Source of the DNA: Paraspadella gotoi
Taxonomy: Eukaryota > Animalia > Chaetognatha
Assembly (NCBI GenBank): GCA_051294375.1
Contig: CM119265.1
Span: forward strand, 10,495,042 to 10,559,041
Length of the DNA stretch: 64,000 bases
Reading direction: 5' to 3'
Below the pieces are notes generated by a model. It was not told where the DNA came from, did no database searches, and was given only the letters and a program-made list of their open reading frames with translations. Shown here piece after piece: positions 1 through 64,000 of this stretch; position 1 is the first letter of the stretch, and each line of letters begins with the position of its first letter. The position numbers and the translations under genes are program-made.

Positions 1-2937
1 TTGTGTAACCGAAGCCTAAGTGAAAAAGCTTCTCCTCACCTCCAAACCAGGAACCCATTCGGGAACGCCGTCCTTTTCCTCTAACGGAATTCTCTCTCCG
101 ACCTGCCCATCGAGTTTTGCCCCGCGCTTGCCCAAGTTAGCATCGCGATTCAGAATTCCCGTGACGGCGTTCGATTGTCCGTAAAAGGAGCGAAGCGGCG
201 GAAAAGGGTCAGTGAGGCGGAAAACGGGCGCAATACCCTGCACGCCAGTCACCCGGAGAGGCAGCGAGGCGGCGGAGAGCTCGCGCAGGATCTTCGCGAG
301 ATCGTCGAGGGCGGCGACGCAGGACGACTGCTGCTCCTCCCCGGTGCCAAGGCTGCCGTTCTTGGGGTCTTCAGCAGCAGCCTTGACTGCTTTGGACTTT
401 GGCTTTTGGAATCGGAGCACCCGCTCGAGTTCGTCGTCTAGAAAAAATATCTTCTTGAAGCCGAAGTGCTTCTTGAGAAGACGAGAGGCGATGAAATGAG
501 TCACGCTTCGTCGATGCACGACAAGGCGATTGGGATGCCACAAGACCGCCTCCAATATGGTGCCGTCTTTGAATCGTCGTGTTTCGCAAAGGTCTCCGTA
601 AAATTCTCTGTAGGGGAAAAGAAATATTGAGGAAATACAAAACTCATCAAAAATCTTTTTATGTCGTTTCGCCGCAAATACGACTCACCACTCAGAGACT
701 CCGGTTCTCTACCGGGAGACTCTGGAGCATAGGGTGATTTTAATTTAAATTTAAAACTTATCAACAATGAAACTTGTAAATGTTTCATACTCATTTAGTG
801 GCGGGATCATATGTAATGCATGTAAACATTACACAATGTATACATAAAAGACTGCGGCGCAACACCTTATTTTTCTTTTTACCGAAATTCTTTAGCGGCT
901 TTGAACTCTTCCGGAGAGGGTCCCTTCTCCATGACGACGGAATGATTTTCAGGGTTAAGATCAACGCCAAAGACGAGCTCCGATTGGTCGTGATTTGGTG
1001 GCGCGTCAGCCAATGGCCATCGTTGATGAGGAACGGGCAGAGCAACGATTTGGGTGGCGCGAGAACCGAAGCCTCGTTGGAGAACTTCAAGAATGGAGGC
1101 CGTGATTGAGGATAGGGATGAACCAGAGCGAGAGAACACGGATTCGAAGAGATTCTAAAAAATAGTATCCTAATTTTATTCTATAATTGTACAGATTAAC
1201 AAAGTCAGTTAAAATGTTTACCTTTTTCTGGAGGCAATTCTCCAGCTTCCCTTCGTCCCTCGTGTCTCGAACAACGACGAGACGATCGAATCTCGTGGCG
1301 CGAGGCAACGCGTGCAGGAAGATGGCGTCGAAGGCAGAGCGCGCGTGAGAAGATTCGTCGAGGCAAGCCAACGCGGCGCCGGATTCGTGAGACACGCGAC
1401 GCAAAAACTGGTGCGTAAGTTGAGGCGTCAAGTTGCAAAGACCGGCGCGGTCGAGAACGACGACGTCGAAAAGGGCGCCCAGTCGATCGAGTCGTTGAGA
1501 AGAGGGAAAGGGGTGAAGAGAAATCCCTGAAATGTTAAACGGTTAAATTATAAATTTTTTAAATTTTAATTTACAATTCTACAAATCTAAAAATGTATAA
1601 TTTGAACTCAGGAAACCGACCTTTCACAAAAGTCCCGTCGGAGAGGGCCAACAGCGTCTTGCGAAAAACGTGGAATCCGCTCAAGTCTTTGGAGACGGCG
1701 TTGACGACGACGAGATAAGCGACGAAGATGACGGCGACCTCGGGCGTCAAGGAACCAACGCCGATGTCAAGGCCGCGTTGTCGGAGGAATGTTTTTAACA
1801 ATATGACCCCGTCGATAAGATTGGGGGCTTTTCCTTGTGAAAGCAATTATTTAAATCGTAAGTTTCGAGGTCAAATAAAAATCCATTTTTCAACTCACCA
1901 TAAATTTCCGCTAAGAACTCTTCATTCCGTTGAAAAGTCAAGTCTCTTAGAATCGCGTTTTCGTAATGAGCCGCGTAGAGAATCTCCTTCTTCCCCTCGG
2001 CCCATTTGGAACCGAGAGGGCTCTTCAAGAAAAACCAAGCGGGATCCACCAACGACTTGGCAAACTTTAACCCCTCGGCCTCCGCGTGGGCGGCGTCGAG
2101 AGTGAAGCAGCGAAGGAGAAATCTCACCCCCTCTGCCCAATTCCCAAGCGGCCGAATGACCAGTTGCGCGCCGAATATCTCTCCTCTTACGTCGTCGGCC
2201 TCGAACTCGGCGCTCTCAACTTGCTCGTCCTCGCGCAAAGCCGCCCCCAAACGCGCCAGATACGCGGCACGCTTAAAGACATAACGGAGATTGAGGGCGT
2301 CCTTTTTGTGCCACATGGAGGACGGTATCTCCACGACGACCGAAATGTCGAGCTTCGGCCGACAGGCGGCGCGGAATCGAAAATCGCCAGCGACGCGGAC
2401 GGAAGTCGGCGGCGCGAAGGAGAAGGATCCCTGAACGACGTCGGCGCCGGAAGGAAGACGAAATGGGACGGCGACACCTTTGACGGACTCGAGATGACGC
2501 AGCATGGTCGTGGTCGAGTCCGCCGGAATCGCTTCTAGCGTTTCCTTGATTCGCCGGACGAAAGCTTCGATCTTCTCTACGATCGACGGAGACGGTTTGA
2601 TTTCCTTGAGCATCTCTTCCGTCTGAATGCGCAAGAGACTCGAGGCGAAGGAAGACTCTGACTCAGTCAAGGATCGCATCTCCTCCGCCGTTGCGGGTTT
2701 GTCCGTTCGACGACGCTTAGACGAAGGCTCTTCGTCTTTGTCGTCATCGTTAATTCGTTCGTTTGATTTACACGAAGGAAACATGTCGCCGTCACATTCG
2801 TCCTCCATTTCATCGTCCTCTTCATTGTCAGATTCTAAATCTAAGGCGTCATCTCCATCCCCGCTCTCTTCGTCTTCATCTTCGTCCTCCTTGTCCTCTT
2901 CATGGACACTCCCTTCTTTTTCCACGACTACTTTCAT
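1..2937 (-). CDS. NOL6: Nucleolar protein 6 (Nrap/Utp22), multi-exon; 3' part runs off the window
   Basis: Acidic N-terminus, then Nrap motifs: SSLLRIQTEEMLKEI, FAPPTSVRVAG, KDALNLRYVFKRAAYLA, DGVILLKTFLRQRGL, G(T)ILEAVLW, LPLRVTGVQG. ATG at 2937; GT-AG introns join the ORF pieces. Confidence 0.9.
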
Positions 2938-3072
2938 CTTTATGAATAAGTTTTTTTTACTAAGAAAAATCAAACTTCCTAACGAATAACAATGACAAGA
3001 TATGAAATCGAAAAATATTTTCGATAAAAAAATAAACATGATTTAAATAATAACAAGAACAATGAGTCGACA

Positions 3073-4715
3073 TTAATCGCAAGCTGGAACGGCGGCCAAA
3101 AGTTCGTCCTTTGTCATCTGGAAATTGCTTTTCTTCCACATTTCCATCAAATACAAAAGCACCTTCTGGATTTTCTTTCCTTTTTCCACCCCTGCCTTCA
3201 TGAGATCGAATCCGGAAACGGGCATCTTGGGGGCCGTCCATTCTTCGATGGCTTTCACAAGGTCTGGGTCACCTTTGTACTTGAGCAATTCTGTAGAGAA
3301 TTTCCGGCTGAAAAAAGTTACTAATATAAAACCTTCGAATTGCACAAATTTCCTCTCACCCACGACGTGCATCTTCACCATGGGATCTTTCTTCAGCTCG
3401 TCGACGATCAAATCTTGATAAGTCTTAACGTCACTGGCGACTTCGGCGACGTCCTTGTGGTGAAGCATAAAGGTGGCGAGAGTTTTCTCAGCGCGGGAGA
3501 TCTTTAACCGGTCGACGAGACGTCGCACGTCTTCGTCGCACTAAAGGTGGCAAAAAGAAAAGTACAAACCGCACGTTCATCCTCGGCTTTTAATTTTTAC
3601 GATAGACACCGACCTTAAGCAACTTGGCCAAAAGCGTCATCGGCAGGGGATTCATGGGATGAGCTCGCGAGCAAACGTCGACGAAGGCGTCGACGTCGGC
3701 GTCAACGATCGATTCGGACAACCCGCAGTGAGGCATGAGCCCGACGCGGTGCATGGTGCGCACAATGGCGCCCGCGTGGTTCCCCGTTAAAATCTTCTTC
3801 ATTTCGTCCCATATTCGTTCGCCAGAGAGTTGATCCATTCCCTAAAATACATGAGTTTCCCTAAAGTCATCTAAGAAATTGTAAAATCAACTAAACATTC
3901 CACGAGTTGAGCTCGATAATCTTGACATTTTAAAACTCGCCTCTCGGTTTTCACGAATGACTCGAAGCGTGTCTTCTTCGTGTGAATCCGGCTCGGAGGC
4001 GACGCGACCGTAAAACCGAAAATAACGCAAAATTCGCAAGTAATCCTCTTTGATTCTGGAGCCAGCGTCGCCTACGAACGCCACTCGACGCGCTCTTAAG
4101 TCCTGAAGAAAATCTCCGTCCGTTACGGGGCATTTCATTAAATATCATTTTATTAAATAACTGACCTTTTCTCCGCCAAAATAATCGACTAGTTTTCCGT
4201 CAAGAGTTAAAAACATGGCGTTGATAGTGAGATCGCGACGATTGGCGTCGACGAACCAATCGCGGGTGAACTGGAGGTTGTTAAACAGTTTACTCAAAAC
4301 AATATAAGATGATGTACATACTGGAAGCTAGTTTTCTGTCACTATTCTTCCACACCTTGACTATGGCATGGCGTCCATCCGTCTCCGCGTCGATCCTCAG
4401 CGTCGTTATCTCGAAATTCTCGTCGTCGATTCTGGCGGTAACAGTTCCGTGAGCTGCGCCGTTGTCGTTGAGAGTCCTCACGTCCTCCGCGGCGAACATG
4501 GCGAGCATCTCCTCGGGCGTGGCCGGCGTCGCGAAGTCCACGTCGTGGGGACGACGACCGGAAAGAATGTCACGGACGGCGCCGCCGGCGACGCGGAGAT
4601 CACGACCGTGGCGTTTGAAAATGTCCGCGAGTTTGAGAAAGGCAGGGGTGAAGATAATGGAGAGGTTGGAGTCGGATGTGTCGAGCTGACGAACATTTTC
4701 GGGCGACTCCGCCAT
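3073..4715 (-). CDS. TRNT1: CCA tRNA nucleotidyltransferase, canonical paralog A (multi-exon, no N-terminal extension)
   Basis: Class II motifs intact: [30 protein letters not shown] (flexible loop), [31 protein letters not shown]. Confidence 0.92.
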
Positions 4716-4849
4716 AGAGAACGTTGTAAATATTCACAAAGAACTCGAGTCAAGAAAAGGAAAGAATTTTCTGGAAAACACAAAATGTGAAATCAAAAAC
4801 AATAAAAAATAATCATTTAACTGACAAACAAAACTAGAGGCGCCGAACG

Positions 4850-6483
4850 TTATCGACTTTGATCTCGTTTCTGGCCCAATTCCGTGTTCTCCAAAATCCG
4901 AAGCAGCTCCTCCTTTTCCAATTCAAAGTCGTTGTTCTTCCACAACTCGTGTAACAACTTTAGCGTTCTTCTGGCGTGCTTTCCTCCTTTGAATCCGCCT
5001 ACCCAAAGATCGTACATCGTCACTGGCATCTGCGGTGGTTTCCAATATTTTAACTCCTCCAATATCCCACGCTCGTTCCGTAACTTAACCAACTCCAGTA
5101 CGTGCTTCAAGATGTGTTCGTCGTCGTACATCCCGTCCACTACGACATCCTTGAATGTCTTAGATTTGATACCGGGGTCTCTCCATTTGCTTCGGTTTTT
5201 TAACAGAAACAAGAGCAGCGCCTGCTCCGCTTTGGAGACGTGTTTCATCCGCGCGACGGCGTCGACAACCGAGTTTCGATTCTGGAAAAGCCCGCTGAGT
5301 GCAGCGACGGGATGCGGCGCCAAGTCAGCCACGGCTTCGAGATCGGCAGCGACACACTCCACCGTCTCGTCGGCGATCGAGGATGGCAACCCGCAGTGAG
5401 GCAAAACGCCGACCCGGTGCATGGCCCGCAATGAATGGCAAGCGTATCGACCGGAGAAGACCCGCTTCAACTCGGTCCAAATTCTTTCGCCCGAGAGTTC
5501 GTCGAGGCCTTTGCGGTGGCGCGATATGGCTTCCAAAGTCTCGGGGTCGTGGTATTTGGGATCAGCAGCCAAAAGGGCGTGAAAACGAAAGTAGCGGAGG
5601 ATTCTAGAGGAAGCGGGGGATATTTTTGGTACAATCACGTCAACTTCAACTGATAAAAACGGCCCTATACGCTGTATCCCTAAACAACCTGAGATAGTCC
5701 TCCTGAATGCGTTTCCCAGCGTCGCCGACGAAAACGACGCGCCCTTCGCGTAGATGGCGCTCGCCGTCGTGATAGTCGACGAGATCACCGTCTAGCGTGA
5801 GAAACATCGCGTTCACCGTGAGGTCGCGTTGACAAGCGTCGAGGAACCAATCGCGCGTAAACTGGCGCTTCACATCCGCGTCGAGAGTCACGACGTTAAT
5901 GCGAGAGGTGGTCACCTCGAAGTTCTGAGGAAACATGGATAGATTTGAGAGGGAATGTCTCAGACCTTTTATCTTTGTTCACTTCTTATCTCACCTGTTC
6001 GTCGTTGACTCGCACCATGATCGTGCCATGCGCGGCGCCCCGATTGTGCACCACTCTGATTCCCTCCGCTTCGAACATGGCCATCATTTCGACCGGAGTC
6101 GCCGTCGTCGCGAAATCGACGTCGTGCGGGCGGCGACCGGAAACGATGTCGCGGACGGCGCCACCGGCGACGCGGAGTTCGTGACCGTGTCGCCGGAAAA
6201 CCGCGAGAAGATCCCGGAGAGATGGAGTAAAAAGGGAAAGGAAGTTGGGGTCGGTGGGATCGATGCGCCGGACGGAGGAGGAAGAAGGGGAAGAAGAGGA
6301 GGAGGAGGAGGAAGAAGAAGTAGAGAAACCGGTCGATTGAGCCAATTGCGATGCATAGTTCAATGGAACGAGACTGGCGCCATATCGACCGCTCCGGCGT
6401 CTTGAAGTCGATTTTGAAGAGAATCTGGCGACGAAGACGACGCGATTTGATGGCGAGAGAAAGTATTTGAGGAAAGACGCCAT
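4850..6483 (-). CDS. TRNT1: tRNA nucleotidyltransferase, divergent paralog B with R/S-rich N-terminal extension (multi-exon)
   Basis: [26 protein letters not shown] and LSGERIW are present, but the loop reads EVTTSRINVVTLDADV and motif B reads QRD. ATG at 6483. Confidence 0.88.
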
Positions 6484-7447
6484 TCGAGTCAAACGGACGC
6501 CGTTGAGTTGAAGACGTCGAAAAGAAATGACATTTACAACTCGTCAGGGAAAGTATTTCAGCTTTTCAATTTCTCTAAAAACGTATTAATAAAGGGAGAA
6601 ATTTCGGCAAAAGTTCAGCTTTGATCGGGTGGCTCCGCAATCAATACGTTGGTTGTTGCTAATCATTCCTAAGTAAAAATGAGGGTAAAATAGAATAAAA
6701 TGTTGATTCAATTTTAATAATCACGAATCCGGCTAATTCAAGCGCTACACATGCATCCAAGCATTTCCCACAATGCCTCATTCATTGATCCCATTCATTG
6801 ATCCCATTTATCTGGTGACAAAGCGCCACCTTCAAATCAAATTGAATAGAAAATCAAGCAGAATTTATGGAAGCCAAACAAAAAAGATCGTTAAATTTAA
6901 AATCATATGAGACGAAAAACGGGAAAAATTTTGTGACAAATCACAAAGTATTTAAAGCAAATATGGGAAAAGATAAAAAAAATTAATGTAATATTTTTCG
7001 GTGGATGATAAAGTATCCACGCCTTCACAATGGTTATGAAATACGACCAGAGCTTAAAATTTAGGCATGTAGAACAAGCACGTGAGTAATAATCTCAATC
7101 AGTTTTTTATTTTCGAATTCATTATGGGTCTCCAGAGTTAGCCTTTACGCTATCAGTATCATTAGTATTATTCTTAATACATATGTTGATTAAAATAAAA
7201 TTCTCTAAACACAGCTAGATACTAAATCCGCTACGTTAACTACTTTGCTGATTAAAAACTAATTAATTACCATGGCTTTTAATTTTTTCCCAATTTAGCA
7301 TCCAATTGGCATCTTTAACAAGCACCAATGACTAGAGTTTCTATGCGCGACTAGAGCGGTCGTTGACTTCGCTAATGATTGATCGCGCCTGGAATAAGCG
7401 AGGGTCTCAGCAATGCTGAGACTCTCAGCATTCTCGGTCGAATCAGT

Positions 7448-9022
7448 CTAGCGAGACTCGACAATCACCTGGAAAGGTTGCGGGGAGTAGATCAAACCCT
7501 GACCCTCAAGGGTCGGCGTGTTCTTCGGATCCACCATGTTAAAGGAGAACCTCCTCAGCAGGCTAATGGCGAAGAGCCCGTACTCATTCTTGGCCAAGTT
7601 TTCCCCGAGGCATTTGCGCTTCCCAATGGAGAATGGAACAAAATTGGGCTGGGAGGGATTTGCCGTCCCGTCCTCATTTAACCATCGCTCAGGACGATAT
7701 GCCTCTGGATCGGGCCAAGCCCTCTCGTCCATGTGCAAGAAACAAATGTTGGCTTGAACCAAAGAATCCTTGGGAATGCGGTAACCACCTAAAACGGTAT
7801 CCGTTCTTGCGCGATGAGGCAGAGTCAAGGGCGCGATGGACGAGATGCGCTGCACCTCCCACAAAGCGGCCATGGTATAAGGAAAATCCTTAATCAGCGA
7901 CATCTGGGTCAAATCTCCATCGCGGCCGAGGACACGATCGATCTCCATCTGACACCGACGCTGAACCTCGGGAAAGCGCGCCATGTACAGTACGGCCCAA
8001 TTTAAAGAGGCGGAAGTTGTGTCGGTGCCAGCGAAGAAGAGGTCGAGAATGATTCGGAGGATATGATCGTAGCCAATAGCGCCGGCTTCGGCAACACCCT
8101 CGGCGGCTTTTTGGAGACCTATATCCACCAAATCCCGAGGCATGCTCGCGTCAAAATCTTCCTTGTGAGCCTTGATCTCGCGGTCGATGAAGTTGATGAC
8201 GATGTTGGCATGACGCCAGCACTCGGCCTCGTTCTTTTTTGCTCTCGGCGTGGAGCGTAAAATGGGAGTTTCCTCTTGGATTACCAAACGATTTCCGAGT
8301 ATATGCTTTATACCAAGGACGGCGTCCACGAATACCTTATCAGTATATTCGAACCTCCGACCGAATGCTACGGAACAAATGACGTTGGAAACGGCCATGT
8401 AAAGAATCTTTCCGTGGATGTCGGTTGGGCGACCGGTGTTTGCAACCTTCCCCAACTCTTCGATAATACAATTGGCCTCCTCCACGACGGTTTCGGCCAC
8501 CGACTTGCCCTTGAGACCAAACTCGGCCATTGAGTGGAGGGCGAGCTGCTTTCGCTCCTTAAACTCTTTGCCGTAATCTACGCTCGCGACGCCCTTTCCT
8601 CTTCTGAATAGGACGTCGATGCGGTTGGTGGAATCTTTCATCCTGTCCGACAGCACCTCCGATTTCGACACAAACGCTTCTCTCACCAGCTCCATGTCAT
8701 TTAGCCAAACCATTCTGGTAGAACCGATTTTAAAAGTGCACATTTTCCCATATTTTCGAGGCAATTCGAGCTGCATGGGGCGACGACGACTGGGCCTCAT
8801 AAAATCGTAAAGAACCGAGAGACTTCCCAGCAGAGGAACCGACATGGGCCCGGGTGGTAAGGGCGCCTTGCCGAGAGATCCTAACAGGCTCACCAACACC
8901 CACGTGACGAGCAAAACTGTGCAACCGGCAACCAACGGATTGGAAAAAGCGGATTGAAGAGTCGCTAAATCCATATCGAGAAGTGACTCCATGTTTTCCA
9001 CAAGAAAACTATAGTCAGTCAT
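7448..9022 (-). CDS. Cytochrome P450, CYP2 clan, single exon (524 aa)
   Basis: N-terminal TM helix plus PPGP, I-helix AGTDTT, ExxR (EVQR), PERW and heme motif FSIGKRKCLG. Confidence 0.95.
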   Translation of the reverse strand: MTDYSFLVENMESLLDMDLATLQSAFSNPLVAGCTVLLVTWVLVSLLGSLGKAPLPPGPMSVPLLGSLSVLYDFMRPSRRRPMQLELPRKYGKMCTFKIGSTRMVWLNDMELVREAFVSKSEVLSDRMKDSTNRIDVLFRRGKGVASVDYGKEFKERKQLALHSMAEFGLKGKSVAETVVEEANCIIEELGKVANTGRPTDIHGKILYMAVSNVICSVAFGRRFEYTDKVFVDAVLGIKHILGNRLVIQEETPILRSTPRAKKNEAECWRHANIVINFIDREIKAHKEDFDASMPRDLVDIGLQKAAEGVAEAGAIGYDHILRIILDLFFAGTDTTSASLNWAVLYMARFPEVQRRCQMEIDRVLGRDGDLTQMSLIKDFPYTMAALWEVQRISSIAPLTLPHRARTDTVLGGYRIPKDSLVQANICFLHMDERAWPDPEAYRPERWLNEDGTANPSQPNFVPFSIGKRKCLGENLAKNEYGLFAISLLRRFSFNMVDPKNTPTLEGQGLIYSPQPFQVIVESR

Positions 9023-9282
9023 TAAATAAAATCAGAAGACAATGAGACAAATAACTAACGATCATGATTAATGATTGTACCAATTTCATATACATGTATA
9101 ATTTTATTGTATTGTATTATATTTATTGTATATACGAAACCTATTAAACTTTCACATAATAATGATGCTTAACAACTAACTTAAAACGAAATTGCTGCAC
9201 AAATGAATTCTATTGTCTGATACATAAGAACGTTATCACAGATCAATCACATTTAGTTTTTGACTAGAAAATAAATATAAAT

Positions 9283-12200
9283 TCAAATTAGCAATCTGGC
9301 CACTTGATCTGGTGTTCTAGGAACAATTCCTTGAGGCTCGTTGAACCCGTTAGACGGATTCGTTATGACGTCGTAAAGAGTATTGTAGGCGCCGTGAATT
9401 AGCTTGGTCGATTTTTGCAGGATCGTCTCTCGAATAGATGCGCTGCGTGCACAGTAAAACAACAAACATGTAAACTCGATAGGTTTAATTTCTCAATTCA
9501 TGCAAACCTGGTAAGAAAAGAAAGTTGAGAAAGCGCGATGGAATCCGGGGAAGCCAGGTAAGAATCGAACTTCATCATCGCGGCCTGAGAAAGACGGAAA
9601 GAATTTCGATAATTCATGCAAAATGCAACCACTTTAATAAATTTCTTTAAAATTTCAAAAACCTTGAGAGCCTCAGATGACATCTCTGGCCTATCTTGGA
9701 AAGGGCCTCTCGGCTTTGCTTGAGCGATCTGAAACGGGACGTTCAAATCGACGGTGGAGAGCACAAGGGAGGCCTGTTGGCTGATCAGCGTATCCACGTG
9801 TGCCTCGGTTTGTGCCTAGTAAAAAAGAAGTTTAGAAATTAGAAAGCTTGACAAATGAATAATTATTATGATTTAATAATTTCATACTTTACTAAGCTTT
9901 AATTAATTTTTAAAGCTTTACAAATTTCGTTTTCTTTATTCACTTGTATAATCTCCAATTGATCGTCCAGGAATTCGAAGACCGTCAGAGTCGTATGCAT
10001 TAAATGAAGAGAATTGATGAGATAGGTCGCTGTGTCCGCTTCTCCGCTCAATGACGAAGCGGCAACCTAGATGGTCGAAAAAATAAAATCGATAAAATGT
10101 AAAAAAAATCATTTTCCTCCCAAAGAAACCCAAAAATTACCTGCACCATCTGCAAGAGGGCATCGACGAGCACGTTGGCGATTGTGCGAAATTGGCACTT
10201 GCGATCTTCGATGGAAGCGATGGAGGCGTCGTGAGATAGAAGAAGATCGCGAAGAAGGCCGAGGCTCCGGGTCAGTGTGCTCGAGGGACTCAAATCGTCC
10301 GGCGGAGAGTCAGCGCGTTCGAGAAGTTTGGAGGCTGCAGTATGTATTTTATAATTATTTTTCTATCCATTTTTTATTTAATTTTTAATAAATTATAAGT
10401 TTTTATATGAACTACACTGAGGCGCAAAAAAAAAAGACCTTTCTTTCACACCGAAAAAATTATATTGGATGGATGAATTTCACTGAGATATAGAAACATA
10501 AAACAAAGCGTCCGAAAGTTATAAGACGTCAAAAGTCGATTGGTACAAAACATCTGACGAGAATAAATTAACTTTAATCAAGAAGAGTCTTCAGCTAATT
10601 TTATATTATAAATATATTATGATAATAAAAAGTTAAACAAATTCAGAATCAAATATCTGTAAAGATAGGTGTCAACCATTTTCAACCTAAATAAAATTAA
10701 AATAAGTAGGTAAACTATATACAAAAACAATCTTTTAAAAATAAAGAAAAAGCAGTTGAGTGATAACTTACCCAAGGTTAATTTCAAAGCTTTTTCACAT
10801 CAAAGTTTTTTCCTTATGGCATCACATGTTAAAGCAGACTAATATAAACTCTTACAATTATATTAAAATTAATTTTTTATCATAAAATTATGTGTTGAAT
10901 TTGAGATAATTTAAAAAAATGATTGTTTTCAATATTTATTATTAAAATGCCATATTTGGCAGCAATTATAAATTATTTTCATAAAAAAGTAATACAAATT
11001 TATTGCCATTATATTATTATTATTAATTCATTATGATTTTGTTAATTCTATATTGTAAATATCAGTCAGAAAAAGAAGTGTTATCAATACTAACCTTTGG
11101 AAATAACTTTTTCCCAATTCTATTTTGAGACTCCGACTTTAAAGTCTTGCTATATTCTACTGATTGAACCGATTCTAATTTTTCTTGCACAAATCGACAG
11201 CTCTTTAAAAGCGCTATACTTTTCATATATATTTTCTCAAAGTTATAAAAGAAATAGTGGTCTATTTAAAGCTACCTAGTGAATTCTTTTTTTTTGCTCC
11301 GCAGTGTAAAATATTAGCTTGAGGGGTATTGAAGGCGTAAAGAAATAGAGGGAAAAACTAATATATTTCACGAAAAGCCAAAAACGAGAGAATGTATCAA
11401 ATATCAAATATACCAAGGGCTGGAGGAGGAGGAAAGAAGAGGAAGAGGAAAATGGGATTAGATATAATAGATATATTTATAATTATTATTATATTATATA
11501 TTATTATTATTATTATATATTTTTGGTTTTCTCCCGAGTTCAGTTTTTTCACACTTTTCTACTTAAGAGCGTTTTCTCTCCCTCCCGGCATATTAACCTT
11601 GACAGTTAAGGGAGTTGAGAAACATCTTGTCGGCCAATCCATGAAGCGCCATCAGCGTGGAAACGAGTGAAGTATCCGACGGTGGCGCGTGTGGCGTCAA
11701 AGACCCGGGGCCCGATCCGGCTTCTGAAATACGGAAAGTGGAACCGGAAACGCAGGAACGAGCGGTCGACGCGTCGGCGCCGTTCGGAGAGTCAAATCGC
11801 GGTGGAGGACCAGTAACGATGCTTTTGACGACGTGAAGATAAAAGTGGACAAGATTCTTCAACTTGAAGAGAGTGATGGCGTCTTGTTCCGTCGTCAAAA
11901 CCTGTGGAGTTTAATAACATTTTTTTTTGTAAAGAAAGATTCACGAGCAAACCCGAGACTGAGAAGGTACGACTGACTGACTTGTTCGACGCGAACTTGA
12001 AGGGGACGACCGATTCCCTCGGTGATGCTGCTCAAAGTCTCGTGGACGATAGGAGCCGAGACAACCGATCCATTTTTCTCTGGGAAAACAAACAGAATCT
12101 TTAAGACTCTTAAATTAAGAGATAATAATTTGGACGGAGGACTTAACCCTAGTGACTAGGGTTTATCTCAATTACTATTATGGTGGACTAAAATCCACCA

Positions 12201-14060
12201 ACCGTTCATCAGTGGCCATTGGTGCCAGAGGCAAGTCATTCTCCTTCCAACCCAAAGGTCCGGGGTTCAAGCCCAGTGGTCACCTAGCAGTTTAGTGGGA
12301 CGGGGCGCTTGACCCGCCTGTAACACGGTGTTACAGCCTGATCCGAAGCTCAGGGACTGCTTATATTGAACGGTTCTGTCATTAACATATATCAATAATC
12401 ACTGTCTCTTCATTGGTGAGCCCAACTCCGAACACAACAGCAACAACAACACTTTCAGGCAACATGCCTCAACCTGGCGATGCACTTTCCGCCCACAACA
12501 CATCAGGCGACATGCCGCAACTTGGTGATGAACTTTCCACCAACAACAACAATTCACTGAAGAGACGCAACAGACTTCTCCCTACGGGAGGGGGATGTAT
12601 GGTGGACTAAAATCCACCAACCGTTCATCAGTGGCCATTGGTGCCAGAGGCAAGTCATTCTCCTTCCAACCCAAAGGTCCGGGGTTCAAGCCCAGTGGTC
12701 ACCTAGCAGTTTAGTGGGACGGGGCGCTTAACCCGCCTGTAACACGGTGTTACAGCCTGATCCGAAGCTCAGGGACTGCTTATATTGAACGGTTCTGTCA
12801 TTAACATATATCAATAATCACTGTCTCTTCACTATCTAGGAAAAAGTATATAACATTTTTAATAAAGGATATCTATTCAAAAACTTGCTTGATTTAAAAA
12901 AAAATCAAAATGTTTTCAAATCTACATTGAATTTCCTTTCAGTTGCTTCCTTTCATTTTTTGTAGGTCAAATCGTTTAGAAGTTGAAGGCAAAAAAATAT
13001 TGTTACTTTAAATAAAAAATATCGAAAAAAAAATATTTAGTTTTCTACCTTTTTTGGTATTTAATTATTTGTTTTTATTTCAAATAGAGTAAATTATTTT
13101 TTAATTTTTTTTTTTAATTTGGTAATGGTAAAGGCCTTGTCCCTTTTTGGTTCAAAAAAGAACTATTATAGCTTTCAAAAAAGAGGGAAAGATGCGCAAC
13201 ATCAACATCGGGGCTGAAAAGAATTGTGTTAAAGATGTAGAAAAATATTTCACTGTCATACTTCAATATGCTGTATGAGGGTTCGTGTTTCCTTAACCGT
13301 TAATTTTTCTACAACGTCGGTTAACCGTTAAAAATCGATAATATAAATGCAAAAAAAGAAGGAAAACAATCAAAACTTAGTATTCGAATCTTATTTCAAT
13401 ACATAGGATGCACAGAGGAAGACACTGAATTAATTATAAAAAATCTTAAAAGCATAAGTGATGAGCGGGGTTTTCCGTCAGTTGCTCACCCTTCTGAGAG
13501 TATCTATATCGTAGGATTTAATGAGTCTTTAGAAATCAAGAACTGGAGGTAAGCAAAAGGTAAGCATCGGTTAACGATAAGATCGACGGATCACGACGAG
13601 AGTTTATGTCCAACATAAGGATCGTCGCAATCGCATAAGAAAAATATGGATTGACGACAAATTTTGATACTAAAAAAAATAAAATTTGAGAAAAGAAAAT
13701 TAAATTATAAACAAAGAAAAATTATATTTTGCGACTGTCAATTAAAAAAAATAATAAAGTACCGAGGAAAATTAAAGTTATAGTTTCTGAAAAAAAAAGG
13801 AAAATTCTTTTTTTTTGTCATTGTCAATTGTCAAATAAACTGATCAGCAGACGCAGCCCTTGTAAAAAAAATTTGAGAAAAGGAAATTAATTTATAAACA
13901 GAAAGAAAAATTCTATTTTGCGATTGTCAATAAAAAAATAATAAAGTACGGAAGAAAATTAAAGTTACAGTTTCTGAAAAATAGCAAAATAATAACATGC
14001 ACGAATGCGATGCCTAATTTTACGAGTTCAATCCTAATTCAATTTTTTTTAAATAAAAAC

Positions 14061-14131
<71 letters not shown>

Positions 14132-17100
14132 AAAGAAATCAAAAGGCAGCAGCAGAAGCAGCAGGAGAAAAGAGAGAAAAAGAAAGACCCCCTGCAGAGC
14201 CAGCTGCAGGCTCGTTTTTTTCCCCTATGTCATAGGGGAATGAATCAGTGACTAGGGAAAAGAGAGAGGGAGAGAGACATGTAATTAAAAGAGAAAAGAG
14301 AAAGAGAAAGAAATATGAAAATAAAAGAGAGAAAAATTGTTTGTTTTGATAAAACGTAAACAAAACATTTAATAACTGTCCAGACTCAATTTTAAGCACA
14401 TCGATGATGAGAAGCTTAGCGATAAAAAATAAAAGTTAACCGAATTTAACCGTTAAAATTAAAAAATTAATGGTTAAGTTAAAAAGAATTTTAGCCGTTA
14501 TTAACGGTTAATTTTTAACGGTTAAGGAATCTCTAATGAGAGCATGCCCAGATAAATGCAGGCAGTAGTCAATGCCAAGGAAAGGCAAACCAAATATTGA
14601 GAATGTTTTACCCATGTTTTGTATATTTTTTATTGAATAAATGAATTATGTTATATACTTTTTTCCTAGATAGAATTGAATGAATGTAAAATTTTATATT
14701 GGTGGTAGCACTTTCATAACATTAAATCTAATGAAGCGAACCTTGGACGTCCCGCAAGAGGCTCGCCGTGAGCTCCTTCTCAGAGGCGACCGCCTGATGA
14801 ACCCAAGCTAACATATCGCCTACGTAGCGAAGAGCGTCATGAGAATGAAGCTCGATGGGACACGGGGTTCCACCTGGAAATATTAATTTCTTTCATTATC
14901 ATAGTCACTGAAGTGGAACAACAGAGTATAAATAACTGAGATGAGGGGGTGAATGATAAATTAAAAATTTTTAAAGAAAATAAAAATACTATGGAACAAC
15001 AACAACACGAAACCTTGATCAATGATCATAAGCGACCATACCTTACTTTATGGTTAACTTTGACCTTGTAAATACCTATTGTTATAGACTTAGTATCTGA
15101 GACTTTTGACTGTTATTGTAATTGTTGAAGAAATAATTCATCTTCACCTGAAAATCGTTGCGTCCACAATACCAAAAAAAATTCAAAAATGGTTCTACAA
15201 CGACTGAAAAGCAGGTCAGAAAAAGAAATAAAAAATAATGAATACTTTTTATTTTGGTTGGAAAGTGGACCGACTGTTGGACAAACTCTTGTTGACAGAG
15301 AGGGCACGAATAAAAAAGGCAAATTTCTCTTCAAAGAAAAGAATAAATAAATGATTCCTACGTACGGAGATAAATTTATTTACCTGGCCCGCCCCTGGTG
15401 AGCGCTTGGATAAATCCACGGACTACTGAGGTTCGTCGAGCCGTAGCGAACTCTGTCAATACGTACTGAAAAAGAACGGGACGCGCGTGTAGGGCGGTCA
15501 TCGCGGAGCAGGTAAGAGAGCGAATCTCCGGGTTGTCGCCGGTCTGACCTGAAAGAGATATTTTTTCTATTTTTATTAAACTAATGAAATAAAAATTTTA
15601 TTAAAATTTAATTCTACAATCTCAATTCGCCCATATAATTTTATTAGTCGAGGATTTATATGTATTTAAAAATTCGCTAATAATTCAAATTCAATTTTTT
15701 TCATTTTTTATTCATCACAAGTTAAAACTCGCTTCGCATTTCTTCCTGAAGCGATCGGTACATCCTCTCATAAGCGGCTTCCTCCAACAAAGCCATCTGC
15801 TCCATAATTTCCAACCCCGCCCGTTGCTGCTGGTTTGAGCGAAGCAGCGCCTTGCAGTCGACGTGGATCCGCATCACCCGCGACAGAGCAGCGAAGAACT
15901 CGGGCGTCAGACGTTGGAGTGAATGGGTGAGGGAGGAAGAGGAAACCGAAGAGCCTAATTTGGAATACGTAGGGAAAAAAAGGTTTAAAAGTACAGTTAT
16001 CTCGCCAGACGTTACTATCAAAGAAAATTAATGAAAAAATCCGGAAAAAAATGAATGATTTATGTAATAGTAATTGATTAATGTAACTATAATTGATCGA
16101 TGTAATAGTAATTGATTGATATAATAGTAATTGATTGATATAATAGTAATTGATTGATGTAATAATAATTGATTGATTATTAATGCAATGATAACCAATT
16201 ATTGATTCGATGATAACTAATTATTAAGATAAAGTGAAAGTTTGGAATCAAAATTTAACAGTTATAACTTTTTTTCGCGATCTATCGACTACCACGAACA
16301 AAAGGGCATTTCGTGACGAGGTGGACCGATATGAGAATCAAAATTTAACAGTTATATCTTGAAAACTATCATATTAGTGAATACTAATCTGTAATTATTT
16401 TTTTTTACAAATAGTCAGTCAGCTTATTTTGTATATAGTACTAAATTAAATAATATCAAAATTTCAAAATATTTTTTTTTAAATTCTGAGAACAGATTCA
16501 GATTCCTCGTTAAAAGTTAATAAAAGAAAATATAAATCTTTTGTAAAAATTATATTATTAAATAAGTTAAAATTATAAAAAACTATATTTTTAAGTTCAA
16601 AATTAAAAATTGACGTCTTAAATATAGTTTTTTACATTTTTAACCAACTTAATGAAAGAATTTTTTTTTAAAAATTTGCAGGAATAAGTTTGATTTGTTT
16701 GTGACAACGATTGGTTTTATTTCAGTTTAATTAAAAAATAAAAAAGAATTATACTTTCTTATATCAACTTTTTGCAAAAAATCCAAATCCGATCTTAATT
16801 TGCAATTTTAAATTTTAGCTTATTATTATTATATATTTATTACCATATATAAATATAGCTCACTGGTGCCCACTAATGTATAAAATTTATAAATAAATTT
16901 ACCAAAGTATTTTTATTAGTTTTTAATTTTATATACTAAATTTTAATTTATTAAAATTTTATTATTTTCACATCACTCTACTAATTATTGATGCGATGAT
17001 AACAAATAATTGATCCGATGATAACCAAATGATTGATGCGATGATAATCATTCATTGATGCGATGAGTCATTTATAATAAATAAAACAAATACGTGTATG

Positions 17101-18480
17101 AGAAAGAAAGAGAAAGAAAAAAAGAGAAAGAGAAAGAGAGAAAGAAAGAGAAAAAGAGAGAGAGAGGGCCAACCGCAGCAGAACTGAACTCGTTTTTAGA
17201 CGACTCAGAAAAAAGAACGATGGAAAAAAAAGAGATATATAATTTCATACAATTGAAATTCTTTGAAACATTATACCACTATATTTATAAGGAAGCCAGG
17301 TACTCTGGGAGTGTCCAAAGTCAGGGGCAAGATAGCTTATTTATTAAATGAATGGATAATTTTTATATTGGTTGTACTAATTTCATAAATATATATAAAA
17401 ATTGTTTTGTAAATAAAACAAACAAATGCGTGTAGCAATATGAAACATGTGATTCGTAATGATCTTGATGATAAGAAGCTATATCTGAATTTTTAGCTTC
17501 TTATGGTGACACACTTTTACAATTTCCAATTGTAAAAAAGCATGACGACAACGGCACGAAACAATTCTAAACGATTATCACGCCAAGATTATCACGGACT
17601 TAAGCCCGTCTGGCGAGATAAAAAGGGGGGGCAAAATGGGGCAAGAAAAAATACTGGATAGGTCAATAAACTCACCCAAAATATGAAAAAATATTTTAAT
17701 CTTTCCTTACCCGGTCTCCCTTCGGCGGTTGGGCTGCCTTTGAGCGCGGTCATCTCTTCCCTTGTTAGCTGGAACTTGTCGAGAAAAGCAGCCATGGCTG
17801 TTTCCTTGAGAGCGAGTTGGTGGTTCTCGCTCTGAAGCTTGGTCGTGGCCTCGATGAGGTCGCGCGTCTGAGATTTGGTCTTCGCCAATCGATGCCTCAT
17901 GTCTTCCACCGATGAGTTCATCGACGACACATCCTCGTAGACTTCCTCAATCTCATTTTGAAAGATGGGGGAAAAAGAAAAAGCAAAAATAAAAAAAATT
18001 TGAAAGCACAAAAACAACAATAAGCAATCTTTGATCTCGTCGACTCTCTCTGTTGTTGTTATGTTTTTCTTCCACACGATCACATAATAGAAAAGAGCTT
18101 AGGCAGTGTATCCCGACTTTAAAATTCATTTCAATTATGTTTTTTTTTCATTATAGTTTCCCGTATGTCCCCTTGAAGTTTTTCAGAGAGACTTGCGACT
18201 GACTCAAGTTCCCACTCCTCACCTTCCTATTAAGCCCTGTCAGTAAGGCAACGAATTCCTCGTTCATCTCCACGTTACGTCGTTCCACTTCTGTGCGGAG
18301 GTTTCGTCGGGCTCCAGCAGAGTTGACTCCATAAAACTCGGACAATCCTTTAAGCGGCTCCAGCAAGTCGCGGTTGTGCTCCAACTTAGTTTCTAGAATT
18401 TTACCGATTTTGCGCGAGAGTGGATTGGTCTGCGAAGAGCCCAAATTCCCCGAGGACGCGGTGCTCGTCATAATGCTCAT
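9283..18480 (-). CDS. COG6: Conserved oligomeric Golgi complex subunit 6 (multi-exon, TE-filled introns)
   Basis: Exons read [75 protein letters not shown] (14738-14873), [13 protein letters not shown] and a C-terminus [12 protein letters not shown]. Confidence 0.93.
10415..11306. mobile_element. Tc1/mariner-type MITE, copy 1
   Basis: TA|CACTGAGGCGCAAAAAA ... TTTTTTGCTCCGCAGTG|TA terminal inverted repeats. Internal sequence is shared with 53825-54262. Confidence 0.75.
11318..11420. repeat. Dispersed repeat fragment, inverted copy at about 26575-26680
   Basis: cttgaggggtattgaaggcgt..aaatagagggaaaaa..gagaatgtatc..aatatacc is a close reverse complement of 26575-26680. Confidence 0.6.
12214..12284 (+). 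promoter_or_regulatory. tRNA-like segment (Trp-like, Gly alternative) with Pol III A/B boxes, 5' LTR
   Basis: A box TGGTGCCAGAGG (12220-12231), B box GGTTCAAGCCC (12264-12274), acceptor-like pairing GGCCATT/AGTGGTC, loop containing TTCCAAC and 3' end GGTCACC. The anticodon stem is degenerate, so it is not a functional tRNA. Confidence 0.7.
12286..12361 (+). ncRNA. Twister ribozyme, type P5, 5' LTR copy (cleavage-site A+1 changed to G)
   Basis: P5 AGCAGT/ACTGCT; GA-CGG; U^GA (12310/12311); CCC-GC; P3 CTGTAAC/GTTACAG; P4 CCTGA/TCAGG with loop TCCGAAGC. Confidence 0.72.
12633..12703 (+). promoter_or_regulatory. tRNA-like segment with Pol III A/B boxes, 3' LTR
   Basis: Identical to 12214-12284. 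Confidence 0.7.
12705..12780 (+). ncRNA. Twister ribozyme, type P5, 3' LTR copy
   Basis: AGCAGT tta GTGG GA CGG ggcgct TAA CCC GC CTGTAAC acggt GTTACAG CCTGA TCCGAAGC TCAGG g ACTGCT. Predicted cleavage is between 12729 and 12730. P2 needs a 1-nt bulge. Confidence 0.8.
13459..13615 (+). mobile_element. Solo LTR-like element (TG...CA), short copy
   Basis: TGATGAGC...TCCAACA flanked by TSD TAAG. The empty site AGCATAAGGATC is seen at about 23955, and a longer homolog at 21609-22004. Confidence 0.75.
14063..14127. repeat. (GA)n microsatellite
   Basis: About 32 perfect AG units. Shorter ones occur at 22132-22170, 34935-34967 and 60853-60877. Confidence 0.95.
15975..17624 (-). mobile_element. HINE/DINE-1-like element, family 1, copy A
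   Basis: Subterminal inverted repeats TATCTCGCCAGACG (15998) and CGTCTGGCGAGATA (17607), A/T-run insertion site and internal AATAGTAATTGATTGAT minisatellite. Confidence 0.65.
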
Positions 18481-19392
18481 ATTTTATCAATGTACATTGT
18501 ACAGTATCAGCATTCAGAAAATCTAAATGGGAAAATAGTACATAATAATACAAAAGCTTACAAATTAACATAGGTAAATTTTCATGCTAAAATCTAATTC
18601 ATACTCGTAAAAGAGACTTTATAACAAGAAAAAACAAACCGATTCACATCAATGTCTATTTTAGGACTAAACGAAAAAAGCCAGAGGTTTTATATTCTAA
18701 TACCGGCCAATGTAGAATGATGGCAATATTGCTGTTGTTAAGTTTCAAATAAATCTGACCATGAATATAGAAAATATTAGCCAAAATCTTCGGAAAATCC
18801 ACCCCTTCTTTGGAAGATTTTCGCCATAGAAGATTTTTTCCGAATCTGATTCCCGGTTGAAAACTCTTAGAAATCAGATCGTTTACTTTTATTTTAAATA
18901 AAAATTTCATCAAAATGGACTAATTCACTTTACCATGATCGTATCATATCAAAATAACCAAATAAAATGTAAAGAAAAATTTTGAGAGCCCTTCAGACAT
19001 ATCATATATATCATATCATATCATATTGAAATAACTAAATAAATTTTTTTTAAAAATGTTGCGAGCCGTTCAGACACTTAGCTAGAGGATTCCTGAATTT
19101 GAAATCATTTGTGGAACCGAAACATACTTCTATCACATTTATAATGTTTTGAAGGGAAAAATCCCTTTCATTTCTATATAAAAATGTTGGTTATTTGACA
19201 AGAGAAACAAAAGGCGAGCTCTTCATGTAGCATCTTATATGTTAGGCTAAATTTAGCTAACATGATGATAAGGGGAAAAAGATGATTATAGTAGTATGAT
19301 GATGATGCTCAAAGATGATCAAAGCTGTCAACGATAAGTCTGGTTTTTCTTACATTATTTTTATTAACTTTTTAAAATTAGAAACCAGACAA

Positions 19393-19588
19393 TGTGGAGA
19401 TTGTGTGGACTTAGTGGTTACTAAAGTGGTCGCTCGTAACTGTCACTCATGAGACAGAATTCTTCACACCTAGGCCATTAAGAAAAATAATTAAACTGTT
19501 AGGGGGCAAACCTTGCGGACCTTCTAACAGGTCAATGGGCGGCTGCAGACCAAAGAGGCAGCTTAATGAAGTATCCAACACCTCTGCA
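19393..19588 (+). mobile_element. Degenerate solo-LTR/SINE-like element: tRNA-like head plus candidate HDV-like ribozyme
   Basis: TGTGGAG...CTCTGCA termini, flanks ACAA/ATAA, A-box-like TGGACTTAGTGG and an HDV-like helix order at 19473-19571. Confidence 0.45.
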
Positions 19589-20045
19589 ATAAATTATTAA
19601 TCATTAACTCATGATTGCTGAGGGGAGAAAAGAGTAATGAATCAATTAAATAATTATAAATGGCGAAAAAATGAATCATAAATGAATCTTTATTTAAATA
19701 AGACAATCAATGAATAAATTAAATCCGAGGGGTCATAGAAGTTACGGATAGTAGTCTTCAGCCCACTTAGCGCCTTATCCACAGCCTGTTTTCATTATAT
19801 TTTCATAGTTCCAAAATTTCATCATGACGAAATACCATTATTCGATTTTTCTTCTTTTTAATTTTATTTGTTATTGATGTGAATCAGTTATTTTATTGTC
19901 TTATTTTAAAAAAAAAAACTTATTTGTATTAATAAATAATGAAAGGTGTGATTACTGATTAGGATAGTACATGTCTGAATTAAAAAATGAAAATGAATGA
20001 ATTAAAAAATAGATTTTATGGAAATAATATCGACTAACAGAGGGC

Positions 20046-22124
20046 CTAAATCAAAAAGGCATCGTTGGTCGCCAACTCCCCGCTTCTCATCACCACTGCG
20101 AGATTGACTATGAATTTCCTCCAACTGATCCTTTTGGTCAAATCTTCCCGACATTTCGAGCCGACGCAAGATGTGGTGTGGCCCCGGCCCAAGAAGCGCA
20201 ACTGACTATGGATTAGGTAAACGATCCAGATCCACACAAAGACATTGGCGACGAAAATCGAGACGTGAGCCGCCGCCTCGGGCTCGGAGAAGCTTCGCCA
20301 CAGAACGACCGGAAGATCGACGAGGAGTTGGACGTCGTCGGGGTCTCTTTCCGGCGGCCAATCGACGGCGGCGTCAATCGCGTGACGAAGCCTTGCGGCG
20401 CAAAGAGTCAGGGAGACGAGAAAGATAGGAATGCAGACGAGAGTCAGGTGGAGAAGAAAGAGGAGAAAAAGACGCCGATTGCCGTCGGCGATACAAGTAA
20501 GGAGAAAAAGGCAGTGATGGTCAAAGCCGTCCATGCAAGAGTCGCATAGACGACAGTGGCGGACGTGGAGTCGGGAAGGCGCGGCACAGTTGGAGCAGTG
20601 ATCAAGAAAAGGAATAGGGTCGCTGGTTAAACGTTGAACCGTCATTCTGTCAAACCGAAGAGACGGGCAGGGTTTGGTCCGTCCAGGGTCACCCAGGATC
20701 AAGCTTGCGTATTGAAAGACGCACAAAACGGTGGCGGCGCCGCAAAAAGAGATCAGGTAACCAGAAAAACGTAAGTTGGGCAGAAGGAAGACGTAGAAGA
20801 TGACCAAGTCGTAGAAGATACCCGCGAAGAAGAGGCCAGCCAAAAAGGGGTTGGGCCACTTTGAGACGTGGTGCATGCGGTGCAAAGAGTTAACGTGGCG
20901 CCAAGCGATCAATGCGCAGAAGGCGTAAACGATTGAACCGGCGTGAGTCCCGCGACGGGGCAAAATAAGATTGAAGAGGAAAAACATCACTGGCGGCAAA
21001 AGCATCGGCGAAGTCAAGAGATAAAAGTAGGCAAGCCGTGGACCGGCAAGCGGAGCGCGATCACCGCCAGAAAATCGAGGAAACTTACGGTGAAAGCGGA
21101 CGAGATCTAAGAGTTGTCGAAATGAGTTCTCCACCTTGGCCCTATCCTCGATCGTCGAAAGGCGGGTGGTGCCTTCGGGATAAGCGTCGGAGATCAGAGA
21201 CATCTCCGTCCAGTGGAGGATGAGGAACGGGATGTCGGCGGTAAAGTTGCGAAGGCTGAGGTCGAAGGCGGTCGAGCCGTCCACGTTGCGCATGGAGGAG
21301 ATCTAATGTAGAATTACGGAATTGTGCAGTTCCATGAACATTTATTTTCAACAAAATTAATTTGATAAATTAAAGAAAAAAATGATCGTTTCTCAGACTG
21401 ACCTCAGTTGCGGTAAAGATCTTTGACCGGACACAAAACCCAGCCAATTCAATTTTTTTGTTATGACATGCTATGTGAAAGAAAGTTTCGCCGTTTTTGT
21501 CCACAGCAGTGGGATCGAGTTTGCAAAAAATGAGAAGATAGTTGACCATCTGAGGATTGCCTCCAAATGCGGCAAAGTGAAGGGCAGTGCGGCCTACGGA
21601 GGGGTAAGTGTTGGACATAAACTCTCGTCGTAATCCGTCGATCTTATTTACCTTTTGTAAAAGTCTTTAAAAATATAAACAATCGATATTTGTTTACAAA
21701 CAATACAGTTCATTGTTATTTCAATGCTTTGTTCAATAATGAATTTAATAATTCCATTCGTTACAGATCGCATTAATATTAATTAGCCATCGTCGGGGTT
21801 TATGGTTTATGGTTGTTTAAAGTTTATTATTACAGTTATTCGAATAGTGGCTCAGCCGAGCTTACCTGAGAGGTCTTTATTTATTTATTCATCACCGATG
21901 CTTGCTATTGCTTACCTCTAGATTTGATCCTTAAAGACTCGATCCTACATGCGTTATATATACTCTCAGAAGGGTGAGCAAGAGACGGAAAACCCCGCTC
22001 ATCATAAGAAAGAAATAACTTAATAACTACTACAAATACAAACATCTGAAATCTATTTGAAACAATTTTTTAAAATTGGCAGAGCTTCAAAAAAAAAAGT
22101 TATAAAGTTGATAAACGTTTCTAA

Positions 22125-22173
<49 letters not shown>

Positions 22174-22461
22174 GCATTTATCCCTGACGTTGACGATTCC
22201 ACCCGATCGTCGCACTTCCTCGGCGACGGCGACGATGCCGCGCCGCGCCGCCAGATGGAATGGAGTCTCACCACCGGCGTTGACGGCACAGACGTCGGCT
22301 CCGTGACGAATCATGAGCGTCACGTGGGACACGTCGCCTTTGACGCAAGCGTCGTGAAGGTGCGTCATCCCGTACCAACGTTCCTCGCGAAGGCGGGATG
22401 CGTTTGATGGAGAGGAGAGGAAGGAAGAAAGTTTCGGGGGACTCATGTCGATGAGATCCAT
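20046..22461 (-). CDS. Ankyrin-repeat DHHC palmitoyltransferase (ZDHHC13/17-like), 3 exons
   Basis: Ankyrin repeats (GMTHLHDAC, GETPFHLAA, GRTALHFAA), TM helices and CSNC..HCRLCDSCMDGFDHHCLFLLTCI. Confidence 0.9.
21609..22004 (-). mobile_element. Solo LTR-like element (TG...CA), long copy, in the ZDHHC intron
   Basis: Both ends are reverse-complement homologous to 13459-13615. TAAG flanks both sides (21605-21608 and 22005-22008). Confidence 0.75.
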
Positions 22462-22737
22462 TTTTTCGTATTTTAGTTTTTTAATGCAAGATTTCGTTTT
22501 TTGTTATAGGGTTTTTGATTGTCAAAAGGTTACGTTTCAGTCGGGTTTGATAGCACTTTTTGTTAGTGTTGGCGCCTCGAAAAGGCGATAATACGAATCA
22601 AAAGTCACATCTACGAAAATAAGGAGAGATGCGTTAAAAACTCGAAAAAGATTCCGAGGCATACAAAAATATCTAAAAACTATAAAAAAGTATATAACTG
22701 TGTAAAATACTAAATAGTATGAATAGTAAAGAAAAAT

Positions 22738-25700
22738 TCAACAGAGCGAAGATTTTAAGTAGACGTTTCCATCGTCGTCGACGCTCATCCTTTCTCCATC
22801 GACAGAGGGCGCGGAGAGAGAGTCTGCCGTCACTCCGTCCGAGCTCGGACCCGTGTTCCGACCGGAGCCCACGGGCTCAAAGTTAACGTACGCGGGCGTT
22901 GGTCCCGGGGAAATTGGCGCCACGGTCGACGGATCCGACTCTAGGTAGACATTTTTTTTGGAACGACGATTCGACGACGCGAGTCGAGTCAAGTCAGAGT
23001 CGGAAGCCGCGGCGAGATCGAAAACGGCGTAAGGCGACGAAGAACTCGACGCATCGTCTTCCGATAAATCGTCCTCGGAGGCCATCGACAGGACGCGAGC
23101 GACGGCGCGAAGGGAATTGAAGGCATCCGAGATTGAAGAGGAGGAGGAAGAGGAAGGAGAAAAAGAAGCGGAACGAGTTTCGAGGTCGACGACGAAGCCG
23201 AGAGCGGAGAGAAGATCGACGTGAAGAAGAGAAACGATGGAAGAGATGGAGAATGGGGAGGAGGAAGAAGATGAGGATGAGGAGAGCGAAGCCTCGTCAC
23301 AGACGTTGCGGAGAATACGGAAGAGAGAAGAGGAAGAGCAAAATTCCTCCGTCAAAACCGAAGCGAGTTTTTGGATCACGTGATACGAAAGAGAGAGAAG
23401 AGCCTCGATCAGAGCGAGACCTTTGGGAAGTAAAAGGAGCGGATCCGAGAAGGGTGGAGAAAAGAAAGAGGGATGGGAGAAGTCACTTTCGAAACGAAAT
23501 CCAAGCTGAGCTAAAAACTGTCCCCAGGTATGAAGAGTTGACAGATCGGGAGTTGAAGGTACAGAGTTTGACTGAGAGAAAACGGGATCGTGCTGTGAAA
23601 AAAAACCGGAATTAGTTGACAACCATATACTATCTAGGAAAAAAGTATATCACATAATTGTTGAAAAATTTATATTTTTATAAAAATTATTAAAAAAATA
23701 TATAAAATATTCTTAATATTTGATATGCCCTACCTCTGCATCGATTACTGCATGCATTTGTCTGGGCATGCTTTTGTACAACGAATTTAGGTATTACAGT
23801 GATATATTTTCCACACCTTTAATGCAATTCTTTTTAACCACGATATTGATGTTGCGCGTCTTTACCTCTTTTCTGAGAGCTATAATGATATTTTTTTAAA
23901 CAAAAAAAGTGCAATGACTTTAGCATTGCTAAATTAAAAAAAAAAAATCTTAAAAGCATAAGGATCTCCGCAATGACGACAAATTTTGATACTAAAAAAA
24001 TCAATTTGAAAAAAAAAAATTAAAACCAGAAAGAAAAAGAAGAAAAGAATAAAAAGAATAGAAAGGAAAGAAAGGAAAGAAAGAATAGAAAAAAAAAGAA
24101 TAGAAAGAAAAAAAGAATAGAAAGAAAGAAAGAATAGAAAGGAAAGAAAGAATAAAAGGAAAGAAAGAAAAAGAAAGAATAGAAAGAAAAAAGAAAAGAA
24201 AGAAATGAAAGGAAAGAAAGAAGAAAGGAAAGAAAGAAAGAAAAAAAAGAAAAAATAGAAAGGAAAGAAGAAAATAGAAAAGGAAAAAAGATAGAAAGGA
24301 AAAGAAGATAATAGAAAGAAAGAAAGAATAGAAAGAAAAAAAAAAGGGAAAAAAAAGAAAATTAATTTATAAAACAGAAAGAAAAATTCTATTTTGCGAT
24401 GTCAATTTACCAGTTAAGTTTTTAAAAAAAAAAAAACAAAAAACCAAAAAAAAACTTTTTCATTTTCAAAAGAATAAATATAAAACAGTAAATAACTTAT
24501 TTTCGAGTTTAATTTTTAGCAAGTAACATTATTGAAGGTACTTTTGTTTTACTTTAAGCACGCATAAGCGAGCAGTTTGATTGAATGCGACCTCTCTAAA
24601 CACTGTCAGCTTTCCCAGACAAAAGACAAAGTGAAACTTGAATCAGACTGACGAAGTGAAGTAAAGACTAAAGTGAAATAAAAACCCGATGTTACTATAA
24701 CAAAATGATAACATGCACGAATGCGATGCCTAATTTTACGAGTTCAATCCCAATTCAATTTTTTTTTTAATAAAAACACAGAGAGAGAGAGAGAGAGAAA
24801 GAGAGAAATCAAATGGCAGCAGCAGAAGCAGCAGGAGAAAGAGAGAGAGCCCCTGCAGAGCCAGCTGCAGACTCAAAAGGCAGCAGCAAAAGCAGCAGGA
24901 GAAAATAAAGAAAAAGAATAAGCCCCTGCAGAGCCAGCTGCAGACTCGTTTTTTTCCCTATGATTATGAATCAGTGAATAGGGAAAAGAGAGAGGGAGAG
25001 AGACATGTAATTAAAAGAAAAAAAAAGAGAGAGAGAAAGAAATATGAAAATAAAAAAAAGAAAATTTGTTTGTTTTGATAAAACGTAAACAAAACATATT
25101 TAATAACTGTCCAGACTCAATTTTAAGCACATCGATGATGAGAAGATGTATATAAATTTTCAGCTTCATAAACCCAAATTTAATCATAAAAAGGCGATCT
25201 ATAATTTGGAATAGCGATTGCGACGATAAAAAAATAACTAACATTCGAAATAAAAACTAATTTAATACTAATAATAATAAAAATTAAATATGGTTTTTTA
25301 TCATTTTTCATTTGCAGTAATAATCTTTTTTTACCTGTTACTTCTAAACGATTTGACCTACAAAAAATGGAAGGAAGCTACTAAAAAAAAATGATTTAGA
25401 AACATTCTGATTTTTTAAAAATCGAATAAGTTTTCGAATAGATATCCTCTACTAAAAATGTGATATACTTTTTTCCTAGATGGTACAGTAGAGTGATGTG
25501 AAAATAATAAATTTTTTTTAAATTTAAATTTAGCATATAAAACATGAAAACAAATACTTATTTTTTAATTTTATACAATAGTGGTAGAGCCAAACTTGAT
25601 TTGGGAACCTTCCAAAATAAAACTTTTACTGGACCAGAAATTTGTTATATGGCTAGAAGCACTAATAATTAATTTTTTAATATTTATTTATTTTCGACTG

Positions 25701-28700
25701 TTTCGCCTGAAGCTTTTACCTATTGTTTAAAATTTAAAATTTACCAGAAAGATCGTAAAAAACCATAACAATTTTTTTGTGGCGGTATGGCGGGGGGACA
25801 TGTGTGATGCCTGGGGTGTGAGGCATCTCCCGACAGCTGGCGCTCAGGGCTTTGGACCTGCAGTGACCACCCCATGTCACTGGCGTGTTTATGACGACAC
25901 CATCACACTTTAACCAGCGTGACCATGAGGGGATTTAACCCGGAACTCACAGTTGGTGAAAGAGTACTGAGCTGTCCAAGCCAATGGGACGAGCTGAGTT
26001 TCAGCAAGCTATACGGGAGGCGAATTTAGGATTCGCCACAGCGGTTTTATTTTTCCCGAGCGCATAGAAAAAATAAATCTCCCCACATCGTTCAGCATAA
26101 ATCATTAAATTTAAATTATCCCCTAAAAACTTACTCTCTCGAGATTCAGCCACGCTCGGTGCATGAAATTGTAAACCGCTTTCAACTCGCGTTTTTGCAT
26201 TTCTTCCTCGCTCGCCTCCGCCTCGTTCTCTGACTTTTTCCTCGTCGTCAAAGCCGTCATCGCGGCGCGCGTCAACGCCCTCTCTCGTCGTTCCAGCCTG
26301 ACCTCGGAACAGCGCGAGATGAGATTAAGCGCCGCCCACGACGCCACATCGGAATCGAAGCCACCGCCGATGGCGTTCGTCATGTAGTGGGCGTGGCGTT
26401 GGGATTCGGCCAAAGCGGCATGGACGGGTTTCCGATCGATGAGGTTTTTGTAAAAATGTTTGAAGAGTGTCTTAGTAGCGGTGGTTGAGACGCTGAAGGA
26501 AAAAAAATGATAAAATAATTAACAGAGGAGGATTTCGCCTGCCGTTCCATTCTCCTCTTCTTTCCTCCTCCTACTGCCCCTCGGTATATTTTGTCTCGCG
26601 ATACATTCTCTAGTTTCTACTCTTCGCGAAATATACGATTTTTTCCCTCTATTTCCTCACGCCTTCAATACGCCTCAAGATTAATAAATTAATTCGCTAC
26701 ACTATAAGTATGAATAATTTAACACTCACGAGGGAAATAGCGAAATGACGACAGCGCCGACACCTGCGTCCAGAAAAGCGTCTACCAGAAGCTGCGGCGA
26801 CGGTGACGCCTGTGACGACGACGACGTTTCGTGTCCGAAAGACAATACCACGACTTTGACGGCATCGAGACAAAGAGCCGCAATCTCTGTCGGCGTCAAA
26901 AAAGCGCCAGAATGAAGCGCCGTTTCGTCAAAATTCTCGGACGGCCTCGATGTCTCGACATCTAAATCCGGGAGGGAGTCTTTTGGATGGGCAAGAACAA
27001 TAACGGGAGAGGAAAAGATGTGGAGACAAACGCAGTTGAGATGAACGACTTCAGACTCTGGAAGAAGCTGAAGTAGAGAAGATTTTGTAGCCGCGGAACC
27101 TAAACGTAAAACGTAAAACGTAAAACGTGTCCTTTTACTAAAGTGAATTTCATAGACTTACCAAGAAGGGGCCTTTGATTAAACATCTCGGCGATCATCG
27201 TCGCTTCGGCGACGGCCAGGGGCGAATCCTCAGTAGCGTTGGACGGGTTTCCGATAGCGATAATTGGAATCTTCGCCTCCACCGCTTCGGCCGCAGAAGC
27301 CGCCGCCTCACCGCCGTCTGAAAGACTTTGCTTCATAACCAAATCGAATCTTTGGAAGAGAAATGGGTCTTTCTCCGATTTTCGTAACAAAGCAAAGGGA
27401 AGGAGAGACAAAGAGTCAGAATCCCCAACGACGACGATTTCCAGTTTCGGCTTAGAATTCGCCTCGGCGACTTCGAGATGCCGCTCGAACGGTTCCAGCG
27501 TTAACCGGTAGAGGGCGCCGATCGATGTCGGGTCGGCCAGTTCTGGAGATTCGTCCCGACGCCGACCGCGAATAACTGCGTCGTTGACGTAAGAGACGCA
27601 GTTGGAATCCGTCGACGTTTCGTTGTTGCTCGACACCGTGAAGGATTGACGAAGATGATCCGTCAGACTCGGCGTCTTTTCGAAAACTCCGCGCGTCGGC
27701 GAATCGAGCGGCGCGCGATGAGAGGCGACGACAACGCCGTCACGAAGCAACCAAGAGAGGAGATGATGATCTGCGAGGCTCAAGTAGATGACCGGATGGT
27801 CGGTGTTTAGTACACGTTGGTCGTCCGAAGTTCGTTTCCCGTCTCGTCTTGAATCTTTCAGGTAAAGACTCGCTCTCTTCTCGGCCATCGACAAACTCGC
27901 TTCCGTTTCGTTCTTTAACATCATGGCGTTTTGCAACGCCTCGTAGGCTCGACGTAGTTTATCAACCAATTCCGCGCAATTTTTTTTCACGGGGTCCAAA
28001 CCGTCGAGGATTCTCGACTCGGCCGCCTGGCAGGCACGCGTGAGGGCGTCGAGGGATCGCGACAACGCCTCTTCGTCATCCGCGACCGATTTGGCCTTTT
28101 CCCAGAGGACGAATCCCTGGAGAAAAAGAGTGGAGTGATTCGAAGAGTCATCGATACGAGACAGAGTCTCTGCGTGATGAAGCGCCTTGTCGAAGTCGCT
28201 CGCTCGCGTCCAGAGGCGCGCGAGTGAAGAGAGCGCCATCGATTTGGCGACGGCGTCGCCGTTTTCAACGGCGAGAGCGAGATGCTCCTCCTGAAAATAA
28301 ATAAAGATCAGTTTCATTTATAATTTTGGTGATAAAAAAAAAAAAAAAAAAAAAACAGGAATAATGGTACCCTTACCTGCCACCCCAACGCCTCCTCGAT
28401 TTTGCCGGATTCTTCGCAGACGAGGCCCAGGCCTCCGCAGACCCTCGCCGTCAAGCCTTTCGTTAGTGAAGATTCTGGGTCCAACCGTTTTAGGAGAGGC
28501 AGCTGCGCCTCGTGATAAGACTTGGCAGCTACGAGATCGACACGTTGAAAAACCGAGGCTGACAGGGGGAGAGGGGGAGAGGGGAGGAGAGAGAGAGAGT
28601 ATCAGAGTTAATAATCTCGAACCTCAAAAGAAAATTCGTTCGCTGCAATAACAAAAACCTTTTCAAAACATTCTTTGATAAATCTAGTAAGATTTCTCAC

Positions 28701-31700
28701 CGAGAGCAGAGAGTGCCTCGCATTGTCCGATCGGATCACGAAGCTGTTGACAAATGTCGAGTTGATGATGGAGACACGAAGCCGCTTTGTCCGTCCGACC
28801 CAGGAGAGCGTGAAGGAGACCGAGTTCCCCGTAGGCGGCACTTAATGCCTAATTTTAAAACAAAAGGACTTTACAAGGAAATTTGAATTGTTACAACGAT
28901 TTTATTATTAATAAGTTGCAGACATGTTTCGACTCAGAGATTTTCGAGTCTTCAAAAGCGCTGATGAAGACTCGAAAATCTCTGAGTCGAAACATGTCTG
29001 CAACTTATTAATAATAAAATCGTTGTAACAATTCAAATTTCCTTGTAAATCTCTATACAACAACGAAAAGAAAGGATATACCATTGAAAACAAAAGGACA
29101 AATTTAGCTTTCAAAATATAAAAGGATAACTTCTGCCATAAGGACTTGAAGCTCAGTATTTCTTTCTCCCATCATCAAAACCTTCGAGTCCTTCTGAGTG
29201 GCGTGAGCCAGAACCAGGCGTTTCTCGAGCCAGGCGACGGCGACGGCGTCGTTGCCAAGCGACCGGTTTGCGACGCCGAGACCGCGGAATACGAGGTCCT
29301 GATCCTCGGGTCGAGTGGCCAATGACAGACAGAGAGAAAAAGTCTGTTGCATTGACTTGAAATCTGTTTCCGAGACAAGATACAATGAAAATTTTAAAAA
29401 GAGTAGTTTTAAAAACATTTTGATAATCTAGAAGTAATTAACTTAAGGCGGAACTGACAAATAAATAATAATAATAGTTTCATACTCGCCTTCGAGGACT
29501 TCCTGAATCTCTCCCATCAACAATAGACCCTTGATTCGCTCGGCGTTGACGCGCTCCGATCGTCGAACGCATTTGTCCAGCAACAGCGTTTGATGCTGAC
29601 GGAGCAGCGACGCCGCTTCGTCGAGGCGGCCCGACTCTAGAAAAGAGGTGGCCAGGTTTCGGTCCGCGACGGCCGAGGCGAAGGCATTTCCCGTTTCTGA
29701 ATTATGTCGTAAGTGAAAATAACTAAAAAAAAGACAAGTAAGAATACAAAAATAGCAAAACCCCACCGTCGGCGAGTCGCCGTTGCGCTTCAAACTCGTC
29801 CTGCGCCTGAAGGGCGGCGCCAAAGGCCAGCCTCAACTCGCCCATGAATCCGCGGAGTCGAAAGAGGGCGAAGTGGTCGGCGGAATCCTCGCGGAGTCGC
29901 GACTCTTTGGCGAAAAAGTGAAAGGCGTCCACGGAACGACCGAGTTCCTTGTGAACGAAGCCGAGGCAAGAGAGGGCCGAGCATTCGAGGGAGGAAGAGG
30001 AAGGGGTGGGCGAGACGGAGGAGGAAGAGGCCGAGGAAGATGCCGACGACAAGATAGACTTGGCCAGGTTGAATCCCGTGGCGAAGACTTGAGCTGCTTC
30101 TACGAGCCGCTTTTGTCGCAGTAAAGTGGCGCCGATGTAGAAAACGATGCGGCATTTACCCTCGTAATCCTTGACCAAAAAGCGATATTCGTTGATGAGA
30201 GAGAAAACATTTCTGGATCATGGACTTGACACCCTGATTCTTTTACCTGATGCAAATGCGCCAAAGCTAGGGCGAACCTAAACGCCTCCAAAGCCTTGGC
30301 GTGATTCTCCAAAGATGAGAGACAAAAACCAATGTTGACATAAGCGTTTCCAATCCCAACTCGATCTTTGGCTAATTTGCTGTAATAAAAAAAAAAAAAA
30401 ATAAATAAATAATAATAAAAATAAAAATCCGACCTCTCTTCCCCGAGTTCCTCACCTAACGGCCAGGTAGTTTTCAAAGGCTTCCCGCGCTTTATCGACG
30501 TTGTTCGCCCGCATTTGTGCGTGGCCGACATGATGCCACGCTTTGGCTTCCAACTGACGCGACGCTGCGCCCTTTAACTCGCCGGCTTCTACCAGCGAAG
30601 CATAGAACGGAACGGCGCGGGCAAAGTGACCCTGGGACACTTGAAGATGACCCACGTTGAAAAGGGCTGGAAAGGAGATATTTTTTCTTGAAATAAATGT
30701 CAATACTGTCGCAAATTTCAGCATCTTTTTTTACCTTTGACGAGGTCTTCCTTGATTTTCCCTTGGGCCTTCAACAACAAAGCGACGTGTTTTTGATAAC
30801 ATTGCAAGGCCCCTTCGACGTCGCCTCGAAAAAGACGCACGTTTCCCAAATTTCCTCGGACGGAGGCTTCCAAGGCTTCGTCGCCAAGAGATTGGGCGAT
30901 GGACAGGACGCGACTCTGAGATTCGAAGGCCTCATCGACTCGACCCAGGGAGAGTTGAGCCACGCCCACGTTGGACAAGGCCGTGGCGACGTCGAGGGAC
31001 GATGATGGAGAAGTCGACGCTTCGACAAGATTCAAGTGTTGCTGGTGCAACTTGATCGAAGCGTCGAAGTCTATAAAAAAATCTTAAAAGTATAGTGATC
31101 TCGCCAAAGAATTAATGAAAAAATCCAAAAAAATGTGATAATAAATTATTGATAGAACAATAATTGATTGATAAAATAGTAATTGATTGATTGATGTAAT
31201 AATAATTGATTGATGTAATAGTAATTGATTGATTGATATAATAGTAATTGATTGATTGATATAATAGTAATTGATTGATTGATAAAATAGTAATTGATTG
31301 ATTGATGTAATAATAATTGATTATTGATTCAATGTTTGATAGAAGATTATTATTGTCAAAAGCTTAGCTATTAGTCAGCTGGGATTTTAGGGTCGGTCTA
31401 AACCATTATGCCCTTTTCTTAGCTTACCACTTATAATATTATAACCATTATATATCTTATATAATATTAATAATATTAAGTTAATAACATAATAAATAAT
31501 ATAATTAACTATTATTGCTTCTCTCGGTTAAGCTTATTAAATATTAATTTATAAACATTATCAAGTAAAAAAATAAGAATAACAATGCGAGCATTTTATC
31601 ACTAACTTTAAGGTCAACAATAATAATATAAAATACCCCCCATTAAAGGGGTACATCGCGGATATAGAAATTAAAAATTTATAACCAAGAATTTTGGCTA

Positions 31701-34700
31701 CCCATTATATTCAAAATAATCCTAAATCCTATTTTTAATATTTTATACTTTAATACATCTATCTATTTACATTTATCAACTTTTTATGCTCTCATCAATT
31801 AAATAGTCATACTTTTTCATACTGTTTTCCCAGCTTTTGACAGCACCAATTTTGGAAAAATAGAAAAATATAGGAATATGAATCATAATAATTTAAAGAA
31901 CCCCAAATTTTCAGCTTCCTATGGTTACACAATTGAGCTATTTTTTTAATATTAAAACAGCGTGATGACGACAACATCGACGACAACGGTCAAAAGAAGC
32001 AGAAACGAATTAACATCTCGCCCAAGTCGGGCATTCGCCCGTCTGGCGAGATAAAAATTAAAATCAATGTGAATAAGATGTAACAGAATTTTTGGTTCCA
32101 AATGGAACCGGGATTCTTCATGGTTCTTCCACCAACAAAGTGAGCATCTGCTCTGCAAACGCGACATCTCCCGAGAGAAAAACGAAGAGGAAACCTCCTC
32201 TTCCCCGCCTTCTCTTCCCCTCCTGTACGCTACCTCAGTACGCCGACACGAGACAGAATCACTCGTAACCAAGCAAACAAGAGGGGGAATCCCGCGAAGA
32301 CTTCCGGTGAAAGCCACGCCCACTTGACCGGACGTCGTAGAAGAGGGGAAGAAACGCAAAAAGAACCAGTCCATGGACGAAAACCGGGCCTGGAGAAACT
32401 GACGGCCGGACGAGGCGACGGCCGAAAGAGCTGTCGGGCGATCAGTCGCGTCCTTGACGTCCCTGGAGCCCCGCCCCTACGCTTGAGAGGCGGCAAAGAC
32501 TTGCGAGACCGGTAGGACGGCGAGCGGGACTACGCGGACTGCCACGCCCACGCTTGCGGCTAACAGAACAGGCGCAATGAGGTGCCCGGAGCGGAGAAGC
32601 GAAGAATGGAACGCTTAAGTGACGTCTGTGGAGTGGTCTCCGAAAAAGAACACGTGGAGGGCGGAGAACTGGACAGAACTGTCTTGAGATCCGAAGGGGC
32701 AGCGTCGACAACTAAAACTCGCCGCCAAACCGACGAGGCGTCTCCAAGGGGCTTGGCAAGATCGTCAAGGTGGCCTGCGTCCACTGCACCGGGCCCCTCC
32801 GAGCGAAGGCCTCAACCATGAGGCGGAGCGTCAGCGACAAAGGACAGCATGAGCGGACGCTCCGGCGTCTCTCATGATGCGCTCAAAAGCCTTGAAAGCG
32901 CGCGTCGTCTTGGAGTCCTTCCGAGCGGCGTCGAACTAGACGGCAAGGCAACTTCTTGAGCAGGGGGAGAAAATCCGCCGGCGAAGAGACATCCGACCAG
33001 CGCCAAAAACGCGTATTGGCGGAAAACACGTCCCGACGGTAAAAGAACGTCGTCCTGGCCAACTCTGCGCAAGTCCCTCCACTGCTGAAGGACCCACTCC
33101 GAAGGCTGTACAGAAGCACGACGAGACAGGAAGATGCGTCGTCGACTCGCGCAGGTGGGGCTGACGAGGAAGGCGTGACACGTCACCCTCTCGGAGCGTG
33201 AAGGCCGATCCGCCGCCAAAGAGGCCGCCAAAGAACGCGAAGACTCCAAGTCGCTGGCGTACAAACGAAGAACGACGAATGGCGAACAGAGGCGTCCAAG
33301 AACCATGAAGAAAACGTACAGGAAAAAAGAGAAATCATTGAAAATAACAGTCTCAAAAAAAGAACCCCAAAAAACACCCACCAAACAAGAACAAGCGAGC
33401 CTGAGCCGCCCTCCACACCGGTGGTGCCAGGGGTGGACGGTGGGTGGTTGTTGGTGGGGAAGAACCATGAAGAATCCCGGTTCCATTTGGAACAAAAATT
33501 CTATCATGTATTCTTCCCCACCAACAAGACCAGGCGAAGGCCGACAAAAAAACAAACAAACAAAGTCGAGTTGGGTGGGGCACAGGAGGAAAACCCTCTG
33601 TACACCAATGCACGCCAAAAAAAAAAGGGAAAAACAAAAACGAAAAGAGAGAACTACCCGAGACTCTCCAATCGGAATGAGACGAGCGGCAAAAACTCCT
33701 AAATTGCAACGAACGCAGGAGAGCGTTGCTAATTGAGAGAACTAATGAGAACCTCCATCTGAGAGGCATACTCTGGCCTGATCAGAACAGCCGAATGGCT
33801 GGCGGTGGCGAAGGCGGAAGAGACATGAGGGTAGTCGAGTTGAAAAACAGCGCCTCAGTCCAAAAACGGAGAGCACTGGACAAACAAGGGGCCGAAAACA
33901 TAGTTCTTCCCCCTGCAGCCGTACTGTGCGCACTGGGCAAACAAGGGGGCCGAGTCACAGCTCTTCCCCCGCAGCCGCGCAGGGTGCGTCGAGAGGCAAG
34001 CGAAAGGGCCAAGTCAAGGCTCTTCCCTCCGAAGCCACGCACAACGAAGACGAGAAAGATGCGGCCGCGAAGAGAGAACTTCAAACCGCCACGTGTTGAA
34101 GAATATCTGTATTCTGAACTCCAAAAAAAAAAAAGAGAAACGAAAAAAAATGCAGAATTATTCAAAAATAATCAAAGATATTTTCGAAAAAAGCCGGGAG
34201 ACTGAGCGCAAAAGCGCGAACAGAAGAAGTGATTCTGTCTCGTGTCGGCGTACTGAGGTAGCGTACGGGAGGGGGAAGAGAAGGCGGGGAAGAGGAGTTT
34301 TCCTCTTCGTTTTTCTCTCGGGAGATGTCGCGTTTGCAGAGCAGATGCTCACTTTGTTGGTGGGGAAGAACTCCATGATAGAATTCATTATTTTACTCTC
34401 CAATTATGTAATCACCTCCGTTGAGAAAATAAACTCTTCCTAAGCTACTGCAGGCTCGCGCCTCGGCTTTCTTGTCCTGGGTCTTTAGCGCAATCTCGAG
34501 CTCCTTCTCGTGACAGGCGCGGGATCGATCAAGGTTATCGAGGCAACGCGCCGCGTGACCGATAGCGGCCAAAGCGCGCGCCTCCAGTTTCTTGTTTTTG
34601 AGCTCTTGGCTCAAAGCGAGGACGTGATTGTGGTGAACGATAGCCTATGGTGAAAATTGTAATTAAATTCGAACAACTGTAACGAAATGTGGGCTTACTT

Positions 34701-34933
34701 GCTCGTGGTTCTTTCCGTAGTGATGGGCGACCCCGAGGTTGGAATGCGCAAGCGCAGTCAAGGCGGATTCGTCCATTTCCTGAGCGCGGGCGAGCATTTC
34801 TTCGTGGCAGCTAATGGCTTCGCTGACGTCGCCTAGTGCCAAAAGGATGGAACCGCAATTTCCTATCTCTTTCACTTCCAACGACGATTTCTAAAAGACG
34901 TTAAAGCAAATTGTTTAAAATTTACTCGTTCAA

Positions 34934-34966
<33 letters not shown>

Positions 34967-36194
34967 GATTCTCGCTCAAACTTTCTCATCTCCTCAGTTC
35001 TTACTTTAGATCGACTGAGCATAAGGACGCATCTCTTGTGCATAGACAGCGCGTTGGGCAAGTCCCCTACGATAGCGTAAATGTGACCCAACGCCCCCAA
35101 CGCGTGCGCGGCCATTTGGCGATTCTTGAGCCTCATCGAGATGACGAGTTGGAAACGATGGCAAGCGGTTGCGGCGTCGAAGGAGAGGTGGGTGAAATGG
35201 GCGGCGCCCAAGTTGCTCTGCGCGCGACACTCGCCCTCGACGTCGTTGGTTGATTTGGCGACGAAGAGGTCCTTAGGACAAAGAGAGAGTGAATAAAGAA
35301 AAGAGTAATAACAATAATAATTCAAATTAGGAAGAGTCGCCTCCAAAAATACTTACTTGACGCATGTATTCCATGGCCTTCTCTTTGTTGTCCAACGCCC
35401 AATGAGCAGAGGCCAGAGAACTAAGAACCGATCCTTTGAGTTTTGGCGAAGATGTACCTGTTTTTAAAACAGATAACGTCAAATAACGAAGAATATCAAA
35501 TAATAAAGGATATATCAACAATGGACATAAGACCACCAATGTTTAAAGCCGCTTCAAGGACGACAGCTGCAGCACTGGAGTTTCCCCACGCCAGCAGCTC
35601 TTGTCCGATGACGGCGACGACGATGAAGGAGCTCCGATCCAACCGCCACTGCAGATGCAGAGAACAACAAGCTCTATTACTTTTATTGACTATTACAATC
35701 CAAAACTCCTTTCCACCTTGAAAAGATTGGCGAAAACGGCCTCGAGTCTCCGCGCCATTGATTTGGAACTAAAAGCCGACTGCACCAATCCTTGCAACAG
35801 CTCGACGTTTCTCGGAGCCAACGCCAAACCGGAAGCAAAGGCAGCGATGGCGTTGGGAAACAACGCCAAGTGGTGCAGCGCTGTTCCCTGCCGGAAATAG
35901 GCCTTGGGCCAACGTGGCGCCAAGTCCTTGGCGAGATTAGCATCGTTCAAAGCCTTGTCGAAAGCGGAAAGTCGAAGGTGAATAGCGGATCTAAATAAAG
36001 AAATAATATTTAAATTTGGGTTAATTAATCCCGCATTCTTCTCCCCTTTACCTGTTAGAGTACAACAGTGGATTGGACGGATTTTGCTCGATTGCTTCTA
36101 CGTAAAACCGAAGAGCGATCTCGAAGTCCCCCTTTTGACAGGCCTCCGCCGCGGCTGCGGCCGATTCGAGCCATCGCGGACCCGCAGCTGCCAT
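22738..36194 (-). CDS. TTC28: Tetratricopeptide repeat protein 28 (TPR array, CHAT domain, C-terminal domain), multi-exon
   Basis: N-terminus NPLLYSNRSAIH..WPKAYFRQG, many TPR exons, CHAT pieces (LLPFALL, IAIGNP, SWAALNLI) and last exon WGQFLAQLGFRFE spliced in frame (26135 to 23592). Confidence 0.88.
23936..25234 (-). mobile_element. HINE-like element, family 2, copy B
   Basis: Same AAATCTTAAAAGCATAAG end, GCGATTGCGACGAT subterminal repeat at about 25215 and homology to 13438-14429. Confidence 0.6.
24028..24360. repeat. About 330-nt polypurine (GAAA/AGAAT) low-complexity tract
   Basis: Almost exclusively A/G on the + strand. Confidence 0.9.
25786..26040 (-). mobile_element. Solo LTR related to the 12179 TRIM (tRNA-like segment plus twister)
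   Basis: TSD GCGG at 25782-25785 and 26041-26044. The minus strand starts TGTGGCGAATCCTAAATTCGCC (same 5' hairpin), then a tRNA-like segment (25919-25990) and a twister. Confidence 0.8.
25836..25918 (-). ncRNA. Twister ribozyme, type P5
   Basis: Minus strand: GCTGG ttaaa GTGT GA TGG tgtcgtca TAA ACAC GC CAGTGAC atggggtg GTCACTG CAGG TCCAAAGC CCTG agcg CCAGC. P2-P5 and both pseudoknots pair; P1 is minimal. Predicted cleavage at 25891/25890. Confidence 0.88.
28870..29049. repeat. Perfect inverted repeat (85-bp arms, 10-nt loop), Penelope-like terminal palindrome
   Basis: 28870-28954 is the reverse complement of 28965-29049. Confidence 0.9.
28958..29001 (+). ncRNA. Minimal type I hammerhead ribozyme (Penelope-type)
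   Basis: gcg CTGATGA a GACTC-loop-GAGTC GAAAC at GTC tgc, with palindromic stem III ACATGT. Predicted cleavage after 28998. Confidence 0.72.
31075..32057 (-). mobile_element. HINE/DINE-1-like element, family 1, copy B
   Basis: AAATCTTAAAAGTATAGTGATCTCGCCA end, terminal hairpin ATCTCGCCCAAGTCGGGCATTCGCCCGTCTGGCGAGAT and the same minisatellite as copy A. Confidence 0.68.
32087..34385. mobile_element. Non-autonomous DIRS-like (tyrosine-recombinase retrotransposon type) element
   Basis: About 140-bp inverted terminal repeats (32122-32263 and 34228-34371). An internal complementary region at 33448-33527 equals the joined termini. AATT occurs at both ends and at the ICR junction. Confidence 0.8.
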
Positions 36195-36373
36195 TTCCGG
36201 ACACGAGCGCCGGAATCAATTTAAGTGTTTTTATCCTAATGTCTCTATCATCGTCTCAAGATACATACAAGTCAAACGAAGAAACTGCTGGTTTTCAGAA
36301 AATAGTTACAAAGGGAATCGTAAAATTTGAAAGATGACAAAAACTCGACATTAAAAAGACCTCGCCCTCTCTT

Positions 36374-36743
36374 TCAACCCCCATGCAGAGTGGAGATGAA
36401 GGTGATCTTATCCCCATCTTGCAACTCGTAATCCAACTCTCCAGCTAGTTCCCAGTCAACGTCGTTGACGAGGACGAGAATGCCTGGTCGCACCGTGTCG
36501 TCCTGGACGAAGAGTTCCGGCCGCTCGCGCAACAAGTTGTCTTTGATCCAGGAAAGGAGCTCGCGAATGCGCCAAGTAGAATCAGTAGAGGACTTTAGAG
36601 GAAGGGACACCTGGGAAAAAAGATTCACGATTTTTTTAAACTTCTCGTTTAATAAACTAATTACGGCTTGGGCTCACCTTATGCTCCTTGACTTTGCCGA
36701 ACAAAAGCTCGGCTCCGCCCTCAAACTCAACGAGGAGATTCAT
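36374..36743 (-). CDS. URM1: Ubiquitin-related modifier 1, 2 exons
   Basis: [22 protein letters not shown] / ..[36 protein letters not shown]. Confidence 0.97.
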
Positions 36744-36930
36744 GATGGAGTCGAGAATTCGAAAGACGAAATCGAATTTACGTCGAACAAATAAATTTAT
36801 AAACAAAAGAGACTTTAGAGAAAAATAATACAATTGAACGGTGTCTTGTTTGAAACTGCTGGGGAAGATTCGTTCTTTGAAACGAAGAATAAAGAAAAAA
36901 AGGTGGAAGAAATAATAAGACTTTGCCGAT

Positions 36931-37466
36931 TCAGATTTCCGGCTTCTCGGGCGGAGGACCGCAGGGGCAAAGCATTTTCTCGGAGAGGTTGAATCGGACG
37001 CGAGCTTTGCACTCGTTCTCCGCGATGGCGAAATAGTTGAGCATATCGAAGTGACCCTTAAGAAAAAAAATTGTCACGCGTCATATTTAAAAAAAAAAAA
37101 TCAAAAATGCGAAAAAAGAATTTAGTCATACTCCACAATTCATTTTTGCAAACAAATTTAGTTAATTACTATCATGCAATAATTCAATTCCCAGGATTCC
37201 ATTCCATTCCATTTATATGAAATTGGTACAACCAATATAAAAATTATCCATTCATTTAATAAATAAACTATCTTGTCCCTGACTTTGGACAGGCTTTGGT
37301 GGTTTATATTATTTATTCGATCACTCTTCCTCACCAAATACGAAGCGTAAGTGTCACGATGCTGATTCGTGACCCACTCCCACTTTGTGGTATCAGCGTG
37401 TCCCGTGCCGATGTATTTCGACTGAAGATGTTCCAACTGAGAATGAATGTTGTATCTGTCTCCCAT
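36931..37466 (-). CDS. SF3B5: Splicing factor 3B subunit 5, 2 exons
   Basis: MGDRYNIHSQLEHLQSKYIGTGHADTTKWEW..YL / GHFDMLNYFAIAENECKARVRFNLSEKMLCPCGPPPEKPEI*. Confidence 0.97.
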
Positions 37467-37735
37467 GGCAACCACGAACAAAGTTTGAAGGTTTCTTTCA
37501 ATTAAATCTTGTAAAGTGAAAGAAAACAAAATAAATTTTGTGTAAAGTCGGTGTATATTGGACGGATTTTTGGTTTGTATAGAAGTGCTTTATAAAAAAC
37601 AGTAACCTTCTCACTACGGCTAAGGCGAAAACGAACTTGGCAGGAAAATAAATTAAAAAGCAAGTGGATTAATAACTTAATATTAAAAAAAGCATTACGC
37701 CGAAATATATATATATATATATAAAAAATCTCGAC

Positions 37736-40700
37736 TTAGAAATCCGCAATGTTGGGTAAAAGGCTTCTTTTGATTGATTTTTCCAACTCTTTGCGATAAT
37801 GATTGGTGTAAGAATTGACGGGAGGGCCGGATCGATTCGAGGGCGAGGCGATGGGAGTGGAAGTTCCCCGCGGAGGACGATTGATCAACGCGGAATTGAG
37901 TGGATCGTAGGTGGAGATGACAGAGTTGAGGTGATTGTAGTTGGGAGTAAAATGGGATAAAAATGCGGGGACGGTGTGATTCGTTACGTCGCCGGCCGCG
38001 CCGTGAGCCTTGCGTTTTGGGGCCGACGGAGTACTGCACCGACTTATCTCTTCGATCTCTTCCAGAAGCTCGTTCCTCGAGCGGTCGTACTCTTCTCGGA
38101 GATTATTGAGAAAATCTTCGTTGCTGGAGGCGACATTCGGAGCCGGAGGTTGGGACTCGCGATCTTCGAACGCCTTGGGTACCGCGACGTTCATTTCCTT
38201 GGGTCCAATGATTCCGACCCCGCCATCGACCAAGTTCGAGTGAAGAAGTTTCAAAGGAGGCACCGATGCGGCCCTCTCCTCCTCCGGTTTATCTTTAGAA
38301 CGCAACAACTTTTTATATCGTTTCTCCAAGGACTTGTGGTGCTCGACTTCCTTCTCCAAAAGAACTGCCTTGTCGTAAGACGCTCTCACCGTATCCCTCT
38401 CATGCTCGAGTGCTTCCTGCAGCTGCTTGAGGTTGGCCTGCATAGTTTGAATCGCCAGCTCGTATTGCTGTCTCTCTTTTTCAAAATCCGAGGCCATGGC
38501 ATGGAAGGAGCCTCGTTCGTTGTTAATGTCCTTTTGTTTTTTTCTCATGTCCTTGAGATAAGATTTGATGTTGATGTTTTCCTCTTCCAATTCCCTCCTC
38601 TTTTTCTTCTCCTCCTCAAAGTGCTTCTCGGCGCTCTTCTTCCTCTCGTTGGCCTCCTTGATCCGTAGTTCCCAGGTCTGCGACTCAAGAAGCTTTTCTT
38701 GGGTCTGCCTCGTCATCTGCGCCATCTTCAATCCCTGGACAGCTTTGGAATTCACCTCGGCCTGGTAAGCGTCGTTGATCGTTTGCATTTCCTTGTCCAA
38801 GGCCAAGTTTTTGTTTGTCTCCTTGGTCAAACGAGAGCTCAGTTCTTCCTTCTCGTCGATGAGCGATCGATTCTGCTTTTTCAATTGCTTTCTTTCGCTC
38901 TCCGCCTCGTCGAATCGCTCCCGGAGAGTTTCGTATTTAGAAGTTTGCATTTCAAGGGCACCGGCCGTTTTGGCCAAGTCTACTTGCAACTGATCTCTCG
39001 TTCGGTTTCCTTCGCCCTCTCGGCTAGAAAGGTCGCGCAAAGCCGCGGTGGCTTCCAAAGATTCACGTTCCGTTCTCTCGACCCTACCTCGAAATTCCTC
39101 GAGATGCTTTTCCGTGTTGCTCAATTTTTCTTGCGTAATCTCCAACTTGCGAGAAAGCTGTTGATTGTCCTGCTTGAACACGTTTCGTTCTTCGCTGATG
39201 TTCTTCAAGTTATTCTGCAATTCGTCCATTCTCAAAACCTTTTTTTCCAACTCAAACTTTTCCAATTCCAAATGTTTTTTCATATCTTGAGCGTCTTGGT
39301 TCTGTTGAATGAGACTAGATAACTGATTCTGCTGAGCGTCGATTCTTTGCAAAAGACTGTCCATTCCCTTTGTGTAGGCTTCTTTGGCGATGGTCATTCC
39401 GTCGATGACTTTCGCGTCGACGCTTCCAAAATTCTTCGCTTGGGCTTCGAGCACGCTCAGCTGCTTGTTTAACTTCTCGTTTTCGAACTTTAACCCAAGA
39501 ACTTCGTCATTTTTCGACGAAAGTTGAGCCTTCAAACTTTGACATTCGGCCGCTATCGAAACTTTAACGTCGGTCCAATCCTCTTGCAATCTGGCGATTT
39601 TTGCTTCGTACGATTCTGTGACGCTCTTCACTTCTTGGTTGCTAACGTCGGACCTTCTCTCATATTTCGACAATTCGCTTTGCAAAGATTCCAGTTTATC
39701 TCTTAAATTCTCTTTCGTCTTTTCCAGGCATTTTATCGCCTCCCTCATGTGTTTACCCTCTTTATCTTTCTCTTCGGCTAATATTTTTCCTTTGTGAACC
39801 TCATCCCTCAATTTTTGTTCTGCCTCGTTTTTAATGTTGTTCATTTTCTCCGAATCCCTGACGCTCTGATCGTTTTTATTGTTCATCTCTTTCACCAACG
39901 ATTCGTATCTGTCTCGCTCCCTCATGTGCTCTTGTATCTTCGATTTCAACATGCTAATTTCCGAATTAAGCGCCATAATCTCGGAGGCTTTTTCTACCTC
40001 CATCCTGACAATGTCCGCGCTCAGCTTTCCCTTTTCCTCTCGAACCTCCATCATTTTTTTCAGGTTTTCCTCGGCTTCTTTTTTGGAATAATTTCTCGTT
40101 TCTTCCAGCTGCTTGTGCGTCTTTTCCATCTCGTCCTTCAACATACGAAGCTCCTGCTCTGTGTGTTTCAGCTTGGTCTCTGCCTCCAACTTGCTCCTCG
40201 CCGCAGACTGCAATTCTTCCATCACGTTGCACTTGTTCTCACTCCACTCTTCCTTCACGCTCAACATCTTGCACTCAAGATCCTTGACCTTTTTCTCCAG
40301 CTCGAAATTGGCGTCTCTTTCCTCGGTCAACTCACGCGAAAACTGATCCCTCTCCATCTCCACATGCCTCAGGTTGGCCTCCAACGAAGCCACCTGAAGA
40401 CCCAAATCTCTGAGGTTCATCTCCAGCGTCTGCTTCTCTTCCATATCGGAACCGTATCGATTGTGCCTCTCCATCAATTGGTCCTTCAGTTTCTTCTGTA
40501 AGGTTTCCGCGTTCTTTCTTAATTGGGTCTCTTCCTCCACCTTCTTACGCATCTGCGTTATCTCGTTCTCCAAAGACAAGTTCTGCTCCTCCAATACCCT
40601 GTACCGCTTTTGCCCATCTTCCGACTGGCGCTTGAGCGATTGGATTTGACCATCGAGTATCTTGGCCTTGGCAAGGCTGGCCTCTTTGGCCCCTCGCTCC

Positions 40701-43700
40701 TTGGCCAATGCTTCGGTCTGTTGATGGAGCGCGTCCAGGATCGGGGACTTCGTGGAATTAGACAAAAGTGATTTGTCCTGCCCCTCCCCCGCGCCGTCGA
40801 GCTTGTGGGCCTGAGAAGAATTGTACCCATACATTTGCGCCAGATCAGGGTTTAAAGCGGAAGCCAGTAGAGCATGATTGGAAATTATTGGGTAGCTGTC
40901 ATCTCCGCTCGAATCTGCATCCGTAGTGAATCGTCCGCCATCGGATTCTCGTCCAACGGCGTTGTTGGTATTAAAATTAAAAGGAGGGATGGAAGCTTTC
41001 ACCTCCGAGTTTTTCTCAGCTGGTTCTATTCCGCTGACCACATCTTCATTATCGGATTTATTTTCCGCAATCTTCGGGGTTGCCATGGAGATGGGCGTGG
41101 TGTTCTCTGTCCCAGGTTGGGACGGGTACATGGAACCAAATCCAATAACAGATTTCTCAAGAAGCGGTCTCAGCAAGGAAGTTTTCCCAGTCGGAGATTC
41201 CGTCATTCCACCGTCAACGACCGGCGTGGTCAGCGGGGATACGCCGGCACTGGTTTTACTATCGTTCAAAAAGTCAATCTCTCGTCCAGTGGAAAGAATG
41301 TCTTCATCGTCTTCGTCCTCATCGAAGCTCGAGGCCAGAGTGCTTCGCGAAAAGCTCCTGTTAGCAACCGGATCAACCGTGATCTGTGGCGTCGCCGGAA
41401 GCCGTCGTCTCTCCGGCTTTCTCGGCAATGCTATTTCGTTGGCGTAAACCAAAGGCGGCAATTCTTTGTCGGCTTCGTCCTCTTCCCCGGCGCCGTCTCC
41501 CGACCCAAAAGCGGCCGTTGGCGGCAAAGCCTCGACCTGTGAGGAAGCTCGTCTCGACAGCGGAATCCCGGACTGAAGCGAGATCGGCGAAACGCGAGGG
41601 ATAGAAAGCTCGTCGTCCCTGCGCGCCGATTCGCCAAGAACCACATCCTCCTCAAAGCCTAAATCCAATTTGGAAACTCCGTTTGGTCGACATTTAACGG
41701 GCGAGGAAGAGCGGGCAAGTGCGGAAGGTACCGTCATACCGACGAGAGCAGGCGATTGAGGAATCAGGGCGTTTTCGAGGTTAAGAAAATCCGCGAGAGC
41801 ATCATTGTCGATGTCTCCTTCTTCGTCGTCATCTACGTCGTTAAACACGCCGCCAATATGGGACGCGTCCTTTTCGCTCGTTCGATCCAGCGTTGACGCC
41901 TTCCCGTCGCCCTCGTCCCCTTCCCAGATGCAGTAACCCCGTTTAGAGGAGGATCTAGAGTTCCTAGCGGCGTCGTCGTCGACTATGGGTTCCCCGCCTC
42001 CACCGGATTGTCGCATCTCTTTCTGAGCCTTGGCCTTGGCGGCGTTGACGCGGGGCATTGGGCGGGGAGGAGACGAGCCGTTGGCCATGACCGTCGGCGC
42101 TTTTTCGTCGTCGTCGTCATCGCAATCCCACTTCTCGGAATCGAGGCGAGAGATGACAGAGTTTGTGTTGGGAACCTCGATATCTGGCGCCTCTTTTGGA
42201 ATCTCGACGGGTGGCGCTTGTGGAGGCAGCGCGCTCGGCGGTTTCTCAGGACTATTCGTGGTGACTCCGGAATCGAATATAGAGGAACGCGGGATCTCTT
42301 TATCTGCCGTCTTTATCTTATGCTCCGGTGAAGGCTTCTCTCGTTTCTCTCCAACGACCATCATCTGAAAATCGTCGTCGTCGTCCTCGTCGTCTTCGGA
42401 CAAAGATGAAACGTCCTTGTCCAATTCGTCGGCGTCGATGCCAAGATCGGCGAGGAGAGACCGGCGCCTAGTAGAATCGGTGGCGTCTGCAGTCGAAGAC
42501 GCCGCCTTTTCGATGCTCGCCGGAACTTTCTCCGGTTCGACTCGTTTCATCGTCGCCTTCGGCGTAACGGCAAAGTCGACGTCGTCGTCCCAATCGGATT
42601 CATCGTCCATTGATTTTGCCAAAGGCGTCGGCTTGGTTTCGTCGACGGCGGAGGGAGATGGCTTGGTTATGATGGGCGGAGGTTTCGTCTCGTCGCCGAT
42701 AAGATCATCGTCGTTGTCGTCGTCCCACGAATCGAGGTTGGAATCTTGCTGCGGCTTTTGCTGCTGCTGCACGAGCCGGGGAATTTTAGAAGCGGCGTCG
42801 CCGAAGGACGAGACGCTGCTGCGGGCAGAGGAGGGTTGGCTTCCGCGGGGGCTGATCTCTGAGGCGTTGGAGACGCGACGCGGTATTTTAGAAGGAGACG
42901 AGGATCTAAGAAATTAAAAAGTTAAAGAATTAAAGTTAACCAATTAACCCGTTAAAGGGTTGAAGTTAAAAGTTTTAACAAGAACCTGTAAGTCAATTAG
43001 AGAGGACAAAAACCTTTATTCAACGCGATCTTGTGCGTGTGCCTACCTTGATCGTGTCGAAGCTGTCGCGATTTCCATCGGTGTCGATACAGCCGAACCT
43101 CGCTCGAGCTGCGCCGTCTTATCCGCCGGAGCCTTGCCGCCGCTGTTCGCGCCCATCGTCGATGGACGTTTTCTCGATGGCGTCTGTTCCTCATCCATCG
43201 ACGGCTGTTTGGTCTTCGAACCGGAAGATGGTCGAGCGTTTATGATATCGTCAAGATCGTCGTCGTCATCGTCGTCGTCGCCGTCTTTGGACAGGAACTT
43301 GAGCAGATTTAGTTGCGGCTTGGGTTTTTTCTCTTCTTCGCTCAAACTAAAATTCGAGGAACATTTTGCCGGCAAAACAGAGGCTGCCGATTTTTTCCTG
43401 TCTTTTTCCATCCAGGAATTGTCGTCAAAATTGTCGTCGGAATCATCATCGGGGATCAGCGGCGACGTGGGAGCTTCCTTCGGCTCAGTCGCACCGATGG
43501 AACCTTCGGCGGAAGACTTTCTTCTGATCGAAGCACGAGAAACTCCGAAATCTCCGACGTCGTCATCGTCGTCATCGTCGTCTTCTTCGTCAAACGATTC
43601 AGATTTTCGTAGAGAATCGTTTTTCAAATTCAGCGATTTGGGGGCGGTAGTGGCTCCAACGTCCTCGTCGTCGTCAACGTCGTCGCCCCAACTATCGACG

Positions 43701-44831
43701 GATGCTCGGGAAGCTCGACCCTGGTCGCCTTCCCCGGCCGCCCTCTCGATCTTTTCATTCTCTTCCTCTTCGTGATTCTTTGTCGCCGACGGTCGATGAT
43801 CATCCTCCTCTTCATCATCATCATCCTCCTCTTCCTCCTTCCTCAACCCCCTCTCTTTGACTCTCTTAATGTGAGTTTGAACAAAGTGCAAGACGTCGTT
43901 GTGATTCGCCTTGAAGGCGTAATCGGCCGCGGTGAACTTGGAGGAGTCCTTGATGGTGGGATCGGCTCCGTGACGGATCAAGGCGTTTGCGGTCGGAAGG
44001 CTGCCGGCTTGAGCGGCGAGCATGAGTGGCGTGCGGCCGGTCTTGTCGCGCGAGTCCGGGTTGGCGCGCTCGTGCAACAAGTAGGCGGCCGACTCGTCGT
44101 GGCCGCGTTGGCAGGCGTATTGGAGAGGAGTTCGCCGATCAGAGTCCTGATCGGATAAAAATGTATTGCAATATACTTAATGTCTAAAACATTATCTTGT
44201 AATAACGATTTTATTTGAATTTTACTGACGTTTTAATTTGTCAGCAATACATAAAAAATTCATTCAGAAATTCCGAAAATATTAATTATTCTCGTCTCTG
44301 ACTGACCTCTGCGTCGATATTAGCGTCGTTTTCTATTAGCAACGCGATAACATCGCCCAGCCCTTCCCCCGCCGCATGATGCAGGGGCGTGGCGCCGAAC
44401 TGATCCTTGGCGTTTACTTCCGCCTCAAATTTGAGCAGTTCCTCGCAGATGATCTGATTGCGACCTTGAATGGCGTGGATGAGCGGGCTGGCTCCCTCGG
44501 CGTCGGCGGCGTTGACGTCGGCGAAGGCGTCTTTGAGGAGGTAGCGGACGATCTCCTCGTGGCCCTGGCGACACGCAACGTGAAGTGGGGTGCGTTTCTG
44601 TTTGTCGACGGCGTTGACTTTTTGTTTCTTGAGGTGTTCCTTGAGTTTTTCCAAGTCTCCGTTGAGTGCCGCCTTGTGGATCTTGTGAAAGTCCTTCTCG
44701 CGAAATTCTGCGGAGGACGCGGAGGATTTGCCCAGCGACTCTTTGGAACCGGCCGAGTTGATGGACCAGTTGGAGGAGGACTGAGAGGTGCTGCGCTTTA
44801 GGCCTTTTCCGAGTTTGAGGAATTTCTTCAT
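37736..44831 (-). CDS. ANKRD26: ANKRD26-like protein (ankyrin repeats, acidic linker, long coiled coil), 3 exons
   Basis: MKKFLKLG..KDFHKIHKAA..DKQKRTPLHVAC N-terminus, about 800 aa of coiled coil with YQAEVNSK..GLKM, and C-terminal YRKELEKSIKRSL. Confidence 0.75.
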
Positions 44832-46513
44832 GGCGCGTGCGGTTGGTGAGATAAAAAGTAGGTATGCGTGAAGGCAACTGGAGACACGAGACTCGTGCCT
44901 CTCAACAGAATCGACGAGATAAAGAATCTCCCATCGACGTCACTTCCGGTCTCGCGTTCCTCAAACGTCGCTCGTTCGTCATTTCGATCGCACGAAGAGA
45001 AAAAACTACCGTTCAGAAAAAAGGCACAAAAAGAGTCCTAAGGCCTGTAAAAAAAAAGACGAGTGTGCTATGGAAAAAGCTGGAATATTTTTCTTTTTTA
45101 AATTCAAGATTCTTTTGTTAAACCGACAAGTAGAACGATTGAGAGAGACGAGGATTGAAAAAAAATATTTCAAGATTACGTCTCTTTTTTTCGTTTTAAC
45201 ACATAACAAGCAAACATAGTCGCCAAAAAAATGCTTGCCGAATCTTAAAAAAAAATATAAATAGTAGAGTGAATGTACGGAAATGAGAAGATAGTAACAA
45301 TTATAATTACCTCCCAGTTAATTAGATACAAAAACTCGAGTTCATGGTAAGTTTTAATTTTAATCGACTCATTCAATTATTTTGAGATTTGGTTCGTATT
45401 TTTGGTTAAGTTAATTTTTACATAGATTTACCATAGATTCATATAATTTTTGAGCTTCATGACATCATGGCGTTTTGAAAGTAAAACAAACCGGGAGTAA
45501 ACAAAATTTTGATAGCCAAACGTGCGACGAAAATACAGAAATGGATCGGAATTAAAAATTTGATTTTGGTGGTATAAACGTCGAAACAAGTAAATAATGC
45601 GGATTATGACGAGATTACGAAACATCTGTCCGCGGAAAATTATTGATTAAAATATTTTTTTAAATCTATTTTTAAACTTATTCAAACATTTGGTTATAAA
45701 TTGCGTAAAGATATTCCGTGAAATGCCGAAACAAAAACAATGAAAATAGTCTTTTACGTGCGACCATCCCCCTCTTGGCAAAAAAAAAACAAAAAAAAAA
45801 AAACGAGAAGTAAGAGAATACAACCAATCGTAATTATTATCTTTCTACCTAAAAGGCACTGTAAAAGGCACAATCTATTACGTGTGACAGTTAAATACGG
45901 GGTGAACTATGGGGTGGCCGGTTCGTTTTAAATTCGGACCACAAAGTGACCAATATTTTTTTTTTTTTTGCAACGTGCTTTTGTTTTCTCGCAGGAAATT
46001 TCTTTGGGTCAGAATCGTGTAAAAGAGAGCTTCGGGGGCGAATTGACAGGACGGAGTCTAAAAAAGTGGGAAGGGGAAAAGAACCTTGAGCGCGGGAAAA
46101 CATTTTGGATTCATCCGAAAATCCCCGGGCTAACAATTCCCTCAAAGAAAGTTGAATTCCCGCTGCTCCAAAATGAGCCAACTGAAACGTTTCTCGACCG
46201 ATTGGAAACACCGCAACCAAAACGGAGAGAAACGAAATCGGCGACCATTCGGAACTGTGACTGTGAAACGACGAAAAAAGAGAAAAAGATCTCAAGACAG
46301 AGATTGATTAAAATCAAACGTAAAATCAATCTTACGATTGAAGAAAAAAAAAAAAGTAACTCTTAACCTTGCTACGTACGTTAAATCAGGGTTGAATCAA
46401 GATTGTAACGTCGTTGAATTCGTAAAATTAACGTCTGAAATCTAAAAAGAAGTTTTTAACTAAGAGGAGACCCGCTCGGTCGAACTTCTTCTTCCCAAGC
46501 ACCCCCGTCACTT

Positions 46514-49365
46514 TTATTCAGTCTTGATCCTCTTCGCCGGCGGCTCCACCCCGTCGTCGACCGACTCAACCTTCGTTTCCAATGCGTTCGTCGTTGTTGA
46601 CGTCGTCTTCGGTGTCTGCACTACGACGTAGGTCTTCCCTCCCGAAGTTAGTATAGTCGACGTTTTAGGGGCCGTCGAAACAACTGCGGCTGCGGAGACT
46701 CCGGCAGCGACGCCACCAGCCTGCTTTATGACGCCCACGGGCGCGGAGCCAACGGGAACGCCGAGTCCGTCCGGCACTGACCGGTCAACCGTTTCTGTTT
46801 CCTCGGCTCCCAACGACTCCAGGGCAATTACTTCGGCCGCCAGGCTGTCTTCCTGGGACGCGGAGATTTGGATGACGCCGCCTTGAGACGACGCGAATAC
46901 GGACGGAATTTGGACGACGGCGTCAGCGCCGACGTTGGCGCCGGATAGCGTCAATTGCCCATCGGCCGCGTTGTTGTTGTTATTCGGTGGGGAACCAGAG
47001 AACTTGGGTTTCTCGGAGAGAGAAGGCCGTTGATCGATGACCTCGGCGTTTCGAGAAGGCGCAACTGGTAAAAGATCTGCGGAACCTGCGCCGGCCAAAA
47101 ATACTCCGCCGGTGGCGACCCCGCCGCCACTTCCCATAACCCCGATCGGCGTCTCGCCCAGCGACAGGGCTACCTTGTGTTCGATCAAAAAGAACATGTA
47201 CTCGTCGTACAAAAGGCGAATGAGGTGGAAGGAACCGAAGGAGGCGGCGCTCCGCAGCGTCAAGTCCCGGATGACCATTGAGCTGTAGAAGGACCACTTA
47301 AGGAGAAACTGACGGGCCGCTTTGGCGAAGTTCGCGGAACCCTCGTGGGGTTTAAGGACCTTAATGCGAAAAGAACAATCACCACTTTTTATAAAGAAAA
47401 AACAAATTTTCCAGTTGAATTTGGAAAACTGAAGCCGGGGAAAAACTGATTCCCACTCACCTGATCAACGACGCTCTCGAGCCAATTGGCCCATTCCTCC
47501 AACGACGTCTGAGCCTGCAGAGTCAACTTAAAGTCCTTCTCGAGGCTCTGCACGAGCGCGTCGTCGCACTGGCAAACCCAGGCCGCTTGCTCCTGTACGG
47601 AGGCGAAGTCGACGCGGTTGAGGTCGTTAAGCATCTGGTTGATTTGACTCGAGTTTTGAAGGACGGCCCGCGCCGCCTGAGCCAGGTGATTGAGCGAGGT
47701 GTAGCGGCGCAGGGTTTGAGAGAAGGCGTTGATGGAGGAGACCTTGACGCGAAAGGCTTCGCGCGGGAGTTCGTTCATGGTGGAGTTGGCCCATCCGTCG
47801 AGAGACTTGGCAAAGTTGCGGATCGCCTGCGTCAGCGTCGAAGGGATGGGACGCAGCACATCGGGGATCAGCACCTCCACTAACGACTGGTAAAAGGCGT
47901 GGTCGCACTGCCGCATGAACGCCTGCACTAATTCCATGCGGCAGAGCAGCATTAGCTTGTGCTTTGGCAACTGCTCCTCCATCTCGTCTTCGCCCTCGTC
48001 GTCGCGTTTCCAGAAGCTGCTCCACAAAGACTCGAGCAGACTGAACTGCAAGTTAATGACGATGTCGAGAATGGACTCGCAGTGATCCCGGTACAACGCT
48101 TCAAATGTCAGCAGATCCTCTCCTCGAAGACCTTCGGGCAATTCGATCATCTTCTCGGCGGTTTTGATATTGCCGGAGAGGATGCCCGGAAAATCGGCCA
48201 TAACCATGGAGGCGTCGCCCAAGTACTGCTGGTGCTCCTGTATCCTGGCCTGTTGCGCAGGGTCCATTTGAGGGTGGCCGGTGACGACCGGGCCGCAGTC
48301 GTAGTACGATTGTTGATTGTGATGTTCGCCGCCGACTCCAGCGCCAAAGTCGCCAGAACGGAATTTCTTTCCCCCGGCGTTGCCAACGGTGCCTCCGCCA
48401 CCAGTGCCCCCTCCCCCGTAACCCCGCATCGCGTTGTAGAGTTCGTCGGTGTACTGATTTAACGGGGAATTGGGTTTAACGCGAATCCCGTAGTAGTGAT
48501 ACTTAGAGTTGCCTCGTGTGCCCAAGCGTCGAGTCTTGAGCCCGACAAAGACAGAGCGGATGAGCTTGCCGAAAGAGGCGGCGTTCATGGCGTCAAGGTT
48601 GTGCTCGTTGCAGTGGCGCATGTAGTGGGAATAGAGGGTGCACCGGGCCAGCGACACGCCCTCCGAGGGCTCGAAATGCTCCAACAACCATTGAACGGTG
48701 GCTGGCGAGGCGCGGGTTACGTGCTGGATGGGGACTCCCTCCGCCTCGAAACTTCCAGCGGCCGCTCCGCCGCCAGAAGTGGACACGATGCCCCCGCCGC
48801 CGCCGCCTTGAAGGATGAAAGTACTGCCGCCGTGAGACACTAGTTGGCTCGGCATAGCACCGGCCGCGAGCCCGGTGAGTTGACTGGCCACGCCGATCGA
48901 CTTGGCGGACGAGGATGTCGGATTGGCGCGCTGGACGACCTGCATGCCAGAGGCGTCGTAGTAGGTGGCGCCGACGTCCGAGGGCGAGGTCTCTCCGGCG
49001 TATTGAGAAAATTGACGCAGAGAACCATTGGTCGCGGCGTAGATCTGCTCGCCATCCGTCAAATACTGGACACCATCGGTCGAGGAGGCGTTGGCGCCAG
49101 CGCCAGACGACTGGATAGTGATCATCGTTCCGTCCTCGGGGATTTCCGTCTTCGCCGAAAGCGTAAACTGCGACGATGAAAACGACGACGACGAAGACGA
49201 CGACGAGGCGCCCGAGGGACGAGCGGCGACGCCGGAACGCTCGATGACGTTGGCCGTGGCGGTGATGGTGGTGGAGGCGGAGTCGCGCGTGGATGATGAC
49301 GAAAAGCTTTGCAGGGATGAGGCGGAACCGGCGCTAGACGGTGCGGTGATGAAGGTGGTGGCCAT
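46514..49365 (-). CDS. RFX: RFX transcription factor (RFX1/2/3 class), 2 exons
   Basis: DNA-binding domain TRASPATVQWLL..NAASFGKLIRSVFVGLKTRRLGTRGNSKYHYYGI and dimerization region LRRYTSLNHLAQAARAVL, DLTLRSAASFGSFHLIRLLYDEY. Confidence 0.96.
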
Positions 49366-49766
49366 TACTGAACGGACGCATGTCGCAGAACTAAGGTTTC
49401 TGTTTTGGCCGATTCCGCTGAGTTTTCACGGAAAATACTGTTTCGATATCACCAACATCAAAAGCTTGGATGAAAACGAGTTTTTGTGTTAATCAATCTT
49501 ATATCCTGGAAAAAAACATTTTTTGATATAGATAAAAAGAGATAACAAAACCAATGGAAAATAAATAAATAAAAAACACGATTCTTTGGCGTTTGATTTT
49601 AACAAAGAAATGAGATTACTTCAGTTTTTATAATTAAATGGAATTAAAATTCTTTCAGTCAATAAATAACAAAAACCATACCACAAATTTGAGTTCAAAC
49701 GAACCACACGAGCACACTACATCACAGATAAGTCTTTGATAACAAAAAATTACTTTCTTGCTCCAC

Positions 49767-50878
49767 TCAGTTCACGGCAGTCAACACTTTCTTTTTCGCG
49801 TTAGTCGAGTCAATTTCCTCCGCCTCCCTGTTCAACGAGAATTCACTTTGCGAATCATTCATCGATTCTCTCGCTTCTTTTCCCTTTATCGGCTTTTTCC
49901 CTAAAATTTCTTCGCGGTTTGACTCATATTTCTTAATCATATCTTCTGTCGAAGAATTTCCATCCAAAGTGAGCACAGGAGCGGGAGGTGACGGTACCCC
50001 AGAAGCAGCCGGACCATCCGCGGTCCCGAGCAACCATCGCTCGTGCAAGTCGTGGAGAGTTTGCAAATAATCCAATGGAATGGCTTTTTCCTCGTCGCGA
50101 CAACGACGCTTGATTCGTTCGTGAACGTTTTCTGGATTCGTTTTCAAGTAAACTATAAGGTCAACGCCGCAATCCTGGTTGGCGAGGATCCAATCGAACC
50201 ACTCGGTCAGCACGGCGTACTCGACGGGTGGCATGACGCCGCCAGAGCGAAGGTTTTCCACGAAACAATGCTTGGCGGAGTAGATGGAGCGCTCCATCAT
50301 TTTGACGGTGGCACCGGGTCGGGAAAGGCGACGAGAATGTAGGTCCAGCATGGTCAACTGGACGTAGGTCTGAAAGGTAAGGCTCCAGCGGCGGGGGTCT
50401 TCGTACATGAGGCCAAGAGTGTTGTGCCCGCGAACGTCGCGCCACTTGTTGACGGGCTCTTGAAATCTGCCACAAGGATGATTAACTTAATGACTCTGGA
50501 ATTTCGCTCCCACTAAATTGAGCAAAAAACTCACGTTTCCACGATGGGTGACTCGGCAAAGTACTGAAGCAGCGTCGTCTTGCCGCTGCCGATGTTTCCC
50601 TCGACAACGACGGTGAAGGGTCGGTCACGTGACATGGTGCGAAAGTAACGGGCCAAACAGGAGACCTTGAGTTCGTTGGGCCTTCCGAACCGGCGGGGAA
50701 AAGAAAAAGAGCCGGACAAGAATGATGAGGATTCGGTCGAATGTAGAGAAATCTCTAGAGACGAGCAAAAGGACGAAGCGCGGCGAATTTTTGCCAACGC
50801 GATTCTCTTGGTCAAGTTTCTTGTCGAGTCACAAATGGAGACATAGCGACCAAGAGTTCGCGCGATGGAATTTGTCAT
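49767..50878 (-). CDS. TK2: Deoxynucleoside kinase (TK2/dNK family), 2 exons
   Basis: P-loop VEGNIGSGKTT, FQEPV, MYEDPRRWSLTFQTYVQLTM, MMERS and RCRDEEK. Two candidate ATGs (50878 and 50635). Confidence 0.9.
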
Positions 50879-51911
50879 AACGACGTCACAGGGACGGAAT
50901 ATTTTTTTGGGTGCAAAGTAGTTAATGTCCTGGAATGATGAGAAACGAAAATGTAACCAAGATTAAAGGTTATTGATCGAGATTTGGCGAGAAATTCAAG
51001 CTTAGTTCGTGAAAATGTGAGAAACAAAAAAAATTTGAGATCGAGAAATTCTAAAATTTTGGGCTTTTTCCCTTTGCACTTCTTTCACAGAACTAAGCTC
51101 GTCAAACAATTTCAAATCAACAAAATTAAAATAAAGAATTACTGACGAAAAATACATTTTGAAGGTATTTATTTAACTCCACCTCTGGACGCGCATGGTA
51201 TTGTTCGTCTTTATGTTTGAGAATAACTCAACGGGGTTATGACACAATATATACAAAAAGTACATACATTATGACGAAGTATCACAGTGGCGATGACAAA
51301 AAACCATTTTGAAAAAAAAGAAAAAAAAAGAAGGATGTCAAACGGATACAGCAAATTTAGTTCTGAAAAAAAAAATCACTGTGGAAAAAAAATGTAGCAG
51401 ATTAATTTGTGATTATCTTAGGTTTAGCATTCATTAAGATAATAACATGTAATTGCTATCTTTTCATAGGTCTATACTTGAATACAATTGCAAGCATCAC
51501 TCTCTAGTTCATTAGTCTTACCAAGAAGCCAGTCAAGTAGCCTGCAAACCATTAAGTAAGTCACTAATTAAATATCAACTGAACCTATATCATATAATCA
51601 GGGTAACCATTCTCATACAGATATATCCCCCTGTTATAAAAACCATGGAAATGAGTGATAGCCACGAACGGGAGAGATTGGTGAAGGGCGACGCGAATTG
51701 TTTTCAGATCAAATCCACACGGACGACGGAATATGGAACGAGAGTCGCGAAAATTGTTTTGCCTAAACGGAATAAAAACCGCAGTCGAACGTGGTAGACG
51801 TGAGAGATGGCCACGCCCGATAGATTCGCCCCAAAAAATGAACGAGTGTTATTTTTTTTAACGTCGAGTCTTCAGAGTCAGGAGAAAGTCGGTTGCGCTC
51901 GCGATCCGCTT

Positions 51912-54900
51912 TCACGATCTCGGCGGCGAATGAGTGAAACTTCGACTGGCCGGTTGAGGCGCCGCGGAATCCCTCACATTGTAGTCCGTGCTCCAAAGCT
52001 GCGGTTGCGGACGCGGCGACGTCGGCGACCGCCACGCGTACATCGGCGACAACGACGAAGGAGAATCGCCGGCGCCGGGAGGATTTCGCGGGGATGGCGT
52101 CAAAGCAGATCCGCCCAAAAATGCTGGGTGCGCCGACGCCGGAGGACGACGCATGAGAATCTGGCGAGTGAAGGTTGATTAATATAGTAATTAATAAAAT
52201 AATATACAGTAGTAGACGAAAAATTAGTCAATTAATTCCTGACTCACCGAATTGGCGACGAAAACGGCGCCGATAGTAGCGAGGACAGTGAGAAGCACGA
52301 CGAAGATCGTTTGATAATAAGAGAGGATGAAGGAGATTAGTTCTAGCAAAAGGCCGGGTCGCTGGGCGCCGGGAGACAGCGGCGCCTCCGCTGATGGACA
52401 TTCGGCGCGCGAGGATGACTCCACAAACTTAATGTGAAGGGGCACCGAGACCTTTTGACCTGCGAATAATAAAAGGGGTAGGGAAAGTACGGTGAGGATG
52501 TTACATAAACTTAAAGTACAAACTCAAGTACGAACTCACCCGTCAACGAACTTTGAATGAGTATCTGCGAGACGACGTCCTCGACGACGGCGGCGGGATT
52601 GGTGAGGCTCACGAGGATTCTCGTCGGTTCCTGTGTCAAGTTGATGGCGGAAGTCGCTTCCTTCTCGATGCTGAGTAAGGAAGGGTGAGACGATGACGCC
52701 TCAACCCACGCAGCGGAGGATAGCGTCGTCGAGAGCGTCACCACAAGCGGCGACGCAGAGTCGGATGCGAGAACAAGCGGGTCCTCGGTCGGCGTCGTCA
52801 CGTAAAATGGGGCCGAATAAGGTATGGCGACCGAATTGGAGACGAGATCGATGCCTCCGAGCGTCGTGGCGATGGCAGTGACGAAGACGTCAGAGTCGAT
52901 TCGCGACGCCGACTCTAGCAGCGCGCCCGCGGTAACGAGTTTTGACGTTACGACGCAGCGATGAAATCCGGAAGCGGCGTCGAAGGAGGCCGCCACCGAG
53001 ATTAGGGCGTCGGTGAGAGCGGGGTTGGCCGCCAGGGTGGCGCGACAGCGAAACGGCGCCGGGACGGAGATTCTTTCCAACGCCGAACGACACTCAGACG
53101 TAAGGGCGCCGCGTAGGCTCGGATGCCGTTCGGAATCGTCGCGGAGGACGGCGTCCACGACGACCGAGTTGGCGGCAAAATTGTTGAGCGCCGGAGTTTC
53201 GGGTCCAACCGACGCTAAACCTACGGCACTTAAGGGAGCCACATGGACGTCGGTAAGGGTGTACTGGTTGGCCCCGACATAGTAGCGCACCGTTGATGCT
53301 CCAGCCTTAATGGCCACGCCGAGGCCAGACCCGTCCAGGGATAACGCGCCGGCTCCGCCTTCCGCTAAGCCCCAGACGCCGGGAGTCTCTGATGACGTTG
53401 AGAGCGAAGACGAGAAACAAAGAACGTCACCGACGACGACGCCGCCGTCGACGCGAGGCGCGATGACATCATCGACGAAAATGGGAACAAAGTCGGCGGC
53501 GACGAGAGATTTGGCGTCGATTGCCGCGTGCGAAGATTTCATCCAGACTTTGACGACACTGCGACCCACGCGGTTGGCACGGGCGGAGAGGGAATGGTTC
53601 GTCGACGTCGAAATCTCCAAGAGGTCGAACCGGTTGGGTCGCTTTTGCAACGCGGCGTCGACGGCGTCGAAGACGTCGCCCACGCTGTACAGGAGAGGTA
53701 CTCAGGTTAGGAATTATATATTATTTGTTCTTCGGACAGCTGTTCGGACAAAAAAATACGAACGATAAAATAGTGCATCTGTAAACGTTCGGAATTACTT
53801 TTGTGGTAGAATAATTACCATTTACACTGCAGCGCAAACCGTATTGGATGGCTGAATTCTACTATATAAAAACATAAAACAAACCTTATTGAAAGATGAA
53901 GCAATATGTTCAAGTCCCAATAAAATCGAGCAAAGCGTTCGAAAGTTATAGGATGTCAAAAACGATTGGTACAAAAAATCGAGAAAAAAAAGAGATTTTC
54001 TTTTTTTAGTTAACAAGAGTCATCAATTTTTTCCTATTATAAAATGTTTATAATATGAAATTGGATGAATAAAATTAGAATAGAATATCTGTAGGGATAG
54101 GTGTCAACTATTTTTAACCTAAATCAAATATTGCTGTATTCTACTGCCTGAACCAATTAATTTTTTTTTTTTCAATATTATAAATATTTTTTCAATATTA
54201 AAAAAGAAATAGTGGGAGTATTAAGAGTTAACAAGTGGATTTCTTTTTTTTGCGCCGCAGAGTAATTTGCTAAGATATCCCCTTATCTTATAATTTAGTT
54301 TCGTTATTATGATAGACAGCAAGCGTAGTAATTAACTATATTATTTTCACAAACCTGTCATGATAAGTGGCGAAAAGTTCCAACCCGAGACCGACAGGAA
54401 CGGCGTGAACAATGGCAGTCGAGTGAACAACAGTGGCGCTGGATGAAGGTTAAACAGTTCATACAGCTTGTTATACGCACGAACAATGTAAAAAATGTAT
54501 CATACTTATTTACCTGTTTAGCATGAGGTATGCTATCGGCGCCACTCTCACGAGAATAGCCAACGTTTGGTTGATGCCGAAACTTTCATGAGCAGTAATC
54601 TGACCATTGTGACCAAACAGGAAATTGGTTAATGAATGAATATCAAATGACGAATGACGTCTCGGGGACAGACCTGCAACGTGGCCGTTCCCTGAGTGTT
54701 CCCGCTCTTTAGCACACCATCTCTCGAGATAATAGCCACACCGGCCTGGCCGCAGGGGCCGAGTATCTTGTAGGACATGGCGCCGGCAGCGCCATCTCTA
54801 CTCGTCTTGACCGGCATCTCCGTATTGGGCGTCATCAGCAGCTGCCCGTCGAGTTTGGGCGGCGAGAGAAGCGTCAGATCGTCGAAGATTTGAATCTCAA

Positions 54901-57900
54901 TTGAATCTTGGAGGACGCGGTTGGATTCAACCTGGGAGTCGAAACAGACGAGTTATGTTATATAATATTTATTAATGTATTTATTTATGTATATATTTAT
55001 TTTATATTCAGTTTATTTTTATTGTATAACTACGTATAGTTTTTTTTTCATCTCGCTCGATCACGCCTGATCAGGGCTAACTTAACTTGCTCTATGTTCA
55101 CCTGATCCTTGCTGCCGTCAACGACGGCCGCCTTGAGAGTGACCTTGACGTGTCCCGGTTCCAACGCTTTCAGTCGACGCGCGAAATCGCTCTCCGACGG
55201 AAATACGATGCGTCGCTCGTGAATTGGGGCGTGGAGAAAGGCGATCTACGAGGAAAAAACCACTACTTCTACATCTTTAAATGATCTGAGTCAACGACTC
55301 TAACCTCACCTGCTTCGAATTGATCGACCACTGGAATCGAAGCGCCGGCGACGCCGAGCCGAACGCGTGCGGCGATTCGGCGTCGGAAGAGACGCCAACG
55401 GCGAAGAGAGGCATCGTGTTGCCGACTTTAAGACGACGTAAGGGGGCGTGAATGCGGAGGCCAGATAAACGAACCACGAAAACATTAACGTAATCCTTAA
55501 AAAGCGTCGAAATAGTAGTGAATCAATTTATCAATTAGATAAAATATTAAATGAGAAAATCAACAGGTCCTAAACACAACACCACATTTCCGCAATCCCC
55601 CTTTTTTTACCTCCGAATAAACGATTTCTTTTCCGGTGACAGGGTCGACGCCAACAGCTTTCCCGACGAGACGAGATTCCCCGATGGCGGCGGCGCTGAC
55701 GAGGCCGTTGGATGAAACCGAAGCCACGCGTCCATCGGAGAGAAAGTAACGAACCGTGGATTCTGGCTGAGGCCCGCCCACTGCAAGCACCTGTACCGAC
55801 GCGGCTCGTTTTTTAAAATTCTATTTTGGGATGACACATCCTACGATGACAAGATACGGACCTGAAATTCCGCTCCGATAATTAGGGTTATGTTCTTAGG
55901 CGAGAGACGCAAGGGAGGGAAGACTTGAATCGGTTTGGTCACGGAAGAAACGAGTCCGCCCGATCGCGATTCGTAGGCTGAGGCAGTGGAGAAACTTAAT
56001 TATGGGGATCGAAACGAATTCAACTATCCTCCCCCCGAGCGACTTACCCGTGAAAGCCAAAGACGTGTGGCCAATGGAAGCCCCGGTAACGACGTAGGTG
56101 GCGGTGATGCCGTCGAGATTGAAGGACGATTCGGAGAGAGAAATGAACTCACCCGCGTCGTGAAGTACTGGCTGAAAAAGGAATTAATTACTACACTACA
56201 TTACGTAATACGTATAGAGACTAAAATATCGAATAAAACAGAGCATGTTCTAACCTGTAGCCCCATGATTTTATGAAGGGACGAAGGAAGGGCAACGCCT
56301 CTGGTATCCAAAACGATCACAGAAGCTTCAATCGTGTGACTCAGTTCGACTTTGTCCAAGACGGAGAGCTCAATTGAATGAAGACCTAACAAAAATAAAA
56401 AGTGAAGAAACATAAAAAATAAACATTTAAGAACAGCAAAGACTAACTATCAAAAAAAATTGAATCAAGACTGACCAGCAATATGCAGCTTGGCCGAAGC
56501 CGTGGCGCCACCCTCGACGCAGAGATCGTGAACCGTGACGACGAGATCGCCGTCCCGAGAGGGCGTGGCCACGACTTCGCGTGGTTTGACGATGTCGTAT
56601 TCTAGTTCGGCCAAAGACCCGTCGGAGGGTGTCACGTGGAAAAACCCACTTCCTCCCAAAATCTCCAAAGTCGCTAAACGAAAAAAATCGTAAGTCAAAT
56701 TTGCTTTTTCTTTATGGCTACGCCAGAAATACTAAATACTCAATACTCGCCTTTGTTCGATGGATGGTTGAACAATGTGATCGATTCGGGACTTAATTTC
56801 GGTTCCCCCACAAGTTGCAGCGTCACGTGATCCGAAATTGGCGGCGCCACTTCCGGTTCGAAGGCCGGGGAGATCAACGCCAGATGATCTTTGAGGTAGG
56901 AAGCGACGGTGGCGTCGACGCGAAGGTCACCGACGGCGTCGAATAGGCGAAGCCCGATTGAAGAAGACAGGGCTGTCACTAAATGTGAAGGAAATAAGGA
57001 TAGTTCAATAAGACCAAACACAATCTAACTCACACTTTCGCTCTCACCACCGTCCGCCGTTTTGAGAGCGACAGTTTTCAAAGCGGGAGGATTAGGCAAC
57101 TCTGCCATCTCCGATCGACTCAGGCTCCACTCGAAATTCAGCGAGGAAAAATTGTGAAAACGGCGTCCCTTGGCGTCGGTAACGCCGACAATCAAATCGA
57201 GGACGCCGGAAGAGCGGACGGGGATAGAGGCAGCGTCGTCGGCGTGAAGAGGGCAGGGCACCGGAAGGTCGGACGGCTTCGGAATCTAAAAAGAAAAGAC
57301 GAGCCCTATAATTTTGAGCTACAATCGGGCGAGTTTTCAGCGATAAACCTCCGGGCTAAGCTGCAGCAAGACGGGTTGAGCACAAACGAAGGGCAGATCG
57401 GCCTCGACGGCGGCAGGATGGGGGTTCGACGGAGTCGCCCTGTTCCCGATCCTGATGCCGACTTTGGTTTCGGAAAGAAGTCGACAGGTCACTCGAAAAA
57501 CGTGGAGAATCTTCGACCCTGTGACAGTTGCAACGTTAATTAAGAATATTCCCGAAAACACTTGTTAATAGTAATTATCAAACCTCGGTTCGTTTTTTTC
57601 CTCCCCTTCTCGGCGAACCCGAGAATAACTGTCTTTTCTTTTCCATCAGCCGCAATTGGGATCTTAAGAAAAGACAAAAATAGTGATAAGTAGTAAATTC
57701 GACTAAAACAAATTAATGCACCTCATCGCTAGTCACCTGGAAATGGTGGGAGGGATCGAGAGTCCATGGCAAAGGTCCTCCGCTGAAGGCAACTTCGAGC
57801 GAGGAGCCCAAAGTGACGAGACCGAGTGGGTGAGGCCAAATCTGTTAGAAGAATTGATAATCAATGAAGAGTCTCGACGAGAAAAAAAGGGTAAAGAAAA

Positions 57901-60900
57901 GTTACCGGCACTAAAGGTTTAAAGGCTCCGACGGTCGCCTCGGCCGTCATTTGAATGTCCCTGGAGACGGCGAGAAAAGCGGCGATTTGAGTGAATCCTT
58001 GGACGCCGGCGGCTTTTACTCCAACGCCGACGCAGGCGTCGGAAGAGTTGACGGTGGATCCTGAGGCGTCGGGTACGTGTTCGAAGATGGAGGAGTCGCC
58101 GGAGGTGATATGGAACGGAAGGCCGCGACAATCGGTGATCGGAACGAGCTGGACCAAGTTCGTCATCGATTTGAACAAAGAAAAAATTGATAGCTAAAAA
58201 AATACAACTTACCTCCTTTGAACCGGGAAGTTCCACGTCCAACCGCAGCGGTAGCGTCAACTCCTTTCCTATCTCCGCCTCGACGGGTGAGGGCAAAAAG
58301 CTGAGTTTCTTCGGCGGCAGAACCAAGATCTTCGACGAAGCAGAGTGATGCTTGTTCCGCACGTCGGCGGCGGTTACTTCAACGACGCCCTCGTTACGGG
58401 TCACGACGACTCCGTGACTATCGACCATCGCCACTTCCGAGCGGGACGACTTCCAAGCGTAGTGACCGCTTCCCCCTGAAATTACAATTTTGTGGAGTCG
58501 CGTTTTTGATAGAGATCGACAATTTGATCTTCGATGAAGACTGTTTAAATACGAACCTGAGGCGATCAGTTTGTAGCGGTAAGAAACAGGATCGCCGGAC
58601 GACGAGGGAAGCCAAGGAAAAACCAACAATTTAGGAACAAGAGTGATTGGATGAAATATCTCGAATTCCTAGAAGATTTTTTTATAAAATTCACAATATG
58701 TAAAACTTTAAACAATTTCGAAAATGTTTTCGCGGACGAAAGATATTTTAATCACCTGATCTCCGCTTATGGGCGGTTCCAAGGCGAACGCCCTGAGCGA
58801 TCCGCGGGGAATAATTTCGTCAAGCGTCGCCCGAATGTGATCTGTTCCAGGTTCCAGGGTTTCCACTACATGGGTGGCTCCGTTTTCAGAGGAGGACAAA
58901 ACTCGAAAATGCTTTTCCGGAAACGTCGCCTATTTTAATTATTATTTCTTATTTATTATTATAACATCAAAAACGATTTATGAAGTTGAAGACATAAAAA
59001 AGAAGGAATTCTTAGGCCATCAAATTTTCCCGAATTGCGAGTCAGAGTGATCATAAAAAGTAACGGAATTTTATCCTTAACGTCGAATAAAAACGCGACG
59101 AACACAAACTGCATTGCGTAGAAAACAAGTTTAGCTGTCAGGATCGTCGTTAGACAATCGCCAGGATTATTTCTTCTTTTTTTTTAAATACATAATGAAA
59201 ACACGCCCGGACAGCCAGAAATCGAAAAGAATTCGTTTCATGTGATTCTATAAGAAGAAACGCACGCTCGAAGGGTCATAAGTGGTGAGTGAAATGGCTG
59301 GAGATCAAACCCACGTCCACATGCTATTGACGCCACAAACGCACAACCTCCCCCCCTCTCTCCGCCGATGATAGGTGTCGTCTTTCGAGCGCCACGATGA
59401 CGCTGGTCGCCACGACGACCAAAGATGGGCCCGTGTTCGGCGGTACCATCAATCATCATTCCTGCAGCAACAACAAATGTCCGTCCAACATCCAAAACGC
59501 CAACTTCAACAACAACAACACCAACAATAACAATAGCGGAAATAACCAGGTGTTGAAAATATTTTTAATTGGTCATCAACAAAACACGGACAACTAATAA
59601 ACCCTCAAAATTTATAAAATCGAATCGCTCAGTGCTGTGGAGGACTTCCGGAAGAGATCGACAACACTTTCGTGTGGATGATCGTCTCCATCATTATTTG
59701 GCTTTTGATTCACCACTATATCGTTAACCCGGCCTGCTTCACCAACACGTACTTCTTCTGAAATGAAAATGCATCAGATCGGGATTACGACGACGACGAC
59801 GACGACGCGGAATGAAGAAATAAAGATAAAAAAGAATTACAAAAATTAATGTCACGAGAATAAGAATAAAAACGACTTCGGATTTTGCAGCTAAAGAATC
59901 TCTATGTTATGAGCAGATATGGATCGCGTTTAACGAGGCTCACCTTAATTCTCAAGTTGGGCGAAGCGTAGATGAGGTGATTATCGGAATCGAAAACCTG
60001 AATCGTGACTGTGTACTTTCGACGGGATTCCAACACCCAACTGTTGTGTGGGTCGATAAGAAAACCTGCCCCATCCGTAAAAAATGAATGCAAAATTTAC
60101 TAATTTATAGAATTAAAAAAGAGACTTACCCAAATGGTGAGGATCCACGACGTAAATCCTGGCTTGAGGCTGCATGAAGTTTCGGGCGTTGGTCGGAGAC
60201 ACGTCGCGATCTTGAAGAACGACCAACGTATGACCCTTCTTGACTCCGGCGACGAGGCTGGTCCGTTCTTCCAAACTGCAAATCTCGGTGTCGGCTAAAC
60301 GAAACAAAAGTTATTGACTCAATCCACCAGCGACTTTCTCAAACAATAGGATAAATCGCATTTACCGACGGAAAGAAAATACTGTCGGCTCGGCATCGCG
60401 ATGTCCTCGATCGAGTTTTGTCTGATCTGCTTGACCCTGTAGGGAATGAGACCGTTGACGAGGACGTAAGAGTTAACCGATGGATCGAGAACGAGATTGG
60501 CCACCACGATGAGGGTGGCGCTAACAGGCGCCACCGACGCGTAGCGCGCGTCCTTGAGCTTGGCCTGCACGACAGCCGTGCCCGTCTTGATGCCTGTAAT
60601 AATTAAGAGAAGTTCGCTAAGGGGCATGAAGTGGGGGGAAGGGAGTTGGTGCAGCACGCCTCGTTTCCTAATCACCTTCGACGAGACAAGAACTCCCATG
60701 TGAGCTCCTCAATTCCATGTCATGAATGTGCTTGTGCGTATCGTAGTCGGAATCGGCAAACTTCAAGAAGCGCAGCACTTTGGCGGGATCTTGCGACGCG
60801 CGACCTTCCACGCGCGAATCGGGGAGCAACGTCCATTGGAACTCGATACCTGTGAGAGAGAGAGAGAGAGAGAGAGAAAATCAGCGTATATTATTAATAA

Positions 60901-61546
60901 CTGCATTAGCTAAATAAAATAACCATCGAGAGAGGAAAAGGCGTTTCCTTCCTCGTCATAGGCGAAGAGATCGAAAACTTCCGGGGCGTCCTCGAGGTAG
61001 AGATGGCGCGTAGTCGTCAAAATGGAGATCGAGTGGATGCGATTTACTACGCACAAAGAAAAAAAGTCACGTTTAATCGGCATACAATTGACACGATTAA
61101 CACACTTCCGAATTCTAGCGTCCAAATTTGTTCACACCGATTACGTCGCAGCGCAGGACAGCACCCGTGGTCTGTTCCCGCGCCATCACGATAGATGTCG
61201 CTTCCTGCGGCTGCGTGGAGACGGAAGTGACGAGCGCGTGCGACGAGCACGTCGTCGACTCTCCGTCTTGCGAGATTGCCTCCACTTTCGCCACGTCGGG
61301 ACGGGACGACTCCCTAGAGTATTTTGAAAACAGCGGTGGTGAGAAAGATCGAAAATAGTTCGGTATTTTAACTTACCATACGTAACACCCATCGGAAGCG
61401 GCGAGAGTAAAGTGAGTAAAAGGTTCGGTATGATACGGAAGTAAAACTTTGGGAACGTTTAATTTTGCCGAGGCGTCCGCGGTCAAGACGCACATCAACA
61501 AGAGGCAAGGAGTCAGCAATAGTTTAACGCGATTTGAATTTGTCAT
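51912..61546 (-). CDS. NUP210: Nuclear pore membrane glycoprotein 210 (multi-exon)
   Basis: Signal peptide followed by KLNVPKVLLP, TTTRHLYLEDAPEVF..DEEGNAFSSL, GGSGHYAWKSS, GGPQPES, a TM helix and an S/P-rich tail with LWS. Confidence 0.93.
53825..54262. mobile_element. Tc1/mariner-type MITE, copy 2 (shorter)
   Basis: TA|CACTGCAGCGCAAA ... TTTTGCGCCGCAGAG|TA. Shares AAAGCGT.CGAAAGTTATA.GA.GTCAAAA..CGATTGGTACAAAA with 10415-11306. Confidence 0.72.
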
Positions 61547-61893
61547 TTTTTTGGCATTTGATTATCGGACGCGGAAAATATGAATTCCGCCGACTAAAAC
61601 GGAGAAAAATGGATGAAAAATATAAATATAGCATGCAACCTCTACGATGTATAAAACAAAACAAAAATCGCGACTTCTTCGCGGTTGTTAGCGTGTATAA
61701 AAATAAGACCATATTATATATAAAGGTCCCACGAGAGAGAATTTTTGAACCCAGACACCAGGAAAGAGGTGGGAAAAAAAGAAAAATTGCCATAGAAATT
61801 TGAGGAAAAAAATATCAACGCAAAAAAAAAAATGAGAGTCAAATATAAATATGAAGTTTTTTTGTTTTTTGTTTTGCGATCGAGTGCAATTTT

Positions 61894-63654
61894 TTACTTC
61901 ATCGTCAAAAAAAGCAGCTTCCTGAGCGTGGAGACGACCTGCGGCGTCTGCTTTCGTCCGTCGGAGGCGGAATAAGAACAAATCCGGTTGTTCATCGCAG
62001 TGAGGACATAGTGAAAGTCTCTGTTGGCGCTGTGTTTCACCATCGCTTGAGAAAAAGAATGCAGGGTAGGTCGAGGTTAATGTTTTAACATTTCTGGACT
62101 ACAACCATCACCTTCCCACCTCACCTTCGCAAAGCGCGCAAACGTATGGCGTCCCGCAGACGACGTCTCTCAGCGCCACGTGACCCGGCTCGGCGGCGTA
62201 AGAGATGCAAAAGTCGGCGCCGGAAGGAACAGTGCACGTGGAGGCGCCGCCGCGTTCTATGGGCCGTCCACCGTCTGCCACCACGCCCAAGTCTAATTTA
62301 TCACCGCGACACGCTTGAAAAGATAAAAGTGTCGCGCCTTCAAAGTTACATCTCTTTTTATTGTTTAATACATAAAACTTTTAAAGACGAACCTTGAACG
62401 AAAAAAAGTTTTGGTTTTCCCGCGAGATTCTCGCTCTTGTCCGGACGAAAGAGCCCAAGCACGTCTTCCATGTCAACAGGGGCGCCGTCGGTGCCGTAGA
62501 CGACTCCCTCTCCGCCATGGCTGAGAATGCAGACGACTAGGGCGTCGTGTTCGTCGAGCACGTGGTGTCGACTCAGGTCGGAGAGGCGCTCGAGGATTTC
62601 CTTGCCCGTCAGATTGACGAACTCCTTCACTTCGAACCCGCACCGTTCCCACAACCATCTAGAATCGGGATGATTTTGTGTTTTAAACATTTTCTCATTT
62701 TCATTTTATTTTTAAAATATAATTTTCAAAATGATGATTTTATAATTAATAATTCATTAATTCACCGTAATCGTTCTGCGTCTTTTTTCGTCCCTTCTCG
62801 GTTGTCGAAGGATTTGCTGCCTTCGATCGAAGTGTCACGAGAAAAGTCCTGATTGTTTATCACTACTGCGAAACCTGTGAGTGGACCAAGACTTCAAGAT
62901 ACCAGTTGGAACGTTCCTCTAAGTAATTTAAACCCCTATGAACGAAATATTCGGCGCACCTAAAGGGTTCCTGTCCAAAGGGTAACAAGGAAGTTCGGAT
63001 CGCGAATCGTCTTGAACGCTGAGGGACCCGAAAGAACTGAAGAGGCCCAATTGAGGGGGAATGGAGGAAGAAGAATCCAAGGAAATAGTTTTGACCGAGA
63101 GGTCGGCGTCGCGCCGTCTCTTGGTCGACGGCAGCGTCGTCGGCGAGTGGCACCGTTTAGCAGCGCCATTCGGGCGCCACGGGTCGTGACTGGCGTTGGT
63201 TTTTTCAGCGTCGGTGGCAGCGACGAGAGATTCGCGAACATCTTCCAGCGCTTCGGCGGCGAGATTGAGTTGAGCATCTTTTAAAGCATCCAAGAGATAT
63301 TCCACAGTTCGGTCTCGTCGTTCGTATTTTTGATACCAGATCATGAGAAATTCAAAAGCCTGAATCGTTGAAGGAGCCATGGAAATAGGAACTAATCAAA
63401 TAAAGAATACGAAACAAGAAAGACATCGACACAACCTGATGGTCGACGTCGTCGGAGTTTTTGCGCCGAATCCGCTCGACGTCCGATGGTTGAACGAGAG
63501 CGAACTTGGGGTGTTGGGCCAACGTCTCCCAATGGCCGGAAAGGCGACGGGAGAGCGGGAAGAAAACCTCGTTGCGATTTTTCTCCGTCACCGGCATTGA
63601 TGAGGACCCGACAGATGCAAGCACCGGACGAGAGTCGGTAGTCACGTGACTCAT
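61894..63654 (-). CDS. Caspase with N-terminal death-fold prodomain (multi-exon)
   Basis: Prodomain (LSGHWETLA..QAFEFLMIW..LLDALKDAQL), VVINN, NREGT..D, ILSHG, KPKLFFVQ/ACRG and p10 ADFCISYA..KQTPQVVSTLRK. Confidence 0.9.
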
Positions 63655-64000
63655 TTCGTTGCCTTTATAATGATCTCGTGACCATAGGGGAGATTGACTT
63701 TTTGATATGAGCGAATCTGGAATGTTCGCTCAGCCGATCAGACCCTCCTTGTTCTCAAATCCAGAAAGCAAATAACAGGAATCATCTCAGCAGGGGTCAA
63801 TTTTTTTCCCACCCCGGAGTCATCCGGTGTCCGTCGGTCTATAACTCAACTAGCCAGTTTCTTTTTCTTTGTATTCTAATAAAATGTGGTCGAAAACAAA
63901 AAAAATTGTTCCATATTTATTATGAAAAATTTCTACAGACTAAATGATCACAATCGATGCGGAGAACATGGAATTAGTTTCTTTTTCTCTGTCTAAACGA

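Follow-up and report, generated by a model that had tools for sequence, protein, structure and literature searches.

We describe a genuine 653-bp element with two long terminal repeats (LTRs) and without an open reading frame (ORF) for an enzyme in an animal genome, that of the chaetognath Paraspadella gotoi. It occupies positions 12179-12831 of the 64,000-nucleotide stretch that was analyzed (the window), and the features below lie on the plus strand unless stated otherwise. The explanation that we favor is that of a young, high-copy, non-coding TRIM of the Helenus type, whose LTRs carry a tRNA-like segment and, behind it, a conserved type-P5 twister fold, and which, on balance, probably functions as an LTR retrozyme.

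The architecture proposed in a sequence-only reading of this DNA, namely two 234-bp LTRs, a primer-binding site (PBS), a polypurine tract (PPT), a 4-bp target-site duplication (TSD) and no enzyme gene, was borne out. The 5′ LTR (12179-12412) and 3′ LTR (12598-12831), each of 234 nt and spaced by 419, agree at 233/234 positions and differ solely in the nucleotide that borders the predicted cut on its 3′ side, which is G12311 in one (5′ LTR) and A12730 in the other (3′ LTR). Their ends read TA...CA, and CTAT duplications flank the element at 12175-12178 (left) and 12832-12835 (right). The non-coding internal region of 185 nt (12413-12597) holds a tRNA-Trp-type PBS (12414-12423), identical over its 10 nt to the start of the PBS that PMC2582038 gives for the CsRn1 clade, and a PPT (12587-12595) whose G runs are longer in other copies than in the window copy. 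The longest ATG ORF is 48 aa; this lack of coding capacity, a size below roughly 1.3 kb, two LTRs, a PBS plus a PPT make up the features by which a Helenus TRIM is recognized. Each LTR opens with the 7-bp hairpin that had also been proposed (12181-12200 and 12600-12619); it has a z of -3.6, with 0/200 shuffles as stable, and a 5′-terminal hairpin is found in a second, diverged family too. The element sits antisense within a COG6 intron, and a location in a 3′ UTR was rejected. Protein searches assigned the host to animals, no more narrowly. No reverse transcriptase or integrase family was detected among the 17 long ORFs scanned in the window, and no helper element was found there.

The element is high-copy and dispersed. 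Three runs of organism A yielded a 95-base stretch of the ribozyme in 5,992, 820, and 338 contigs, and the loose ends at the LTR ends show low agreement (0.40-0.55), indicating many different flanks. Organism B and a biofilm metagenome gave 1-2 contigs at a depth of 2-5, which is no evidence of range, and in run X9, taken to be RNA by guess only, the summed LTR-to-internal depth, a poor measure, was not lower than in DNA. Variation above 4% within the family is confined to 12744-12746 at the apex of P3, the A at +1 is kept in >99%, and the 64-nt core is free of the 12 listed majority differences from the window copy (P about 0.02), although such within-family conservation is weak evidence because the family is young.

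Each LTR contains a tRNA-like segment (12213-12284 and 12632-12703) with an acceptor-like stem, a putative Pol III promoter that likely acts as such. A-box-like sequences lie at 12220-12231 and 12639-12650, and B boxes at 12264-12273 and 12683-12692. The earlier description of this segment held for its GGTTC B box and acceptor-like stem, which agree with the tRNA-derived sequence used to define Helenus; however, the A box is degenerate, without its conserved A, and ARAGORN called no tRNA in the element, nor did Rfam for this segment. Box spacing is tRNA-like and a GGTT-type B box is kept in both families; the B-box purine position (12688) is T in most copies. Pair-keeping changes occur in the acceptor-like stem, one a double change at 12632/12701 between the window copy and the family majority, another at 12699 in loose ends. 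The sense strand of the element does lack TTTT, as had been pointed out, and the first downstream T4 run, a possible Pol III terminator for the window copy, lies in the flank (12856-12859), but the absence is not beyond chance, for when the 419-nt unit is shuffled, TTTT is missing from 480/2000 dinucleotide and 961/2000 mononucleotide versions too. The tRNA-like segment was rejected as a self-primer, since it matches the PBS at its 3′ end for a few bases only.

The type-P5 twister fold of the 3′ LTR (12706-12779) was compared with the Rfam RF02684 consensus, and its motifs lie where the sequence-only reading had placed them. In order, these are P5 (12706-12710/12775-12779), P2 (12716-12717/12732-12733), GA (12718-12719), pseudoknot T1 (12720-12722/12762-12764), a 6-nt P1 segment (12723-12728), UAA (12729-12731, with the predicted cut at 12729/12730), pseudoknot T2 (12735-12736/12767-12768), P3 (12737-12755), a P4 of 5 bp (12756-12760/12769-12773), and L4 (12761-12768). 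The corresponding fold of the 5′ LTR (12287-12360) has G for A at +1 (12311), giving UGA, and is predicted to be impaired. UAA, GA, GC, L4, and both pseudoknots are present in the 3′ LTR and in the second family, and in the 3′ LTR both pseudoknots are Watson-Crick. The P2 and P4 stems expected of Twister-P5 are formed, P2 being weak in the 653-bp family (two Watson-Crick pairs with a third spanning a bulge, against 4 bp in the second family). The expected P1 hairpin is missing, the 6-nt segment forming none.

The covariance-model check that had been proposed came out negative. Rfam returned no twister match in the element or its halves at E<=5 or E<=10, and none in the whole window at gathering score, where the Twister-P5 cut-off of 37.6 bits was not reached. 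Scans of the element and its halves gave nothing relevant, one snoRNA match (E 5.4) being due to chance, and no Rfam hammerhead match was found in the element, whose motif is twister-type. The Twister-P5 miss is most likely explained by the absent P1 hairpin and the long P3. A twister descriptor built without P1 matched the 3′ LTR and 5/5 phage twisters, and matched 0/7 chance-motif loci, 0/20,000 LTR shuffles, and 0/60 window shuffles. The T1 form GACGG/UCCG occurs in all seven phage loci called Twister-P5 by Rfam, and motif scans for relatives gave four viral-contig and three metagenome-contig loci, all chance matches without stems. Tested twisters tolerate P1 and P2 defects (PMC5408937 and the available part of PMC11662667), P1 being reported as dispensable, and the accessible portion of PMC8501958 terms P1-less cleavage inefficient.

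The same descriptor brought up, unprompted, a solo LTR of the second family on the minus strand (25786-26040, 255 nt), with the same module order, TGT...ATA ends, and a CCGC duplication (26041-26044 and 25782-25785). Its twister fold (25836-25918, minus strand) has an 8-nt P1 segment and a predicted cut at 25891/25890. BLAST draws no link between the two families, and neither nhmmer nor a loosened descriptor brought up any other family member within the window. The pair table takes the structure's own anchors as its alignment, and pairs were counted from these with no covariance model, because the MAFFT alignment of the twisters did not follow their structure. On this count 23/23 homologous pairs hold: 15 are unchanged, and in 8 both partners have changed in a compensating way (in P5, P2, T1, P3, and P4, one of them in a pseudoknot). 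GA, UAA, GC, and L4 are kept. The helices are conserved, with a steady core within the family and every pair retained between families. Together with the descriptor result, this supports the view that the twister fold has been kept under selection.

From these parts we infer a cycle in which Pol III would transcribe the element from the tRNA-like segment, and twister self-cleavage in both LTRs of intact copies would release a 419-base RNA that an RtcB-type ligation may circularize for copying. With LTRs, the promoter would be regained at the 5′ end, unlike in cleaved Schistosoma Sm-alpha monomers, which lose theirs. Mobilization would fall to a Gypsy-type helper, because the PBS and the 4-bp TSD match the CsRn1 clade; the earlier proposal of a non-autonomous element with such a partner is supported. 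The window copy is likely to cut only once, in its 3′ LTR, because its 5′ twister has G at the catalytic adenine.

Folding energies count against this reading, as do the reduced P1, the weak P2, the lack of an Rfam match and the atypical A and B boxes. With pseudoknots left out of the model, the twister-compatible fold of the 3′ LTR lies 8.1 kcal/mol above the minimum; the same gap is 1.6-7.1 kcal/mol in 10 phage twisters and 4.4 in the second family. In the full transcript modeled in ViennaRNA, the LTRs pair with each other through palindromic P3 arms (0.95, 0.86) rather than folding separately. Tentatively, and with considerable doubt, Pol III-driven LTR retrozymes may form a class peculiar to animals, with a tRNA promoter in front and behind it a ribozyme that can be exchanged (a twister in the present element, a hammerhead in Helenus-2 of Synergus). 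The twister here would then be a natural dimer, a self-complementary stub replacing P1 and the palindromic P3 pairing between the LTRs of one transcript, so that it cuts only with both ends present and holds the ends for ligation. The P1-stub duplex reaches -8.3 kcal/mol (-2.7 in the second family) and 9/229 LTR hexamers are as self-complementary; the inter-LTR P1 probability in the ViennaRNA ensemble is 0.0, which gives the P1 dimer no support there.

It is unlikely, in our judgment, that the active twister serves instead as a 3′-end former, with the 3′ LTR cut and the 5′ LTR usually uncut or slow. The template would then be a linear RNA of 517 nt (about 12213-12729) whose R repeat measures 98 nt, with ordinary LTR strand transfer and no circle. 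Promoter start and cut site would delimit a normal U3-R-U5 LTR, competing folds could slow cleavage, the window copy has its 5′ ribozyme altered and its 3′ ribozyme intact, and most Helenus elements, according to the available text, need no ribozyme. However, local folding of P5, P3, and P4 is predicted while the 5′ LTR is being transcribed (0.85, 0.91, and 0.94), and the 5′ copy should normally cut as well, because one sequence templates both LTRs and the family keeps A at +1 almost without exception. A dead 5′ copy would presumably also hand its defect to both daughter LTRs, because U5 derives from the 5′ LTR. We give distinctly little credence to a retrozyme that draws its transcripts from Pol II, by read-through or from an LTR promoter, its tRNA-like segment being kept as an RNA structure for packaging, ligase recruitment or end protection. 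The non-consensus B-box base of most copies fits it, the pair-keeping changes in the acceptor-like stem point to constraint at the RNA level, and Pol III use by Helenus is itself putative; on the other side stand the tRNA-like box spacing, the B box shared by both families, Cassandra, a TRIM whose use of Pol III has been validated, and Sm-alpha, which combines a Pol III promoter with a hammerhead. Least credible is a passenger twister, inserted once into a TRIM LTR from a SINE or an RTE-type 5′ end and without a present role in ordinary TRIM mobility, for although SINE insertion is Kojima's proposed origin of Helenus (PMC10886601, as far as available), twisters at RTE/Perere-3 5′ ends have P3 stems that start similarly in the published portions, and the vestigial P1, weak P2, and lack of an Rfam match would suit it, neutral decay would not be expected to keep every pair and all catalytic nucleotides between families unlinked by BLAST.

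LTR retrozymes have been described mainly from plants, with hammerheads, and those of animals as non-LTR. If the retrozyme reading is true, a circle-based LTR cycle would have arisen again with another ribozyme in an animal, and twister ribozymes would gain a defined role in LTR elements. Pol III use of Helenus promoters, and the P1-less twister as a natural monomer or dimer, would become testable on a 74-nt RNA. The Rfam model misses a very abundant form of twister.

Several known systems share parts of this design; statements on the cited papers refer to their available portions. Twister-P5 (RF02684) has the same order, P2-GA-T1-P1-UAA-P2-GC-P4/L4, and the 3′ LTR has every core nucleotide, but the Twister-P5 P1 segment measures 17-30 nt in 12 phage loci against 6 here and 8 in the second family, and the element differs in its long P3, weak P2, and score under the Rfam threshold. 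The CsRn1 clade of Ty3/Gypsy shares the first 10 nt of the PBS and the 4-bp TSD, and its TGT...ATA ends are those of the second family (PMC2582038); its members are autonomous, whereas the 653-bp element is without gag/pol. Schistosoma Sm-alpha SINE-like repeats also place a ribozyme after a Pol III promoter, but are non-LTR, carry a hammerhead and need tandem copies, while Perere-3, likewise a retroelement twister with a poor P1, is non-LTR and coding, with a type P1 twister at its 5′ end (PMC6765202; PMC8501958). Plant LTR retrozymes (Cervera et al., 2016, PMC4918200; PMC7761336) resemble the element in being non-coding, with a 4-bp TSD, PBS, and PPT, and resemble its proposed form in having one ribozyme per LTR, a Ty3/Gypsy helper and a cut-to-cut unit without an R repeat. 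They differ in their type III hammerhead, tRNA-Met PBS, LTRs of about 350 bp, and demonstrated circles of 600-1000 nt, against an animal host, a twister fold, a tRNA-Trp PBS, a tRNA-like segment, and a predicted circle from a 419-nt unit. The Helenus TRIMs, or proposed TRIMp3 (Kojima, 2024; PMC10886601), are, like the element, non-coding and below 1 kb, and have a PPT, tRNA-like A/B boxes in each LTR, a Gypsy-type PBS and, in animals, a 4-bp TSD; the element is of the Helenus type. Some hymenopteran families also use tRNA-Trp, and most members are likewise not callable as tRNA; the TA...CA ends set the element apart. The available text of that paper describes no ribozyme ("twister" does not occur, and "hammerhead" and "ribozyme" occur in a reference only), and the twister L4 motif is absent from its supplement text as available, where line breaks could hide a match. 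The LTRs of gall-wasp Helenus-2_SyJa and Helenus-2_SyUm, with a Trp PBS, nevertheless show by eye an apparent type III hammerhead at the position of the twister, unremarked in the available publication text. Of the combination of tRNA promoter and twister, which had been put forward as undescribed, one half is not new: Helenus elements were described earlier with such a tRNA-derived Pol III promoter segment in their LTRs, and the new part is the twister fold behind it.

The miniature element at 12179-12831 (+) carries two 234-nt LTRs (12179-12412 and 12598-12831), spaced by 419 nt and differing by one mismatch; it ends in TA...CA, and a CTAT target-site duplication (TSD) flanks it on either side. 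A PBS starts at 12414 in the 185-nt internal region and a PPT occupies 12587-12595; the longest ATG ORF of the element is 48 aa. The anatomy listed by the sequence-only reading (two 234-bp LTRs, PBS, PPT, 4-bp TSD, no enzyme gene) is confirmed, and we are almost certain that this is an LTR element. The sense strand is also free of TTTT as claimed, although this carries little weight because 24-48% of shuffles lack one too. Each LTR opens with a 7-bp hairpin (z -3.6), which is followed by a tRNA-like segment. The segment has an acceptor-like stem together with A and B boxes, of which the A box is degenerate; neither ARAGORN nor Rfam made a call on it. Pairing of the acceptor-like stem (12632-12701) is kept between the sequenced copy and the family majority, with one double change and one wobble-to-Watson-Crick change. 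In majority letters, the anticodon region appears closer to Gly(CCC) than to Trp. A degenerate repeat with CAA runs lies inside the internal region (around 12438-12477 and 12538-12555), and 71-72 nt of it is missing from some copies. The LTR end (12403-12412) is predicted to form 10 bp with internal positions 12558-12567 and the PPT falls within a predicted 8-bp hairpin (12575-12593), both of which could be packaging or priming structures.

No Rfam twister match to the element was found, including with the twister-P5 model by which its proposed ribozyme was to be checked. This miss is likely explained by a P1 segment of 6 nt, against 17-30 nt in a comparison set of 12 phage loci fetched by motif (L008-L019), and by a P3 that is a 19-nt hairpin; Rfam scores all 12 phage loci as Twister-P5. 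A descriptor requiring GA, YAA, GC, the L4 loop, Watson-Crick pseudoknot T1 and pairing in P2 (two pairs) and P4 (three), with P1 left free, matched the 3' LTR, 5/5 phage twisters, 0/7 chance-motif loci, 0/20,000 LTR shuffles and 0/60 window shuffles, results that are not independent, as this element guided the descriptor's design and core motifs the choice of phage controls. Its second match in the window is independent of that design: a 255-nt solo LTR of a second family at 25786-26040 (-), with TSD CCGC and ends TGT...ATA. T1 as GACGG/UCCG is a natural form, since 7/7 phage loci with this form exceed the Rfam threshold. The C-G swap in T1 occurs in seven of the twelve Twister-P5 loci.

In both families the hairpin precedes the tRNA-like segment, which is followed by the twister, and BLAST finds no link between the first element and the second-family LTR. 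In the second-family twister, P2 is 4 bp long and the 8-nt P1 segment is one base off a perfect palindrome. Among 23 homologous pairs, in an alignment anchored on structure, 15 are unchanged, eight have changed on both sides (in P5, P2, T1, P3 and P4) and none is broken. Within the first family, ten positions of 12716-12790 vary at 1% or more; variation above 4% is confined to 12744-12746 (the P3 apex). The remaining seven are C>T or G>A changes seen in a single run, at 1-2.4%, and the positions listed as variable include none of GA, UAA and L4. None of the 12 listed majority differences from the sequenced copy falls in the twister core (P about 0.02), with 155 lesser differences outside that list. 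It is very probable that the twister fold is under selection.

Several points speak against cleavage by the fold. The twister-compatible fold is modelled at 8.1 kcal/mol above the minimum, against 1.6-7.1 in ten phage twisters and 4.4 in the second family (pseudoknot energy excluded), and P2 is weak in the first-family twister. On P1 the literature is mixed: it is described as dispensable in portions of two sources (PMC5408937; PMC11662667, section 32), the latter with P2 defects tolerated, and cleavage without P1 as inefficient in an excerpt of another (PMC8501958). The single LTR-LTR mismatch (G in the 5' LTR) falls on the +1 adenine, which acts as general acid and whose change to U or C abolished activity in PMC11662667 (G is not reported in section 32). 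G at this position is predicted to favour a competing hairpin and stays below 1% in the first family; the sequenced copy likely cuts only in its 3' LTR. This sole mismatch in 234 nt coincides with the predicted ligation junction and may reflect chance, selection or RT error at the junction. For intact copies, we predict cleavage with good confidence.

Use of Pol III by the first family is a prediction that we hold to be fairly likely. If both twisters cut, a 419-nt unit with PBS and PPT would result, without an R repeat, and could therefore be copied into a full element only as a circle, as has been argued for plant retrozymes (PMC4918200, in part). Alternatively, cleavage of the 3' LTR alone would leave a 517-nt template, in which a 98-nt R repeat is retained. 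A circular intermediate is predicted with somewhat better than even confidence, and the first element likely functions in the manner of an LTR retrozyme. Self-complementarity in the P1 stub gives a modelled duplex of -8.3 kcal/mol, and P3 is palindromic; folding of the full transcript predicts that the two LTRs pair via P3 and a swapped P5, not P1. Among hammerheads, those with stunted palindromic stems are known to cleave as dimers (PMC6765202, in part), and the twisters of the two LTRs may do likewise.

The element sits inside an intron of COG6, a many-exon gene at 9286-18483 (-) with profile positions 1-84 at 15379-16027 and 143-197 at 11596-12155; as it is antisense to the gene, the ribozyme strand is absent from COG6 pre-mRNA. 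TK2 and RFX place the host among animals, their named animal relatives being about 50-65% identical, with no close named match. Three public runs of organism A yield 5,992, 820 and 338 contigs that cover the 95-base ribozyme stretch, their summed depth not being convertible to copy number, and the low agreement among loose ends at each LTR end indicates many different flanks. The first family is dispersed, high-copy and young. An AT-rich repeat (12831-13105, inverted copy at 25226-25484; 78% identity over 277 nt) adjoins the element's 3' end, and both twister elements of the window neighbour a copy of it. No helper was found among 17 long window ORFs scanned with Pfam (17/22 of at least 200 aa); an open frame of 1725 aa (37736-42913, -) had no Pfam match at E 0.001. 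Elements of the CsRn1 clade have a tRNA-Trp PBS, TGGTGA(G/C)CCCGT/A, and 4-bp TSDs, and they end in TGT...AAA or TGT...ATA (PMC2582038, in part). The element matches this PBS over its first 10 nt, which makes a helper of CsRn1-like Ty3/Gypsy type likely.

A literature search, with most subscription journals and Repbase outside its scope, found no publication on a twister in LTRs. The combination of tRNA promoter and twister had been thought new, but its promoter half is already covered by Helenus, a group of TRIMs with tRNA boxes and 4-bp TSDs known from six animal phyla (PMC10886601, in part), and the first element is itself a Helenus-type TRIM. In the supplement of that paper, the gall wasp LTRs Helenus-2_SyJa-LTR and Helenus-2_SyUm-LTR have a Trp-type PBS and, by eye, a CUGAUGA/GAAA core with three stems 3' of the tRNA-like segment, such a core being seen in 2/8 'ctgatga' places; they apparently hold a type III hammerhead that the available text does not mention. 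A review mentions type III hammerheads in unpublished insect elements, and truncated twisters at RTE 5' ends (PMC7761336, in part). LTR retrozymes are still described as mainly plant and hammerhead-based in the main text of a 2026 preprint, where twister is unmentioned (10.64898/2026.07.22.740005). The L4 motif of the first element is absent from the Helenus supplement text, and its twister sets this element apart from Helenus as presented in the available part of PMC10886601, where no ribozyme is described.
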